Positions 1 to 64,000 of a stretch of 64,000 nt of DNA are shown piece after piece. The position numbers and the translations under genes were made by a program. The DNA is from Chrysomallon squamiferum (lineage: Eukaryota > Animalia > Mollusca), in NCBI GenBank assembly GCA_012295275.1, contig CM022666.1, positions 12,276,001 to 12,340,000 of the forward strand, read 5' to 3'. The notes under the pieces were generated by a model, which was not told the DNA's origin, ran no database searches, and saw only the letters and a program-made list of their open reading frames with translations. Within the stretch, counting starts at the first letter, position 1; the number at the start of each line of letters is the position of its first letter.

Positions 1-343
1 TTTCCTAATTTTATTATTGACTAATTCCCGTTCGATTTCTTAAAACGTTTATTTAGTTCATGGAAAGCGTAATATTAATGATAACCAGTCTTTCTGAGTT
101 TGGTCATTCAGTTAAGGTTAAAATATGGAAAACAATAATTTACCCTATACATCGAAAAGTACATTTTTCGCAAAAATCACAACCATAATTTAGAGTGATT
201 CATGGCATAACAAATATTTTAAGCATTGAAACTGCGATTTAAATAAAAGAAAACTAAATTATGTCAGCTTGTATTTTCCATTTTTATGGTCACGAAACGC
301 ACATAAGGTTTAAATTTGTTTTACTTAGCATTTATGCTATGCT

Positions 344-374
<31 letters not shown>

Positions 375-614
375 GTGCAATAAGAAATATGCCAAGTGCC
401 ACATTTTTTTTTTTTTTTTTTTTTTTTTATTGCAAATCGGTAAATATCCTTATACTAGTAAAATCTTTGTCGGCAATCTTTAAGAGTTATTTCCCCTTTA
501 ATTTAAATACCTCTTTTATAGTTGAAAATAGAAAACTGAAAATACAACGTTGTTGTAATCAAAGGTTTGTTTGGTTAAATCTAAATTACAGATTACAGTA
601 AAGTTTTGTTTAAA

Positions 615-1529
615 ATGTCTTTTGATATAACTAAGCTTGATTTATATGGTATACTCGGAGTTGACGAGGAAGCGTCGGAAAAGGAAATTATCAAAGCTTA
701 TCGAAAAAGTGCCTTGAAATGTCATCCAGATAAAAACCCAAACGATGAGAAGGCAGCAGAAAATTTCCAAAAACTTTCAAAAGCTTTGGAAATTCTAACA
801 GATGTGTCGGCAAGGGCAGCATTTGATAAAATTATTAAAGCCAAAAAGGCTGCAGAAGTTAGACATAAACATTTGGATAGCAAGAGAAAAAAGTTCAAGG
901 AAGATTTAGAGGCTAGGGAAAAGGCATCTCTAGTTACAAAGAACACAGATTCGGAGGCACACAAAAATTTAATAGCAGAAATAGAAAGGCTTAGAAAAGA
1001 AGGATCAAAGCTGTTAGAAAGAGAACAAGAATTGCTGCGTCAAAGATTATCAGATAATCAGACAGAAGCAGACTCGTTTAAGCCTGAAACTGCTGCTTTG
1101 CCGAAATTAAAAATCAAATGGAAAGCTGACAAAAATGATGACTCAAATGGAGGTTATACTTACGATGATCTCTTCGAATGTTTAAATAAATATGGTGATA
1201 TATCAGCTCTTGTCGTTTCCAAAAAGAAAAATGGAACAGCTATTGTTGAATTTAAAAATGGCAGAGATGCCCAGTTTGTAATTCAGTATGAAAAGGGCCA
1301 CACTTCCAATCCACTGACATTTACATGGTTGTCTGGGAAACCATCAGAAGATATTTTGAACAATGATGCATATACTTCCAAACCAAAAAATTCAGATATG
1401 TTATCAAGTAAATCAAACTCCTCTCATGAGAGAGACTTTGAAAGTTTAGTTCTGATGAAAATGAGACAGGCAGAAGAGAGAAGAAAGTTAATTGAACAGA
1501 TGCAAAGAGAGGATGAAGAGATATCGTGA
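615..1529 (+). CDS. DNAJC17: DnaJ homolog subfamily C member 17 (Cwc23-like spliceosomal J protein), single coding exon, 304 aa
   Basis: N-terminal J domain with HPD motif ([10 protein letters not shown]), coiled coil ([14 protein letters not shown]), RRM-like segment (LKIKWK...GGYTYDDL...KYGDI...[10 protein letters not shown]) and the C-terminal [25 protein letters not shown] typical of DNAJC17. First ATG is 615 (the ORF track starts at TTG 606). AATAAA at 1605-1610. Confidence 0.95.
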
Positions 1530-2557
1530 TGCTGTCAAATATTAATTAACATGACTGTTGACTCGAAACCTTTTTCTTCTTTTTTTTGATAGAATACATT
1601 TATAAATAAAACTTAATTTTAATAGTTCATTTTTCAGTTTCTTTTCCTTTTTCTTTTTTTCTTATTTCACTTTTTTCTTCTTTTTTTTTTGCCAGAATGC
1701 AAAATGAATTTACTGCCTATATAATATAATTTAAAAGTATTTATTTTATTATTAGCAGAGGTTGGAGTCAGTAATGAAGTTTATATAACATAGGCACCAA
1801 CATACAGACTATTCTATTTCTGTATATTCAACATTTCACTATTATTGGAAGTAAAACAAATGCTTGTATGATGATCACAGAGGAACCTCTGAACATTATT
1901 ACTCCTGCAACCAATCAGTATTTAGGTCATGTGATAACAAATAGTTTACTGTTTGTTTGTGTGCAATCGCTTGCATGTGTATGTATCATTGTGTTTGTTT
2001 GTATTTAATTTATGGTATTTTACATGATTAGCTTTTACTATTTAGAAATTAACACTGATTTTGAATAGTGAAAAATTGAGGTTGAAGACTTCAATAATTA
2101 AAAAATATATATATTTGGTATGTTCATTTTACTGTTATTAGGTTTGAAATTTATGTAAAAAGTATTTTTTAAATGGAGGTGACAGATAATTATAAAGATA
2201 AACACGTAACTATTGGAATATTTCACTGTCTGAAAACTAAATTTGATGATTTTAGATGATTTTCCATATTATTTACATCAAAGGTAGTAGTATATAGTTG
2301 TAGTATAATAGTGTAGTAATATTAATATAGTAATACTAGTGTCATAGTAGTAGTCGTGTTTTTATTCTATTACTTTTATTATTTTATTATTGTAGTCAAT
2401 GTTGTTATTGTTGTTCTATATATATGTGTGTGTAGTTGTGTGTATAATGTTATCTTTTTGTTGATATCATTATTTTAATTATTATTTACTTAATTTATTA
2501 TCTCCAAAATTTCAACTTCCTCTTTTTATCTGAAATTAATGCAAACACACACACACC

Positions 2558-2595
<38 letters not shown>

Positions 2596-5500
2596 TACTC
2601 ACACAGTTATACACACTTACTTAATTACATACATATTTAAATTTTAAGTTATTTTAATCTGCACCTACGGTGAACAGTCCTGCAGTAATTTCCTAAAAAT
2701 AGCAGTATTTTCCAATTACTTGGTGAGGAATGAACCCTATAAAGAATTTGTTCAAAAACATTATTGTAAAATATTTATTTTTTTAATTATTTATTTCTTT
2801 ATTTAGTATATAAATTTAATTTCTTGATTTTTATTATTAGTTTATTATTTTGTTTTATAATTGTATTTATTTTTCTTTGAAATTTCGTTTGACTTAAAAG
2901 CAACTGTAGTTTCTTTTTTCATGTTAAATAATAAACATACAAAGTAAATTCAATCAAGAAAAGCGAGATGATTATTATTTATTTTATAAATCATTAATTA
3001 CAGTTTCCAAAAATTAAAATCTGATTTTGAACATTCCAACAGAGTTGTGGTTACGGCAAAATTAGAGAAGGTTACAACTGAATCATTCTTCAACTCTCAT
3101 TCTTTCACGAAACGCGCAATGTTTTATTATTTTATAAATATATATATAAATCACGACATTAGAGAAAATATTAGGTTTTAATAATAATAATCTATGGCTA
3201 TATCTAACGGTATTTATGCTAAGTAATACTATAATCACATTTAACTGTCTCAGACTTTCACATTCACTAGCATACTAACTCACAAACTTTCACTCCGCTT
3301 CTTACAAAAATAGGACCATCTATTCATCATCTAACATACACAGACGTATATCCACAATGCTACATACACACTTTATCTCTCATGCACACTCTTTCATCCA
3401 CACACATACATATACACCTATTATCTCTCTGCTGCACAGTCACATACATCCACGCACATACACATAAACACCTCTCTTGTGTACAAGCACACATCAACTC
3501 TCTGTCATGCAAAGCTCCTGAAATCATAGCCCGTTCACGTGGTAACAAATTAAATCTTTAAGAATTCATAACTCCAGTTATACAAAGTTTTTATTCCAAA
3601 ATTAATCAGAGTGAAAAGATTTAGATGATGAAATACATTTAGAACTGAACACGTATTAACAATACGGACGTATGATAGAAACGAAAGAACATAATTCTGA
3701 TAAAATCGGCGAACATTTGTTGCATTCATCGGCGATCGTATGAAAAATAAATAAATAAATAAATAAAATAAGTATTATTGTGATTAATATTCTCAGTCTT
3801 TACAATTTGTCAATTTTTCCTATAATTTTAATGCATTTCAGGCGACAGATGGTAGTAATTGTTTTGGTTATATATACAATTTCTTTACCATTTTAATTAT
3901 ATATGCAAATGATAAAATCACGATCGTACAGCCTTGTACATTATACTGTCAATATTTCTGAAACTCGGAATTTCAGCATTTCTCTCTGAAACCATCCAAC
4001 ATGTCACATTTTATTAATTAGTACGGCTAATGTAAATTAAAACAGCTCTTACTATAAAACCACGACAATTTCCTGTCAATAAAATATATTATTTATACTG
4101 TAATAACGAGAGATACAAATTTTCCTATCACCGGCGGCATAGATGTTCGTTTGTTATGCCTGGAAACTATGTAAAGATTTTTATTCTTACGTTAATTTTT
4201 TTTTTTTTTTTTTTTATAATATTTATTTATTATTGGATTATTTATTTATTTATTTATTTTGTAATTTTAATATTTTCATTATTACGATTTTTAAACCAAG
4301 TCAGTCTACTGTAGAAATAACATACACGTTTTTTAATGCTTTGTTCCTGTTACGCTATTCGATCACATTATTAATTGATAACTCCACTTGGAAATAAAGT
4401 TTTAATTTTTGATTATCAGCGTTACCAAATGTTGTCAATCAATAAAAAAAATAACACTAAAGAAAAACTAACTTTTTTTTATGTAGATGGCTATAGATCG
4501 ATAAAAACATGCACTAATGCACACATACACAAAACAATGTGCTTGTATTTCAGGTTAAATGTAGGCTAAATTCTTTACAACAATTAACCTCTTTGTTACC
4601 ATTACAGATATAACTGAAAACAAAGGGTAAACAGATTTAATAATGCTGTGAGGGATATTTACACGGTTCCTTTGCTGCTGCTAATAAATGGTTTAATAAA
4701 ATTCAATAAGAGAAATGGAGGCGCTCAGATATTTTTAACTGTTCTGATTTTGTTATTATACTTCATAATTAACTAATAATAACAACAACAACATAAACAC
4801 AACTGCCATCTCATCACCACCATAACGAAAACAATACAACCACCACCACAGTCAACGTCAACAACAATAAATAAAAAAATATTTTTATGTTGTAATAATG
4901 ACAGGCAGAAATTTCCGTATCACGGAAAACAAAGATGTCCGTTAAATAAATTATACTAAATAAAAATGCATACGCAATGACATCAACGTAATAATTATTT
5001 AATTAACTCGCTAATTACTAAATAGATAAACGGCAACTGTTTGGATGTTGTAAGAATACTGGTGTCAAAGTTCACGTGAACACGAATCGTTGTGACGACG
5101 GATGTGAAATGTAATGAGAATTAATGTTTACACAGTAACGATCAGTTTTTCAAGAAAAGGAAAGACGAGCAGAGGCTGGTGGAGATGACAGATAGCGCGT
5201 TAGAAGATTACATATACCTGAGTGGTAACACACACTGACCAATGCCACGTTATCAAGCTGTGAAACACGAGGTCAGTTTGGAATCGCCTGTTTATTTCCA
5301 GTAACTTGCACGTGTGTGTATGTGTGCATATGAAGATAGTTTAGAACGTAATAGATAAAACAATATCACAATTAATATACGGTTTTGATTGTATTGTTAT
5401 TTGCCTGCTAGTGTCTGATCGTAATAATAGAAGTAGGTCACAATTTAATTAAATGGAGGCTGCGAATGGAAATCTTTAGGGAATGTATTTATTTTTTTAC

Positions 5501-5817
5501 AGACGTTTTGGCATTCATCAACGGAAAGTAAGTAGTGGCTGTTATTAATAAGTGTATTAGTTTTATGTTCTGATAAGGAAACAACGAAAAATGGTTCGGG
5601 AAATTGTGAAGAACGCACTGACTCAGGACTGACTTAGGAATGTAAGTAAGACTGTCTTTTTGTTTTTATAAGCACATAATTCAGAATCGTGTGCAACGGT
5701 ATTTCAAACAACAGTAGGTGCTGCAATCTATTGATTATAGTTAGCATAAATTTCTTATTGATGTAGTTATGACTGTAAACCGTTTTTTTTTGTCTCACGC
5801 AATAGGGCCGTTAACCA

Positions 5818-6020
5818 TACCTTAATAGGGCCTCGTTGAAACTTGGGAGAGTTTTCTCAGCAATATGTAGATGTACTGTTTTCTGTGTTTAAGTTAGAAA
5901 ATTGGTCCTAACTTATTTATTAAACCACGGATTGCAGTTTAGGTTATACCCACTTGTAGAATCCGCTGTTAGCTATTTTTTATTTATTGTAATATTTTAT
6001 ATTGCCCTACTATTAAGGTA
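5818..6020. mobile_element. Candidate small MITE with terminal inverted repeats and TA flanks
   Basis: TA-CCTTAATAGGGC at 5818-5831 and GCCCTA-CTATTAAGG-TA at 6004-6020 are inverted copies (11 bp perfect including TA). Non-coding interior. Confidence 0.35.
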
Positions 6021-6544
6021 CAGTTTTCGAAAATGTCGGTAACATATTTATTATTTACCTAAATAGCTTACTTTAATACACTTTAACATTTCGTAATTAA
6101 CCTGTATGAATCGTTAAAGTAAGTAAATATGTTACCCATTTATTTCTACAAATATTCCTAACAGTATGTATTAATTAAATATGTACTGTTATTTAACAGT
6201 AATCCAATTACTGAAATCACCTAGCAATTAACATCATTAGCGAGGGACAAAAGGAATTATTGTCAGCTACGCTCTGTTGACTTCAGGGAAGTCCGCGAGG
6301 TGTTCATTTAAGTAAGGGTCAAAAAAGCCGAGTAGGAGAACAAAGGCAAAGACACAGAGAACGTGTTGGACGGTGGGTTTGGTGGCCATTATTAGGCAGT
6401 TATGTTGGTAACTATATTTTGCATTTTTATCTTTGTTTATCCTTTTCTGTATGCTCTGTTTGATTTGTTGATCAATTTGATGTAACCTCTATGGATTTAT
6501 ATATCTATATATTTCTAACGTAAGCCGTTAGGGAAAATTAAAAT

Positions 6545-7501
6545 AATTGCTTGCTTGCACACACATCTCATCACCTACAACCCTTTAAGCATGCTACCAA
6601 CATGCGATGGATTCCTGAATGCGTTCTCATATTGGAAAGACCGTACCTATCCACGATATTCCATTTATCGTGAATGAGGTGCATTTGTTGGCTATGATTC
6701 GAGGAATATATTGCGAGATTCCAAAGCACTGGTATTTTCCTTTTAACAGGGACCTTTCCGCAGACCTTGTCTTTGCTCAGCAGAACCAACGTATTGGAAG
6801 ACAGAGACAAAACAAGAGAAGATGAGCCAGATAATGACGGTGACGGTATCAATCATCAGTTTCAGGAACAGCTGAATGATGTCTGTAGTGACATTTGTGT
6901 TTTACCAACCCAACTTCAACAGCAGATACTAAATTTGAAAATCTCCCGCGTTTCATTTTATTTCTGATGGTGTGTATTTGTTTCCATCTGCAATTACACC
7001 CATATCAATTTTTTTTTTTTTAAATGTGAGAGCGAGACTACCACGGAATTCCCAAGCCAAAGACTGTTGGAGGATCTGCATGAAAATCCTGCCATCTTGT
7101 TTTCACATGCAAGTTGTCTACAGACTGGTCTAACGCACATGGAGGCCGACGTAAAGAAAACTGTGGACGACATATCTATTTCAGATTTGTTTACCAAGGA
7201 TATTAGTCTGTAGACTGGATTGAAAATGCACGTAGAATCAATATTCTGTATACACTGTAATGTGTTTAAATGTACCTCTAAATATCAATTCATTATCATT
7301 GCAGTTTCAGATATATTAGAACATTATCACCAACTTTACAAAACGTTTTCAACCCCTCCACCACACCATTGTGAGACATCCTGTGGTGTTAATACTGCCC
7401 ATACATACGAAGAAGGTCTTGCTCGTTGATGGTCATCATTCGTTTCACGGAGATGTTGACGTAACTGGAAAATGGCACTGCTTACTCCACTCCTCCCCTA
7501 C
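6545..7501 (+). mobile_element. Degenerate pogo/Tigger-family (DDE_1) DNA transposon, 3' part of transposase
   Basis: 6548-6586 translates CLLAHTSHHLQPF (family motif LPxHTSHxLQPLD). It is followed with frameshifts by MRSHIGKTVPIHDIPFIVNEVHLLAM..RNIL..STGIF/PFNRDLSADLVFA (family motif NIxxGFxxTGIxPFN) and an acidic linker. Multiple frameshifts and stops. The right boundary is uncertain; possible TIR TTACTCCACTCCTCCCCTAC at 7482-7501. Confidence 0.75.
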
Positions 7502-10115
7502 TTAATGAGCTAAAGTCTTTTTACGTGATTATTCACATTACACACTTAACTGAAACAAACCTGCTTTGAATAAATAAACATTAGTTAATATTTGCTAATA
7601 AACAAAACCCTACAAACCCCCCCCAAATATAGACATTGTACAATCCGTTCTACCAACAACATACAAAGTTATTTCACAGTACTATATATGCCAGAAGCTT
7701 CACAGAGAATAAGTGGTTACCTTACCGGTATAGAGTATGTTAATAAAAGCGTAGTGACAAGAGAAACAGTCCACGCGACGAATAAATCCAAGCTGTCGTT
7801 TGTCTTGCCATAGGCATGCTGTTTTACAACTACTTTTATAACAGTTATAAGAGATGATAAAAAAAAAGAGTTAATCTTGTGATGTCACCATTTATACAGA
7901 GTATTTGTGTTTTGTTTTCACTGACTGAGTCGGAAATCTGCAAAACACATTTGGAGTAAAGGCAATTTTTTTAATTTGTGTCTGGAAAAAAAATAGCGAA
8001 TCTGTCGATTTTGAGATTTTCCCTGTAAACGATTCTTTAGCTATCCTTTTATTGATTTCCATTGTTGATAGCGTCTAAGTAATATATGCATTTTATCTGC
8101 ATTATTAAGTAATTTCTGTAAAGAGGTGAACGTTCATTCATTCGCTAATCTACCTTGAAAACATGCAGAAAACTGCAGGTGTACGTGCTTTCTCTTCGGG
8201 TAACTTTCCGACAATCCTTGACAAACCAAGTATCGCCGGTAAGCTTGAAAAGTCTGCTTTGCACATTATAAGCAGAAATATGCTAATAACTGAGCTTTTC
8301 AACTCATACTTTGCTGAGAACACACATTCTTTGATGTTCAGCAGTGTTTGTATGTTGATCACGTGACAGCAACAGCAAGGTAATGCCGTAAGTTATTGAT
8401 CAATGAAAAGCCATTTATTAAACCTATAAAAACACGCATGCACATCGCTCATTTCCATAGAGTGGTAGCTGACCTAGATAAAAGAAAAAGAGAGAGAAAA
8501 CTGTTGATAGAATACTGAATGTGATCATGTACAGATTTTCCTTATCAAATAAGCAAGGCTGTGGAAAAAGGAAGTAATTAAGATGTATCTGTTACTTAAA
8601 ATGGAAGTTTGTTTCTGTAACTGTTTAGAAGAAAAAAGAATAGTCATTTATAGATTTACTGTTAAGGTATGACATTTTGGTTTTTCTGATCTTAGCAAAG
8701 TAATTAAGTATTTATTTACATCTTGTATCTCTGGCATTATCAAACAAATGTAAAGAGAATGGTTTCATTTTTGAGTACTTCGAATTAAGATATGTTGTGC
8801 AGATCTGAGCCTTTGTTACAAAACATGGTAATTACATAACTGATGGAAATAACACAGGGATAATTAATTATTTTATTATTAATTATTTCAAACAATAATT
8901 TTATTTTATATGTGAATACAGTATCTAGAAAAAGACATCGACAGGTCTAAGTTTAAGTCAGATGTATCATGTAAACAAAGAATAATGGTAGTAGGTTCTT
9001 GATTTTACTTAATGATGATAGTAATTATAAAATAATTAAACTATTTGCATTATTTTCTAATAAAGATATTGTATTTATTTTAGCAGAATACCACAAAAAA
9101 AAAAAAAAAAAAAAAAATCTTTAAATTGGCCAAATCTGATCCAGATGTATCCATGGAAACTAAGGTAAATATCCCAAAATAAACCGAATAATTTCAAAGC
9201 CGTTTCCTGCGTTTTAAGATTTCTACTCCAATTGGCTTATTACACCATAACTCCCGTTAGAATTCATGGAACTTCTATTATGACATATCATAAGAAAGCA
9301 GAAATGTTGCTCTTTCAAGTTCTAGTAATAACTCATTTTTTTTTTTTTAATTCTAGAAGTGACTCATTTAGTGAGAACGATATACGATATTCCTGCATTT
9401 AGGGAGTTACTCGTTTTGTTTTATAGTGTTTATGAATTCTGATTGTATATAATATTATTATTTGATTTATGATCCAAATACGCAAACGTATATGTGTAAA
9501 TAATGTCAATTACCAGACAGTAAATATATATATAAAACCAAACGGGAAATACGCTATAATGAACATGTTCTAGCACAACTAATATATACTGTTATTCTTG
9601 GTAAAACGTCTGAGCTATGTAGTATAAGGTTATTTTATAATGTAATATTTTAATGTAACCTGTTTGTCTTAGGTCGTTTTAGATCAACTATAGCTTGCTC
9701 CTTTTGGATATCCCACATAATCACTCTGGCCACAAATGAGATACAGCTACCGGACCAATTAACCGGAAGTTATTTTCCGACGCTATTTTCATAGTACGCG
9801 CGCGCGGTGTTGTCGTCACCAGACTGGAACTACTCTTTCAAGCCGCGTGGCTTTCATTCACTCGCCACATTGTTTACGTGTTGAGTCGCCACAGTTGTGT
9901 ATCGTCAATTTTCTTTATGTTTTTAATTTTAAAATGTTTATGCCTAATTATTTACGTGTTTAGATGCCTTGGTACCAGAACACCGGAAAAATCCAGAAAT
10001 CCGGAATGCCTCAGGCTCCTAGGAGTCTGAATATTTGGTCTGGTACCTGTAGTTACACTTTGCATTCTTCTGGGACATCCAAGAAAGAAAGAATCAGTTA
10101 TAATATGAAAAGCTA

Positions 10116-10300
10116 GCACATTTTTGCATTTTTTTAGCTTCTAAATAGTTACGACATACTTACATTTTATACAAACACTTTGGTCCAAATATTGTTAATT
10201 TATGTGAAGTCAGACTTTTGTTATAAAAATATTCAGTTTGTAACAGCGTTCCAGAACATCTGAACATTTTTACATAACTTTAAATGTGCATTAAATCTTC
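10116..10300 (+). repeat. Dispersed repeat copy 1 (about 180 bp), upstream of the first MCT coding exon
   Basis: Shares GCACATTTTTGCATTTT...AAATAGTTA(C/T)GACATAC...ACTTTGGTCCAAATATTGTT...GAAGTCA(G/C)ACTTTTGTTA...TTACATAAC...TGTGCATTAAATCTTCA with 11140-11297. Confidence 0.85.
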
Positions 10301-10424
10301 ACTAAGCATATATATATATATATATAAATAACAACTCTATGCAACATTGCTGTTGTTACGTACAAAAAGTTATGTGAACCATAACTGTTGTATTATATTT
10401 GCAGTGTGTTTAGATTGAACGAAG

Positions 10425-10775
10425 ATGAATTCAAGTCGAGACATAGATGGCGGTTGGGCATGGATCGTAATGGCCGCGTCCTGCATGAATCTACTTGTTG
10501 CTCCGGGTTTAGCCTTTGTAGGCGGCATTTTTCAAAATCTCTTTCTGGAACAGTTTCATGAGAGTGTCAGATTAACTTCATGGGTTACTGCCTTATTTGG
10601 ATCACTCATGCAGCTCGCTGGTGAATATGTTACTTGTCCGTTTTCGTTTCATTTTGTTTAAGTATTGTTGCTGTAATTGTTATAATCATTCTCTGTCTTT
10701 ATTATAGCTGTTACTGCGGTTATTGTTATTATTGTCAATATTGATTTTTATGTTTTCTTGTTGTTATTGTTGTTG

Positions 10776-10834
<59 letters not shown>

Positions 10835-13800
10835 TGATATGTACGAACAGACTATTATTTAGATTTAAATGATATTTTGTAAACAAACCGTCACTGTCTG
10901 TTCCCTTCCCGCTAATCATTTAATTTTGTTCTTGTGATTTGTTATTTTTTTCACCGTTGAATATACAGTATAAAATGTAGTACAACTAATACTTGCTAAT
11001 ATAACAAACTATAAAAGTAAATAAAGTGTCAAAAACCAGAAGGCTCCAAATTATCAGTAAAAAAAAAAAAAAAAAGACGAAGAAAAAAAAGGACCTATAA
11101 ATAATGCAAAAATAAAATAGAAAAATAAATAAAAACTTTGCACATTTTTGCATTTTCTGTCTCGAAATAGTTATGACATACGTAACAAATACTTTGGTCC
11201 AAATATTGTTCATTTATTTGAAGTCACACTTTTGTTACAACGTTCAAGAATGTGTGCACATTCTTACATAACCTTAAATTGTGCATTAAATCTTCATTTA
11301 ACATATTAAAACATTCAGATTTCTCTGAAAATATGTAGGCCCGGAGTCTGCAGTTAGTTTGACATTTATTTTATGTTCTGAGTAGTTTTTATTAAGCAAG
11401 TATTTGTTTTAAGCAGTTCTTCTAGATAGTTAGGAATTCGTGGTATTTGTAACGTTACTTGGTCTTACAACTTATAACGTTTTGTAAACTATAAATGGTG
11501 GTCTAAACTTATTTTTTTTTTTTACAAAATGTATGGACGCCAGGAGGCATTAGCAAACAGATCATTTAAAATAAAATTCCTTTTGTTTGCCCATATCTTA
11601 AAATAAATGCATTTATTATCAATTTTAATATAAGTTATACCAAATCGGTAGTCTTAGTATTTTTGCCTTGTCCCTTGAAGCTTGACATTTTTCTAGAAAG
11701 TTCGACCATGTGTGTAATATATTCTTTTCGGGATTTATTCTTATCAGCGATTTTGCGTCACGGTTGGCTAGTGAAGCTCTAACTGTAAACAATTAATCAA
11801 AAGCGAAACAATGTCTTGGTTCAAATACATTTAATCCAAAATTACTTAACATGCATTGCTCTTAAACCAGTATTTTAATAATCCTGAAATAATTTTTTTC
11901 TAACTGTTTTATCGAGCTTTATATTCCAAATGAACTGATTTTTAAAGAAAGAATCTGTTGGATTTGGCAGTGAAGAACAAAGATAACAAATAAATTTGGT
12001 AGATCTAAACTTACACACATTTTTACCAGAGATGACAAAGAACGTTTTGATCATTGTTCAAGCAGCCTTTTAACCTCATTCAACTTTGCATTATAGTTTA
12101 ATTTTTGTATTTTATACAAATCCGTGAAAAACCGTATCCTAAATATTATATATTCTGTAGTCCAGTTTAATTTATATTTTGATCACGTTTCTGCTATCAT
12201 TATGGTTTTTGCCTAATTTTACTATATTAGTTTGATCTATTAGTATTAAGTTTAAGATCAGATATACTGGTAAAATATTTTGATGTTTCCATAAATGCTG
12301 TAAGAATTTTATGACACCAGTCTAATAGCTGTGTTGTGTCGTCGGCAAACTGAAATTTTGAATTCATTGCCGTTTATCTCACCCGTGTGTATCTTTGTTA
12401 TTTTTTACCTAGATTCCAAGAATCTCAACACATAATATTAAAAAAATGAGATAACGGATCTCCTTGCCGTCATCATTTGCCAAACATTCAGTGATCTTAC
12501 AGTTTAGGTATAAATACGATTCACATTTATTATAATAGTTCGATATCCATCTTTGAATCGTGGCCCCAAACTTAAAATAAGCTAAAACTTTTTCAAATAA
12601 AATTCCACGAAATTGTATGAAAAGCTTTTTCAAAAATTATAATTAGTAATACCTCAGGCTTATTTTGTGTGTCTGTATAATATAATACATCACATGTAAG
12701 TCTGATAGTATTACTTCTTGATCGGTCATGCATTAATCCATTTTGATCTCTGGATACTATTTACGGATTTGATTCTTTCTGCAATAGCTTCTGACCCTAA
12801 TTTGTAGATATTTTGGAATGATACTGATCTCGAATTGTTGATATATTCTTTTGCCTTATCTTTCTTTGAAAAAAGTATAATAAAACCACATTTTTTATTT
12901 ATTTATTTTAATTTTTTTAGAGCTTAGATTGTGATTATAAGACTCCATATACTTGAATATTTCCATCAGAATCTTAAATTAATGTTCGACGCTTTCTACG
13001 TCAGTTTGTTTATTTGTACAGGTCCACTTGCTAGTGTTTTAGCACATTACGCCAGCTGTCGTGTTTCTGTGATGACAGGAGCAGTACTTTTATCTGTTGG
13101 ACTTGTCATCTCCAGTTTTACTTCATCTTTACCTGTACTATTCGTTTCCTTTGGAATTCTGTCTGGTAACATGAAAACTATTTTGACTCACATCTGTCAC
13201 ACATACATATATAAGATATGACGAATACATAACTTTTCTTTGTTTAACAAAAACAATTTATCAGTGAATAAAAAATACCTACACAGTAATCATTCAAGGA
13301 TAACCAGTTAGTCAATAACAGACTTTTCTGTAAAGAAAGAAATACTAAAATTTGAAACTGGTGAAGAAAAAGGCACTTACCAATTTATTTATTTATTTAC
13401 ATTTTTCAGGTTTGGGTTTAGGTTTGATCTATACTCCTTCAATTGTGGTAGTAAATTTTTTCTTCAAAAAGAAGCGTTCGTTCGTTAACGGGATCAGCCT
13501 GTCTGCGTCTGGAGTTGGTATACTTTTGTTTCCACTTCTGTGTCGTCATTTGCTAGATGTTTTTCTCTGGAGACAATCCATGTTAATTCTTGCTGCAATT
13601 TCAGCACAAATGATTCCTCTTGGTGCGTTAATGTTTCCGGTTCATGAGAAAACTAACAAATCCTGTATATCCTTTAGAGAACATCAAACGAAGGATGATA
13701 CAAGAAAGGATTTGGATGCGACAAAACCAATGATAACTGAAAACATAACACAAAACACAAGAAGCAAAGGCAATAAAACAAAACAATATACAATAATTAA

Positions 13801-15144
13801 GAACTCAGCGTTTTTACTTTTATGTTTTATGCTTTTATTGTGGAACGCAGGAACTGCTATTTTTCTTATACATTTCCCCTCCTTCTGCAAAGAGCACGGA
13901 ACAAGCAAAAACGAAATTTCTTACATCATGGCTTCCAATGGACCAGCGTTGATTTTTTCAAGAGTTATGATTGGTGCGCTCGGAAGTGACGAAAAAGTTG
14001 ATAAATTGGCTGTTTTCATAGGTCTTCTACTAATCAGTGGTACATATTTTTGTCTGACGCCATTGTTTGCCACGACAGTTCCTGCTCAGATAACCTTGAT
14101 GATTCTTGCTGGCGTCTTCAACGGTGGAACGTATTCTTTACTAGCTACGTTCACTATTGACACTGTTGGCTTACAGTTTCTTAATGTTGCCTTCGGGCTG
14201 GAGATGGTTTTTGCCGGAGTCGGATTTTTGATAGGTCCACCCATGGCAGGTACATGAACAGTTAGTTCTGTGGCATTCCGTTTTATAACCGATCTTACAC
14301 CTTTTTAAAGTCATTTTTATTATCCCATTATAAATTTAAAAAATTCGGATTACAATAGCTTTTAAACTGTAATATCGACAGCACTGACGGTAGGGTTTTA
14401 ATTTACTATTTATAATTTACAATCAGACGAGAAATCTGGATCAAAAATGTAAATAAATAAATAAAAATAAATATATATATTTTTTTATGTTTATGTTATT
14501 TGCTTATATAAATGATAAAACTGATGAATTTTTGACAAACCAAATAAATAAGGAAATAATGCAGATTTCGAAAATATAGCTTAATGAAGTAAAAATAATT
14601 TTACTCACTTTGTTTACTATACTGTGGCGCACATGAAACAGAACTGTTTTATGATTATAATTATATATAAAATATGTTTTAACAGAGTATCTTTTTTGTT
14701 TTGTTTTGTAGGATGGATGGTAGATAGCTTAGGGTCATACAACAAAAGCATGTTTTTAGCAGGTATAACAACACTAAGTGTGATGTTTTCGTTTCTTTTC
14801 TTTTTAAATATACTTCTTTTGGTTGAGAAATTTTAAAACTTAAAAGTATTCATAAAAAGTATAAAATATTTTCAAGAAAGAAAAATTCAGTTACACAATT
14901 ATACTTGCAGTCAATAAAACTCTAATTTTCTAACATGGTTTTCATTGTTTATTTACAGCCTTAATTTTCAAGTTTAGGTATGTCTAAACTATAAATACAC
15001 TTTAAAAGACTAACTGTTTTTATTTCATTTCCAGGAATTTTCATTTATCTATCAGCAGTTTTTCTGATGTTAATCCCAGTTGTACACAAACACAGAGAGA
15101 TTGATACAACTGAAGAAGTCAAAGAAAATAATGTTACACAATAA
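10425..15144 (+). CDS. Monocarboxylate transporter family (SLC16, MFS) protein, about 446 aa; coding exons 10425-10620, 13022-13165, 13410-14249, 14712-14762, 15035-15144
   Basis: N-terminal SLC16 signature DGGWAW, GPLASVL..SCR loop, FFKKKRSFVNG (YFxKRR-like motif), FSR in TM8, IGPPMAGWMVD..GSY. All four introns are GT-AG phase 1 and the exons join in frame (1341 nt). An acceptor (TTTGCAG) at 10404 implies upstream UTR exon(s). Confidence 0.92.
11140..11297 (+). repeat. Dispersed repeat copy 2, in MCT intron
   Basis: Direct, diverged copy of 10116-10300. Confidence 0.85.
11330..12875 (-). mobile_element. Degenerate L1/Tx1-clade LINE ORF2 fragment (reverse transcriptase and downstream region), antisense in an MCT intron
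   Basis: Minus-strand pieces in the expected order: AIAERIK, DQNGLMHDR..NTIRLTCDVLYY, EK/AFHTISWNF / KVLAYFKFGATIQRWI, RQGDPLS (12469-12449), LCVEILG, QFADDTT (12352-12332; RT catalytic YADD-type motif), LNYNAKLNEVKRLLEQ*SKRSLS, LPNP..FIWN, ILRLPIWYN. Many stops and frameshifts. Confidence 0.88.
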
Positions 15145-15196
15145 AGAAATTGAGATTCTCAAAAAATTATTTATTTGAACAATATTCTTAAACCAA

Positions 15197-15251
<55 letters not shown>

Positions 15252-16412
15252 AAATAAATATAAAATGAAATAATTATTATATACAAAAAAAAAAAAAAAT
15301 CTAAGTTTCTCACAGAATCCCTGTGACATTTTTTTTTAATGAATTCTAGTTCTGGATATTTTATATATTTACATGTATTATTATTATTTTTTTCATACTT
15401 CATTAGTACTTTCTCTTCTCTAAAAATTTACATAAATCCATATTATTTGTGTTGTTGTTTTTGCATACTGTGACCAACCAAAGAAAAGTTATAAAACATG
15501 AATTACTTTGATAATGAATATTCATAAGCAGTCTCATACAATTTAAATTATTTAATTACCCGTTCCAGTAGAAATCCCAGTGATTCTGCATACAGAACTT
15601 TTGTGATTTGTAGATTGTTCTAGAAGGAATACACTTCCAGCATAACAAATCATTTGTATTCTTTTACTGTTGTTACAAGAATAAATTTTCATTTTTAGAA
15701 AAATAAGTAACTGGTGAAAACATTTATTCATTTTCTTTTTAATAAAAATATACAAGTAATTTAGAAAACAATGCTGCCATTAAGAATTTCAAATTCCATT
15801 TTATGTTATCTAAATATTTGTGCAATAATAGTGTTTCCAGGTCAGTCTTGTAATAAAGATATTTGCAAAGTTCTCTACTGAAAGGCCTGATTACACTGAA
15901 ATTAAAGCACAGGTGTTGACAAAAAGAAATTTTAATGTTAAAAAGCCAATTCTGAAGGAAAAAAAAAATTTAAAACAAATTTATTAATTAAAATAAAATA
16001 AAAACAATCAATAACAACAACAACAAAAAAAATGATAATTTAAAGAAATACATATGATACTGTCATTACAATAAAAATAAATAATAATAATAAATAAAAA
16101 AATTAATAAATAAAAAATAAATAAATAAAAGTTCTAAAAAAATGGATGAGTTAGAACTGTTCCACATTTCTGGTTTTTCATGAAATTCTTTCCCTGACAT
16201 TTTTCACAAAATTCCAGCATTAGAATTTTCCAACACAATCAAGCATGTCCAATCATTTGACAACAGATGTGTCTTATAACAATCGTTACCGTGTGTATAT
16301 TTCTTACCTGTCCTTCTGATCTGTTCACATTTAGAACAACTGTTTTAACAGACAAGATTACCAGCGAATCTAGTTTTAAAGCCCAAAGTCCAAGCATAAT
16401 GATATAACAGAT

Positions 16413-19106
16413 TTACTGAGAATGAGGCTGCACTTCAGGTAATGAATAACTACGCATTAACTGTCCTTGTTGTCGGATATGCTCCAAACGTATTTTATCC
16501 AGTTCCGCTAACCTACTCTTTACATGTTCCAGGCGATGGTAAGCCATCTGCAGATCTTTCTGTGCTGAGTAACATGATCCTTCATGTGGCTGACCTGAAA
16601 ATAGTGGATCTCTTTGATTAGCTTCCATAAGAAACTCTCTATCACATCTAATTTATTGTCATTGATTAGCTGACGTCTTCCCAGATGAAAAGCCTACATG
16701 ATAATTCCAGTTAATTAACAATATCTAATTTTTTTTATTAAACAGTCAAGTATAAATTTTAAATACAGTCCAAAAACAATGGCAGTAATGAAAATACTAA
16801 CAATAACAAATGTGTTTATAAAAATTATAACGTTTGTATAATGATACCATATGAATGAGAAAACCAAACTACTCCATATTCTATTCAAATGGCAGCAAAA
16901 AATATTTTACATAATTACCTTCCCGGAGGCAGCATATGAAGCACATATAACATAACATGATATACTAGTGTTATGGCTCTAACAGAACCAAAGAAAAAGA
17001 CAATTACTGTACTTATTTGATATATTATCTCCCTTGATAATTTTCAGTTCATTTTTTTGTTTTAACACACAAATAGATAATAACAAATTTGCAATCATGT
17101 ATAAAATGATGTTTTCAGGATCTATCTAATAATTTTTTTTGTTGTTCTTATTACCATTATTATTATTATAAGAAAAACAAATACTTATAATGCACTGGAT
17201 TTTATTGAATGATCCATTATTAAATCAGTTTAAATATAAACTATTTTATTACATACTAAATATATTTGAAGGTTGGCATTCTAAATAACAGTTTAAATTT
17301 GAACTGATTTATTTAAATTAGAACTGATTTATAAAATACTTAGTTTGACTGTTTAAATTTGAACTGATTTATAAAATACTTAGTTTGACTGTTTAAATTT
17401 GAACTGATTTATAAAATACTTAGTTTGACTGTTTAAATTTGAACTGATTTATAAAATACTCAGTTTAACTGAGTTTTACTATGAACTGATTTATAAAATA
17501 CTGAGTTTAAAACTGAACTGATTTATAAAATACTTAGTTTGACTGTTTAAATTTGAACTGATTTATAAAATACTCAGTTTAACTGAGTTTTACTATGAAC
17601 TGATTTATAAAATACTGAGTTTAAAACTGAACTGATTTATAAAATACTTAGTTTAAAATTTGAACTGATTTATAAAATACTCAGTTTAACTGAGTTTTAC
17701 TATGAACTGAGTTTAAAACTAAAATAAAATACTCAGTTTAACTGAGTTTTACTATGAACTGATTTATAAAATACTGAGTTTAAAACTGAACTGATTTATA
17801 AAATACTTAGTTTAAAAATTTGAACTGATTTATAAAATACTCAGTTTAACTGAGTTTTACTATGAACTGATTTATAAAATACTGAGTTTAAAACTGAACT
17901 GATTTATAAAATACTCAGTTTAAAACTGAACTGATTTATAAAATACTCAGTTTAACTGAGTTTTACTATGAACTGATTTATAAAATACTGAGTTTAAAAC
18001 TGAACTGATTTATAAAATACTGAGTTTAACTTTGAACTGATTTATAAAATACTGAGTTTAACTGAGTTTTAATTTGAACTGATTTATAAAATACTCAGTT
18101 TAAAACTCACCAGTAGAGACTTGCGTGAGATATTGAATCTGTGCTGTGAGCCCAGTCTCGACTTCCTGCAGTGTTTTTAAAAATGACGTTGTGTGACTCT
18201 CTACCTGCTTTGGTACTGGTTTCTCCTTTGAAAGTTCCTGTAAAGCCAAACCTGGGAATAAAGAGTATAAATAACTTTCTTAAAGAAACTAATCACAGAG
18301 TCAAAACAAACCCGATTTAAACTTGATAAATAATTTTCAATGTTTGTTATGTATTTTTAAATTATTCACAAAAAAGAGAAAGAATATATATTTTATGTTA
18401 AATTTATAGTTATGTGGTTTTACAAACAAGAAGAGAGGAAACTTACTGGCACAACACAATCAAAATGGGTTACTCTTTTCCCATCAACAGCAAGAGTTCT
18501 TGTATATGAATAATTTATAATAATTATTAAGCATCAGTCATGTTAGAGAAAGCCTAAGTTCATTTATCATTGCTTACTGATATCAGTAGAAAGGGCTCTT
18601 TTATGTCATATATCTATTTCTTGCGAAATACAGGTGAGCACATAATATATGATTTCATACACCAGTTGTGTGGTTTAGTAATTAAAGATTTTAGATTTCT
18701 AAAGTTGCTATAATAATTCAAATATTTCAGATAAGAATATCTGAATAGTAAATACTAAATCAGTAAATGACTAACGGAACCTGTGAAATCATAATCGTTG
18801 ATTAAATCAACATCGGAACATGACTGCCATGAAAAGCAATCATATATTTTACTAATTATTAATATTATAAATATATTATTGTTATCATTATGTTTGTTGT
18901 TTTAATTATCCAGTTTTATGAATTTAATCATTATAATTATTCAAATTAATCACTATGTCATGCATGCCATTTCATTTGTCCTTCATTCACTTGAACAAAA
19001 ATTACATTTTTATTTATTTAGTACCTGCACTTTGAATGGAAGATGCTATATCTCTTTCAATTCGTTCCAGTTGTAAGAGTCGGTCTCTAGGACCTCCTGT
19101 TGCCAT
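16413..19106 (-). CDS. MED11: Mediator of RNA polymerase II transcription subunit 11, 134 aa; exons 19106-19025, 18251-18111, 16594-16413
   Basis: Spliced product MATGGPRDRLLQLERIERDIASSIQSAG-LALQELSKEKPVPKQVESHTTSFLKTLQEVETGLTAQIQYLTQVSTG-QPHEGSCYSAQKDLQMAYHRLEHVKSRL... contains the MED11 hallmark QIxYLTQVxTGQPHEGSxY. GT-AG phase-1 introns, 405 nt total. Confidence 0.95.
17290..18109. repeat. Palindromic AT-rich minisatellite (about 20 units of 32-42 bp) in MED11 intron 2
   Basis: Repeated core GAACTGATTTATAAAATACT followed by variant tails TAGTTTGACTGTTTAAATTT / CAGTTTAACTGAGTTTTACTAT / GAGTTTAAAACT. Confidence 0.95.
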
Positions 19107-20323
<1,217 letters not shown>

Positions 20324-23300
20324 ACTTTAATTTGGACAGAATCAACTCACTTGACATTTAGCCACAGAATGTTAATACAGAGAACAATTACTGTAGAAAT
20401 ACGATATATTTGTATATTTTTGAAATGACAGAGCAGTAGTACAGGTCCAGAGTCTAACTGAGCTGAAACATCTGATTGAATTTGTCTAGTGTGAAAAATA
20501 TCTGTGATTGGCTAAAACGTCCAGTTTAAATTGATTAAAAATTAAAGAAAATTATTTAGACTAAAAATATATTGATTACAAATATTTTTAAATTTATCTT
20601 TAAAAATATTGAGAAACTAAAATAAAAGATCTTTTATTCATATATCAATAATATTAATATACTAAAATTTATGTTGAATAAAAACTGTAAAATTTTATTT
20701 GTTTAATACAGATGTTTAGTTCAGTTATACAAATATGTTATATTTATCACAATATCTGACTAGGTATTTTTAGGTTTTGGATGTTTTAGCCAAACCATTT
20801 TTTAGTTATTACAGTTTAGAAATCTTTAAAAACACATTAAGATGAAAATTCTGTAATTATATAGTGTAACATAGTTCTCATTTTGTCACTAAACCATTAC
20901 TTTATACAAGTATGGCTGGTCCATCTCGGTTTTATTAACTTTCAAATTTGTATCTGATTTACAATTTTTAATAGAATTTTTAAAGAGTATATGAAAATAC
21001 CTCGGCTTCTGAAATACTTGTTTTTAAGTGGAGAACAAAACAACAGAAGTAATATTAGCCATACAACTAAATATCACTAATATTAACTATTATTCACCAG
21101 CTAACTGAAATTAGATGTAAACTATTTACATTTAATCCATAGTTTGGCTGTTAAGAGTCAAAATTCTGAATCCCCATATAGTTATTAATGAAAATTTGTA
21201 GGAATCTTTATTAGTGTGGCTGGAAGAAAATATGATAAAAAAAGAAAGGAGCTTTAAGTATTAAACGGTTACAGAACATCGTGAAACAGTAGTTTTATAT
21301 GTTTAAGTCTGTTTTATTCTAAACTTACAGTTAACATTATCATGTACAAGACATTCTTGTATACTTTGATTTTAATTGCATGTTTTTTTTTTAAATTACA
21401 CGAGTAACTGAAATATAATCAGTGAAACAATTATTTATGATACTTTTTCTTAATGGAACATTAAGCTATTTGAAGAAGTAAATTAATATTAACTTTATAT
21501 AATAATGCTGTATACATGTACTACATTTTTCCCTTTTATTTTTTATTTTTGTTTGAGGTACTTATGAAATTGCAAAGACTCAAGTCACAATATTTTAACA
21601 TTTTATTATTTGTATATCATTCCATTCTATAGCATGGATTTTTAAGTTATGAAAATCAATATAAGGAATAACACACTTTCTAAGTGTTAATAATTCACCA
21701 ATCTTGTTAAACTTTTTAAGTTATTTCGAAATACAAAAGCATACATTTTAAAATAATTAAAGACTACAATAATTGTTAAATAAGAAAAATGATAATATTT
21801 TAAAGATGTTTATTCAGTGACTAGATTAATAAAAGTATATTAAATTCTTTAGTCTTATTCCATGTTTCATCTTTTTAACTTTATTATAAATGTACTTCAT
21901 AACAATCATATTATAAATATATTTTAAATATATAATTACTCATTTAGGGCTTAACTTTAAACAAATTTAAAGTGTAGATTTCCAAAGATTTTTGTATTCA
22001 TTTCCCAAATATCAATGAAACTTTTAGTTAAATGGATCTGATATTCATTTTGTTAATATCTCTGTTTTTTAATGTTCATTGTATTTATTTTTGAGGGGTT
22101 TTATTTTATTTTTTAATTCTATATTTTGTTAATTTCCACTCTAATGTATGTGTATAGTAATAAAAACATGTATTATTACAAAATCAGTAGTGTTGTTGGG
22201 TATCATGAATATATATTAACAAAAGTGCCAACAACATGTAGATTTAACAAAACTGCTATATATATATATGAAAACAAACTGAAAATAGCATCAGACTTTA
22301 CGTTCATTATCATATCCACATCTGTCACTTATAGTATTTTATGATATCAAATTCTTATTTCTGATGGGCTGAAGTTTTAGATGTCTTAAATGTTGCAGTG
22401 AATAAAGGTTTTGTTCAAAAAGGTGAATAATTATTAATATGAAGATTTTTAATTTTTTTTTGTTAGATTTTAAAAAAATTATGTTTCCAGTTTGCCAAGA
22501 AATATATCCACCCATAATGATATTAATCTGTGAAACATTGCTCCATATGTAATTATTATAGTCATTAAAATTAATGTTAGACATTTTAAGCAGTCACTTT
22601 ATAAAGTTACAACTAAATGTATGTATCAAATACTGAAAGTAAAAGGGTAAAATTAGTATATCAGAAATTGAAAAGTATTTTAAATTCAGTTGTTCCTGAA
22701 CTAATCTGAGTGATTCTTCCTAAAGGCTGCTATTAACAGACTGGTGTTGTGAACAATCATTTTAACATGTTTTATTTTATCAGTAATATGAAGTATATGA
22801 AAACAAATGTTGATTGCTGTTAATTACATTTTAATATATTCTGTTGTGAGAGACTGTTAATGTAATCTCATATATATGTTAACATAATTGTCATATTTTC
22901 ACCCAAATATCAAGTGTGCAAGTAAAACAGTGTTAATGTACATTATCATACTTATATAACTTATAAACAAATCTGTGAGGCCTCATTAAAAATACAGTGT
23001 TACTTTACAGGAATCCAAGCCTTTCTTTATTTCTTTAGGTTATGCAAACTTCAGTAAAACTAAAATGAATTTTATCTTAATTTACTTTAAAAAAACAGTT
23101 AAAATTTTATCAGAACTGTTTACTGAGCTGTTGTAAACACACACAAAATTTTAAAACGATGAAAAAATTAGTTACAACCTACAAGTTAAAATGTGTTTCT
23201 TTAGTTGTTTATCTTTGTTATTTTAAAAACATTGACTGAAAGTACATATAATTGTTATTATACAATTTTTTGGTAGCTAAATTCTTGACCATTTTGTATA

Positions 23301-24836
23301 GTTGTAATATGAGTTACAAATGCAGAAAACTGCAGAACAGTTGGATTGGTGCAAGAAAATAAAATGACAACAGTATTTTATTTTTAAATGTTAAATCAGA
23401 ACTGAGAGTATAAATCTGTGGATGTCGTATGTTTGTATCAGATGGGATACTAATTAGTTCAGCAATATTATATGTTTACACTGTCCTAGAGAAAATTTAT
23501 TTATTTATTTGGTTGTATATATTTTTGTGTGTATTTAAAACTAAGCCAAAACTGCAGTGACAAACCACTACCAGAATTTCCAGATAACCAGGATGTTTTT
23601 AATGAGGCCTAATCATTCTTGTAATGTTTTTCATTATGGTAAATTAATGTTATTCATATTGTCATAGAGAGTATTAAAGGTTGTTTAGATGATAAAAATG
23701 TATCTGTTATTTGTTTGTTTTAAATTATGCCAGCCTTATAGGCATCTCAGAATATTAGATAGATAAAAAAAAATATGGTTCTTGGTGTTACGAGGCAGGA
23801 TATATAAGAAACAATAAAGGATGGGTATTATGAAACTTGAGTAACAAATAAGCTACTGGTTATTACTGAACAAAAAGAAGGTGAAATGTAAGCAAACAAA
23901 TGGCTATAAAGTAAGTACTTTTATTTTTAAACATTCATGATTTTTCACTATTTAAATGCAGATAATTTTATTTTACCAACAAATGTCTAATTACAAGACT
24001 TACATCCAAAGCATACTGAGAAAAAAGAAGATATATATATTTTAGAAGAATTATTGTAAAAAAACATGCTTAAACATTAGTTACATCATTTAACATACAT
24101 CGTTTATATTAAAATACTTTATTTTATCTGCTACCAATGAATTTCACTGCATATTTCTTTGTATGAAAAGTCAACTGCTGCTATATAATGCGAAAAAAAA
24201 AATTAAAAATGAAATTAAAAATAAATGATAATAAAAATAACAACAAATTATGTGTTCTCAAGGTAGCTGAAATGAGATGCTGTTGTGTTATCTTATAAAA
24301 TTTAAACAATAAATATGGACTACATCAGGAGCTGGAAATGATGTTATTTATAAACTATTTTTATAAACATGCAAGTAAGACGGCTTGGATTAAACATTAC
24401 ACATACTGCTTTGCAAAACAGTTCTTAAATTTATAAGTATGCACAAAATACTGACCCAGCTTATCAAGAAATAATGGTTACTGTATTGAAGATAATTAAC
24501 TACTGAAACTAATCTTATCATGGATAGAAGTTTTTATTACTCAGTTTACTGTATTCCTTATTTACTAACACAAGTACTTATATGTTTATATACATTTAAT
24601 TATTATTAGGTCAAAATGTTTTGTGTATTTGTTTTGCCACTATTCATAACAAACAGTTAATGAGGGAATTATTTAATGCATCCCCATATTCAATGCATAA
24701 ATAACAATAAATTAAACTAACCAACCATCAAACAATCAAAAAAACGATTACCAAATACAAGATTTTTATGGCTAATATCCATTTGTAACGTTTTGAAACA
24801 ACCCCTGTATAAACAGGATGCAGATATATGATCATT

Positions 24837-24848
24837 TGCGCATGCTCC
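24837..24848 (+). promoter_or_regulatory. NRF1-like site upstream of ACADVL
   Basis: TGCGCATGCTCC resembles the NRF1 consensus TGCGCATGCGCA. It lies about 45 bp upstream of the ATG of a mitochondrial enzyme, in otherwise CpG-poor DNA. Confidence 0.45.
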
Positions 24849-24892
24849 ATTGTTTACGTTGGTTTGTGCATTAGTTATTGTTAGTTGTCAAA

Positions 24893-25582
24893 ATGTTGCG
24901 ATCAACTCGATATATTGCCAGATTAGTTCAAAATGTGGACAGTTTAATTGTTTCAAGACACGCAGGGTGATTATATTTAAAATTATTAATTCATTAATAG
25001 TATGTTATTTGTATAGATAATTACAGGATTGGGTTTTGTAAACTTAGGTAACATCTTGGACTTTGACCCACGGTTCAACAAACCACTAAAGTTTTTTATT
25101 TTGGAGGTTAATGGGTCGGTCACCTGCCTTTATTTTTGTATTTTAAAACTATTATTATATTTTGTATATATTATTTTAAATAATAATAATGCATTGATCA
25201 GATGTTTCGGATAATTTACTTGAGTAATCATTAAGATTACAACTTCAAAACTTTTTTCACAGGAATTTGATAGAAGTCTTCTCTTGATAACTTAAGTGGT
25301 ACTTGATGATGCACAATTGGTTTTAATAATCGTGTTAAAAGTCCTTGCTAAATCAGATTGTTTTGCATTGAGATAAAATTATTAATAAAGAAAAAAACCG
25401 TAACCTTTTGCAAATCGTGGAAACTAATATTAATTTTAGTAACATATTTGAAATTTTAAACATTTTAATTAATTAATTTATTATTCTTTTAAGTGTCATC
25501 TTTCAACAAAAATGTGCTGCAAGTACAGATGCCCCAAAGGTACAGTATGAACTTACTTTTAATCACACACACACACACACAC

Positions 25583-25660
<78 letters not shown>

Positions 25661-28600
25661 CCCCCTCTCCTCTCTCCCTCCCAACAAACACATACACATT
25701 ACACAGACTCAAACATACAGCCATCTTCACTGGTATTTTCACACACACACACACACACACTTTATTAGTAATAAAGAAAAATTTTCTGTTTGAAGGAATC
25801 TCAGTCATTCTGTATGAACATGTTCCAAGGAAAGATTCAGGCCAACCAGGTTTTCCCTTTTCCTGATGGTAAAGTATCTAATATATATATATATATATAC
25901 GTACATTTTTTAACTTTCTAATTAAGAAAATATTTAATATTTCAGATGGTTTCTTCTTTAAGTAAATTAGAACATGTACCATGTTATAAAGGATTTCTTT
26001 AAACTTTGAAAAACGTTACTCTGTTACTCTGTCAACAATTGTTGGAAAAAAGATGAAAGTACACTGTTTCAGTAAATGTATATTTAAAAATATTAATGAT
26101 AAATTTGTATATTATTTAGTTTTTTCATGAATATTCTGTATGTAATTCTTTTATTGCAGTGTTAACTGAAGATCAGAAAGAAACCCTACGAATGTTGATT
26201 GATCCAGTTGAAAAATTCTTTGAGGTTAGAGAAATATGTTACTTTCAAGTGTTTTAAACATTTCTTACAGTGATTTGTAATACAGCTAGCAGAATGAACA
26301 GATAACTTGTTTTGTTTTGTTTCATATGTGTAGAATAAAATAAGAACTTCTCTTTATGAAGTGTCAAAGCAGAAACAAAATGTCAGTCTCAATGCATTTT
26401 TATAAGTTTATTGTATTGGTAAACTTTGTTACTGGAATATCCTGGAGTAGAAGATTAACTCTCAGGAAATTCACAAAATGTATTTGTGTTCATACTGTCA
26501 CAAATATATTGCAAAAGATTGTAATTTGTGTTATTAATTATTTTTGTGTGCTTGAGAAATATAGCAAAATATAAAAATATCATGATTATTAAAGTCAGTA
26601 AGCTACAAGACATAGGGCAGTGCTCTTTTTAACAAAGTTAATAAGAAATAGATATTAGGTGATTGTGGGTTTGTCTTTGTAGAATATATTGTCTATTTCT
26701 TAGAAGTTTGTGTATTCATTCTCGTTTCCAGTAGGGGCTCTGCTTTGAGCAAATATTAATAAAGAGAATTGTAATAATTTGTTCATTTTACTTATTATCA
26801 TTAACTAGAACAAAACTTAACACTTTTATCTAAAGAGAAATATGTCCTTTAGTTAGTAATATTTTGTTTATGTAAGTTGATATCTAAGAAAGGAGTTTTA
26901 ATCAGTGTTGTCTGAGTACATTTTTGATGTTTTATTGCTAAGTTTTTTGTTTCTGATACAGAAAGAAAATGATGCAATGAAAAATGACACACTGGAGAAA
27001 GTGGATGAAACTTCATTCCAGAAGTTACGGGAAATGGGTGCATTTGGAATGCAAGTGCCTCCAGAATACGGTAGTTTGAAAAAAAGTTAAAACCTTGTGT
27101 ATATCTTTAGTGACTGTTTTAGTGATCATGATTTTTGCTTCCTTGGACACCTGAATTATGACAGACTTCACAGTACTATATCACTTTTAATTTGTTCTGA
27201 ATTATACTCAAATGTTGTCTACTTCTGCTTCAGTTGAAACCTTTGTTGCTAATAAATGATATCCACCTTAGTAGAGAGATGTTGTTTAATAAAATGTGCT
27301 ATTATTTACCTTTTATTTCTTACAAATGCTGTTAATATATATTATCTAATAAGAAAATGTACTATGTTCTCATGATCATTTATTTAAAGAGATAAATAAG
27401 AAATTTATAATAATGTATGAGTATTCTCGAGAAGTCAGCATTATCTGTTTTTACAGGAGGAATTGGGCTGACCAACACACAGTATGCTAGAACTGTTGAC
27501 ATTGTGGGATATTATGATCTTGGTGTCGGAATAACACTAGGTGCTCATCAGGTAATTAAAACTAAATAAAACAGTTTTTGTAGAAAAGCACATGAAATAC
27601 TTATCTACCTATTTCACTATTGTTTCTCCACTGAAGATGAGTTACAGATTGTTGTTTGTATTTTATGGGTTATTTTAAAAACTGGTCTAATACTTACTAA
27701 TTCAGTGTTTCATATTTGAATAATGTATATAATATAGACATGATATTGTGAACATTTAATATAGATACACAGATAAAAAACAAATGATTTCATTAGAAAT
27801 ATACTGAGATACAACTAGGTCAGGGTAAGATACACATATTCAACAAGCACCAGACACACTTTATTTGTTAATTTCTTTATCCACATAAACTTTTAAAAAT
27901 ATTTTAAATTGTTTCTCATTTGTTCTTGAGAATGGAATAATTTATAGTGACTATGAAAAAAGTTTCCCCCGAGTCTGCATGTTGATTGAATGTGAACATC
28001 CATTTTTTTTTTGTTTTTAAGTCTATTGGATTCAAGGGGATTATGTTGTTTGGCACTGAGGAACAGAAGAAGAAATATTTGCCGACTCTAGCATCTGGAG
28101 AAAAAGTAGCTGCCTTTTGTCTCACAGAACCATCCAGTGGATCAGATGCTAGTGTGAGTAGCTAGACATTACTCTCCTTTAGTCTGTTTGTTTGTAATAC
28201 TTGATTTCCTTTAAACTCCTTCTTTTTAGTACTTTTGCTAGTTAATATTTGTTTTTAGAAAGGTGTATCATTTATCAGTTCACCTTTGCTTCATTTTAGT
28301 TGTTATAAAATTTACAACAGCTAGTGTTACTATCATTATCATTACTGCTATTACTACCACATTATAATTACTGCTACTACTATTACTACTATTACTACTA
28401 CTACTACTACTTCTACTACTAATTCTCCTATTACTGCTACTGTTACTACTACTGCTACCACCACAATTACTACTATTAGTAACTTTCACCCACTTCAGTA
28501 GTTGTATAATGAAATATACCAATATTAATTGATTTGTTACTAATGTTGTTATAATGAAAAATGTAAAGAGTAAATTAAATATTTTATTAATACATATAGT

Positions 28601-29230
28601 TATGTTTTTTATCCCACATTTAAGTTTACATTTAAAAAGTAAATGATGACAGATTACGAGATGGTATCAGTAATTTTAAAATTTTTAAACTACTTTAATT
28701 ATGACAAACAGAAAATATAAATTATATACAAATGACACAGTTATCTATAAAACGAATTTTATATTTAATAAATGCTTAATAATAAAAATGATATATTGCA
28801 GTCAATACAGACTAGGGCAGTTTTGTCAGAAGATGGAAAACATTACATAATGAACGGCAGTAAAATCTGGATTAGTAATGGTGGAATAGCAGAGGTGTTC
28901 ACTGTGTTTGTACAGGTGAGGTCAGATGAGATTAGTACTGATGTAGCTACACATGTAATAGAAATAGTGTAGACAAATTAGTCAACTCCTTTTTTTCTAA
29001 GTAATTATATTTTTTTTACCATTTGTCATCATTCTATATTTTATTACATTTTGCAGATATTTTCACTGTAATTGTTAAATATAAAAATTTAATTTAATTA
29101 TAATATAATTGTTTTGTAATTATATATAATAATAATAATAATAATAATAAAAACAAATATTGCAGTGACAAGCTTTAAAAAAAACAACTTTATATGGTTT
29201 TCAGTCTGTTATATATAACATTTAAAAACA

Positions 29231-29269
<39 letters not shown>

Positions 29270-32200
29270 TTAAGGAACTGTTAAAAATATATTTGTGTAG
29301 ACTCCAGTGACTGATGAAAAGACAGGTGTAACCAAAGACAAAGTAACAGCTTTCATTGTGGAGCGGGCATTTGGGGGAGTATCAAATGGACCCCCAGAGA
29401 AAAAGATGGGAATAAAAGCATCTAACACAGCAGAAGTATACTTTGAAGATGTCAAAATTCCATTAGAAAATGTTCTTGGAGGTAAATATATATAAATATC
29501 TACACAGTATTTGTTTAAATATATATATATATGTAAAGACTTGTATTTGTGTGTGTGTGCTGGTTTGTGAATATATACATATATGTACGTATATACCCAC
29601 AAACAAATACACATACACACACACATACGTTAAATTTATATTATCTTTGACATATTTTAATTTATGAAGTATATTTAGTGACTGTTACAATATTTATGGT
29701 TTTAACTTAGACTGCACCTACAGTGATTGTTTTAGTTATATCAGTAATATCTTCAGTGTATCTTACCACTTATTCATCACATCAGAATGATAATACTTGG
29801 ACATTTTTTTTCTACTTCTGCCATAGTTCACATTTTTATTGTTAGATGATTATTCTCACTTGGGTAGTGAAGGTATTAAAAAGTTAATGTCAGGGTATGA
29901 TGTGGCTGTTATTTCTGAAACTATTTATTTTGATAGTATTATAGATACATAGCATAATAATACAGGTATAGTCAGTGATGTTTGTATTTTGTCAAGGTGT
30001 GGGGAATGGTTTTAAGGTTGCTATGAACATCCTCAACAGCGGCAGGTTTGGCATGGCAGCTGTTCTTTCAGGAACCATGGACTTATGCATCAGAAAAGCT
30101 GTGAGTTGTTTTCTACAGTTATTACTAATATTGTTAGAATCTACCTTCAGAATGTAAAATTAGTCTTAAAGTAATTTAAAACATTCATTTATAAAAGTTT
30201 GTTGTAATAATATGCAGCACAGAGAAAATTTAACTGTTTATTTTATGTCTAGCCAATAATTATCCTTGAAAATGCTTCAGTATTGTCAAATATTTAATTA
30301 AAGGATTATAATGTGTTTTGCTATTTCCCAGTCTAAACAGAGCCCATATCTAGTTTATCAAAGGTTGTGTGTTATGTTTTCTGGCTAGTTGAAAAGAAAA
30401 ATTCTTTGTAAATAAATATTGTTGGCACTAAAAAATAAATAAACACTAATATAGTAATAATATAAAATAACTTAATAATAGTGAAATGAAATTTAAAAAA
30501 TATAGTCACTGTAAGTGCGTATATATAAATTGATTCCAATTTCTACATTTTTATGTACAAAATTAAACTCTTTAAACACAACAAGATGGCAACCTCTGCT
30601 ATGTTTATTAATATTAAATTGGAATTGAGAAACTAAAACAATTATATTAAAATTTGTAGGAAAGTGTATTTTTCTTTTTTCAACCATCATGTGTAATTTA
30701 AGTATAAAGTTGTATAAACACACATTCCAGTGATGTTACAGTAGTTAACAACTATAGTTAATAAATGTGAGTGCAGATTCCAGTGATGTTGCAGTAATTA
30801 ATAAATATAGCATATAAAATGTAAGTACACTTTCCATTGATGTTACAGTAGTTAATGATTATAGTTAATGAATGTAAGCACACGTTCTAGTAACATTACA
30901 TCATTTAATGACTGTAGTTAATAAAATGTAAGCAAACTTTGCAGTGATGTTACAGTAGTAATAAAATTGTTGATTGTTGAATATTCTTTTTTTGCAGGTT
31001 GAACATGCGTCTCAGAGAGTTCAGTTTGGTAAGACGATAGACCAGTATGGAGCCATACAGGAGAAAATAGCTAGAATGGCTGTGTTGAAGTATGTAACAG
31101 AGGTGAGTGGTGTTTTCTCTGTCATCTGACACACAAATCTCCCAGTACCACCCAACATGTTCTCTGTGCAGCATACGTCAGATAGATGTTTGTACTTAAA
31201 CAGAACAGGATGAGAATCTTGTGTTTCAAATGCTTGGCTCTGGAAATGTTTCAGATTAGTGGATATACAGAGATAGCTTGAGAATCAGATACTCTTTTTA
31301 ATAATTTTGAGCATAAAAAGCCACTTTTTTGTATGCTTCTAAACCATTTGAAAACTACAGGATATCTGGGTATCAGATGGTTCAAACAAAAATGGATTTC
31401 AAAGCTTTTTGGATAAGGGATCCCTAGCCTGCATAAAATTTTAATTGAATATTCTGTGGTATATAACAGCTTGGTAAAGTTTTATGATTTACAAAAAATG
31501 TGAATTGTTGTCTTTTGATCTTGTTTTACCTTTGTGTCTCAGTATTTAGACAAATAAATTATATACTTGTATGTAAAGCAATTTAGTATTTTTAAGAGCC
31601 AGGTTGGATATTAGAAATAAGAACAACTCAATTAATTAAATACAGTCTTTTATCATGTCCATCTCAGTCAGTTTAATTTGTATACAACAGTTTATAATAT
31701 TCAGTTTGTGTTTTTTATTTTTTTAACTACAGTCAATGGCATACATGTTATCTGCTAACATGGACAAAAAAGCAACAGAGTTTCAGATTGAGGCTGCCAT
31801 CAGCAAAGTGTTTGCATCTGTAAGTTTATTTTCATTTTTACTTCATTGTAATAATACATTATTAGTAAAGTGTTTGGAATTGAACTTTTAGTTTTTCATT
31901 GCATTACTTGTTTAGCTATTGTTAATGAAGTAAACATGAAAGAATCACTTCTCAGCCATTTACTAGTTTAGTAGTTTGCCATTCTGCAGCTTGTTAATTA
32001 AGAGAAATTTTGGGTTCATGGAAAGGAATTGTAAGATATTTTTTGCTGCCAGCTGACAAAAGTTGGATGTAAGTGTCTTCATTCACATCATAAAACCGAT
32101 AATAAACAAATAAGACAAATCTAAACATTTCTAGTAGTAAAGTTTTTATTTAATTCAGCAAATCATTACTTCACACCATTATTATGTGGCTGTACTGATT

Positions 32201-35200
32201 ACATCTTTTTCTTTCTTTATTACTTTAATTTATTTTTTTTTTTTTTTTTTTAATGTATTTTTTTAAAATGGACTTTTTATCATTGCATTCTTTTATAGAA
32301 TTTGTTTTATTTGACTAAATTATTTTATTTCAGGTAGTGAAAACTCGTTTAAGTAAACATTTTGTATTTCTTTTTATTTGTTATAAGTTTTTTTTTTGTT
32401 ATTTGTTTTGTTTATTATTATATTTTTTCATTAATTTTCTTAATAGTTTAATTTACATTCTATTTTAATAACTATGACTGTTGTTCTTAAATAACCCTAA
32501 ACACTGAATACGTAGTTCATTCACTGATAAATATATGTTGTTGTTATTGTCGGCATTTCATTCAAAATATATTAATCTTATTGTTATTGTAAGTTATTGT
32601 TATTATTACTGTTGTTGTTCTTATTATTGTTAATATTATGATTATTAATATTGTTCTTGTTATTGTTATTGAGTAAAGAGTTAATACTGATACTTTTCTA
32701 AATTAAATGTCAATAACATTCTTATTATGATTGTTATTGTTACTACAACTACTTTTGCTATTATTACAGCTCTTGTTACTGTTATTGTTGGATTTTTAAA
32801 ATCAAAATTTCTTTATTTTTCTTTCAAAATTTAATTTATAGGTAACTGCAGACATTGAATACAATAAAATATGGATAGTATAAATTATGTGATAATTCTA
32901 AAAATGTGTAGAAGCCTCTGAAATTGGCAGAGTAATTTGCAGCATGGTACTAGGCAAAATGTTAACTATGTTATTTTGTTTTTGTTGTTTGTACTGTTGC
33001 AGTTATTTTTGTTCTTTTACCAGAACACCTCTGTTTTAAAATTAACTGAACTAAACTGCAGATTATGGTTCTGTGTTAACGTGTACTAAATGAAATAACA
33101 GCCATATCATTTCATTTGTTAATAAAAAAAATACAACATGACATTTAAAATGGTTCCTTTAAATAACATAAAACAAAAACAAAGGAGTGACATAAATTTA
33201 TTAATGTGTATTATTAAACTCTGGTTTCAGGAGGCAGCTTGGTACTGTGCAGATGAAGCCATCCAGGTTCTTGCAGGCATGGGCTACATGAAGGTTGGTT
33301 TTCTTTTTCATCACTTGTTTCTGTCTTAAACCAGAAAAACTTGCTACTTGTATAATCTGAAATTTTGTTTTAATGTTTCTTATAATTTGTTCTTCACACT
33401 GGCCTAATAAACTATGTAAATGAAATTACCAATAAACTTCAGGCTTGTTAATTTCAACTTTGTTGTATTTCACTTAACTAAAAAAAATTAAATAGGTTTT
33501 TTTTTTTATTTGTGCAGCTTAAAACAAAATTTATGAAATATTTTAAATTAAATAAAATTTAAAAAAAAGAACAAGAAAAAATATATTTCAGCTTTGAAAA
33601 TATGGAACATAATGAAAGATCATGTCATTTTTATTTAAGTTAACAATAACTTAAAGTTTTTGTTGTGAAGGCCATTTAAAAGTTCTTAGTAGCAAGAACC
33701 AAATAAAAAAAAAAAAAAATAAGGATTCAGTAACAGTGTTGCCAATGTTACAAGTGTTTTTATATTTTCGCTGCTTTCAGGAGTGTGGGTTAGAACGAGT
33801 CATGAGGGATGTTCGTATCTTCCGTATCTTTGAAGGAACAAATGACATTCTTAGGTTGTTTGTGGCTCTTACTGGTATTCAGGTAACTACATTTGTTGAT
33901 AATGTTCAATTATTTATTTTTTAATTTTTTTTTATTATAAATGTTGAATAATTTTGTTTATAAAAGATAGCATTATTGTTGCATTTTTAAATGCATATCA
34001 CTGTTTAGTAAGATGAAAGTTACTTTCTTAGCCACTCTGTGTGACAACTACTCACCTCTAATGGCCTCACATTTTAACTCTTATCTGGCAGACATTTTTG
34101 TCTTGTCTTTTTTCTGTGGTTGTCACAGACACATTTGAGTGTATAGCTGTTAATAATAGTAATTTTGTAAATACCAGTGTATAGTAAATATAGGTATTAA
34201 AGAATATGTGTCATTTGATTGCAGTATGCTGGTCTCCAACTAAAACAACTGCAGAAGGCAATGAAAAACCCAGCAGGAAATCTGGGAATGTTGTTTGGTG
34301 CAGGAGCTAAAAGAGCAAAAAGGTTTTATTTCAAAATGTTCAAAAACTTTGTTTACTGAACACTGAATTATGAAGATCTGTCATATTTAAATAAAATATT
34401 AGGTTTTTTTTGTTAAGATATTACATCAAAGTAACAATTAAATTTTTTTTTTTTATTAGTTATTTCACTACAGATGCCAGGTTATAGGAGACTTGAAATT
34501 GTGGCTTGTTTGTTTTAAAAATTCTTATTTTGGTATGGCTTACTGTAAGTAAAATTCTCTTGAACCCACGATAGTTCACAGAACTGAGCTGGTGGGTTTA
34601 TCTGTTTAGATATTAGTTTAACTAGTTTTTGTTGTATGTTTTTAGAATTTTATTGTTGTCTATATTCTTTTTAAGATAGTGATTATAAATAAATAAAAAT
34701 ATTGGTCTTTATATAGCATGTGTTTACTTATGTTTTCATTTTCAGAATGGTAGGTGTGAGTGGGGGACTTTCTCTGACAGAGTTTGTACATCCTGAACTT
34801 GCTGACTCAGCCAACAAAGTAAATTTCTTTTCTTTTCCTTGATATTATTCACTTTCATTTGATTGATTTAATGTGATTGAGACCATTTTTCTGATTTAAT
34901 ATCTTTAATGCCAATGATTCCAATACTAGTCTCAATGCCAGTTTTAATAACTTATCTTTCCTTGTACCAGTAACACTTCAGTCATCTGATATGAACGTGC
35001 ACTTCCTTTCAGTAACAATTTTCTAATTCCAGAACAGCCTGAAATAAAGATAAATGTTTTGATATCAAAACAGTCTTGCAATAATAAAAATGTAATTTTA
35101 CTGATATCAGTAAAACAATTCACTCTTTATATTGGTTATTGTGATAAAGATTGGCAATCAGAATTCTTTAATTCTAATATATACAGATCATTCATCATAT

Positions 35201-36206
35201 CAATAAACATTTTTTTTATATATATATATCGGTTATTGTGATAAAGACTAACAGACAGGCAGAGTTCTTTACATGATATAAAAAGGTAAAAATCCTTCAT
35301 CATAACAATGAATCTTTTAATATTCAGTTATCAGTATAAATAAATGACAGTTGTTAATCTATAAAGTAACACAGTTAATGTTTATTACTTGTTTTATTTC
35401 AGGCGGCTGCTGCTGTTGAAGATTTTGGGATATCAGTTGAAAACCTTTTAATTAAATACCAGAAGTCAGTTATAGGTGTGCAGAAAACAACTATCTCTTC
35501 TGTCAGACCCTGCCTTTTTTGTTCTCAATTTTAATCAAGTTACATATTTTTGTGATCAGTCCCATCAGTGGGTTACATGTTCAGATTCTGATAGTTACTG
35601 ATAATTTTATTTTGTTTTCATGTTTTTCACTTCATCAGTGTTTTATAAAATAATGTGTGAATTTTATAGATAATTAAGTTTTAATTATGAGTTATAAACA
35701 TTTTTATTGATATTTATTTTTTATTAATTGGTACAAACTATTTTAAAAATATTATAATTTTCTGTTACTATTTTAATAATACTGTAATTGTCTGTTAATA
35801 TTTTAATAATACCATAATTTTCTGTTAATATTTTAATATAATTTTCTATTAATGTTTTAACATTATAATTTTTTGTTAATATTTTATTATAATTTTCTGT
35901 TAATATTTTAATTTTCAGATGAACAGTTTCTGCTGAAACGGCTAGCGAATGCAGCCATTGACATATACGGAATGGTTTGTGTCTTGTCTCGCGCGTCTCG
36001 CAGTTTGACTGAGAACCACTCGTCTGCTCAACATGAAAAGCTGCTGTGTACGGTGTGGTGTGATGAGGCCAGCTGACAGAGTTCACGGTGACCTCAAGAC
36101 TGTCGGTGACCCTGCAGCCAAAAAAACCTTCGACAGACTTGCTCAGATCTCACAGGAAGTTGTTGCAAATGGCAGTGTAGTGCAGCGAAATCCAGTTGGA
36201 TTCTGA
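24893..36206 (+). CDS. ACADVL: Very long-chain specific acyl-CoA dehydrogenase, mitochondrial; 18 exons: 24893-24966, 25494-25539, 25796-25868, 26160-26224, 26962-27070, 27457-27551, 28022-28153, 28802-28915, 29301-29481, 29997-30100, 30998-31102, 31733-31819, 33231-33293, 33781-33882, 34225-34322, 34746-34818, 35403-35475, 35919-36206 (one extra nt near 36068-36071)
   Basis: Arg-rich presequence [11 protein letters not shown], then [94 protein letters not shown] (catalytic Glu), VLCAD-type C-terminal domain and terminal NPVGF. All introns are GT-AG with consistent phases. Summed length 1882 nt = 3n+1. Confidence 0.95.
30720..30965 (+). repeat. Diverged minisatellite (about 54 bp x 4-5) in ACADVL intron 10
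   Basis: Recurring CACATTCCAGTGATGTTACAGTAGTTAA...TATAGTTAATAAATGT(A/G)AG units ending about 30 bp before the exon 11 acceptor. Confidence 0.85.
31206..31431. mobile_element. Candidate Tigger-type MITE in ACADVL intron 11
   Basis: Left end CAGGATGAGAATCTTGTGTTTCAAATGCTT and right end AAGCTTTTTGGATAAGGGATCCCTAGCCTG are imperfect inverted repeats. They resemble Tigger-family termini as I recall them (CAGGTTGAGTATCCCTTATCC...). Confidence 0.45.
35745..35915 (+). repeat. Minisatellite (24-30 bp units) forming the 3' end of ACADVL intron 17
   Basis: Repeated ATAATTTTCTGTTAATATTTTA(A/T)T units run directly into the acceptor ATTTTCAG at 35911-35918. Confidence 0.85.
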
Positions 36207-36602
36207 GATTATCATTTAAAAATAATAGTTTTCTTTTTTTTTTAGAGGTGTGTTTATGTGCCTTCTGTTTGAGTTGGGTGACTGTACTGTTGAGTTGTGT
36301 TTACCTGTTAAAGATGTGCGTGTGTGCTTGTTATATTGATGAAAGCAATGGCAGAACCACATACTTTTGGTACTTTGAGTTATTTTTAGCTTTCAACTCT
36401 TAGTAACTCTTTCATTAAGCTGATGAACTCTTAACTTTGTGTTTCAAGTGAAAAATAGAAACAGAAAGAAGTTTTGTGTAAAAAATATTGACTATGATGT
36501 CATTTTATTTATAAACCTGAAATACATTAATTATTTGTGAAGAAATGGTAATTTACGTTTTGTCATTTTCAAGAAGAATTTTTATCTTTGTTTATATTAT
36601 TA

Positions 36603-36661
<59 letters not shown>

Positions 36662-38517
36662 AATATAAAAATTTAGGGTAGGTTTTTTTTTTTTTTTTTA
36701 AAATAATACAAGATTAAAATGTTAATTTTAAACAGAAGTCTCACATAGGCAGACACATTAATACTTCTGTGTAGAAACATTCCAATATTTTTCACAGTCC
36801 TGAAAAACACTGTAGATAACAATTAAAATTCTCTGCTTGTTTTACAGCTGTTACCTCTAAATTAGAATGAAATACTTTAGCAGGGCTACTGATGTGCTCT
36901 TTTGAAAGTGTGAATGTGTCACTGTCCAAACATCATGTAAGATTCATTTTTATTATTGATTTTCAAATTGCATTTATCTACAGTAATAACAGTTACTTCT
37001 CTGTAAAGATCAATGAAATATGTAGTTTAAAAAAAATAAAAATACCAACAACCATAATATAAAATTGGGTTAAAAATGGAGCTAAACAATGATAATTGAA
37101 ATGGTTTTGTTGTCTTTGTCGCTAGTTCTTTAAGTTTAAGAAATAAAAGTTTAATTCATTAAGATTATTATTATTTTTTTTAATGATATAGATCTACAAT
37201 ATATTTTTAATTTGTTTATAAACTGGTTGTTAATTTTGTTTAACTTGCATTTCTCTGTCTGTCTGTCTTTCTCTCACCTTCTTTCTTTCCCACTTTACCT
37301 TCTTTCTCTCCCACTCTACCTGCATTCACATTACTGTATATAAATATTAATTATTTATAATTAGACGAAAAGACTAAATGTGGTTTCTTTATTTATATGC
37401 ATCTAAATAAACATTTTTTTTTTTATTTCTTTCATTTTTATTTTTATATTTTTTATGTTCTAGAAGCATCTGCTATGTTTGGTAACATCAGAGTGCAGTT
37501 TTAATTTTTGTAATTTGTAATGGCATGCCCATTAATTTAGTTTTCTAAAAGATGAATTAATAAATCAAAATCTTGTTGATTAAAGTTAAACATCTTAACT
37601 CATACTCACATCTAGTCCAGAGTATCAGGGTTCTTAACTGATGAAATGACAACCAGTGGACATCTCTGTCACTATATTATTACTCATCTCTAAAACAAGT
37701 TTAATCAGCAGTTCTGTGGGTGCTAAATTGTTTCAGTGGAAAAATCTATTACAATCACTGCGAAAATAGCAAGTATCAATCATCCATACTGTTTTTATGA
37801 CATTTTGATCAGTACCAGTATCCATTTTATCATTTTTAAAACATTTCTAAGTCCAGTAGGTTTTTTTTTTTCTTCTTCTTCTTCTTTTGCTATTTATTTT
37901 ATGTAGTTTGGTTTAGTAGTTATACAATTAGAAGTGTGCAGTCAGTATGTGTTATTGTTTAACAACAGAACCAAACTTTATTCCATGCTTGGTCCAGTCT
38001 GTGATATTTTAAATCCATTAAGTTGTATATTTTTTGTACAGCTGAAAAACACAGATATTGTAATTCAGTTCAAACACAATGTATGAACTAACAATCATCA
38101 CAATTTTTTTTTTTGTCACAATTTACTTATCAGTGAATATCTTATTAGAATTTATCAATAATGACAGTATTTTATAAATGTATTAGAATATAACCAACAG
38201 TGATGACAATATTGTATAATTTTATTAAAATACAATTAACAGGTATAATTTTATTAAAATGTAACTAGTAAGGATGACTGGTCTATAATTATTATTTTTA
38301 TATAATTTAAATAACAATGATGAGTAGTTTTATTAGAATGTAAATTAAAATGAATGTTCAGAACATTACATTACAATTCTGTTTAGGGTTTTATGTATTT
38401 TAATCAGTTAAAAGTTTATAAATATCAAAATTAAAGTTTATTTATTTGTATAACAAAGAAAAAAATTATAATTTATAATTTTTTATTAAAATGAATTAGG
38501 TCAGTAATTTTTATAAC

Positions 38518-38591
<74 letters not shown>

Positions 38592-38746
38592 GGTTGTTAA
38601 ACTCAGGCAGTGGATATGCCCCAGATGTTTATGTTTTGCTTGTTTTAGTACATTTAATTATGTATCTGTGCATGTTTTTATACGGTGTGGGTGTTAACAA
38701 TAAATTATATATTGCCTTACACGACTACTTATTCTAGGACGTATAC

Positions 38747-38802
38747 AGTTACAGTTAGTTGTGTTACAGTTAGTTGTGTTACAGTTAGTTGTGTTACAGT
38801 TA
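38747..38802 (+). repeat. 15-bp tandem repeat (AGTTACAGTTAGTTGTGTT type, about 3.5 copies)
   Basis: GTTACAGTTAGTTGT repeated head-to-tail. Confidence 0.85.
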
Positions 38803-38895
38803 CTTTACAAAATGGTTTTATATAGATAGGTAGAGAGACAGATATATACATATATATATATATATTGTTATTAGACACGATAAAATCTATAATTA

Positions 38896-38929
<34 letters not shown>

Positions 38930-39173
38930 GTTTTGTACTGAATCTTTTATTTTTACATATGTTAACTAATATATATATATCTTTTTATTATTATTACAAG
39001 TTTTTATTGTAAAGTTAGGAATAGAAATAATAATTAAAAGTGAAAATTAATTTTCGTTTTAGGTATTTTTTTTAAATTTCTGTTCATTATTACTATTCAA
39101 CAAAATGATAATTTTAACATCAAAAAATAATTAAAAATATAATTAATATATACAGATATGTGTATAGTGTGTG

Positions 39174-39211
<38 letters not shown>

Positions 39212-39280
39212 AGTGTGTAGAAATACACTGAGTTAATATATATTCAGGTAAAGCCATCTTCAATGAGTATTAACATGCCA

Positions 39281-39323
<43 letters not shown>

Positions 39324-40154
39324 TTTACTAAATTTTATAAAAATCTGTAGTTTGACTATGCATAACATTTTTCTTATTGACAGATGTAATAGTTTTCTGT
39401 AAAACTGAGTTAGTAAAACAAATATATGATTTTTTATGATTACTGTTATATACTGTAATTATATTATATTATTACTGGACATATTCCTGCTATTTATTAA
39501 TTACTATGGCACTGATTATATATTTTTTTAAAGTTTTTGGAGGGATAGATCACAATAAATAAATCTAAGAATAAAAATATTTAATTTAAGATAAGTCATT
39601 ATTTACAATAACATAAACTGTTCGTACAAGAAACTTTGGTTTTCGTTATTTTAAATATTAAACATTTCTGTTTCTAAATTTCAGGCACAAATTGATGCAA
39701 TAATGAAAGAAAATAATTTGGCCAATCAAAAATAATTTAAATTTTCTATGTAAGTGTTTGAGAGACTATTCTGTAAACACTGGCAATGCCTCAATGCAAT
39801 CTGTATTTATAAACTTTTACTTAAAACATCGTTTTAATCTTTCATGTATTATGACAACATTAAACTATTTAAACACATTCCAAATTTTGTTCTTTTCAAT
39901 TTTTTATTTATAATACGTTTTAAATTGAAATTTAAATCCTTAGGGGTTTTTTTATTATGTTTTTCTTTGTTTTTATCTTTTCTTTTATTTTATTTACTTA
40001 TTTATTTAGTTATTTATTTATTTATTTGTTATTTTATTTTAATGATTGCATGGATCCTTCATCATCAGTTGTCATTCAGACATATAACACTAATCCTGTC
40101 AATGGATACAATGCAGAAAACTAGAAATTGACATAAATGTGGCATAAAGATTAG

Positions 40155-40156
<2 letters not shown>

Positions 40157-40248
<92 letters not shown>
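40157..40248. repeat. (CT)n microsatellite, representative of many (AG)n, (AC)n, (AT)n, (AAT)n and (ATAC)n tracts across the window
   Basis: Direct reading. Other tracts lie at about 2560, 10780, 15200, 25565-25655, 36610, 38520, 41010-41125, 41580, 42125, 45045, 45915, 47100-47225, 48035-48125, 48955, 53025-53095, 53445-53525, 58400, 60990, 62610. Confidence 0.97.
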
Positions 40249-40252
<4 letters not shown>

Positions 40253-41009
40253 TTAATTGCCCTCGGGTATCGAGCCACCTTATTCTGAAACAACAACTCT
40301 TCTGTAGCTTACCACAGAAAGAAACAAAACGTTATCTAGAAGTCGTGTTACATTCAGAAACAAGGAAACTTTACAAACTTGTGCTATAAATCAACTCTGA
40401 CGTCGAAATCAGTTTACTTGACAGATTTTCATGGCTATCGTAAGCAGCATGATCGATAAACTCCGATCTCCGTTACTGTTAACCATCAGCTCTGATTTAA
40501 ACATAAACGAAATCACCTACAGTCTGAAGCAAAACCACAAAACCTAATCTCTTGTCCCTTTACCAAACAGGTGTTTAGGTTGCGCGTTATGAAGAAACCA
40601 TGTTTGAATGTTACGTATTTCTTTTTTTTAAGCTTTTATGTTTGCCACTTATGGCCTTCACAAATCTTTTTTTCCCTAATTTAGCGTCCTGCCATGCCTA
40701 AATCGGAACATCTTTCGTTGATTCTATTTTACCGTTTTGGTAAATCTAACATCGTTATGGTAATTAAGTTTAGAATTATGGAACGATTTTATTGCATTAA
40801 TCGATAAACTTTTTTAGTCATAATTTAATAGCAATAAATAATAATAATAAAAAAAAATGCTCAAATTTGTCAAATTATTTCAGTTAGAGGTATTTACAGC
40901 AACAAATAAATGTTTCTTTCTCTCTGTCAATGAGCATTTGTGCATATTGTGTTTATACCTGTGTACATTCACTTATCTACTTATCGACACATATAAATAT
41001 ATTCATACC

Positions 41010-41052
<43 letters not shown>

Positions 41053-41069
41053 GTATCTATATATATGTA

Positions 41070-41138
<69 letters not shown>

Positions 41139-41578
41139 ATATTTGAATACGTGCATACCTGCATATATATACACATACTTCCGCATATATTTATTTGTTC
41201 ATATTTGTGTGTGTGTGTGTTTTGTGTGTGAAATGGCAGAGTACAGGAACAAATGATCTGTGATAAAACTTGAAGGAAAATTGACAAATGTCCATTATCT
41301 TCTACCTTCCTACACAGAAAGAATTTTAAAAACTTCCTGAAAGGCGAGTACGACTGGGACATTTGAACGCAATCTGTGATCAATCGACTGTCAAGTCGTG
41401 ATTGAAGAAAGTATAAACGTATACATACTTACACCCACGCACAAAATATGACATTTTTTGTTCTGACATATAACACATACATATCCATCCATCTATTTAT
41501 CTCTGTATTTCAGCACACACGCACACGCACAATGCAGAAAAGCGAAATTTTAATGAATGCGGCATAAAGATTAGTATG

Positions 41579-41658
<80 letters not shown>

Positions 41659-42117
41659 CTTGTATTTATTCATGCATGTTTGTGTACATACATCTATTTA
41701 TCTCTGTATCTCAGCACACATGCACACATTCACATATACATTGTAATTATTGTTTATTGTTAAGACGAATGAGTAATCAGAAAATGTAATAGGAAACTGA
41801 AGAAGGGTTTAAGATGTGCTGGGCTGTCCCACTTCCTTAACAACAGTTTAAACAAAAACAGAATATGTGTTTCAAATGTCACTCAACTTCATCAAATTAC
41901 GAAGTAATCTCAGGCAACACAGTCATGTTACAAACTGTCACAGTATTTATAATATGTAAGAAATATTAAAATAACACTTTTACATAACAGAACAGTATAC
42001 CTTAAGATGGTTTGAGTTATTTTAGTATTTAAGTATTAAAACGAAAATTAATTAAATGACATAAAAATAAGTTTGCGCAACAAGAGAGTACTAACCCATT
42101 CTGATAAACAAAACTTC

Positions 42118-42191
<74 letters not shown>

Positions 42192-44072
42192 CACACACAT
42201 ACACACACAGACACACACACATTTGAATAAAATGAAAAATAAGTAAACTGCGAAATAACCACATTCTTTATCAGAAATGTTCTAAATAGAAAATTTATCA
42301 GTATATATATATATATATATAGTGTTTTCATTTACATTGTATTTGGAACAAAGTGTTGTCGAATATTTTATGTTTATTTATTTATTTATTGTTGTTGTTG
42401 TTGTTGTTGTTGTTACTATTATTATTACAGTTTTAGGTTTATCTAGTAGCTGGAAATCCCGTTACTAAATATAGCTACAAATGACGAGCTAGTTTCTGAT
42501 CCGTCTGTTTTGTTTCACTTGAGCAGACGTCAGTCAACTTGTGAAAGGTGTGATTTAGCTGTAATCAGGTACTGTTCTGTTTTATATCTATATTTTATTT
42601 TATTTCATCTTACTTTATTTTGTTTTGTTTTGTTTTATTTTATTTTATTTTAATTCTATTTGTTTTACTTTATTTCATTTTTATTTTATGTCTATCACTG
42701 TTATTGTTTGTAACTATATTATTATCATAATCATTATTAAATCATCATTATTTTTGACTTTGTCAACGTTTTTCGTTTCAGTATAAATGGTAGTGATAAA
42801 AATATTTGTAAAATTTAAAAAACAAATTTTTACAATAAACTTTGTGAAATAAATCGTAAATTCTAAAAATGGAATAGATAAGTGATTTAATTTCATGTCA
42901 GAATAAAAAAATGAATTTCTCCGAGTAAGAAACAAACTCAAGCAGAGAACCCAAATTTTAAAACTAACATTACAAACCTATTTCTCAGTTGCTGCGGTTA
43001 CAAGCAGAATCAAACCCTTAAAATCTCGATGGATCCGAAGTGCAAAATTGCATCCACTTAACCGTTTCGAGGAGAAACTAAAATTATTTTCATTTTTCTC
43101 TACCATACTGATAATTCATCTTCTAGGATCCAGAACAGGCGTGCTTAGCTGATTAGACAGGATTCATTTAGTAACAGTAAAACTAAACTAAATTAACCAC
43201 TGTATGTATCCATCCCTAGAAGATACTGCGTCTTATTGCTGTTTTAAGATTTCTCTTAAGGAGTGGGAAGTAATTATTTCAAATAGCAGTGTGTGAGTTT
43301 TCAGTTTTTGTCTGAGTCGATTACAAACAAAAATTACTAATAATAATAATAACGAAAGAAAAAAACGTCTGTAATTATTCTAAAATTAGTCGCGATTCCA
43401 GAAAAATCTAAAAATCTATCGTTATTCTAAAAGTAGTCCCGATCGAAAATGTTTTATTTTTTTATTATTTTATTATTCTTACTGTAAAGGATGGGTTCCA
43501 GAAAAATCGTTGTGTGTATCATCATATATATTCGAGTTAGTTAATTTAAAATTCTAATTTACTATTACTACTACTATTAGTAATAGTAATAGTAGTAGTA
43601 GTAGTTATGAATAAATATTTATTAATGGTTTTATCAGTTCTTGCTATCGGATACGAAAGAGAAACTAATTCTAAGAAATCGAAAATAAAAAACACCGATA
43701 GCGCAAACGAATGAGAAAAATACTGGAATTTCTGTCATTCATCACACGTCTGTTTTGTTCTGGAGGGATGGGGTGGCGTGAAAAGAAAAATAGAAAAGAG
43801 ATAAGCTAGAAAACTACAGCTCTACAGAAAAAAAAACAAATTATAACGAACTATGAAATATGTTATGTATCTACGTGAGTTCATGCGGTGTAGTTGTATT
43901 TTATTAGGTATAACAGTCATATCTTTTATGCAATCTTTAAACTTGGCATGTTCTATATTATAGTTTCGTTTTACTTATCTATTCAGTTATTTGACAAAAT
44001 ATGATTATGACAAACATAATCGTCTTTCAAACACATATGAACGCTTTACGTTTGCATGATATTTGTAATTAC

Positions 44073-44107
<35 letters not shown>

Positions 44108-44722
44108 TTATAATAATAAATGTGACCTGACAAATGCAAGTTAAACATTTGTATTTGTAAACTGGTGCATTTTGTTTTGTAGTTTAGTCTTCATTATTTA
44201 ATTACTTACCCGAAAAATATGTCACTGCAAATATAATTATTTATGAACAAAACGTTAAACCATTACAGTCGTAATATGAATGTATTTTTAAGAATGTGCC
44301 TATCTATTTATTTTAAATTATGTACGTTTTAACTAATCATTGGTACATACATAATAGTTATAATTTATAATATCACCATAAAACCACACCCTAGTTTACT
44401 TCGGATTATCTGTTGTGTAACTGCTGTTACCGTGACTACTACTACAACTACTACTACTATTACAGCTGCTTACAACAATGAAACATCTCTGTCTAGTTAT
44501 GTTACAGGTGTGAAATTTAAAGTTCTATTTCAGTGTATAGATTATTATGCAGTAAATATGTCAATTTATCACTGGACTTCTAAAATATATTCTGAACAGT
44601 ATTACTAAAATACACACCCAAATTATAGAATACATTCATAAAATAAATTAAACTTTGCCCTGAATATTATTTTATCAGCGAAGAAAAATGTATTTACATT
44701 ATGTATGATTAACAGAAGGCGA

Positions 44723-44891
44723 GTCACGTGATACTAGAAGCGACGTACCTCGTGCTGGGGGGCGTGTTTGAAGAATTAGTAAATACATTTCTTTCATTTC
44801 ATTTTTTTTTTTTTTTTCACGGTTGGAGAAAATTTGGTACAGGAAAAAGTAAACAAAGCTGAAGAAGATGAATAACTGACCGGTTCTTAAG
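44723..44891 (+). promoter_or_regulatory. Candidate promoter and non-coding first exon (distal) for the APD1-like gene
   Basis: GTCACGTGAT E-box (44723-44732), GC box GGGGGGCGTG, then donor AAG|GTATTT at 44891. The nearest downstream + strand CDS has an acceptor at 51422. Confidence 0.4.
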
Positions 44892-45941
44892 GTATTTTTT
44901 CAGTTTACAGGTGTTTAGCAGAACAAAACTCACACAAGCACACACAGACGCATATGTAAGAATGTTAATTAGGTTTTTCATTTGTTTTAAATTATTGTTA
45001 TATGTCTACGTACGTGGATGTGTTTTTGTACATATGTGTGGGTATGTATGTATGTATGTATGTATGTATGTATGTATGTATGTATGCGTATTGTATTGTA
45101 TGTGTGATGTGTTTTGGACGTATGCATGTCCTTAATTATATTTGTATTATTATGTATGTATATTTTAGGATTTGAATATTCTCTGTCTGATTAGACTCTG
45201 CATATAGACTATATTCACAAACCCTGTCAGGTACCGCTGACGAAACTCGAACGTATGACACCCATGTATGTATATGTATGTGTGTGTGTGTGTGTGTGTG
45301 TGTGCATGTCTATGTGTGGATGTGTATGCGTGTATGTGTGTGTATATGTATGCGTTTATATATGTAAGTGTATGTGTCTTTGTGTGTGTGTATCTATATA
45401 TATTTATGTATTGGTGTGTCTGTCTGTATGTCTGTATGAAGGTAGGAAGGTTTGTAAGTATTTATGTTACTCAAATGATTATGTATGTATGTATGTGTAT
45501 GTTGGTGTGTATGTATGTATATATGTGCCTGCTGTGTGTGTGTATGTCGACGTATATGTATGTAGGTTTTTAAACACTAATTGTACGTTTAAATTGAACA
45601 AAATAGTCTAATACAAATTGTATCCTAATAAATACAGTATTATATCTTTAATCCAGAAGCAACTTAGCAAACAAGCTTATAAATCTATCTTCGGTGTAAA
45701 CAGTAACATCCACTTACCTTGACCTAGTAATAGTTAAAAGTCAGTCAGCCCTAACGAGTGACCCGACGTACACACTGACTTATATCTTTCTGCTCTCTCT
45801 TTTTTAATTCTTTTTTTTTTTATGATAATAAAATAATATAATGTTAATGCTTATTTATTTAGTATGATTGCTGATTTGTTGTGCTTATTACTGTTCTTGT
45901 TAATCTTTTAAAGTATGTATGTATGTATGTATGTATGTATG

Positions 45942-45972
<31 letters not shown>

Positions 45973-47097
45973 ATATATATATGTATATGTATGTATGTAT
46001 TTATGGATATATGTATGTATGTATTCATGTAAGTACCTGTTTGTATTGTATATATGCATGTAAACGTAAATATTTTTATTACCTACACCGAGATCACTTA
46101 ACGTCTCGCTGACAAATCAATAATCGTATTAAAAAGAATTAACAGACAGGGCGATATGAATTACAGCCATGAACTGTAACATGATTTCCAGTTTAAAATC
46201 GTCTTTGAAAACTCGGCATGTATCTGATCCCGGATGCTTTAAGGCTAACGCAAGCCGCGTGAACTACGAAACCACAGGCAATCAGGAAGTCCAGCAAGCA
46301 GACACACTTTTCTGCGTATTTCCGAAAAACCGGGATGTGCTGATGTTGCCTACCTATAGAATTACGTCATAAAACACTTGTCGGCTTAAGTGCAGTTAGG
46401 TATTACGATTGTAATATTTACAGATGAACACCTTTACACAGACACGCAACTCGTTTGTTAAATATTAAATTTCGGACGTCAGCTTTGTACGTTTAATTAT
46501 CTCTCCATCGCCCTTACCTCACTTCCTCTTCTTGTTATTATTATTTTTTAAAATTATTTATTTGTTATTTTATTCATTTATTAGAAACATTAATAGGTAC
46601 AAATTCATAAAAATACTATGCATATAGACAATAGTCTGCTGTGTTTTTGTGTGCGTGTATGTCTGCACGTACGTGCGTGACTGTACGCACTGGTGTTGAA
46701 ATCGATTGTCGTTGATCGACTGATTATATAATCTTTGAGATTACACATTTTTTTTTTTGATGATACGAACCAGTAACAGAAGCAGTAACAGTAATGGTAA
46801 TAGTAACTGTAATAATAATTAAAGTAATAATCGCAATAGTTACATATAGTTGTAATAGAAATCTGTACAACAGTAGTTGTGTTGTGATAGTAATAATAGT
46901 GTTTGTAATAGTAGCTGCATTAATAGTTGTGTGTTACTAACCAAGAAGTTTCAGTAGCAACAGCAAAGATAATAATAATAATAACAACAACACTAATAAT
47001 ATTAATAATAATAAAAATAATATAATAATTATAAAAATAATAATAATAATAACAATAATAACAACAATAACAATAATATAATAACAACAAGAACAAC

Positions 47098-47147
<50 letters not shown>

Positions 47148-47178
47148 TAATAACAACAACAACAACAACAACAACAAC

Positions 47179-47226
<48 letters not shown>

Positions 47227-48028
47227 TATTATTGTTATTATTATTATTAAATTAGTAGCATTACTGAATTTAATTTAAAAGGTATAACTAGTTTCTAAAG
47301 AGGTGTAAAATCCTTTTTGATGATATTTTGAAATAAATTTTAAAAGGGATTTTTGAAGTTAATCACATTACTGTAACAATATGTAATTAGATGAGAGTTT
47401 GTCATGTACGTTTTAATTTCGCTTTGCACTTTTATCATATTAATTATCTCTCGTAGACTTTGTACACCGTATACCTCTAATCATCTAATAATTTTTTTTT
47501 TTTGTTTGTTTGTTTGTTATTATTTAAATATGGTTAATGAGTTTCATAATTCACATCTGATCAGAAAGTATTTCATGACATTATTATTTTTTTTTTCACT
47601 ATTCATTTTATTAGATTCACTTTATTTCATTAATCTTGCTTCATTACATTTCGTTTTAATTTAGCATAATGCAACACAACACCAAAATGTATGCCTTTAT
47701 ATTATCTCTGTTGTAGTTTAAAATATAAATTCAACAAGCATAATCCCAATTTAATTTATTACTGTTTAATTTTTTCTCATTTAATTGTTAAATAGAAATA
47801 TTCACGTTTCTAAATTTGACTTTACAATGTCATTCTCCTACATACCCATTCACCCGTGATCAATTTATGTGAAAGATTTTTAAACAAGATGAAGAGAATA
47901 TGTAAAACGAACATTTCCACAAAAACATTTTCTCATAAATATTATAAATACTTTTTTGCTTACTCATTCAACTTAATCGCATTTAAAAACCCCACAAAAA
48001 TACCACAAGAAATTAACAATAATTACAA

Positions 48029-48127
<99 letters not shown>

Positions 48128-48771
48128 ATAATAAAAGCAAAACTACGACATTCAAGAAATCACTATTTGAATTTAATTTTCTGCTTTGGCTATTGAATTC
48201 GAATACTGATTACTTCTGATACTAGAAAATATATTAGATTCATATAACTAAACACAAATACAATGTGGAAAGCCATAAAATAGGAAATTGATGAAGTACT
48301 TTTACTAGATTTGACCTGCTAAAACAGAACAGCGTTAAAACACAACACAGTCCCTGAGAATATAAATCAGTCCTATTTTACTTCTTCTTTTTTCAGTGTT
48401 CATTTCACAGACAACATGCTAAGTTGTTTTGTTTTTTTTAAATTTTAAATTTTTTTCTTTCTTTATTTCTTTCCGTGTGTGACTGGAATTGAATGATTTA
48501 AACAGTGAAATAAAGAACGTTATTTTTATAGCTTCGTTTTATCATGAAGTAATAAAAACACGTTCTGTCAAATGAGGCCGCCATTTTGTTTTCTTGATAT
48601 TTCTAAAGCGCATTTTACAAACTCTTAGTGAAAGACAGATCAAAGAGGCTGGAAATAAAAATTTAAAAAAAAAAGAAGAAAAAAGAAAAATTTAAAAAAA
48701 AAGAAAAATGAAAGAAAGTCATGATTTTTTTTTTTAATTAAAAAATAAATTTGTTTACTTCATTTTACTGT

Positions 48772-48806
<35 letters not shown>

Positions 48807-49954
48807 CCGGTTTAATAAATGCGATTTTGTTTACTGAATGTAAATTAGTTGTCAACAATCGTAAACTGTCTCAGCATTTGAAAAGATTAATCATGTCGCT
48901 AATGATTTGTTTTTGGAGACGATCACACCTCTGAGATACAAACATATAGATATACATACATACATACATACATACATACATACATACATACATACATACA
49001 CACATCTATTATTAATACATTGTTAACAAACGTAAGCCAATGAAATCAAAAGTTTAAAAACAGGATACAGTTCATCCTATATTTTAGAAAAACATCTTGT
49101 GACGTTTCCTGGACAAACAGCGCAGTAGAGTGTCACGATTTGTGTTCAACTTCGTTTGACAACCGTCTGAAACAGAACATTTGTTAATGAAATTAGATGA
49201 TACTGATTTAAAAAAATATATATTTACGTCAAGTCAGAGGCGTGCAAGGTAAAAACGAAACTACAAATTACCCTAAAAACACTCGGTTTAAATATCAGTT
49301 GTTTTAATTCTTTCTTTCTTTTCAGTTATTCCTTCTTTCTTTTGAGTTATTCTTTGTTTTTTCTTTGTTTTAAGCGATTTAAAAGAAATCTTGGTGTTTC
49401 GTGTGTTGATATAATGTTTTTTTTAATTTTTTTTATTTATTACAAATTGACACCTTCTAATTATGTACACATATATTTACTCATTTATCTTTAAGAAAAA
49501 ACTTAATTAGTATTATTATTATTAGAAATATTTAGTACAGTTAGACAACATAATAAAACATGAATAAGAAATAAAATAATATAAAAATAATAATTATAAA
49601 TGCACACACAAAATAAATGAAACGCATTTTCTAACACATGATAAATAAACGATCAAATAAATTAAAATAATTATAATTACACATAAACACATAATAAATA
49701 AAAAATAAAACAAAATTTAATTTAAATGCATCACTAACCGTTTAAAATCAAACAAGATTAATCTATATTTATAGTGAAATGAAGTAAATATTTACTACTT
49801 TTAATAAAAAAAAACCATTAAATTTATTTATCAATCTCTTAAAACGTGTTAATCTTAAAATACTTCTGTCTTATTTTTATACCCCTTTCTTTTGTTTTCT
49901 TTCATTCTTTTTTTTTTTTAAATTTTTTTTTAACATTTTTTTATTGAGAAGAAA

Positions 49955-50151
49955 TGACGGAAGTATTCCGGGACGTTACAACAATGTAATAAAATCATTC
50001 AAACAGGTAAAAGCAAGGTGATCGCGTTCCACCTTGCTTTAGCTCCGCCTTCTAGAGTATTCTGTTCAGCTATTGGTTCGATTCTGTTTTAAAATGTTGT
50101 ATACACTGGCACGCTTTTGCTAACATAAGCATAAGTAGATCGAACGAAAAG
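49955..50151 (+). promoter_or_regulatory. Candidate proximal promoter and non-coding first exon for the APD1-like gene
   Basis: ETS site CGGAAGT (about 49958), GC-box-like CTCCGCCT, reverse CCAAT (ATTGG), and strong donor AAG|GTAAGA at 50151. Confidence 0.5.
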
Positions 50152-50239
50152 GTAAGAAATGCTACATTGATGCTAACATTTATAACAAAACAGTTAAAAC
50201 TACACCCTCAATAATGACTTCAGTAAAAAAAAAAAAACT

Positions 50240-50390
50240 TCATTAAGTTATTATTATTGTTACTACTAGCAGTACTATAAACTGAATAAAACTTTATTAA
50301 GTTTTTATTAGTTACTACTAGCAGTACTATAAGTTTAATAACATTTTATTAAGTTATTATTGTTATTATTACTACTGGTAGGACTATGAA
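50240..50390 (+). repeat. About 51-bp tandem repeat x3
   Basis: TTAAGTT(A/T)TTATTA..GTTACTACTAGCAGTACTATAA recurring three times. Confidence 0.75.
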
Positions 50391-51449
50391 GTCAATACAA
50401 CTTTATTACGCTACTACTATTGGTACTACAACTATTATTGTTCATGTTGCTGTTGTTGTAGCTTTTTCATTATTTTTTATTATTATTATTGTTTTGCAGT
50501 TATTATTATGTTATTGTTGTTATTGTTGTTTTGCAATTATTAATGTCCTCTTATTGTTGCTATTTACTATTATTATTATTATTGTTATTATTATTATTAT
50601 TAATAATAATTATTATTATTATTATTATTATCTTTATTATTATTATTGTTGTTGATCATCATTATTAGTAGTATTATTGTTGTTGTTGTTGTTATTCAAC
50701 CATCTCTGCAAGCAAATCATTACCTCCAGAAGCTATTTTGTTATGTTGCTACTAATACTAATACCTTACCTTTAACGCTTTTATATCTGTCACAGATACT
50801 ATCGTCATTACAAACTCGAAATGTCATATGTATTTACTTGCTTTTATAAATTCTCATTCGACTTAAAGACGTTTAAAAGCCCCAAGAAATAAACAGTAAT
50901 TACAATGTTTATGTGTTTGTGTGTGTTTGTGTGCAATGCATCTGAAAAATGTCGTATCTATAACAACACAACATCCTGTTTCAGATACCCATCAACCTTT
51001 AATAATTCTGATCTATTTAAGCAATTTAACTAGGGTAGATCCGGAAAGCACTGAATACCCAAAAATATAAATATATATATATTTTTTGGTATTGTATATA
51101 TATATATATATTCGTTGGGTGCCACCTATGCCAGTTATGAATCTGATTAATTACTGTAATCATAATACTATACGTAACGTACGATATGACGCTTTTATGA
51201 AGATTATATAACCAGTTTTTGCTACTATTACAACAGCACTATCATTGATACAACAGAACCACGATTACGACAATCGCTGTCATCATAACCACCATCATCA
51301 CCGGTATCGACATTATCATCATTACCATAACAACCACCAAAAGCATCCTCTTCACCAGCTATATACCAGTTTGCTCTATCTTGCAGTTTAATGACTATTA
51401 TACTTTTACCTTTTCATTTCAGTTGTTTATCTATTTACTGGATGTGAAC

Positions 51450-52682
51450 ATGTCACCAAGTGCGTCACCAACGGAAGAATGTCTGAACAACACGACTGGG
51501 TCTTACGTCATCCGCTCTTCACCCAGTGACGTGCATCACAGAGCAGAGTGTCCTGACTACGACCTTCATCCCTGTGACATATGCTTCTCGGAATGCTGCT
51601 GTAACTTTTTCAGCTTTGTTGGGAAACTGTTTTGTATCAACGTAAACCAGTCATCTCGAATCAAAATACTCTGGTTGTGGGTGATTTCAATTTCCGTTAC
51701 TGCCGGAATTCTTACAAATTTAATAACATTTGGGCCAGAGACTAAAATTATTTCGCCAACAGACATGCGTATTGTCGATAAAAAGGTTTCCACGACATTC
51801 TGCGAAAGCCTGTCGCTGGAATCGGAATGGACAACTTTTAGCGCGTATCTTCTTCCGCAGAAACCGAGTATAGTGTTTAACAAACTTAGTCGTTTTGAAG
51901 TCAAAAGAAATAAATATTTAGAGCAGGGAGAATTCAAATATTGGAATTTTTATCTTCTCAGCGGTTCACAAGTGACGATTAAAAGTTGTTCCACGCTCGC
52001 ACTTGAACTTTACATTCTTCGTGGAGCTGATAATCTAAACAAGTGGATGGAAAACAAATACTGCGACAGCTGCTTCGTTCAGAAAGTGGCTATCAACAGA
52101 ACGTGTGAGAGCAAAGTGACTTTCAATTTCCAGATGGACGTGACAGATGAATACTACTTCATCTTCGTCAACAGTCTCAACGTCAGAGGAACCTGGCTGA
52201 CACTGCAGATTCTTCTAGAACGTACTCTCTACGACGTTTCTGACGCCAAAGTCACCTGCATCCAGTCGATATCGTGTTCCTTTAATTTGGACGTTGTCAC
52301 CGATGAGGTGGTCGTCTACCAGATTAGCAACGATGACCAGATTTTCGATTTCGACGACATCACGATACAGACCAAATGCAACGGCCGCACCTGGTTTTAT
52401 TTGGTCGTGTTTCTCCTCTTTCCCTTCTCAGTCGGCATCACCTGCTGTTCTGTTATCTACTTCACGTGCAGACAACCAAGCGAAAGTCTCGATCTTTCAA
52501 GACGGTCAACACTGGACGGGCGGATGATCGAAACCTACTTTACAGAAAGGTCTCCCCTCTTACGGGGACAAATGCGGTACCCACCTCCTCCTCCACAGTT
52601 TGCTGTTGCACCGCCGAAGTACGAGGACGCAATTCGAGGCGATAACCCCGCCCCTCCTTCTTATGATGAAGCTGTAGGATAA
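51450..52682 (+). CDS. Two-TM membrane protein with APD1-4-like (plant E3 ligase N/middle) domains, no RING, C-terminal PPxY motifs; 410 aa, single coding exon
   Basis: Long ORF with an acceptor at 51422 and ATG at 51450. TM1 ILWLWVISISVTAGILTNLITFG; ISPTDMRIV..STTFCESL; FKYWNFYLLSGSQVTIKSC; DEYYFIFVN; ERTLYDVSDAKVTC; CNGRTWFY followed by TM2; tail with ERSPLL, PPKY, PPSY. The CDS is well supported; the domain assignment is from remembered motifs only. Confidence 0.8.
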   Translation: MSPSASPTEECLNNTTGSYVIRSSPSDVHHRAECPDYDLHPCDICFSECCCNFFSFVGKLFCINVNQSSRIKILWLWVISISVTAGILTNLITFGPETKIISPTDMRIVDKKVSTTFCESLSLESEWTTFSAYLLPQKPSIVFNKLSRFEVKRNKYLEQGEFKYWNFYLLSGSQVTIKSCSTLALELYILRGADNLNKWMENKYCDSCFVQKVAINRTCESKVTFNFQMDVTDEYYFIFVNSLNVRGTWLTLQILLERTLYDVSDAKVTCIQSISCSFNLDVVTDEVVVYQISNDDQIFDFDDITIQTKCNGRTWFYLVVFLLFPFSVGITCCSVIYFTCRQPSESLDLSRRSTLDGRMIETYFTERSPLLRGQMRYPPPPPQFAVAPPKYEDAIRGDNPAPPSYDEAVG

Positions 52683-52992
52683 TTTTGAACACGTGACTTT
52701 TGAAACTCTGTATGTTAAACATTCATTGTGCCAGTGAACTATGATCTCAGTCATTCGTTTTAAAATATTTAATGATTTTTGACCTATGTAAATTAAACAT
52801 CACACATACATAGCATTTTATAATTATATATTAATTTTATTCTCGTCTCAGGATGATTTATAATTTATTAATTTTCGATTAAATAAAAAAGACTTCTGCA
52901 TTATAAGAAATGTGTTTATATCTGTAACAGGATTTTTATGAATAAAACATGTACATACACATACATACATACATACAGACATACACACACAT

Positions 52993-53101
<109 letters not shown>

Positions 53102-53441
53102 TGTAGCGTGTATAAAGAATTGAGTCAAGTTTGAGGTAGTTTACACTGATACAGAGCTCATTGTCCTAGCAGAATGAAAATAGTGAACAAACAAAACGGG
53201 GCTCAAAAGTCCAATATCCTGGGAACAGTGATGTCCCATCTTTGACTTGCCATGACAAGATTTCAGATACGTGTGTGAAGAGTTAACTGTCTGCAGTTTA
53301 TTAAACAAAGAGTGTGTTAGTTGCTGAAAATGCTTAAACGTAATCATATAATTTATTGTATCATCATGCTTTTAATATAAATCATTTTTAAACTGAAATA
53401 AAGTGGAATGATTTTCTGTTTTAAACGTACATAATAATAAT

Positions 53442-53526
<85 letters not shown>

Positions 53527-55355
53527 TTTTTCCACCATTATTCATTTACCAAACACAACCATATACACATACACAATACTCACACGTAGAACACACACTC
53601 AACACATAATTCCCAGACACATTTCACTCACACATACAATATACACATACAGACAAACACCACACACACACACACACACACACACGACACACACCACACA
53701 AGACACACACATACGCACACGCACAAAAAGATGAGATACAAATGCAAAATAATTATCAGTGATATTTATCTGTCTCTCACGCACTCTCAAGCTGGTATTA
53801 AATGATCCATCTGCATATCTCCTTTTTCCATCGAGCTTGTGAATTCAGTGAAAATAACTTGAGCACAAAACTCGTTAATTCGTAGACACATAAATGCTAC
53901 ATCATTTTGAAATAAAAACCAATCATATTATGTTATACCGAAATAAAAACCTCAAAGGTTATTAAACGAGTTTGGGATTTTTTACGATTCTGTGAAAGTT
54001 AAATCTGTGAACAAAAAGGAAGTTCTATCTGTGATTTACATAATTATTTGATATGTTACTATATCGGCCAGTGACAGAGATATAAAGTCTTTACGTTTTA
54101 CTATATAATTTACACACTTCCCTGTGATTATGTTACATTATACTTGCACCCAGCCGTTGCTAATAATAAAGTATAACAATACAATAAATCTGTATATAAA
54201 TACAGTGAAAACAGATCTCCTGTCTTTTTAGTTTATTCTGAAGTGACAAAACAGATGACCTGACACACAATGCATGCTTACTATTTATAGGTTTTCCGAT
54301 GATAAATCTAAACAGCCACAAATTTGTCGTGAGTCAGTTTCATATTTACATGTTTGTGTTTCCTTTGCTAAACACGTCTAAACTGTGACACGTGCGGTTC
54401 ACTATCGGCTGAATGATTTCTGTAAGTAGAGGAGGTACACATATACAACATATTCAACAAAACAGTATAACTGAAACACACTGAACTATTGTTTATTTAT
54501 TTTTTTTTTTTGTTGTTGCGCTGAACATTCATACATATTTAAACTGTAAGAACGATAATAAAATACATACTAAATATCTAACAATATTTTTATTTTTGAA
54601 TTTTTATTCATAATAATTGAATGAACGAACTAGTTATTTTAATTTATATTAAAGCTATACATACACAAACACACACACACATACACAACATAGATATTCA
54701 TATGTGGTTTAAATTGCACATAACAATACAGTACATTCATAAAATTCTCTTTAATGCTCGCTGGTTAAGAAGAGTGTAAACTACCTGGTGTGTGTGTAAA
54801 TCGACACGTAAACCACTTTTAAGATGCTTGTGAAATTCAACAAGTATAAATATCCTTGATAGGGAGAGAGAGGGAGGGAGAGAGAGGCAGAGGGGGAGCG
54901 AGAGAGGGGGAGAAAGAGAGAAAAAGAGAGAGAGAGGGGGGGAAATGGCAACAAAAAGGATTTCTAAATTTCATACATATTATCACCCATTTTTATCTGT
55001 TTCATTTATTTTTATGAAAGGTTAATATAACATTCTAATATAACAGTATAAGTGCAGTAAATATTTTAATAAAATTTTCGAATAACTTAAATTGTACATT
55101 ATTGGTCGCTGCATATGACATAAGAATACCTCTCTCTCTCTCACAGACACTCATATACAACACGCAGAAAGGAACATACATACATATATACAAAATTACA
55201 TACATACACCCTTATATGAACACACACATTGGTGTAGCCACATTCACATACTCGTAAACACTCAGTAATTGTAAATACATAATTTACTGACATAATATTA
55301 AAACAATTATTACAACATTTACGAGCTAAAACAACATTAACTGAACTATTTGTTG

Positions 55356-56504
55356 TTAAATGAAAGAGTTAAACATTTCTTTTTTATATTCCGGGTTAAC
55401 AACTTTTCCCACGAACAAAACTACCTCTGTTCGGTTGTCCTTGACAACAAACATGAATGGATGATCAGCCATGAACGTCTTCGGTCTGCTGATGGAGATG
55501 GAGTCTACACAGTCCATTGACGTCACTGCTGCCGCTTCCGTGCCTTCCTCGTTAACTTCCACAAACGTCTTGTGCTGAACACTCGACACGAACAGAGATC
55601 GCGTGCCATCAATTCCTGACAGGTCAGCCGTGTTAGCCTGAAAGGCGTCAGTCATGCCCAGGCTAATTAGGACATCCTTTAGCTCGAAGCTTGTTTCCAT
55701 GTAGAATTTGGGAAGGAACAAGTCCACCTCTTCTTCTTTCAGGCCCTGCATGGCTTGGACAATGTTTTCATACGACAGGTTGACATCGAGGCCGGTCAGA
55801 CCCTCCACGTCAAAAGGCAGAAAGACGTACATGCTGAGTTCTTCGTTACCATACGGCAGTTCGATGACGTCACACTGCAGCTGAGTACTTTTTCCAGTTC
55901 TGAAGTACTCCGTTTGCTGCATCATCTGACATTGGTTCTGCTCTTGCTTTGACGTTCTGAAGGGTTTCTCTGTCGTGTTCTCAGCATCAAACCTATTCGA
56001 CCATGTTCCTTTGAAGTACACGGCGTTAAGCAGAAGAATCGCTGTCACAGTGGACAGGCTATCTTTGGAGACAATATTTGTTATTTTACCTCGAGTCTTC
56101 TCTGAAACCCACTGATTAATCTCATCAGCCAGCGCTGCTGGATTTTCCGTGAAGTCTGTTTTTATGATCTCTGCCTCAAATGTCTGTTTAGCTTTAGACT
56201 CGAACTCTGGCTGCACACTGACTCGGTGAGCGATGTACGCCCGTGTAGCAGACGACAACGTAATGCTGTTTTTTGTACTTTTCAGCAATTTCAGGTAGTT
56301 CTCCATTACTGAATGAAACGAACTGGACAAGCCAGGAATTTTTACAACATCCAGAATCTGTCGTAAAGTTGATCCAGACGATCCACAGGCGACCAGCGAA
56401 AGAAGAGTTGATATGCTGAATGGTGACAGAAAAAGATTGCAGTGACAACCATTGCTTAGAAGACGGTATAAATCAAAGCCGAACTCCAGTGTTGAACGAG
56501 ACAT
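55356..56504 (-). CDS. Intracellular serpin (ov-serpin / leukocyte elastase inhibitor-like), 382 aa, intronless CDS, inhibitory-type hinge
   Basis: NLFLSPFSIS, INQWVSEKTRGKI, LLNAVYFKGTW, IELPY, LPKF, VEVNEEGTEAAAVT hinge, FMADHPFMFVVKD..LFVGKVVNP. No signal peptide. Acceptor TTTTCAG at 56529-56527 just upstream of the ATG. Confidence 0.96.
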   Translation of the reverse strand: MSRSTLEFGFDLYRLLSNGCHCNLFLSPFSISTLLSLVACGSSGSTLRQILDVVKIPGLSSSFHSVMENYLKLLKSTKNSITLSSATRAYIAHRVSVQPEFESKAKQTFEAEIIKTDFTENPAALADEINQWVSEKTRGKITNIVSKDSLSTVTAILLLNAVYFKGTWSNRFDAENTTEKPFRTSKQEQNQCQMMQQTEYFRTGKSTQLQCDVIELPYGNEELSMYVFLPFDVEGLTGLDVNLSYENIVQAMQGLKEEEVDLFLPKFYMETSFELKDVLISLGMTDAFQANTADLSGIDGTRSLFVSSVQHKTFVEVNEEGTEAAAVTSMDCVDSISISRPKTFMADHPFMFVVKDNRTEVVLFVGKVVNPEYKKEMFNSFI

Positions 56505-57683
56505 ATCTGTGTGTTACTGCAGCACTCTGAAAATAAAAAAACATTGAGTGAACAGTGTAAAATAAACGTATTTTAAAACCCGTGACCTTTTCATCGACGA
56601 TCTGCGTTTTCTACCCAGCGACAACAAATCCCAGGAATAAAATATCTAGTGAAGATAAAATGAAGAAATTATTACCGAATCTATGTACATTAGGCGCAGA
56701 TTTATGTAAGTGACACATTTTATAATCTAATAAATGTAAATACATGGGATTCGAACGAACTCGCATACATAGTTGTATTAACCTACCACCACGACTGTGT
56801 ATGAGTGTTTGTTTTACAAGTATATGTTTGGGTGTATGTGCGCGAACATACAGATAAATGGAAATGAATACAACATGAATTCTACTGATAAAAACATCAA
56901 GAATAAAAATCCAATTTGGCATAAATTTGGTTTAAATAAGATTAAAACGAAAATGAATAAATAAATAAAAAACAATAATAATAATAATAATAATAACAAT
57001 AATAATAGTAGTTATAATAAGCGAACGTCAGTTATGGTCACAAAGTTTTATACTTCATTATTAATTCTACAATCAGTTTTTACCGCCTGCAGAGAAGTTA
57101 TCAACCTTTTAACTGGGAAATGTTATTTGTACGCATTCAGTCAGCGGTTTTATTTTAACAGCTTTTCCTAACTGTTACTGTTAGACAACAAGATTATAAT
57201 AAATACACGCTACCCTCCATTTAACAGTAAAGAATCAAGGAAATATAGAAAATTTTAATATTCTCGAAACAAAATATTCCGATTCTTACTCTATGATCAC
57301 AACAAAACAATTTCAATCTACTTTGCACCAGGGTAAGTAAAAACTGTGATTTTAAAGTAAATTTAGTTCTGTATATTATTCAGCTATTTCTAACAACTTT
57401 CGGAAAATCTAGATTTTTTGGTTTCCTAACATCCTTTGCCCCTTTCAGTCCATTAAGTGGAGAGCAGACTGTTCTTAATCAGAATTTTTTCTAATCACCT
57501 AATACGAAGGCTTCATTACTATTGTTATTATTATTACTTCAAATAATATATAATGAAAAATTATATTAATGTGAAATATTTTATTTTAACTATTTTGTTT
57601 AGTAAACGGAAATAAAATGATTCGAAACGTGTTTGAGAGCTGACAGAATTTGATTCACTATATTGGTATATGGGCGTGCGGGC

Positions 57684-57737
<54 letters not shown>

Positions 57738-58190
57738 TTTTTGGTGGTTTTTTGCCTATCATTTTGTATCTTTTGTGTTCAAAATATGACAATGCTTTAC
57801 TTTCATTGATTTACTGTCATTCTAGCTCTTTGTAATAAACTCTCGTAAATATCGAATTGAATATATTAGGTATGCAGTAATACTAATAATACTACTACTA
57901 CTACTACTAATAATAATAAACAAAAACTTTTACTACTACTACTAATAATAATTAAAAAACAAACAAAACAAAAAACAACAAAAAAAAACACCTTCGGTTA
58001 AAATCGGAGTATTTGACGTTTCCATGTCAGATGACCTACTTTTAGGATCGAGTTTGGATAAACAAAGAAATGACAAGATAAAACGTATGATATTCTTCCC
58101 TTATAAAACAGTAATTACATGCAAAAGCCCCAGTTTCTAAAACAACATTGTTTCATGTCGTACAGAAGCGACGTGCATGCATTTTCTTAC

Positions 58191-58290
58191 CTATTACTTT
58201 TTCTTTCCTTCTTCCTGTTTCAATCTTAGCCTCGAAACCGATCGATAAAAGCTATGTTTGTCCAGCTTTCGGTAAACATCGGTATGTTCC
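58191..58290 (-). other. Candidate non-coding first exon of serpin 1
   Basis: Minus-strand donor TAG|GTAAGA at 58191/58190 could pair with the acceptor at 56527. The upstream boundary is unknown. Confidence 0.4.
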
Positions 58291-58399
58291 GCTTCAGATA
58301 ACGAAAGACTGACAAGTATGCAGGGAAACAAAGCAGGGAGGTCTTGTTAGAAGACTACGGCGAGTGAAGTTTCTAGAGGGGTTCATGTCCTGAGAATAA

Positions 58400-58453
<54 letters not shown>

Positions 58454-60985
58454 CACTCTTTTAAGAACTTAATATACTAACAAGGGTTTATCTATTCAAT
58501 GATCACTGTGTCTGTCTTTGGTCTATGGGTAGGACCCGGAACTATAGGGAGACAAGTACAGCGACAGCAGTCGATGAAACCCAACAACAACAACAACAAC
58601 AATAATAATAATATACATGTAAACACACAGACACACACACACACACACACACAGACACAAATAAATCAGCAAATAATTTAAAAAGCAATATGCTTAGGCA
58701 TTCCCACTATGAAACACCCCACCCTTGAACACGCACAACTGAAATGATTTTAAGGAAGTCTTTCCTTCCGAAACGTAACGCAATATTAAAGATAACAGAA
58801 GAATTATAAGACTGTTTTACCACTTATCAGCTGATGGATCTCTCTATCACGCGTTTGTTACTTCCTGGTTTAAAATGGGCTTTTAAAAAGGACACCTACT
58901 GTTAATATTTGCAAAATATAATGACTGTCTCAAACTCAGAGATAATTCATGTGTATCGCAAGGTCAGATTATAATTTTTACATATGCTAAAAAGGTTTAA
59001 AATGATTTAAATCGCTTGTAAAATTATTTACACCCCACTGGATAGCGTACGAAAGGGTCGTGAAAACAAATAAGAATTCTCACGAGAGGTTTTGATGCTT
59101 AGCTTAGGAACTGATCGGTTAATCTACAAGTCTTTTCAGCAATATCCAACCGATTGAAAGATATCGGCAAAGTAATTTAATAATGCATAGACTCGACACA
59201 ATTTAAAATAAAGTAATTCCTGTCGGAAGAACACTGGAATAAAACTGACTAAATACAGCCTATTGAGTATTCTCTTTCTGTCAAATACAAACATACACAT
59301 TTACGTACAAATACAGAGACACACCTATTCACACACAGCAACAAACAAAAACAGACAGTAACTCAAACAGAAACACGCACTAAACACATATATACATATT
59401 TGCATATATACGTAAATTCGGGAATATACACACATACACAGTAACGCATAAATACATACACACAAATACACCCATATGTAAATAGATACACACAAATAAA
59501 TACACAACTATGTATAATATGTATCTACGCAAACATAGACGTGTTTACTATTGCTCTACATAACCTTTTTGTAATTACAGTTAAAATTCTAAATCCACAA
59601 TAACTGAACATTTTTTCCAGAATCAGGGTTGATGGTTTGCACGTTAGTAAGTCTGTATCATAGCATTTAATCAACTTTGAATTCAACTAAACTTTAACTA
59701 AACTTGATGGTGAAGGAAGTTTTCTAGTCAGGCTGAAGTTTTTGTACCATAAAACGTGAGTAACATCTATATATACGTTAATTAATCAATTTTTTTTATT
59801 TTATTATAGAACTCCGTGGCGGAATCTGAGATAGCTCAAGGGCACGACATGCGTACTTTGACTGTTCTCTCACGGAAGTAAGTCGCCAATTATTCACACA
59901 CACGTGATTATTAAAATAAATAACTAAACAAATAAATAAATAAATAACAACGATTAAATATAATCTCACTAATTTTATAAATAGCAAGTGTTTGATTTTT
60001 GACATTCACATTTCGCTGAATTTTCTTTCGTTGTACATAAACCGAGAAGGGCGACATGAAATTTCACGTCGTTCACGTCCTTTCTTAAACTTTATTATAA
60101 ATCGGAACGAAAGTCGGTTAGAATCATTAAACAAATAAATAAAAAATAAAGATAATTCAGATAATTTTATCTTCTTCTCGTTTTAAAAACAATAGTCTCT
60201 GAATCACTCAGATCAAGGCAGGTTTTCATAATTAAATTAAGGTATCTGATAATACTTTTGTTCTTCTCTAAAATAGGTACAAGATGAACAAGAGAAAAAT
60301 TAAAAACTGTTTATTTCTTAAAAAGTAAATAAAATAAATCGCTGATTATTTAATGGCACAAGAAATATTTAATAAGCAACAAAATTTAAGGAAGCAAACA
60401 AAAATGAAAATGGCTGTAAAGATGAAATGGTTGACGATGTGATTTTGTGATGATGATGTTGATCATGATAATGGTTAACAATTTACGAGACTGCTTATAT
60501 TTGTATAATTCACTGAAATTGTTTAAAATATTGCCTTCGTTTTGTTAAAATAAAAAAAAAAACGTAAATACGAAACCCTGTTTAGCCTGTTAACTTAAAG
60601 TCATACAACACAAGGTCAATGACCTGAAGATGACTAACATGTTTACAACACGAACACAACGAAACTGTGCATTAATAATACAGTAAATATTCTCAATAAA
60701 CACGAATAGAAACTTTGAGAAATAAAATAAAATAAATATATAAATTATAAGTACCTCACACTGATGAAGTAATACATAAATAATAATCAAATAAATATAT
60801 AAAAGAAATATAGAAATATGGTTGATAATACCGTCACCGATGTAACATTACAATAAAGCCACAGAACAACAGCAAAAGCTGACCAAATAAATATATACAA
60901 AATAACATCTAATAAAAACGTTAACCAACACCTTTCACGTTAATTACAAACTTAACTGACTTCATGTAGCTATTTATGCTAAATA

Positions 60986-61038
<53 letters not shown>

Positions 61039-62610
61039 CATAATAATCATAATAATAATAATAGTAATAATAACAACAACAACAAAATAGTAGTAGTAGT
61101 AGTAATAAATAAATAAATAGATAAATAATATATGTTTATGATCAAAATAGTTACATAATTGTTTATATCAGTAAACAAATTTTTCGTTAATTTCACTCTC
61201 TACTGTAAAATATATCTGAGTAAATCACCAATATATACCCACGCATACACACACACACACACACGCACACACAGACATAGCTAAATATAAAGGCAGTCAG
61301 TTAAGCACAGAAATACAAGCTATAGAGAATTTTAGAACATTTACGGTGACCTTGTAATCCGAATAAAAGAGTTTCTTACAAAACGAAACAAAATAACAAA
61401 TAGTATGACATTATTTACTAATAATTTTTATGTTCAGATGTATATACATATAGGATCTCTTTTTATCGGAATGAATAGAAAATGTAATAGGTTTTGAAAG
61501 TAAAACACTTGACGTGAAAAACGTTTCTGAAGAAACTATTGTACGAGTGTACGAGACAAAAAACACGTACTAAATAACCCACAGGCCTCAATGGTGTATC
61601 CTGTAAATAAAATTTAAAAAAGGATGATCCGACCAGAGCTTGTGACAGAGAACAATAAATTTCACCACCTGTTGAAAAAACAAGGAAGGAGGATGGCCAA
61701 CTAATCTAAATAACATTTTTATTTATTTTTTATTTCTATTGATAACAGTCTGTACTTTCAATCTGAACAGTCACACTTTTGTGAAAACTGTTTGGCCATA
61801 GAAGCCAAGTTGAACATAATTTAGTTTCCATTATATTAAGAGAGATGCTTCATTTAATTAAAAACTACTAAATATATTTGACCTATCCATACACTTTCCT
61901 TAACTACATGGCCCTAAGTGGTTATTAGATTTTATTAGCTATACAATTATTGTATGTGGTATATTTTTCAGTATACTTGAACACGATCTTTTGCAAAATT
62001 GCAAATAACGACATCGACGAATATAGAACTCACATCACTGCGCGTTCTTGAGTCACATGACCACTACAAGTCCCTCAACTAAAATTCCCGAAGATATTCA
62101 CTGCGTCCATTAAAGGCTGTAAAATGTAGGTCAGACGAGAGTAAAGACTCAACGCCATTCTCGATACGAAGCTTTGGATTAACAAATCGCTCCATCATCC
62201 AGCTATCTACGTAGCGTCTATTTATTTAATTGATTAAATGTTTTGTTTCTGTTTTTGTGATCGGAGAGTTTTCACAACTATAATACATTTAAAACAGTGT
62301 GAATCGCGCATATCGTGAAAAAATATCATTAACTCGAAATCAGTGGTCTGATAAAATCTAACAGTAAAATAGTTTTAAAGATGGGCTAATAAAATGGAAA
62401 AAAATAAACCAATGGTAAACAGTAATGTATTTAAAACAACAACAACGAAGAAATAAAAAAAATATGTAAGTTTCATATAGTTATAAATACGTGCCTAATT
62501 TAAAATAAAGAGAAAAAAATAAAATGGAAATAATGTTTAAACTATTGCTGCTGCCAAATTTGAAATAACATAAAACTCAAAATACGAAGATAATTACACG
62601 CCGTCAACAC

Positions 62611-62647
<37 letters not shown>

Positions 62648-62655
62648 TTAATAAA

Positions 62656-62702
<47 letters not shown>

Positions 62703-63043
62703 TAATAATAATAATAATAACATCTAAATAAATAAATGTAAAGAGGTATTTTTTAACACTGCTCTTGCATTAAGGTGGTACGTACCACAACATTTTCATA
62801 TTCAGGCTTTTACTTGTATCCATTTACACCTACAATTAAGAACGTATTTAATACTAATTTGATTTCTGGCGAAAATATTATCTAAGTACAAGTCTAGGCC
62901 ACAATATTATAAGAAGACGAGTTGAAAATACGAACAATAAAACAGATTACGATAAAAAATAAAAATAGAAATAATGGAAGAATTTCTGTTTGAGCAGATT
63001 TTGGCACAGCAACTCGTCTGTTGTATCTGACTGAATTGTTGAC

Positions 63044-64000
63044 TTAGCTGTCAGACGGCCTCAGCACTTTGCCTATGAACAACACGACTCCAGTCCGGTT
63101 GTCTCTGATAACAAAGATGAAGGGATGATCCACGACAAAGTAAACGAGTTTTGATCTAAAGGGACTGGGTCCACAGTTCCTCACTGAAGCATCGTTTTCT
63201 TCATTTCCTTCCTCGTTCACTTCTACCACAGTTTGGTGCACGAACTGTGAAATATGAAGACCAGTGGTTCCTGCAATACCAGACAAATCGGCGCCGTCTT
63301 TGAAGGCGTCTGTTATTCCCAGGCCTGAGAGAATACTGCACAGGTCGTAGAATGAGGTCATACGGAATCTTGGAAGAGAGACGTGTACAAGCGTGGGTTT
63401 GACGGAGTGAAGCGCCGTCTGTAGTTTTTGCTCGTCCATAAGCCCCGCCTCTAGCAGAGGCAGACAAGATGTCTGCACAGGAAGAAAGATGAACATGCTC
63501 AGATGTCGATTAAAGTACGGTAACTCCACCAGACGACATTTGAGGTCAGCGAGAGCAAAGTAGGGAAATAGTTTCTGCATGTTCATCATTGACACGTGCA
63601 CAACTTGACCATCCAGTGTCTTAAAGCTGTCCATTTGGGTGTTACTTTTATCGAATGGGTAGTTCCATTTACCGCTGAAAGACGCAGAGTTTACGAGAAA
63701 CAGTTTGGTAAAATCGCCAATAACGCCAGGAGGTAACAGCTCCTTCACAACGCCATTTGTTTCGTTTTCAAGCCAAGTATTGATTCTCTTGCGAATATTC
63801 TCGCAGCTATCCTCGAAATCCACGTTCTCGACAGCCGCCTTGAAACACTGAAGAGTCACGTCTCGATATTCATTACGTACAGCAAATTTGTTAGCAACAA
63901 GTATCCGATTTGCTATTTGCAGATTATAATATTTCTGCTTTTCAGTTAGTAAATCTAACGTTTCTGAAAACAACTGAGGAAGGGACTCAGAAATTTTACA
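63044..64000 (-). CDS. Second serpin, 5'-truncated by the window edge, probable non-inhibitory hinge
   Basis: Frame stays open to 64000 (CKISESLPQLFSETLDLL...). IANRIL, INTWLENETNG, LFLVNSASFSGKW, LVELPY, LPRF, VEVNEEGNEENDAS, FVVDHPFIFVIRDNRTGVVLFIGKVLRP. Confidence 0.93.
   Translation of the reverse strand, partial: CKISESLPQLFSETLDLLTEKQKYYNLQIANRILVANKFAVRNEYRDVTLQCFKAAVENVDFEDSCENIRKRINTWLENETNGVVKELLPPGVIGDFTKLFLVNSASFSGKWNYPFDKSNTQMDSFKTLDGQVVHVSMMNMQKLFPYFALADLKCRLVELPYFNRHLSMFIFLPVQTSCLPLLEAGLMDEQKLQTALHSVKPTLVHVSLPRFRMTSFYDLCSILSGLGITDAFKDGADLSGIAGTTGLHISQFVHQTVVEVNEEGNEENDASVRNCGPSPFRSKLVYFVVDHPFIFVIRDNRTGVVLFIGKVLRPSDS

Follow-up and report, generated by a model that had tools for sequence, protein, structure and literature searches.

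A gastropod serpin with a conserved MDCVD bait and CrmA-like aspartate placement: a candidate animal-encoded caspase inhibitor

Viruses and a microsporidian parasite are the known sources of serpins dedicated to trapping caspases; animals are considered to depend on IAPs, and SERPINB9 is a slow inhibitor of caspase-1. Antitrypsin and PAI-1 have been reported to dampen caspase-3, which is unconnected to a DXXD bait. Caspase-directed serpins are known from poxviruses, trapping of the CrmA type combines a thioester with loop insertion, and executioner caspases are poorly inhibited by wild-type CrmA (PMC7863939). The bait sites read LVADC in CrmA, VVAEC in SERPINB9 and DQMDG in baculovirus p35 (PMC2315678); caspases require Asp at P1, their specificity is set by P4, and DXXD is common to caspase-3 and -7 (PMC12052993). 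SERPINB9, which has Glu340 as P1 and has been described as a host inhibitor of caspase-1 (PMC2064598), acts on that enzyme slowly, at 7x10^2 per M per s (PMC3152296). NbSPN14 of Nosema bombycis binds and inhibits the effector caspase BmICE and blocks apoptosis, an effect lost in its P1 mutant, so that the pairing of a serpin with an effector caspase is already known (PMC11741654). Under P17 numbering of serpin loops (PMC6405850), position 17 is the cleavage site in most serpins, and position 16 is used by some animal serpins (PMC3534287).

The window analysed here, a stretch of 64,000 nucleotides from the vent snail Chrysomallon squamiferum, consists of AT-rich animal DNA that includes DnaJ, MFS and Arf genes, and carries on its minus strand an uninterrupted serpin ORF contained in one exon (Table 1). 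The Pfam Serpin profile (PF00079, positions 4-370) matched residues 6-371 with an E value of 1.9e-115, and the structure model lay within an rmsd of 1.4 Å of cleaved horse elastase inhibitor (1hle_A); the 382-aa protein is a full-length serpin in both domain and fold. Its closest database relative is a Gigantopelta aegis protein (62-63% identity), followed by abalone proteins. A second serpin (63044-64000, minus strand; Pfam E 3e-86; ~35% identical) runs off the window and is likely non-inhibitory because of its charged, bulky hinge, EEGNEENDA. The serpins of the window are part of a serpin cluster, and coding regions in the window appear intron-poor.

Table 1. Positions of the serpin gene, its transcript features and neighbouring open reading frames in the window.
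Feature	Position	Strand	Basis
382-aa serpin coding sequence	55356..56504	-	single exon; Pfam match; model pLDDT 88.7
Small-residue hinge of inhibitory type, EEGTEAAAVT (Glu319-Thr328; loop positions 1-10)	55521..55550	-	sequence
Bait Met330-Asp-Cys-Val-Asp334 and Ser335, predicted P5-P1 and P1'	55500..55517	-	MDCVD kept in 5/5 relatives
Untranslated start of coding exon, in-frame TAA four codons 5' of ATG	56505..56526	-	sequence
GT-AG intron in 5' leader, 1,664 bases	56527..58190	-	one X3 contig, short side
Non-coding first exon, 3' end only mapped	58191..58203	-	X3 contig loose end
Downstream exon start, joined to donor within coding exon (after 55425)	54390..54419	-	X3 and X4 loose ends, one study; GT-AG ends
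Long uninterrupted ORF, DnaJ plus RRM protein	615-1529	+	
Long uninterrupted ORF, MFS transporter exon	13349-14257	+	
Long uninterrupted ORF, Arf GTPase	19778-20323	+	
Long uninterrupted ORF, APD1-4-domain membrane protein	51450-52682	+	

Of eight sequencing runs compared with the gene, four gave matching records; X1, X2, X5 and X6 gave none, which can result from filtering. One X3 contig departs from the coding exon at 56528, and its 11 loose bases have a single match in the window, at 58193. An alternative splice, from 55425 to 54419, would give a 365-aa form that lacks residues 361-382, which include the last strand, and retains the bait; this form is probably misfolded or inactive. The loop was covered by two contigs from two studies (X8, and X3 record 1), with zero differences within it. 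Evidence for transcription was taken from the splice joints rather than from X8 coverage, since DNA in RNA run X8 is uncontrolled. Differences in other runs all lie outside the loop, at positions 55609 (Asp299Gly, in X8 and one X3 contig), 55746 (silent), 55785 (Asp240Glu), 56270 (Asn79Asp) and 56477 (Phe10Val). Because the serpin fold begins at residue 6 and an in-frame TAA stands upstream of the ATG in the spliced leader (one contig), the protein has no signal peptide, as originally predicted; an ER-retention end is also absent, and these features point to a cytosolic location. N-terminal extensions and KQEL/KTEL ends are seen in the Arg-Ser paralogues P0162 and P0005; both features are missing from 5 of 5 proteins that share the bait described below.

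The reactive centre loop was found where it had first been placed, on the minus strand within the intact serpin ORF, and reads EEGTEAAAVTSMDCVD|S, with the codons of Glu319, Asp331, Asp334 and Ser335 at 55550-55548, 55514-55512, 55505-55503 and 55502-55500, respectively. Counted from the first hinge Glu (Glu319), Asp334 is the 16th residue. The original prediction had assigned this Asp to the position of the CrmA P1, and the register was confirmed by an ungapped phmmer match to CrmA (1f0c_A; query 4-27 = 275-298), in which Asp334 aligns with CrmA residue 303, which we take to be its P1. By a corresponding ungapped match to SERPINB9 (8zcr_A; query 3-27 = 310-334), P1 Glu340 falls at position 17, and the cleaved miropin chain 5nct, again matched without gaps, terminates at position 16. 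Kgp belongs to the same clan as the caspases. Miropin traps this cysteine protease at its P2-P1 bond (bioRxiv 2025.09.05.674453). The hinge of the window serpin is the same as that of miropin, and positions 10, 12 and 14 are neutral; judged by its residues it is of the inhibitory type, small enough to be fit for insertion into sheet A. The distance from the hinge Glu to the DHPF motif is an ordinary 26-28 residues, so that the CrmA-like feature is the placement of the Asp only. The inserted loop of the structure model also ends at Asp334, an agreement given little weight because AlphaFold often inserts serpin loops.

MDCVD occupies positions 12-16 in 5 of 5 relatives (the window gene, Gigantopelta aegis and three species of Haliotis), at 40-63% identity between genera: XP_041358381 of G. 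aegis is 63.5% identical to the window serpin, and XP_048258256 of H. rufescens, XP_071084309 of H. cracherodii and XP_067668699 of H. asinina are 39.8-41.6% identical to it. The proteins span two gastropod subclasses; since the three abalone sequences are 81-97% identical to one another, the five represent two deep lineages only. When the D-x-x-D-S motif of the original prediction was followed through these relatives, both Asp residues proved invariant and the Ser was not kept, position 17 being S, C, G, G and G, and later positions vary as well. Within the window/Gigantopelta pair (63.5%) loop identity ends at Asp16, and within an Arg17-Ser paralogue pair of similar divergence (P0162/P0005, 60.4%) the loops are identical through positions 16-22, each observation being of one pair.

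For comparison, 428 distinct loops were read by pattern from 457 proteins, those without a pattern match being left out; the 457 had been chosen by similarity and are rich in bacterial and vertebrate serpins. Among the 423 loops other than MDCVD, Asp13 was present in 15, Asp16 in 17 (unrelated loops, mostly unnamed or bacterial) and both in none. As ~0.6 joint occurrences are expected, a single DxxD is unusual yet weak evidence, and it is the conservation that exceeds chance. A second control used 1,500 random pairs drawn from 234 single-domain serpins, 1,021 of which fall at 35-46% identity; positions 12-16 were all identical in none of these 1,021, and four of the positions were identical in 7. 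With MDCVD invariant, position 17 variable, identity ending at Asp16 and both controls at zero (0/423 and 0/1,021), Asp334 is very probably the P1 residue. Our reading of this pattern is selection for a P5-P1 site whose last residue is Asp334.

Trees were computed with the loop removed. A careful tree of 17 rows (LG+G4, built without near-duplicates or long rows) grouped the window serpin with gastropod serpins (88/95), apart from frog and fish rows, and joined the vent-snail and abalone groups at 62/41; a quick tree of 32 rows placed these two groups apart, without support. The stems of both groups are long (0.6-0.75). For the MDCVD loop, common descent is more likely than an independent origin of the same five residues, and an exchange of loops between paralogues may instead have produced the common bait. 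Orthology to vertebrate clade B (SERPINB1/B9) was rejected, as the tree places the window serpin with gastropods and the database name reflects similarity only. Membership of the poxvirus SPI-2/CrmA group was likewise rejected: this is a host gene with a spliced leader, it lies beside other animal genes, and its nearest relatives are gastropod; in a fold search the poxvirus serpins were 14-31% identical to it.

Wider searches returned few comparable loops. A profile of four relatives gave zero new MDCVD proteins among the best 120 matches, and a loop-only search (best 120 of 3,042 candidates) found MDCVD only in two known Haliotis proteins, the rest being bacterial or unnamed serpins; as it missed Gigantopelta, this search is insensitive, and it is by such insensitive searches that no further MDCVD copies were found in other molluscs. 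One further relative, with a prediction that ends before the loop, came from the 1.84-billion search, together with a serpin domain of Macrostomum lignano (P0173, UniRef A0A1I8IHN3, residues 323-339) that reads TCVVD|C, with Asp at position 16 and no P4 Asp. The P0173 model appears fused or mispredicted, and its domain was left unplaced in the tree. A degenerate DNA pattern had 10 matches in metagenome contigs, none of which lay in a serpin by translation; viral contigs yielded one serpin, without Asp16. The ESM Atlas returned generic serpin clusters only, and the name of its top cluster, 'B member 9', was not counted as evidence. Two ENA proteins, P0135 and P0339, are close to the Gigantopelta protein, and their predictions turn into simple-repeat sequence at a Gly that precedes the hinge by ~30 residues, which suggests an intron at that Gly, absent from the window gene. 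P0004, P0005, P0007 and P0010 of Haliotis rufescens are listed as RefSeq isoforms X3-X7 despite quite different bodies and loops, which hints at a serpin cluster with common 5' exons.

What the bait is for was considered from the residues themselves, the DXXD form pointing to a caspase-3/7-like target. That the physiological target is a caspase appears probable; that it is of the effector type and truly trapped is a closer call, which we lean towards. The mechanism we modestly favour is that a snail caspase-3/7-like protease would be trapped in the cytosol by suicide inhibition, on cutting after Asp334. The caspase would read Asp331 in S4, Val333 in S2 and Asp334 in S1, cleavage would form a thioester with the enzyme, and the cut loop would enter sheet A in the manner of CrmA. 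Met330 and Cys332 would then point inward, Asp331 and Val333 would point outward, and the trapped caspase would be left distorted and inactivated. Working alongside IAPs, such a serpin would probably clear executioner activity that is low or stray. Bivalves have expanded caspase-3/7-like families, and their executioners are without direct vertebrate orthologues (PMC7836458), so that the P4 preference of these enzymes is an assumption.

Charge is distributed along serpin loops in a manner that bears on the choice of bait residues. In the 423 control loops, charged residues occur at positions 10, 12 and 14 in 0%, 1.2% and 1.4% of cases and at positions 13, 15 and 16 in 19%, 16% and 24%, the alternating pattern that burial of the even positions upon insertion would produce. 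Met330 and Cys332 stand at positions of the buried type and Asp331 and Val333 at positions of the exposed type, so that the invariance of the latter two needs a partner as explanation. The P3 Cys could then be a compromise, since an ideal DEVD in the same register would place Glu at position 14, where burial is required, and DCVD avoids this. Ekert et al. in 1999 are said to have found that CrmA-DQMD inhibits caspase-3 and that CrmA-DEVD is more a substrate; their title reportedly states that optimal substrates are not necessarily good inhibitors. Cys is found at position 14 in 0.7% of the 423 loops, yet is invariant in 5 of 5 MDCVD proteins. It had been suggested that this Cys makes the serpin redox-switchable, a proposal that found no support: a small neutral residue is expected at a position so seldom charged, which explains Cys332 without a redox switch. 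A switch as the common mechanism was set aside, as a CxxC pair is present only in the Gigantopelta protein; some chemical role for the invariant Cys332 is possible.

It is unlikely, on our assessment, that Asp334 is P1 and the partner is some other Asp-cutting protease (a caspase-2/-8-like initiator, a mollusc-specific caspase or a pathogen enzyme), or that the loop is merely cleaved as a substrate and the serpin thereby disabled. Caspase-2 needs a P5 residue, for which the invariant hydrophobic Met would be suitable, but caspase-3 favours Val at P2 more than caspase-2 does, and the P2 Val is thus better suited to caspase-3. CrmA, in the same register, targets caspases-1/-8 and is poor against -3, -6 and -7 (PMC7863939), novel initiator as well as executioner groups exist in bivalves (PMC7836458), and the flatworm domain reads CVVD|C in this register with no Asp at P4; in the gastropod proteins, however, the P4 Asp, a mark of caspase-3/7 sites (PMC12052993), is invariant in 5 of 5. 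The retention of a small hinge and of neutral inward residues suggests that insertion, and not merely cutting, has been under selection.

Quite improbable is a guard against leaked lysosomal cysteine proteases, whether a cathepsin with Val333 in its hydrophobic S2 pocket or legumain cutting after Asp334. Cathepsins cleave SCCA1 at position 16, the place at which the Asp stands here, and Val15 is invariant; papain-type enzymes, however, need no Asp at P1 or P4, which would leave both invariant Asp residues unexplained, and legumain, an enzyme active at acid pH, has a preference for Asn. Inhibition of cathepsins is nonetheless an established activity of the intracellular serpins SCCA1, hurpin and SRP-6 (PMC7863939). 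Least credible is a count of 17, with Ser335 as P1 and an elastase- or subtilisin-like serine protease as target, which agrees with the cut site of most serpins (PMC3534287), with the small size of Ser, Cys and Gly, with Thr at canonical position 10 and with the ordinary loop length, but leaves positions 12-16 invariant beside a variable position 17 (S/C/G/G/G) and variable residues beyond, where the matched paralogue pair conserves position 17 and the P' side.

Returning to the trapping of a caspase-3/7-like enzyme, a broader and distinctly tentative reading is that gastropods may have kept, since before the vent-snail/abalone split, a cytosolic serpin dedicated to trapping executioner caspases. 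It would be the cellular equivalent of CrmA and p35, and its DCVD would be an effector-caspase site still insertable into sheet A. It might be one of several spiralian Asp16 serpins, given the flatworm domain, and provide invertebrates with a second layer of caspase control that is independent of IAPs. If so, animals would possess a second kind of endogenous caspase brake, and the loop would show how nature deals with the failure of some ideal caspase sites in serpin loops. The gene would also be directly testable in farmed abalone, where infection involves cell death.

The MDCVD proteins of Gigantopelta and Haliotis are annotated only as 'leukocyte elastase inhibitor-like', and searches of the open-access literature found no description of them or of any animal DXXD-bait serpin, though subscription journals and supplements may differ. 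Compared with known systems, the window serpin resembles cowpox CrmA (orthopox SPI-2) and myxoma Serp2, which are intracellular serpins with P1 Asp in the same register and a small P1', and from this likeness we infer a cross-class mechanism of the CrmA type. CrmA differs in being viral, in having Leu at P4 (LVADC; PMC2315678) and in targeting caspases-1/-8 and granzyme B, with executioners poorly inhibited (PMC7863939). NbSPN14 shares the predicted P1 Asp but is secreted by a parasite into its host, whereas the window serpin belongs to the animal itself and lacks a signal peptide. Human SERPINB9 (PI-9) is, similarly, a host-encoded serpin of cytosolic type with an acidic P1, but this is Glu at position 17, its P4 is Val (VVAEC; PMC2315678) and its main target is granzyme B. 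Baculovirus p35, a suicide inhibitor of caspases, presents a DXXD bait, likewise with a small residue after it (DQMDG; PMC2315678), on an unrelated fold, and is viral. XP_041358381 of Gigantopelta and the three Haliotis proteins carry the same MDCVD and likewise have no signal peptide, with Cys or Gly at P1'.
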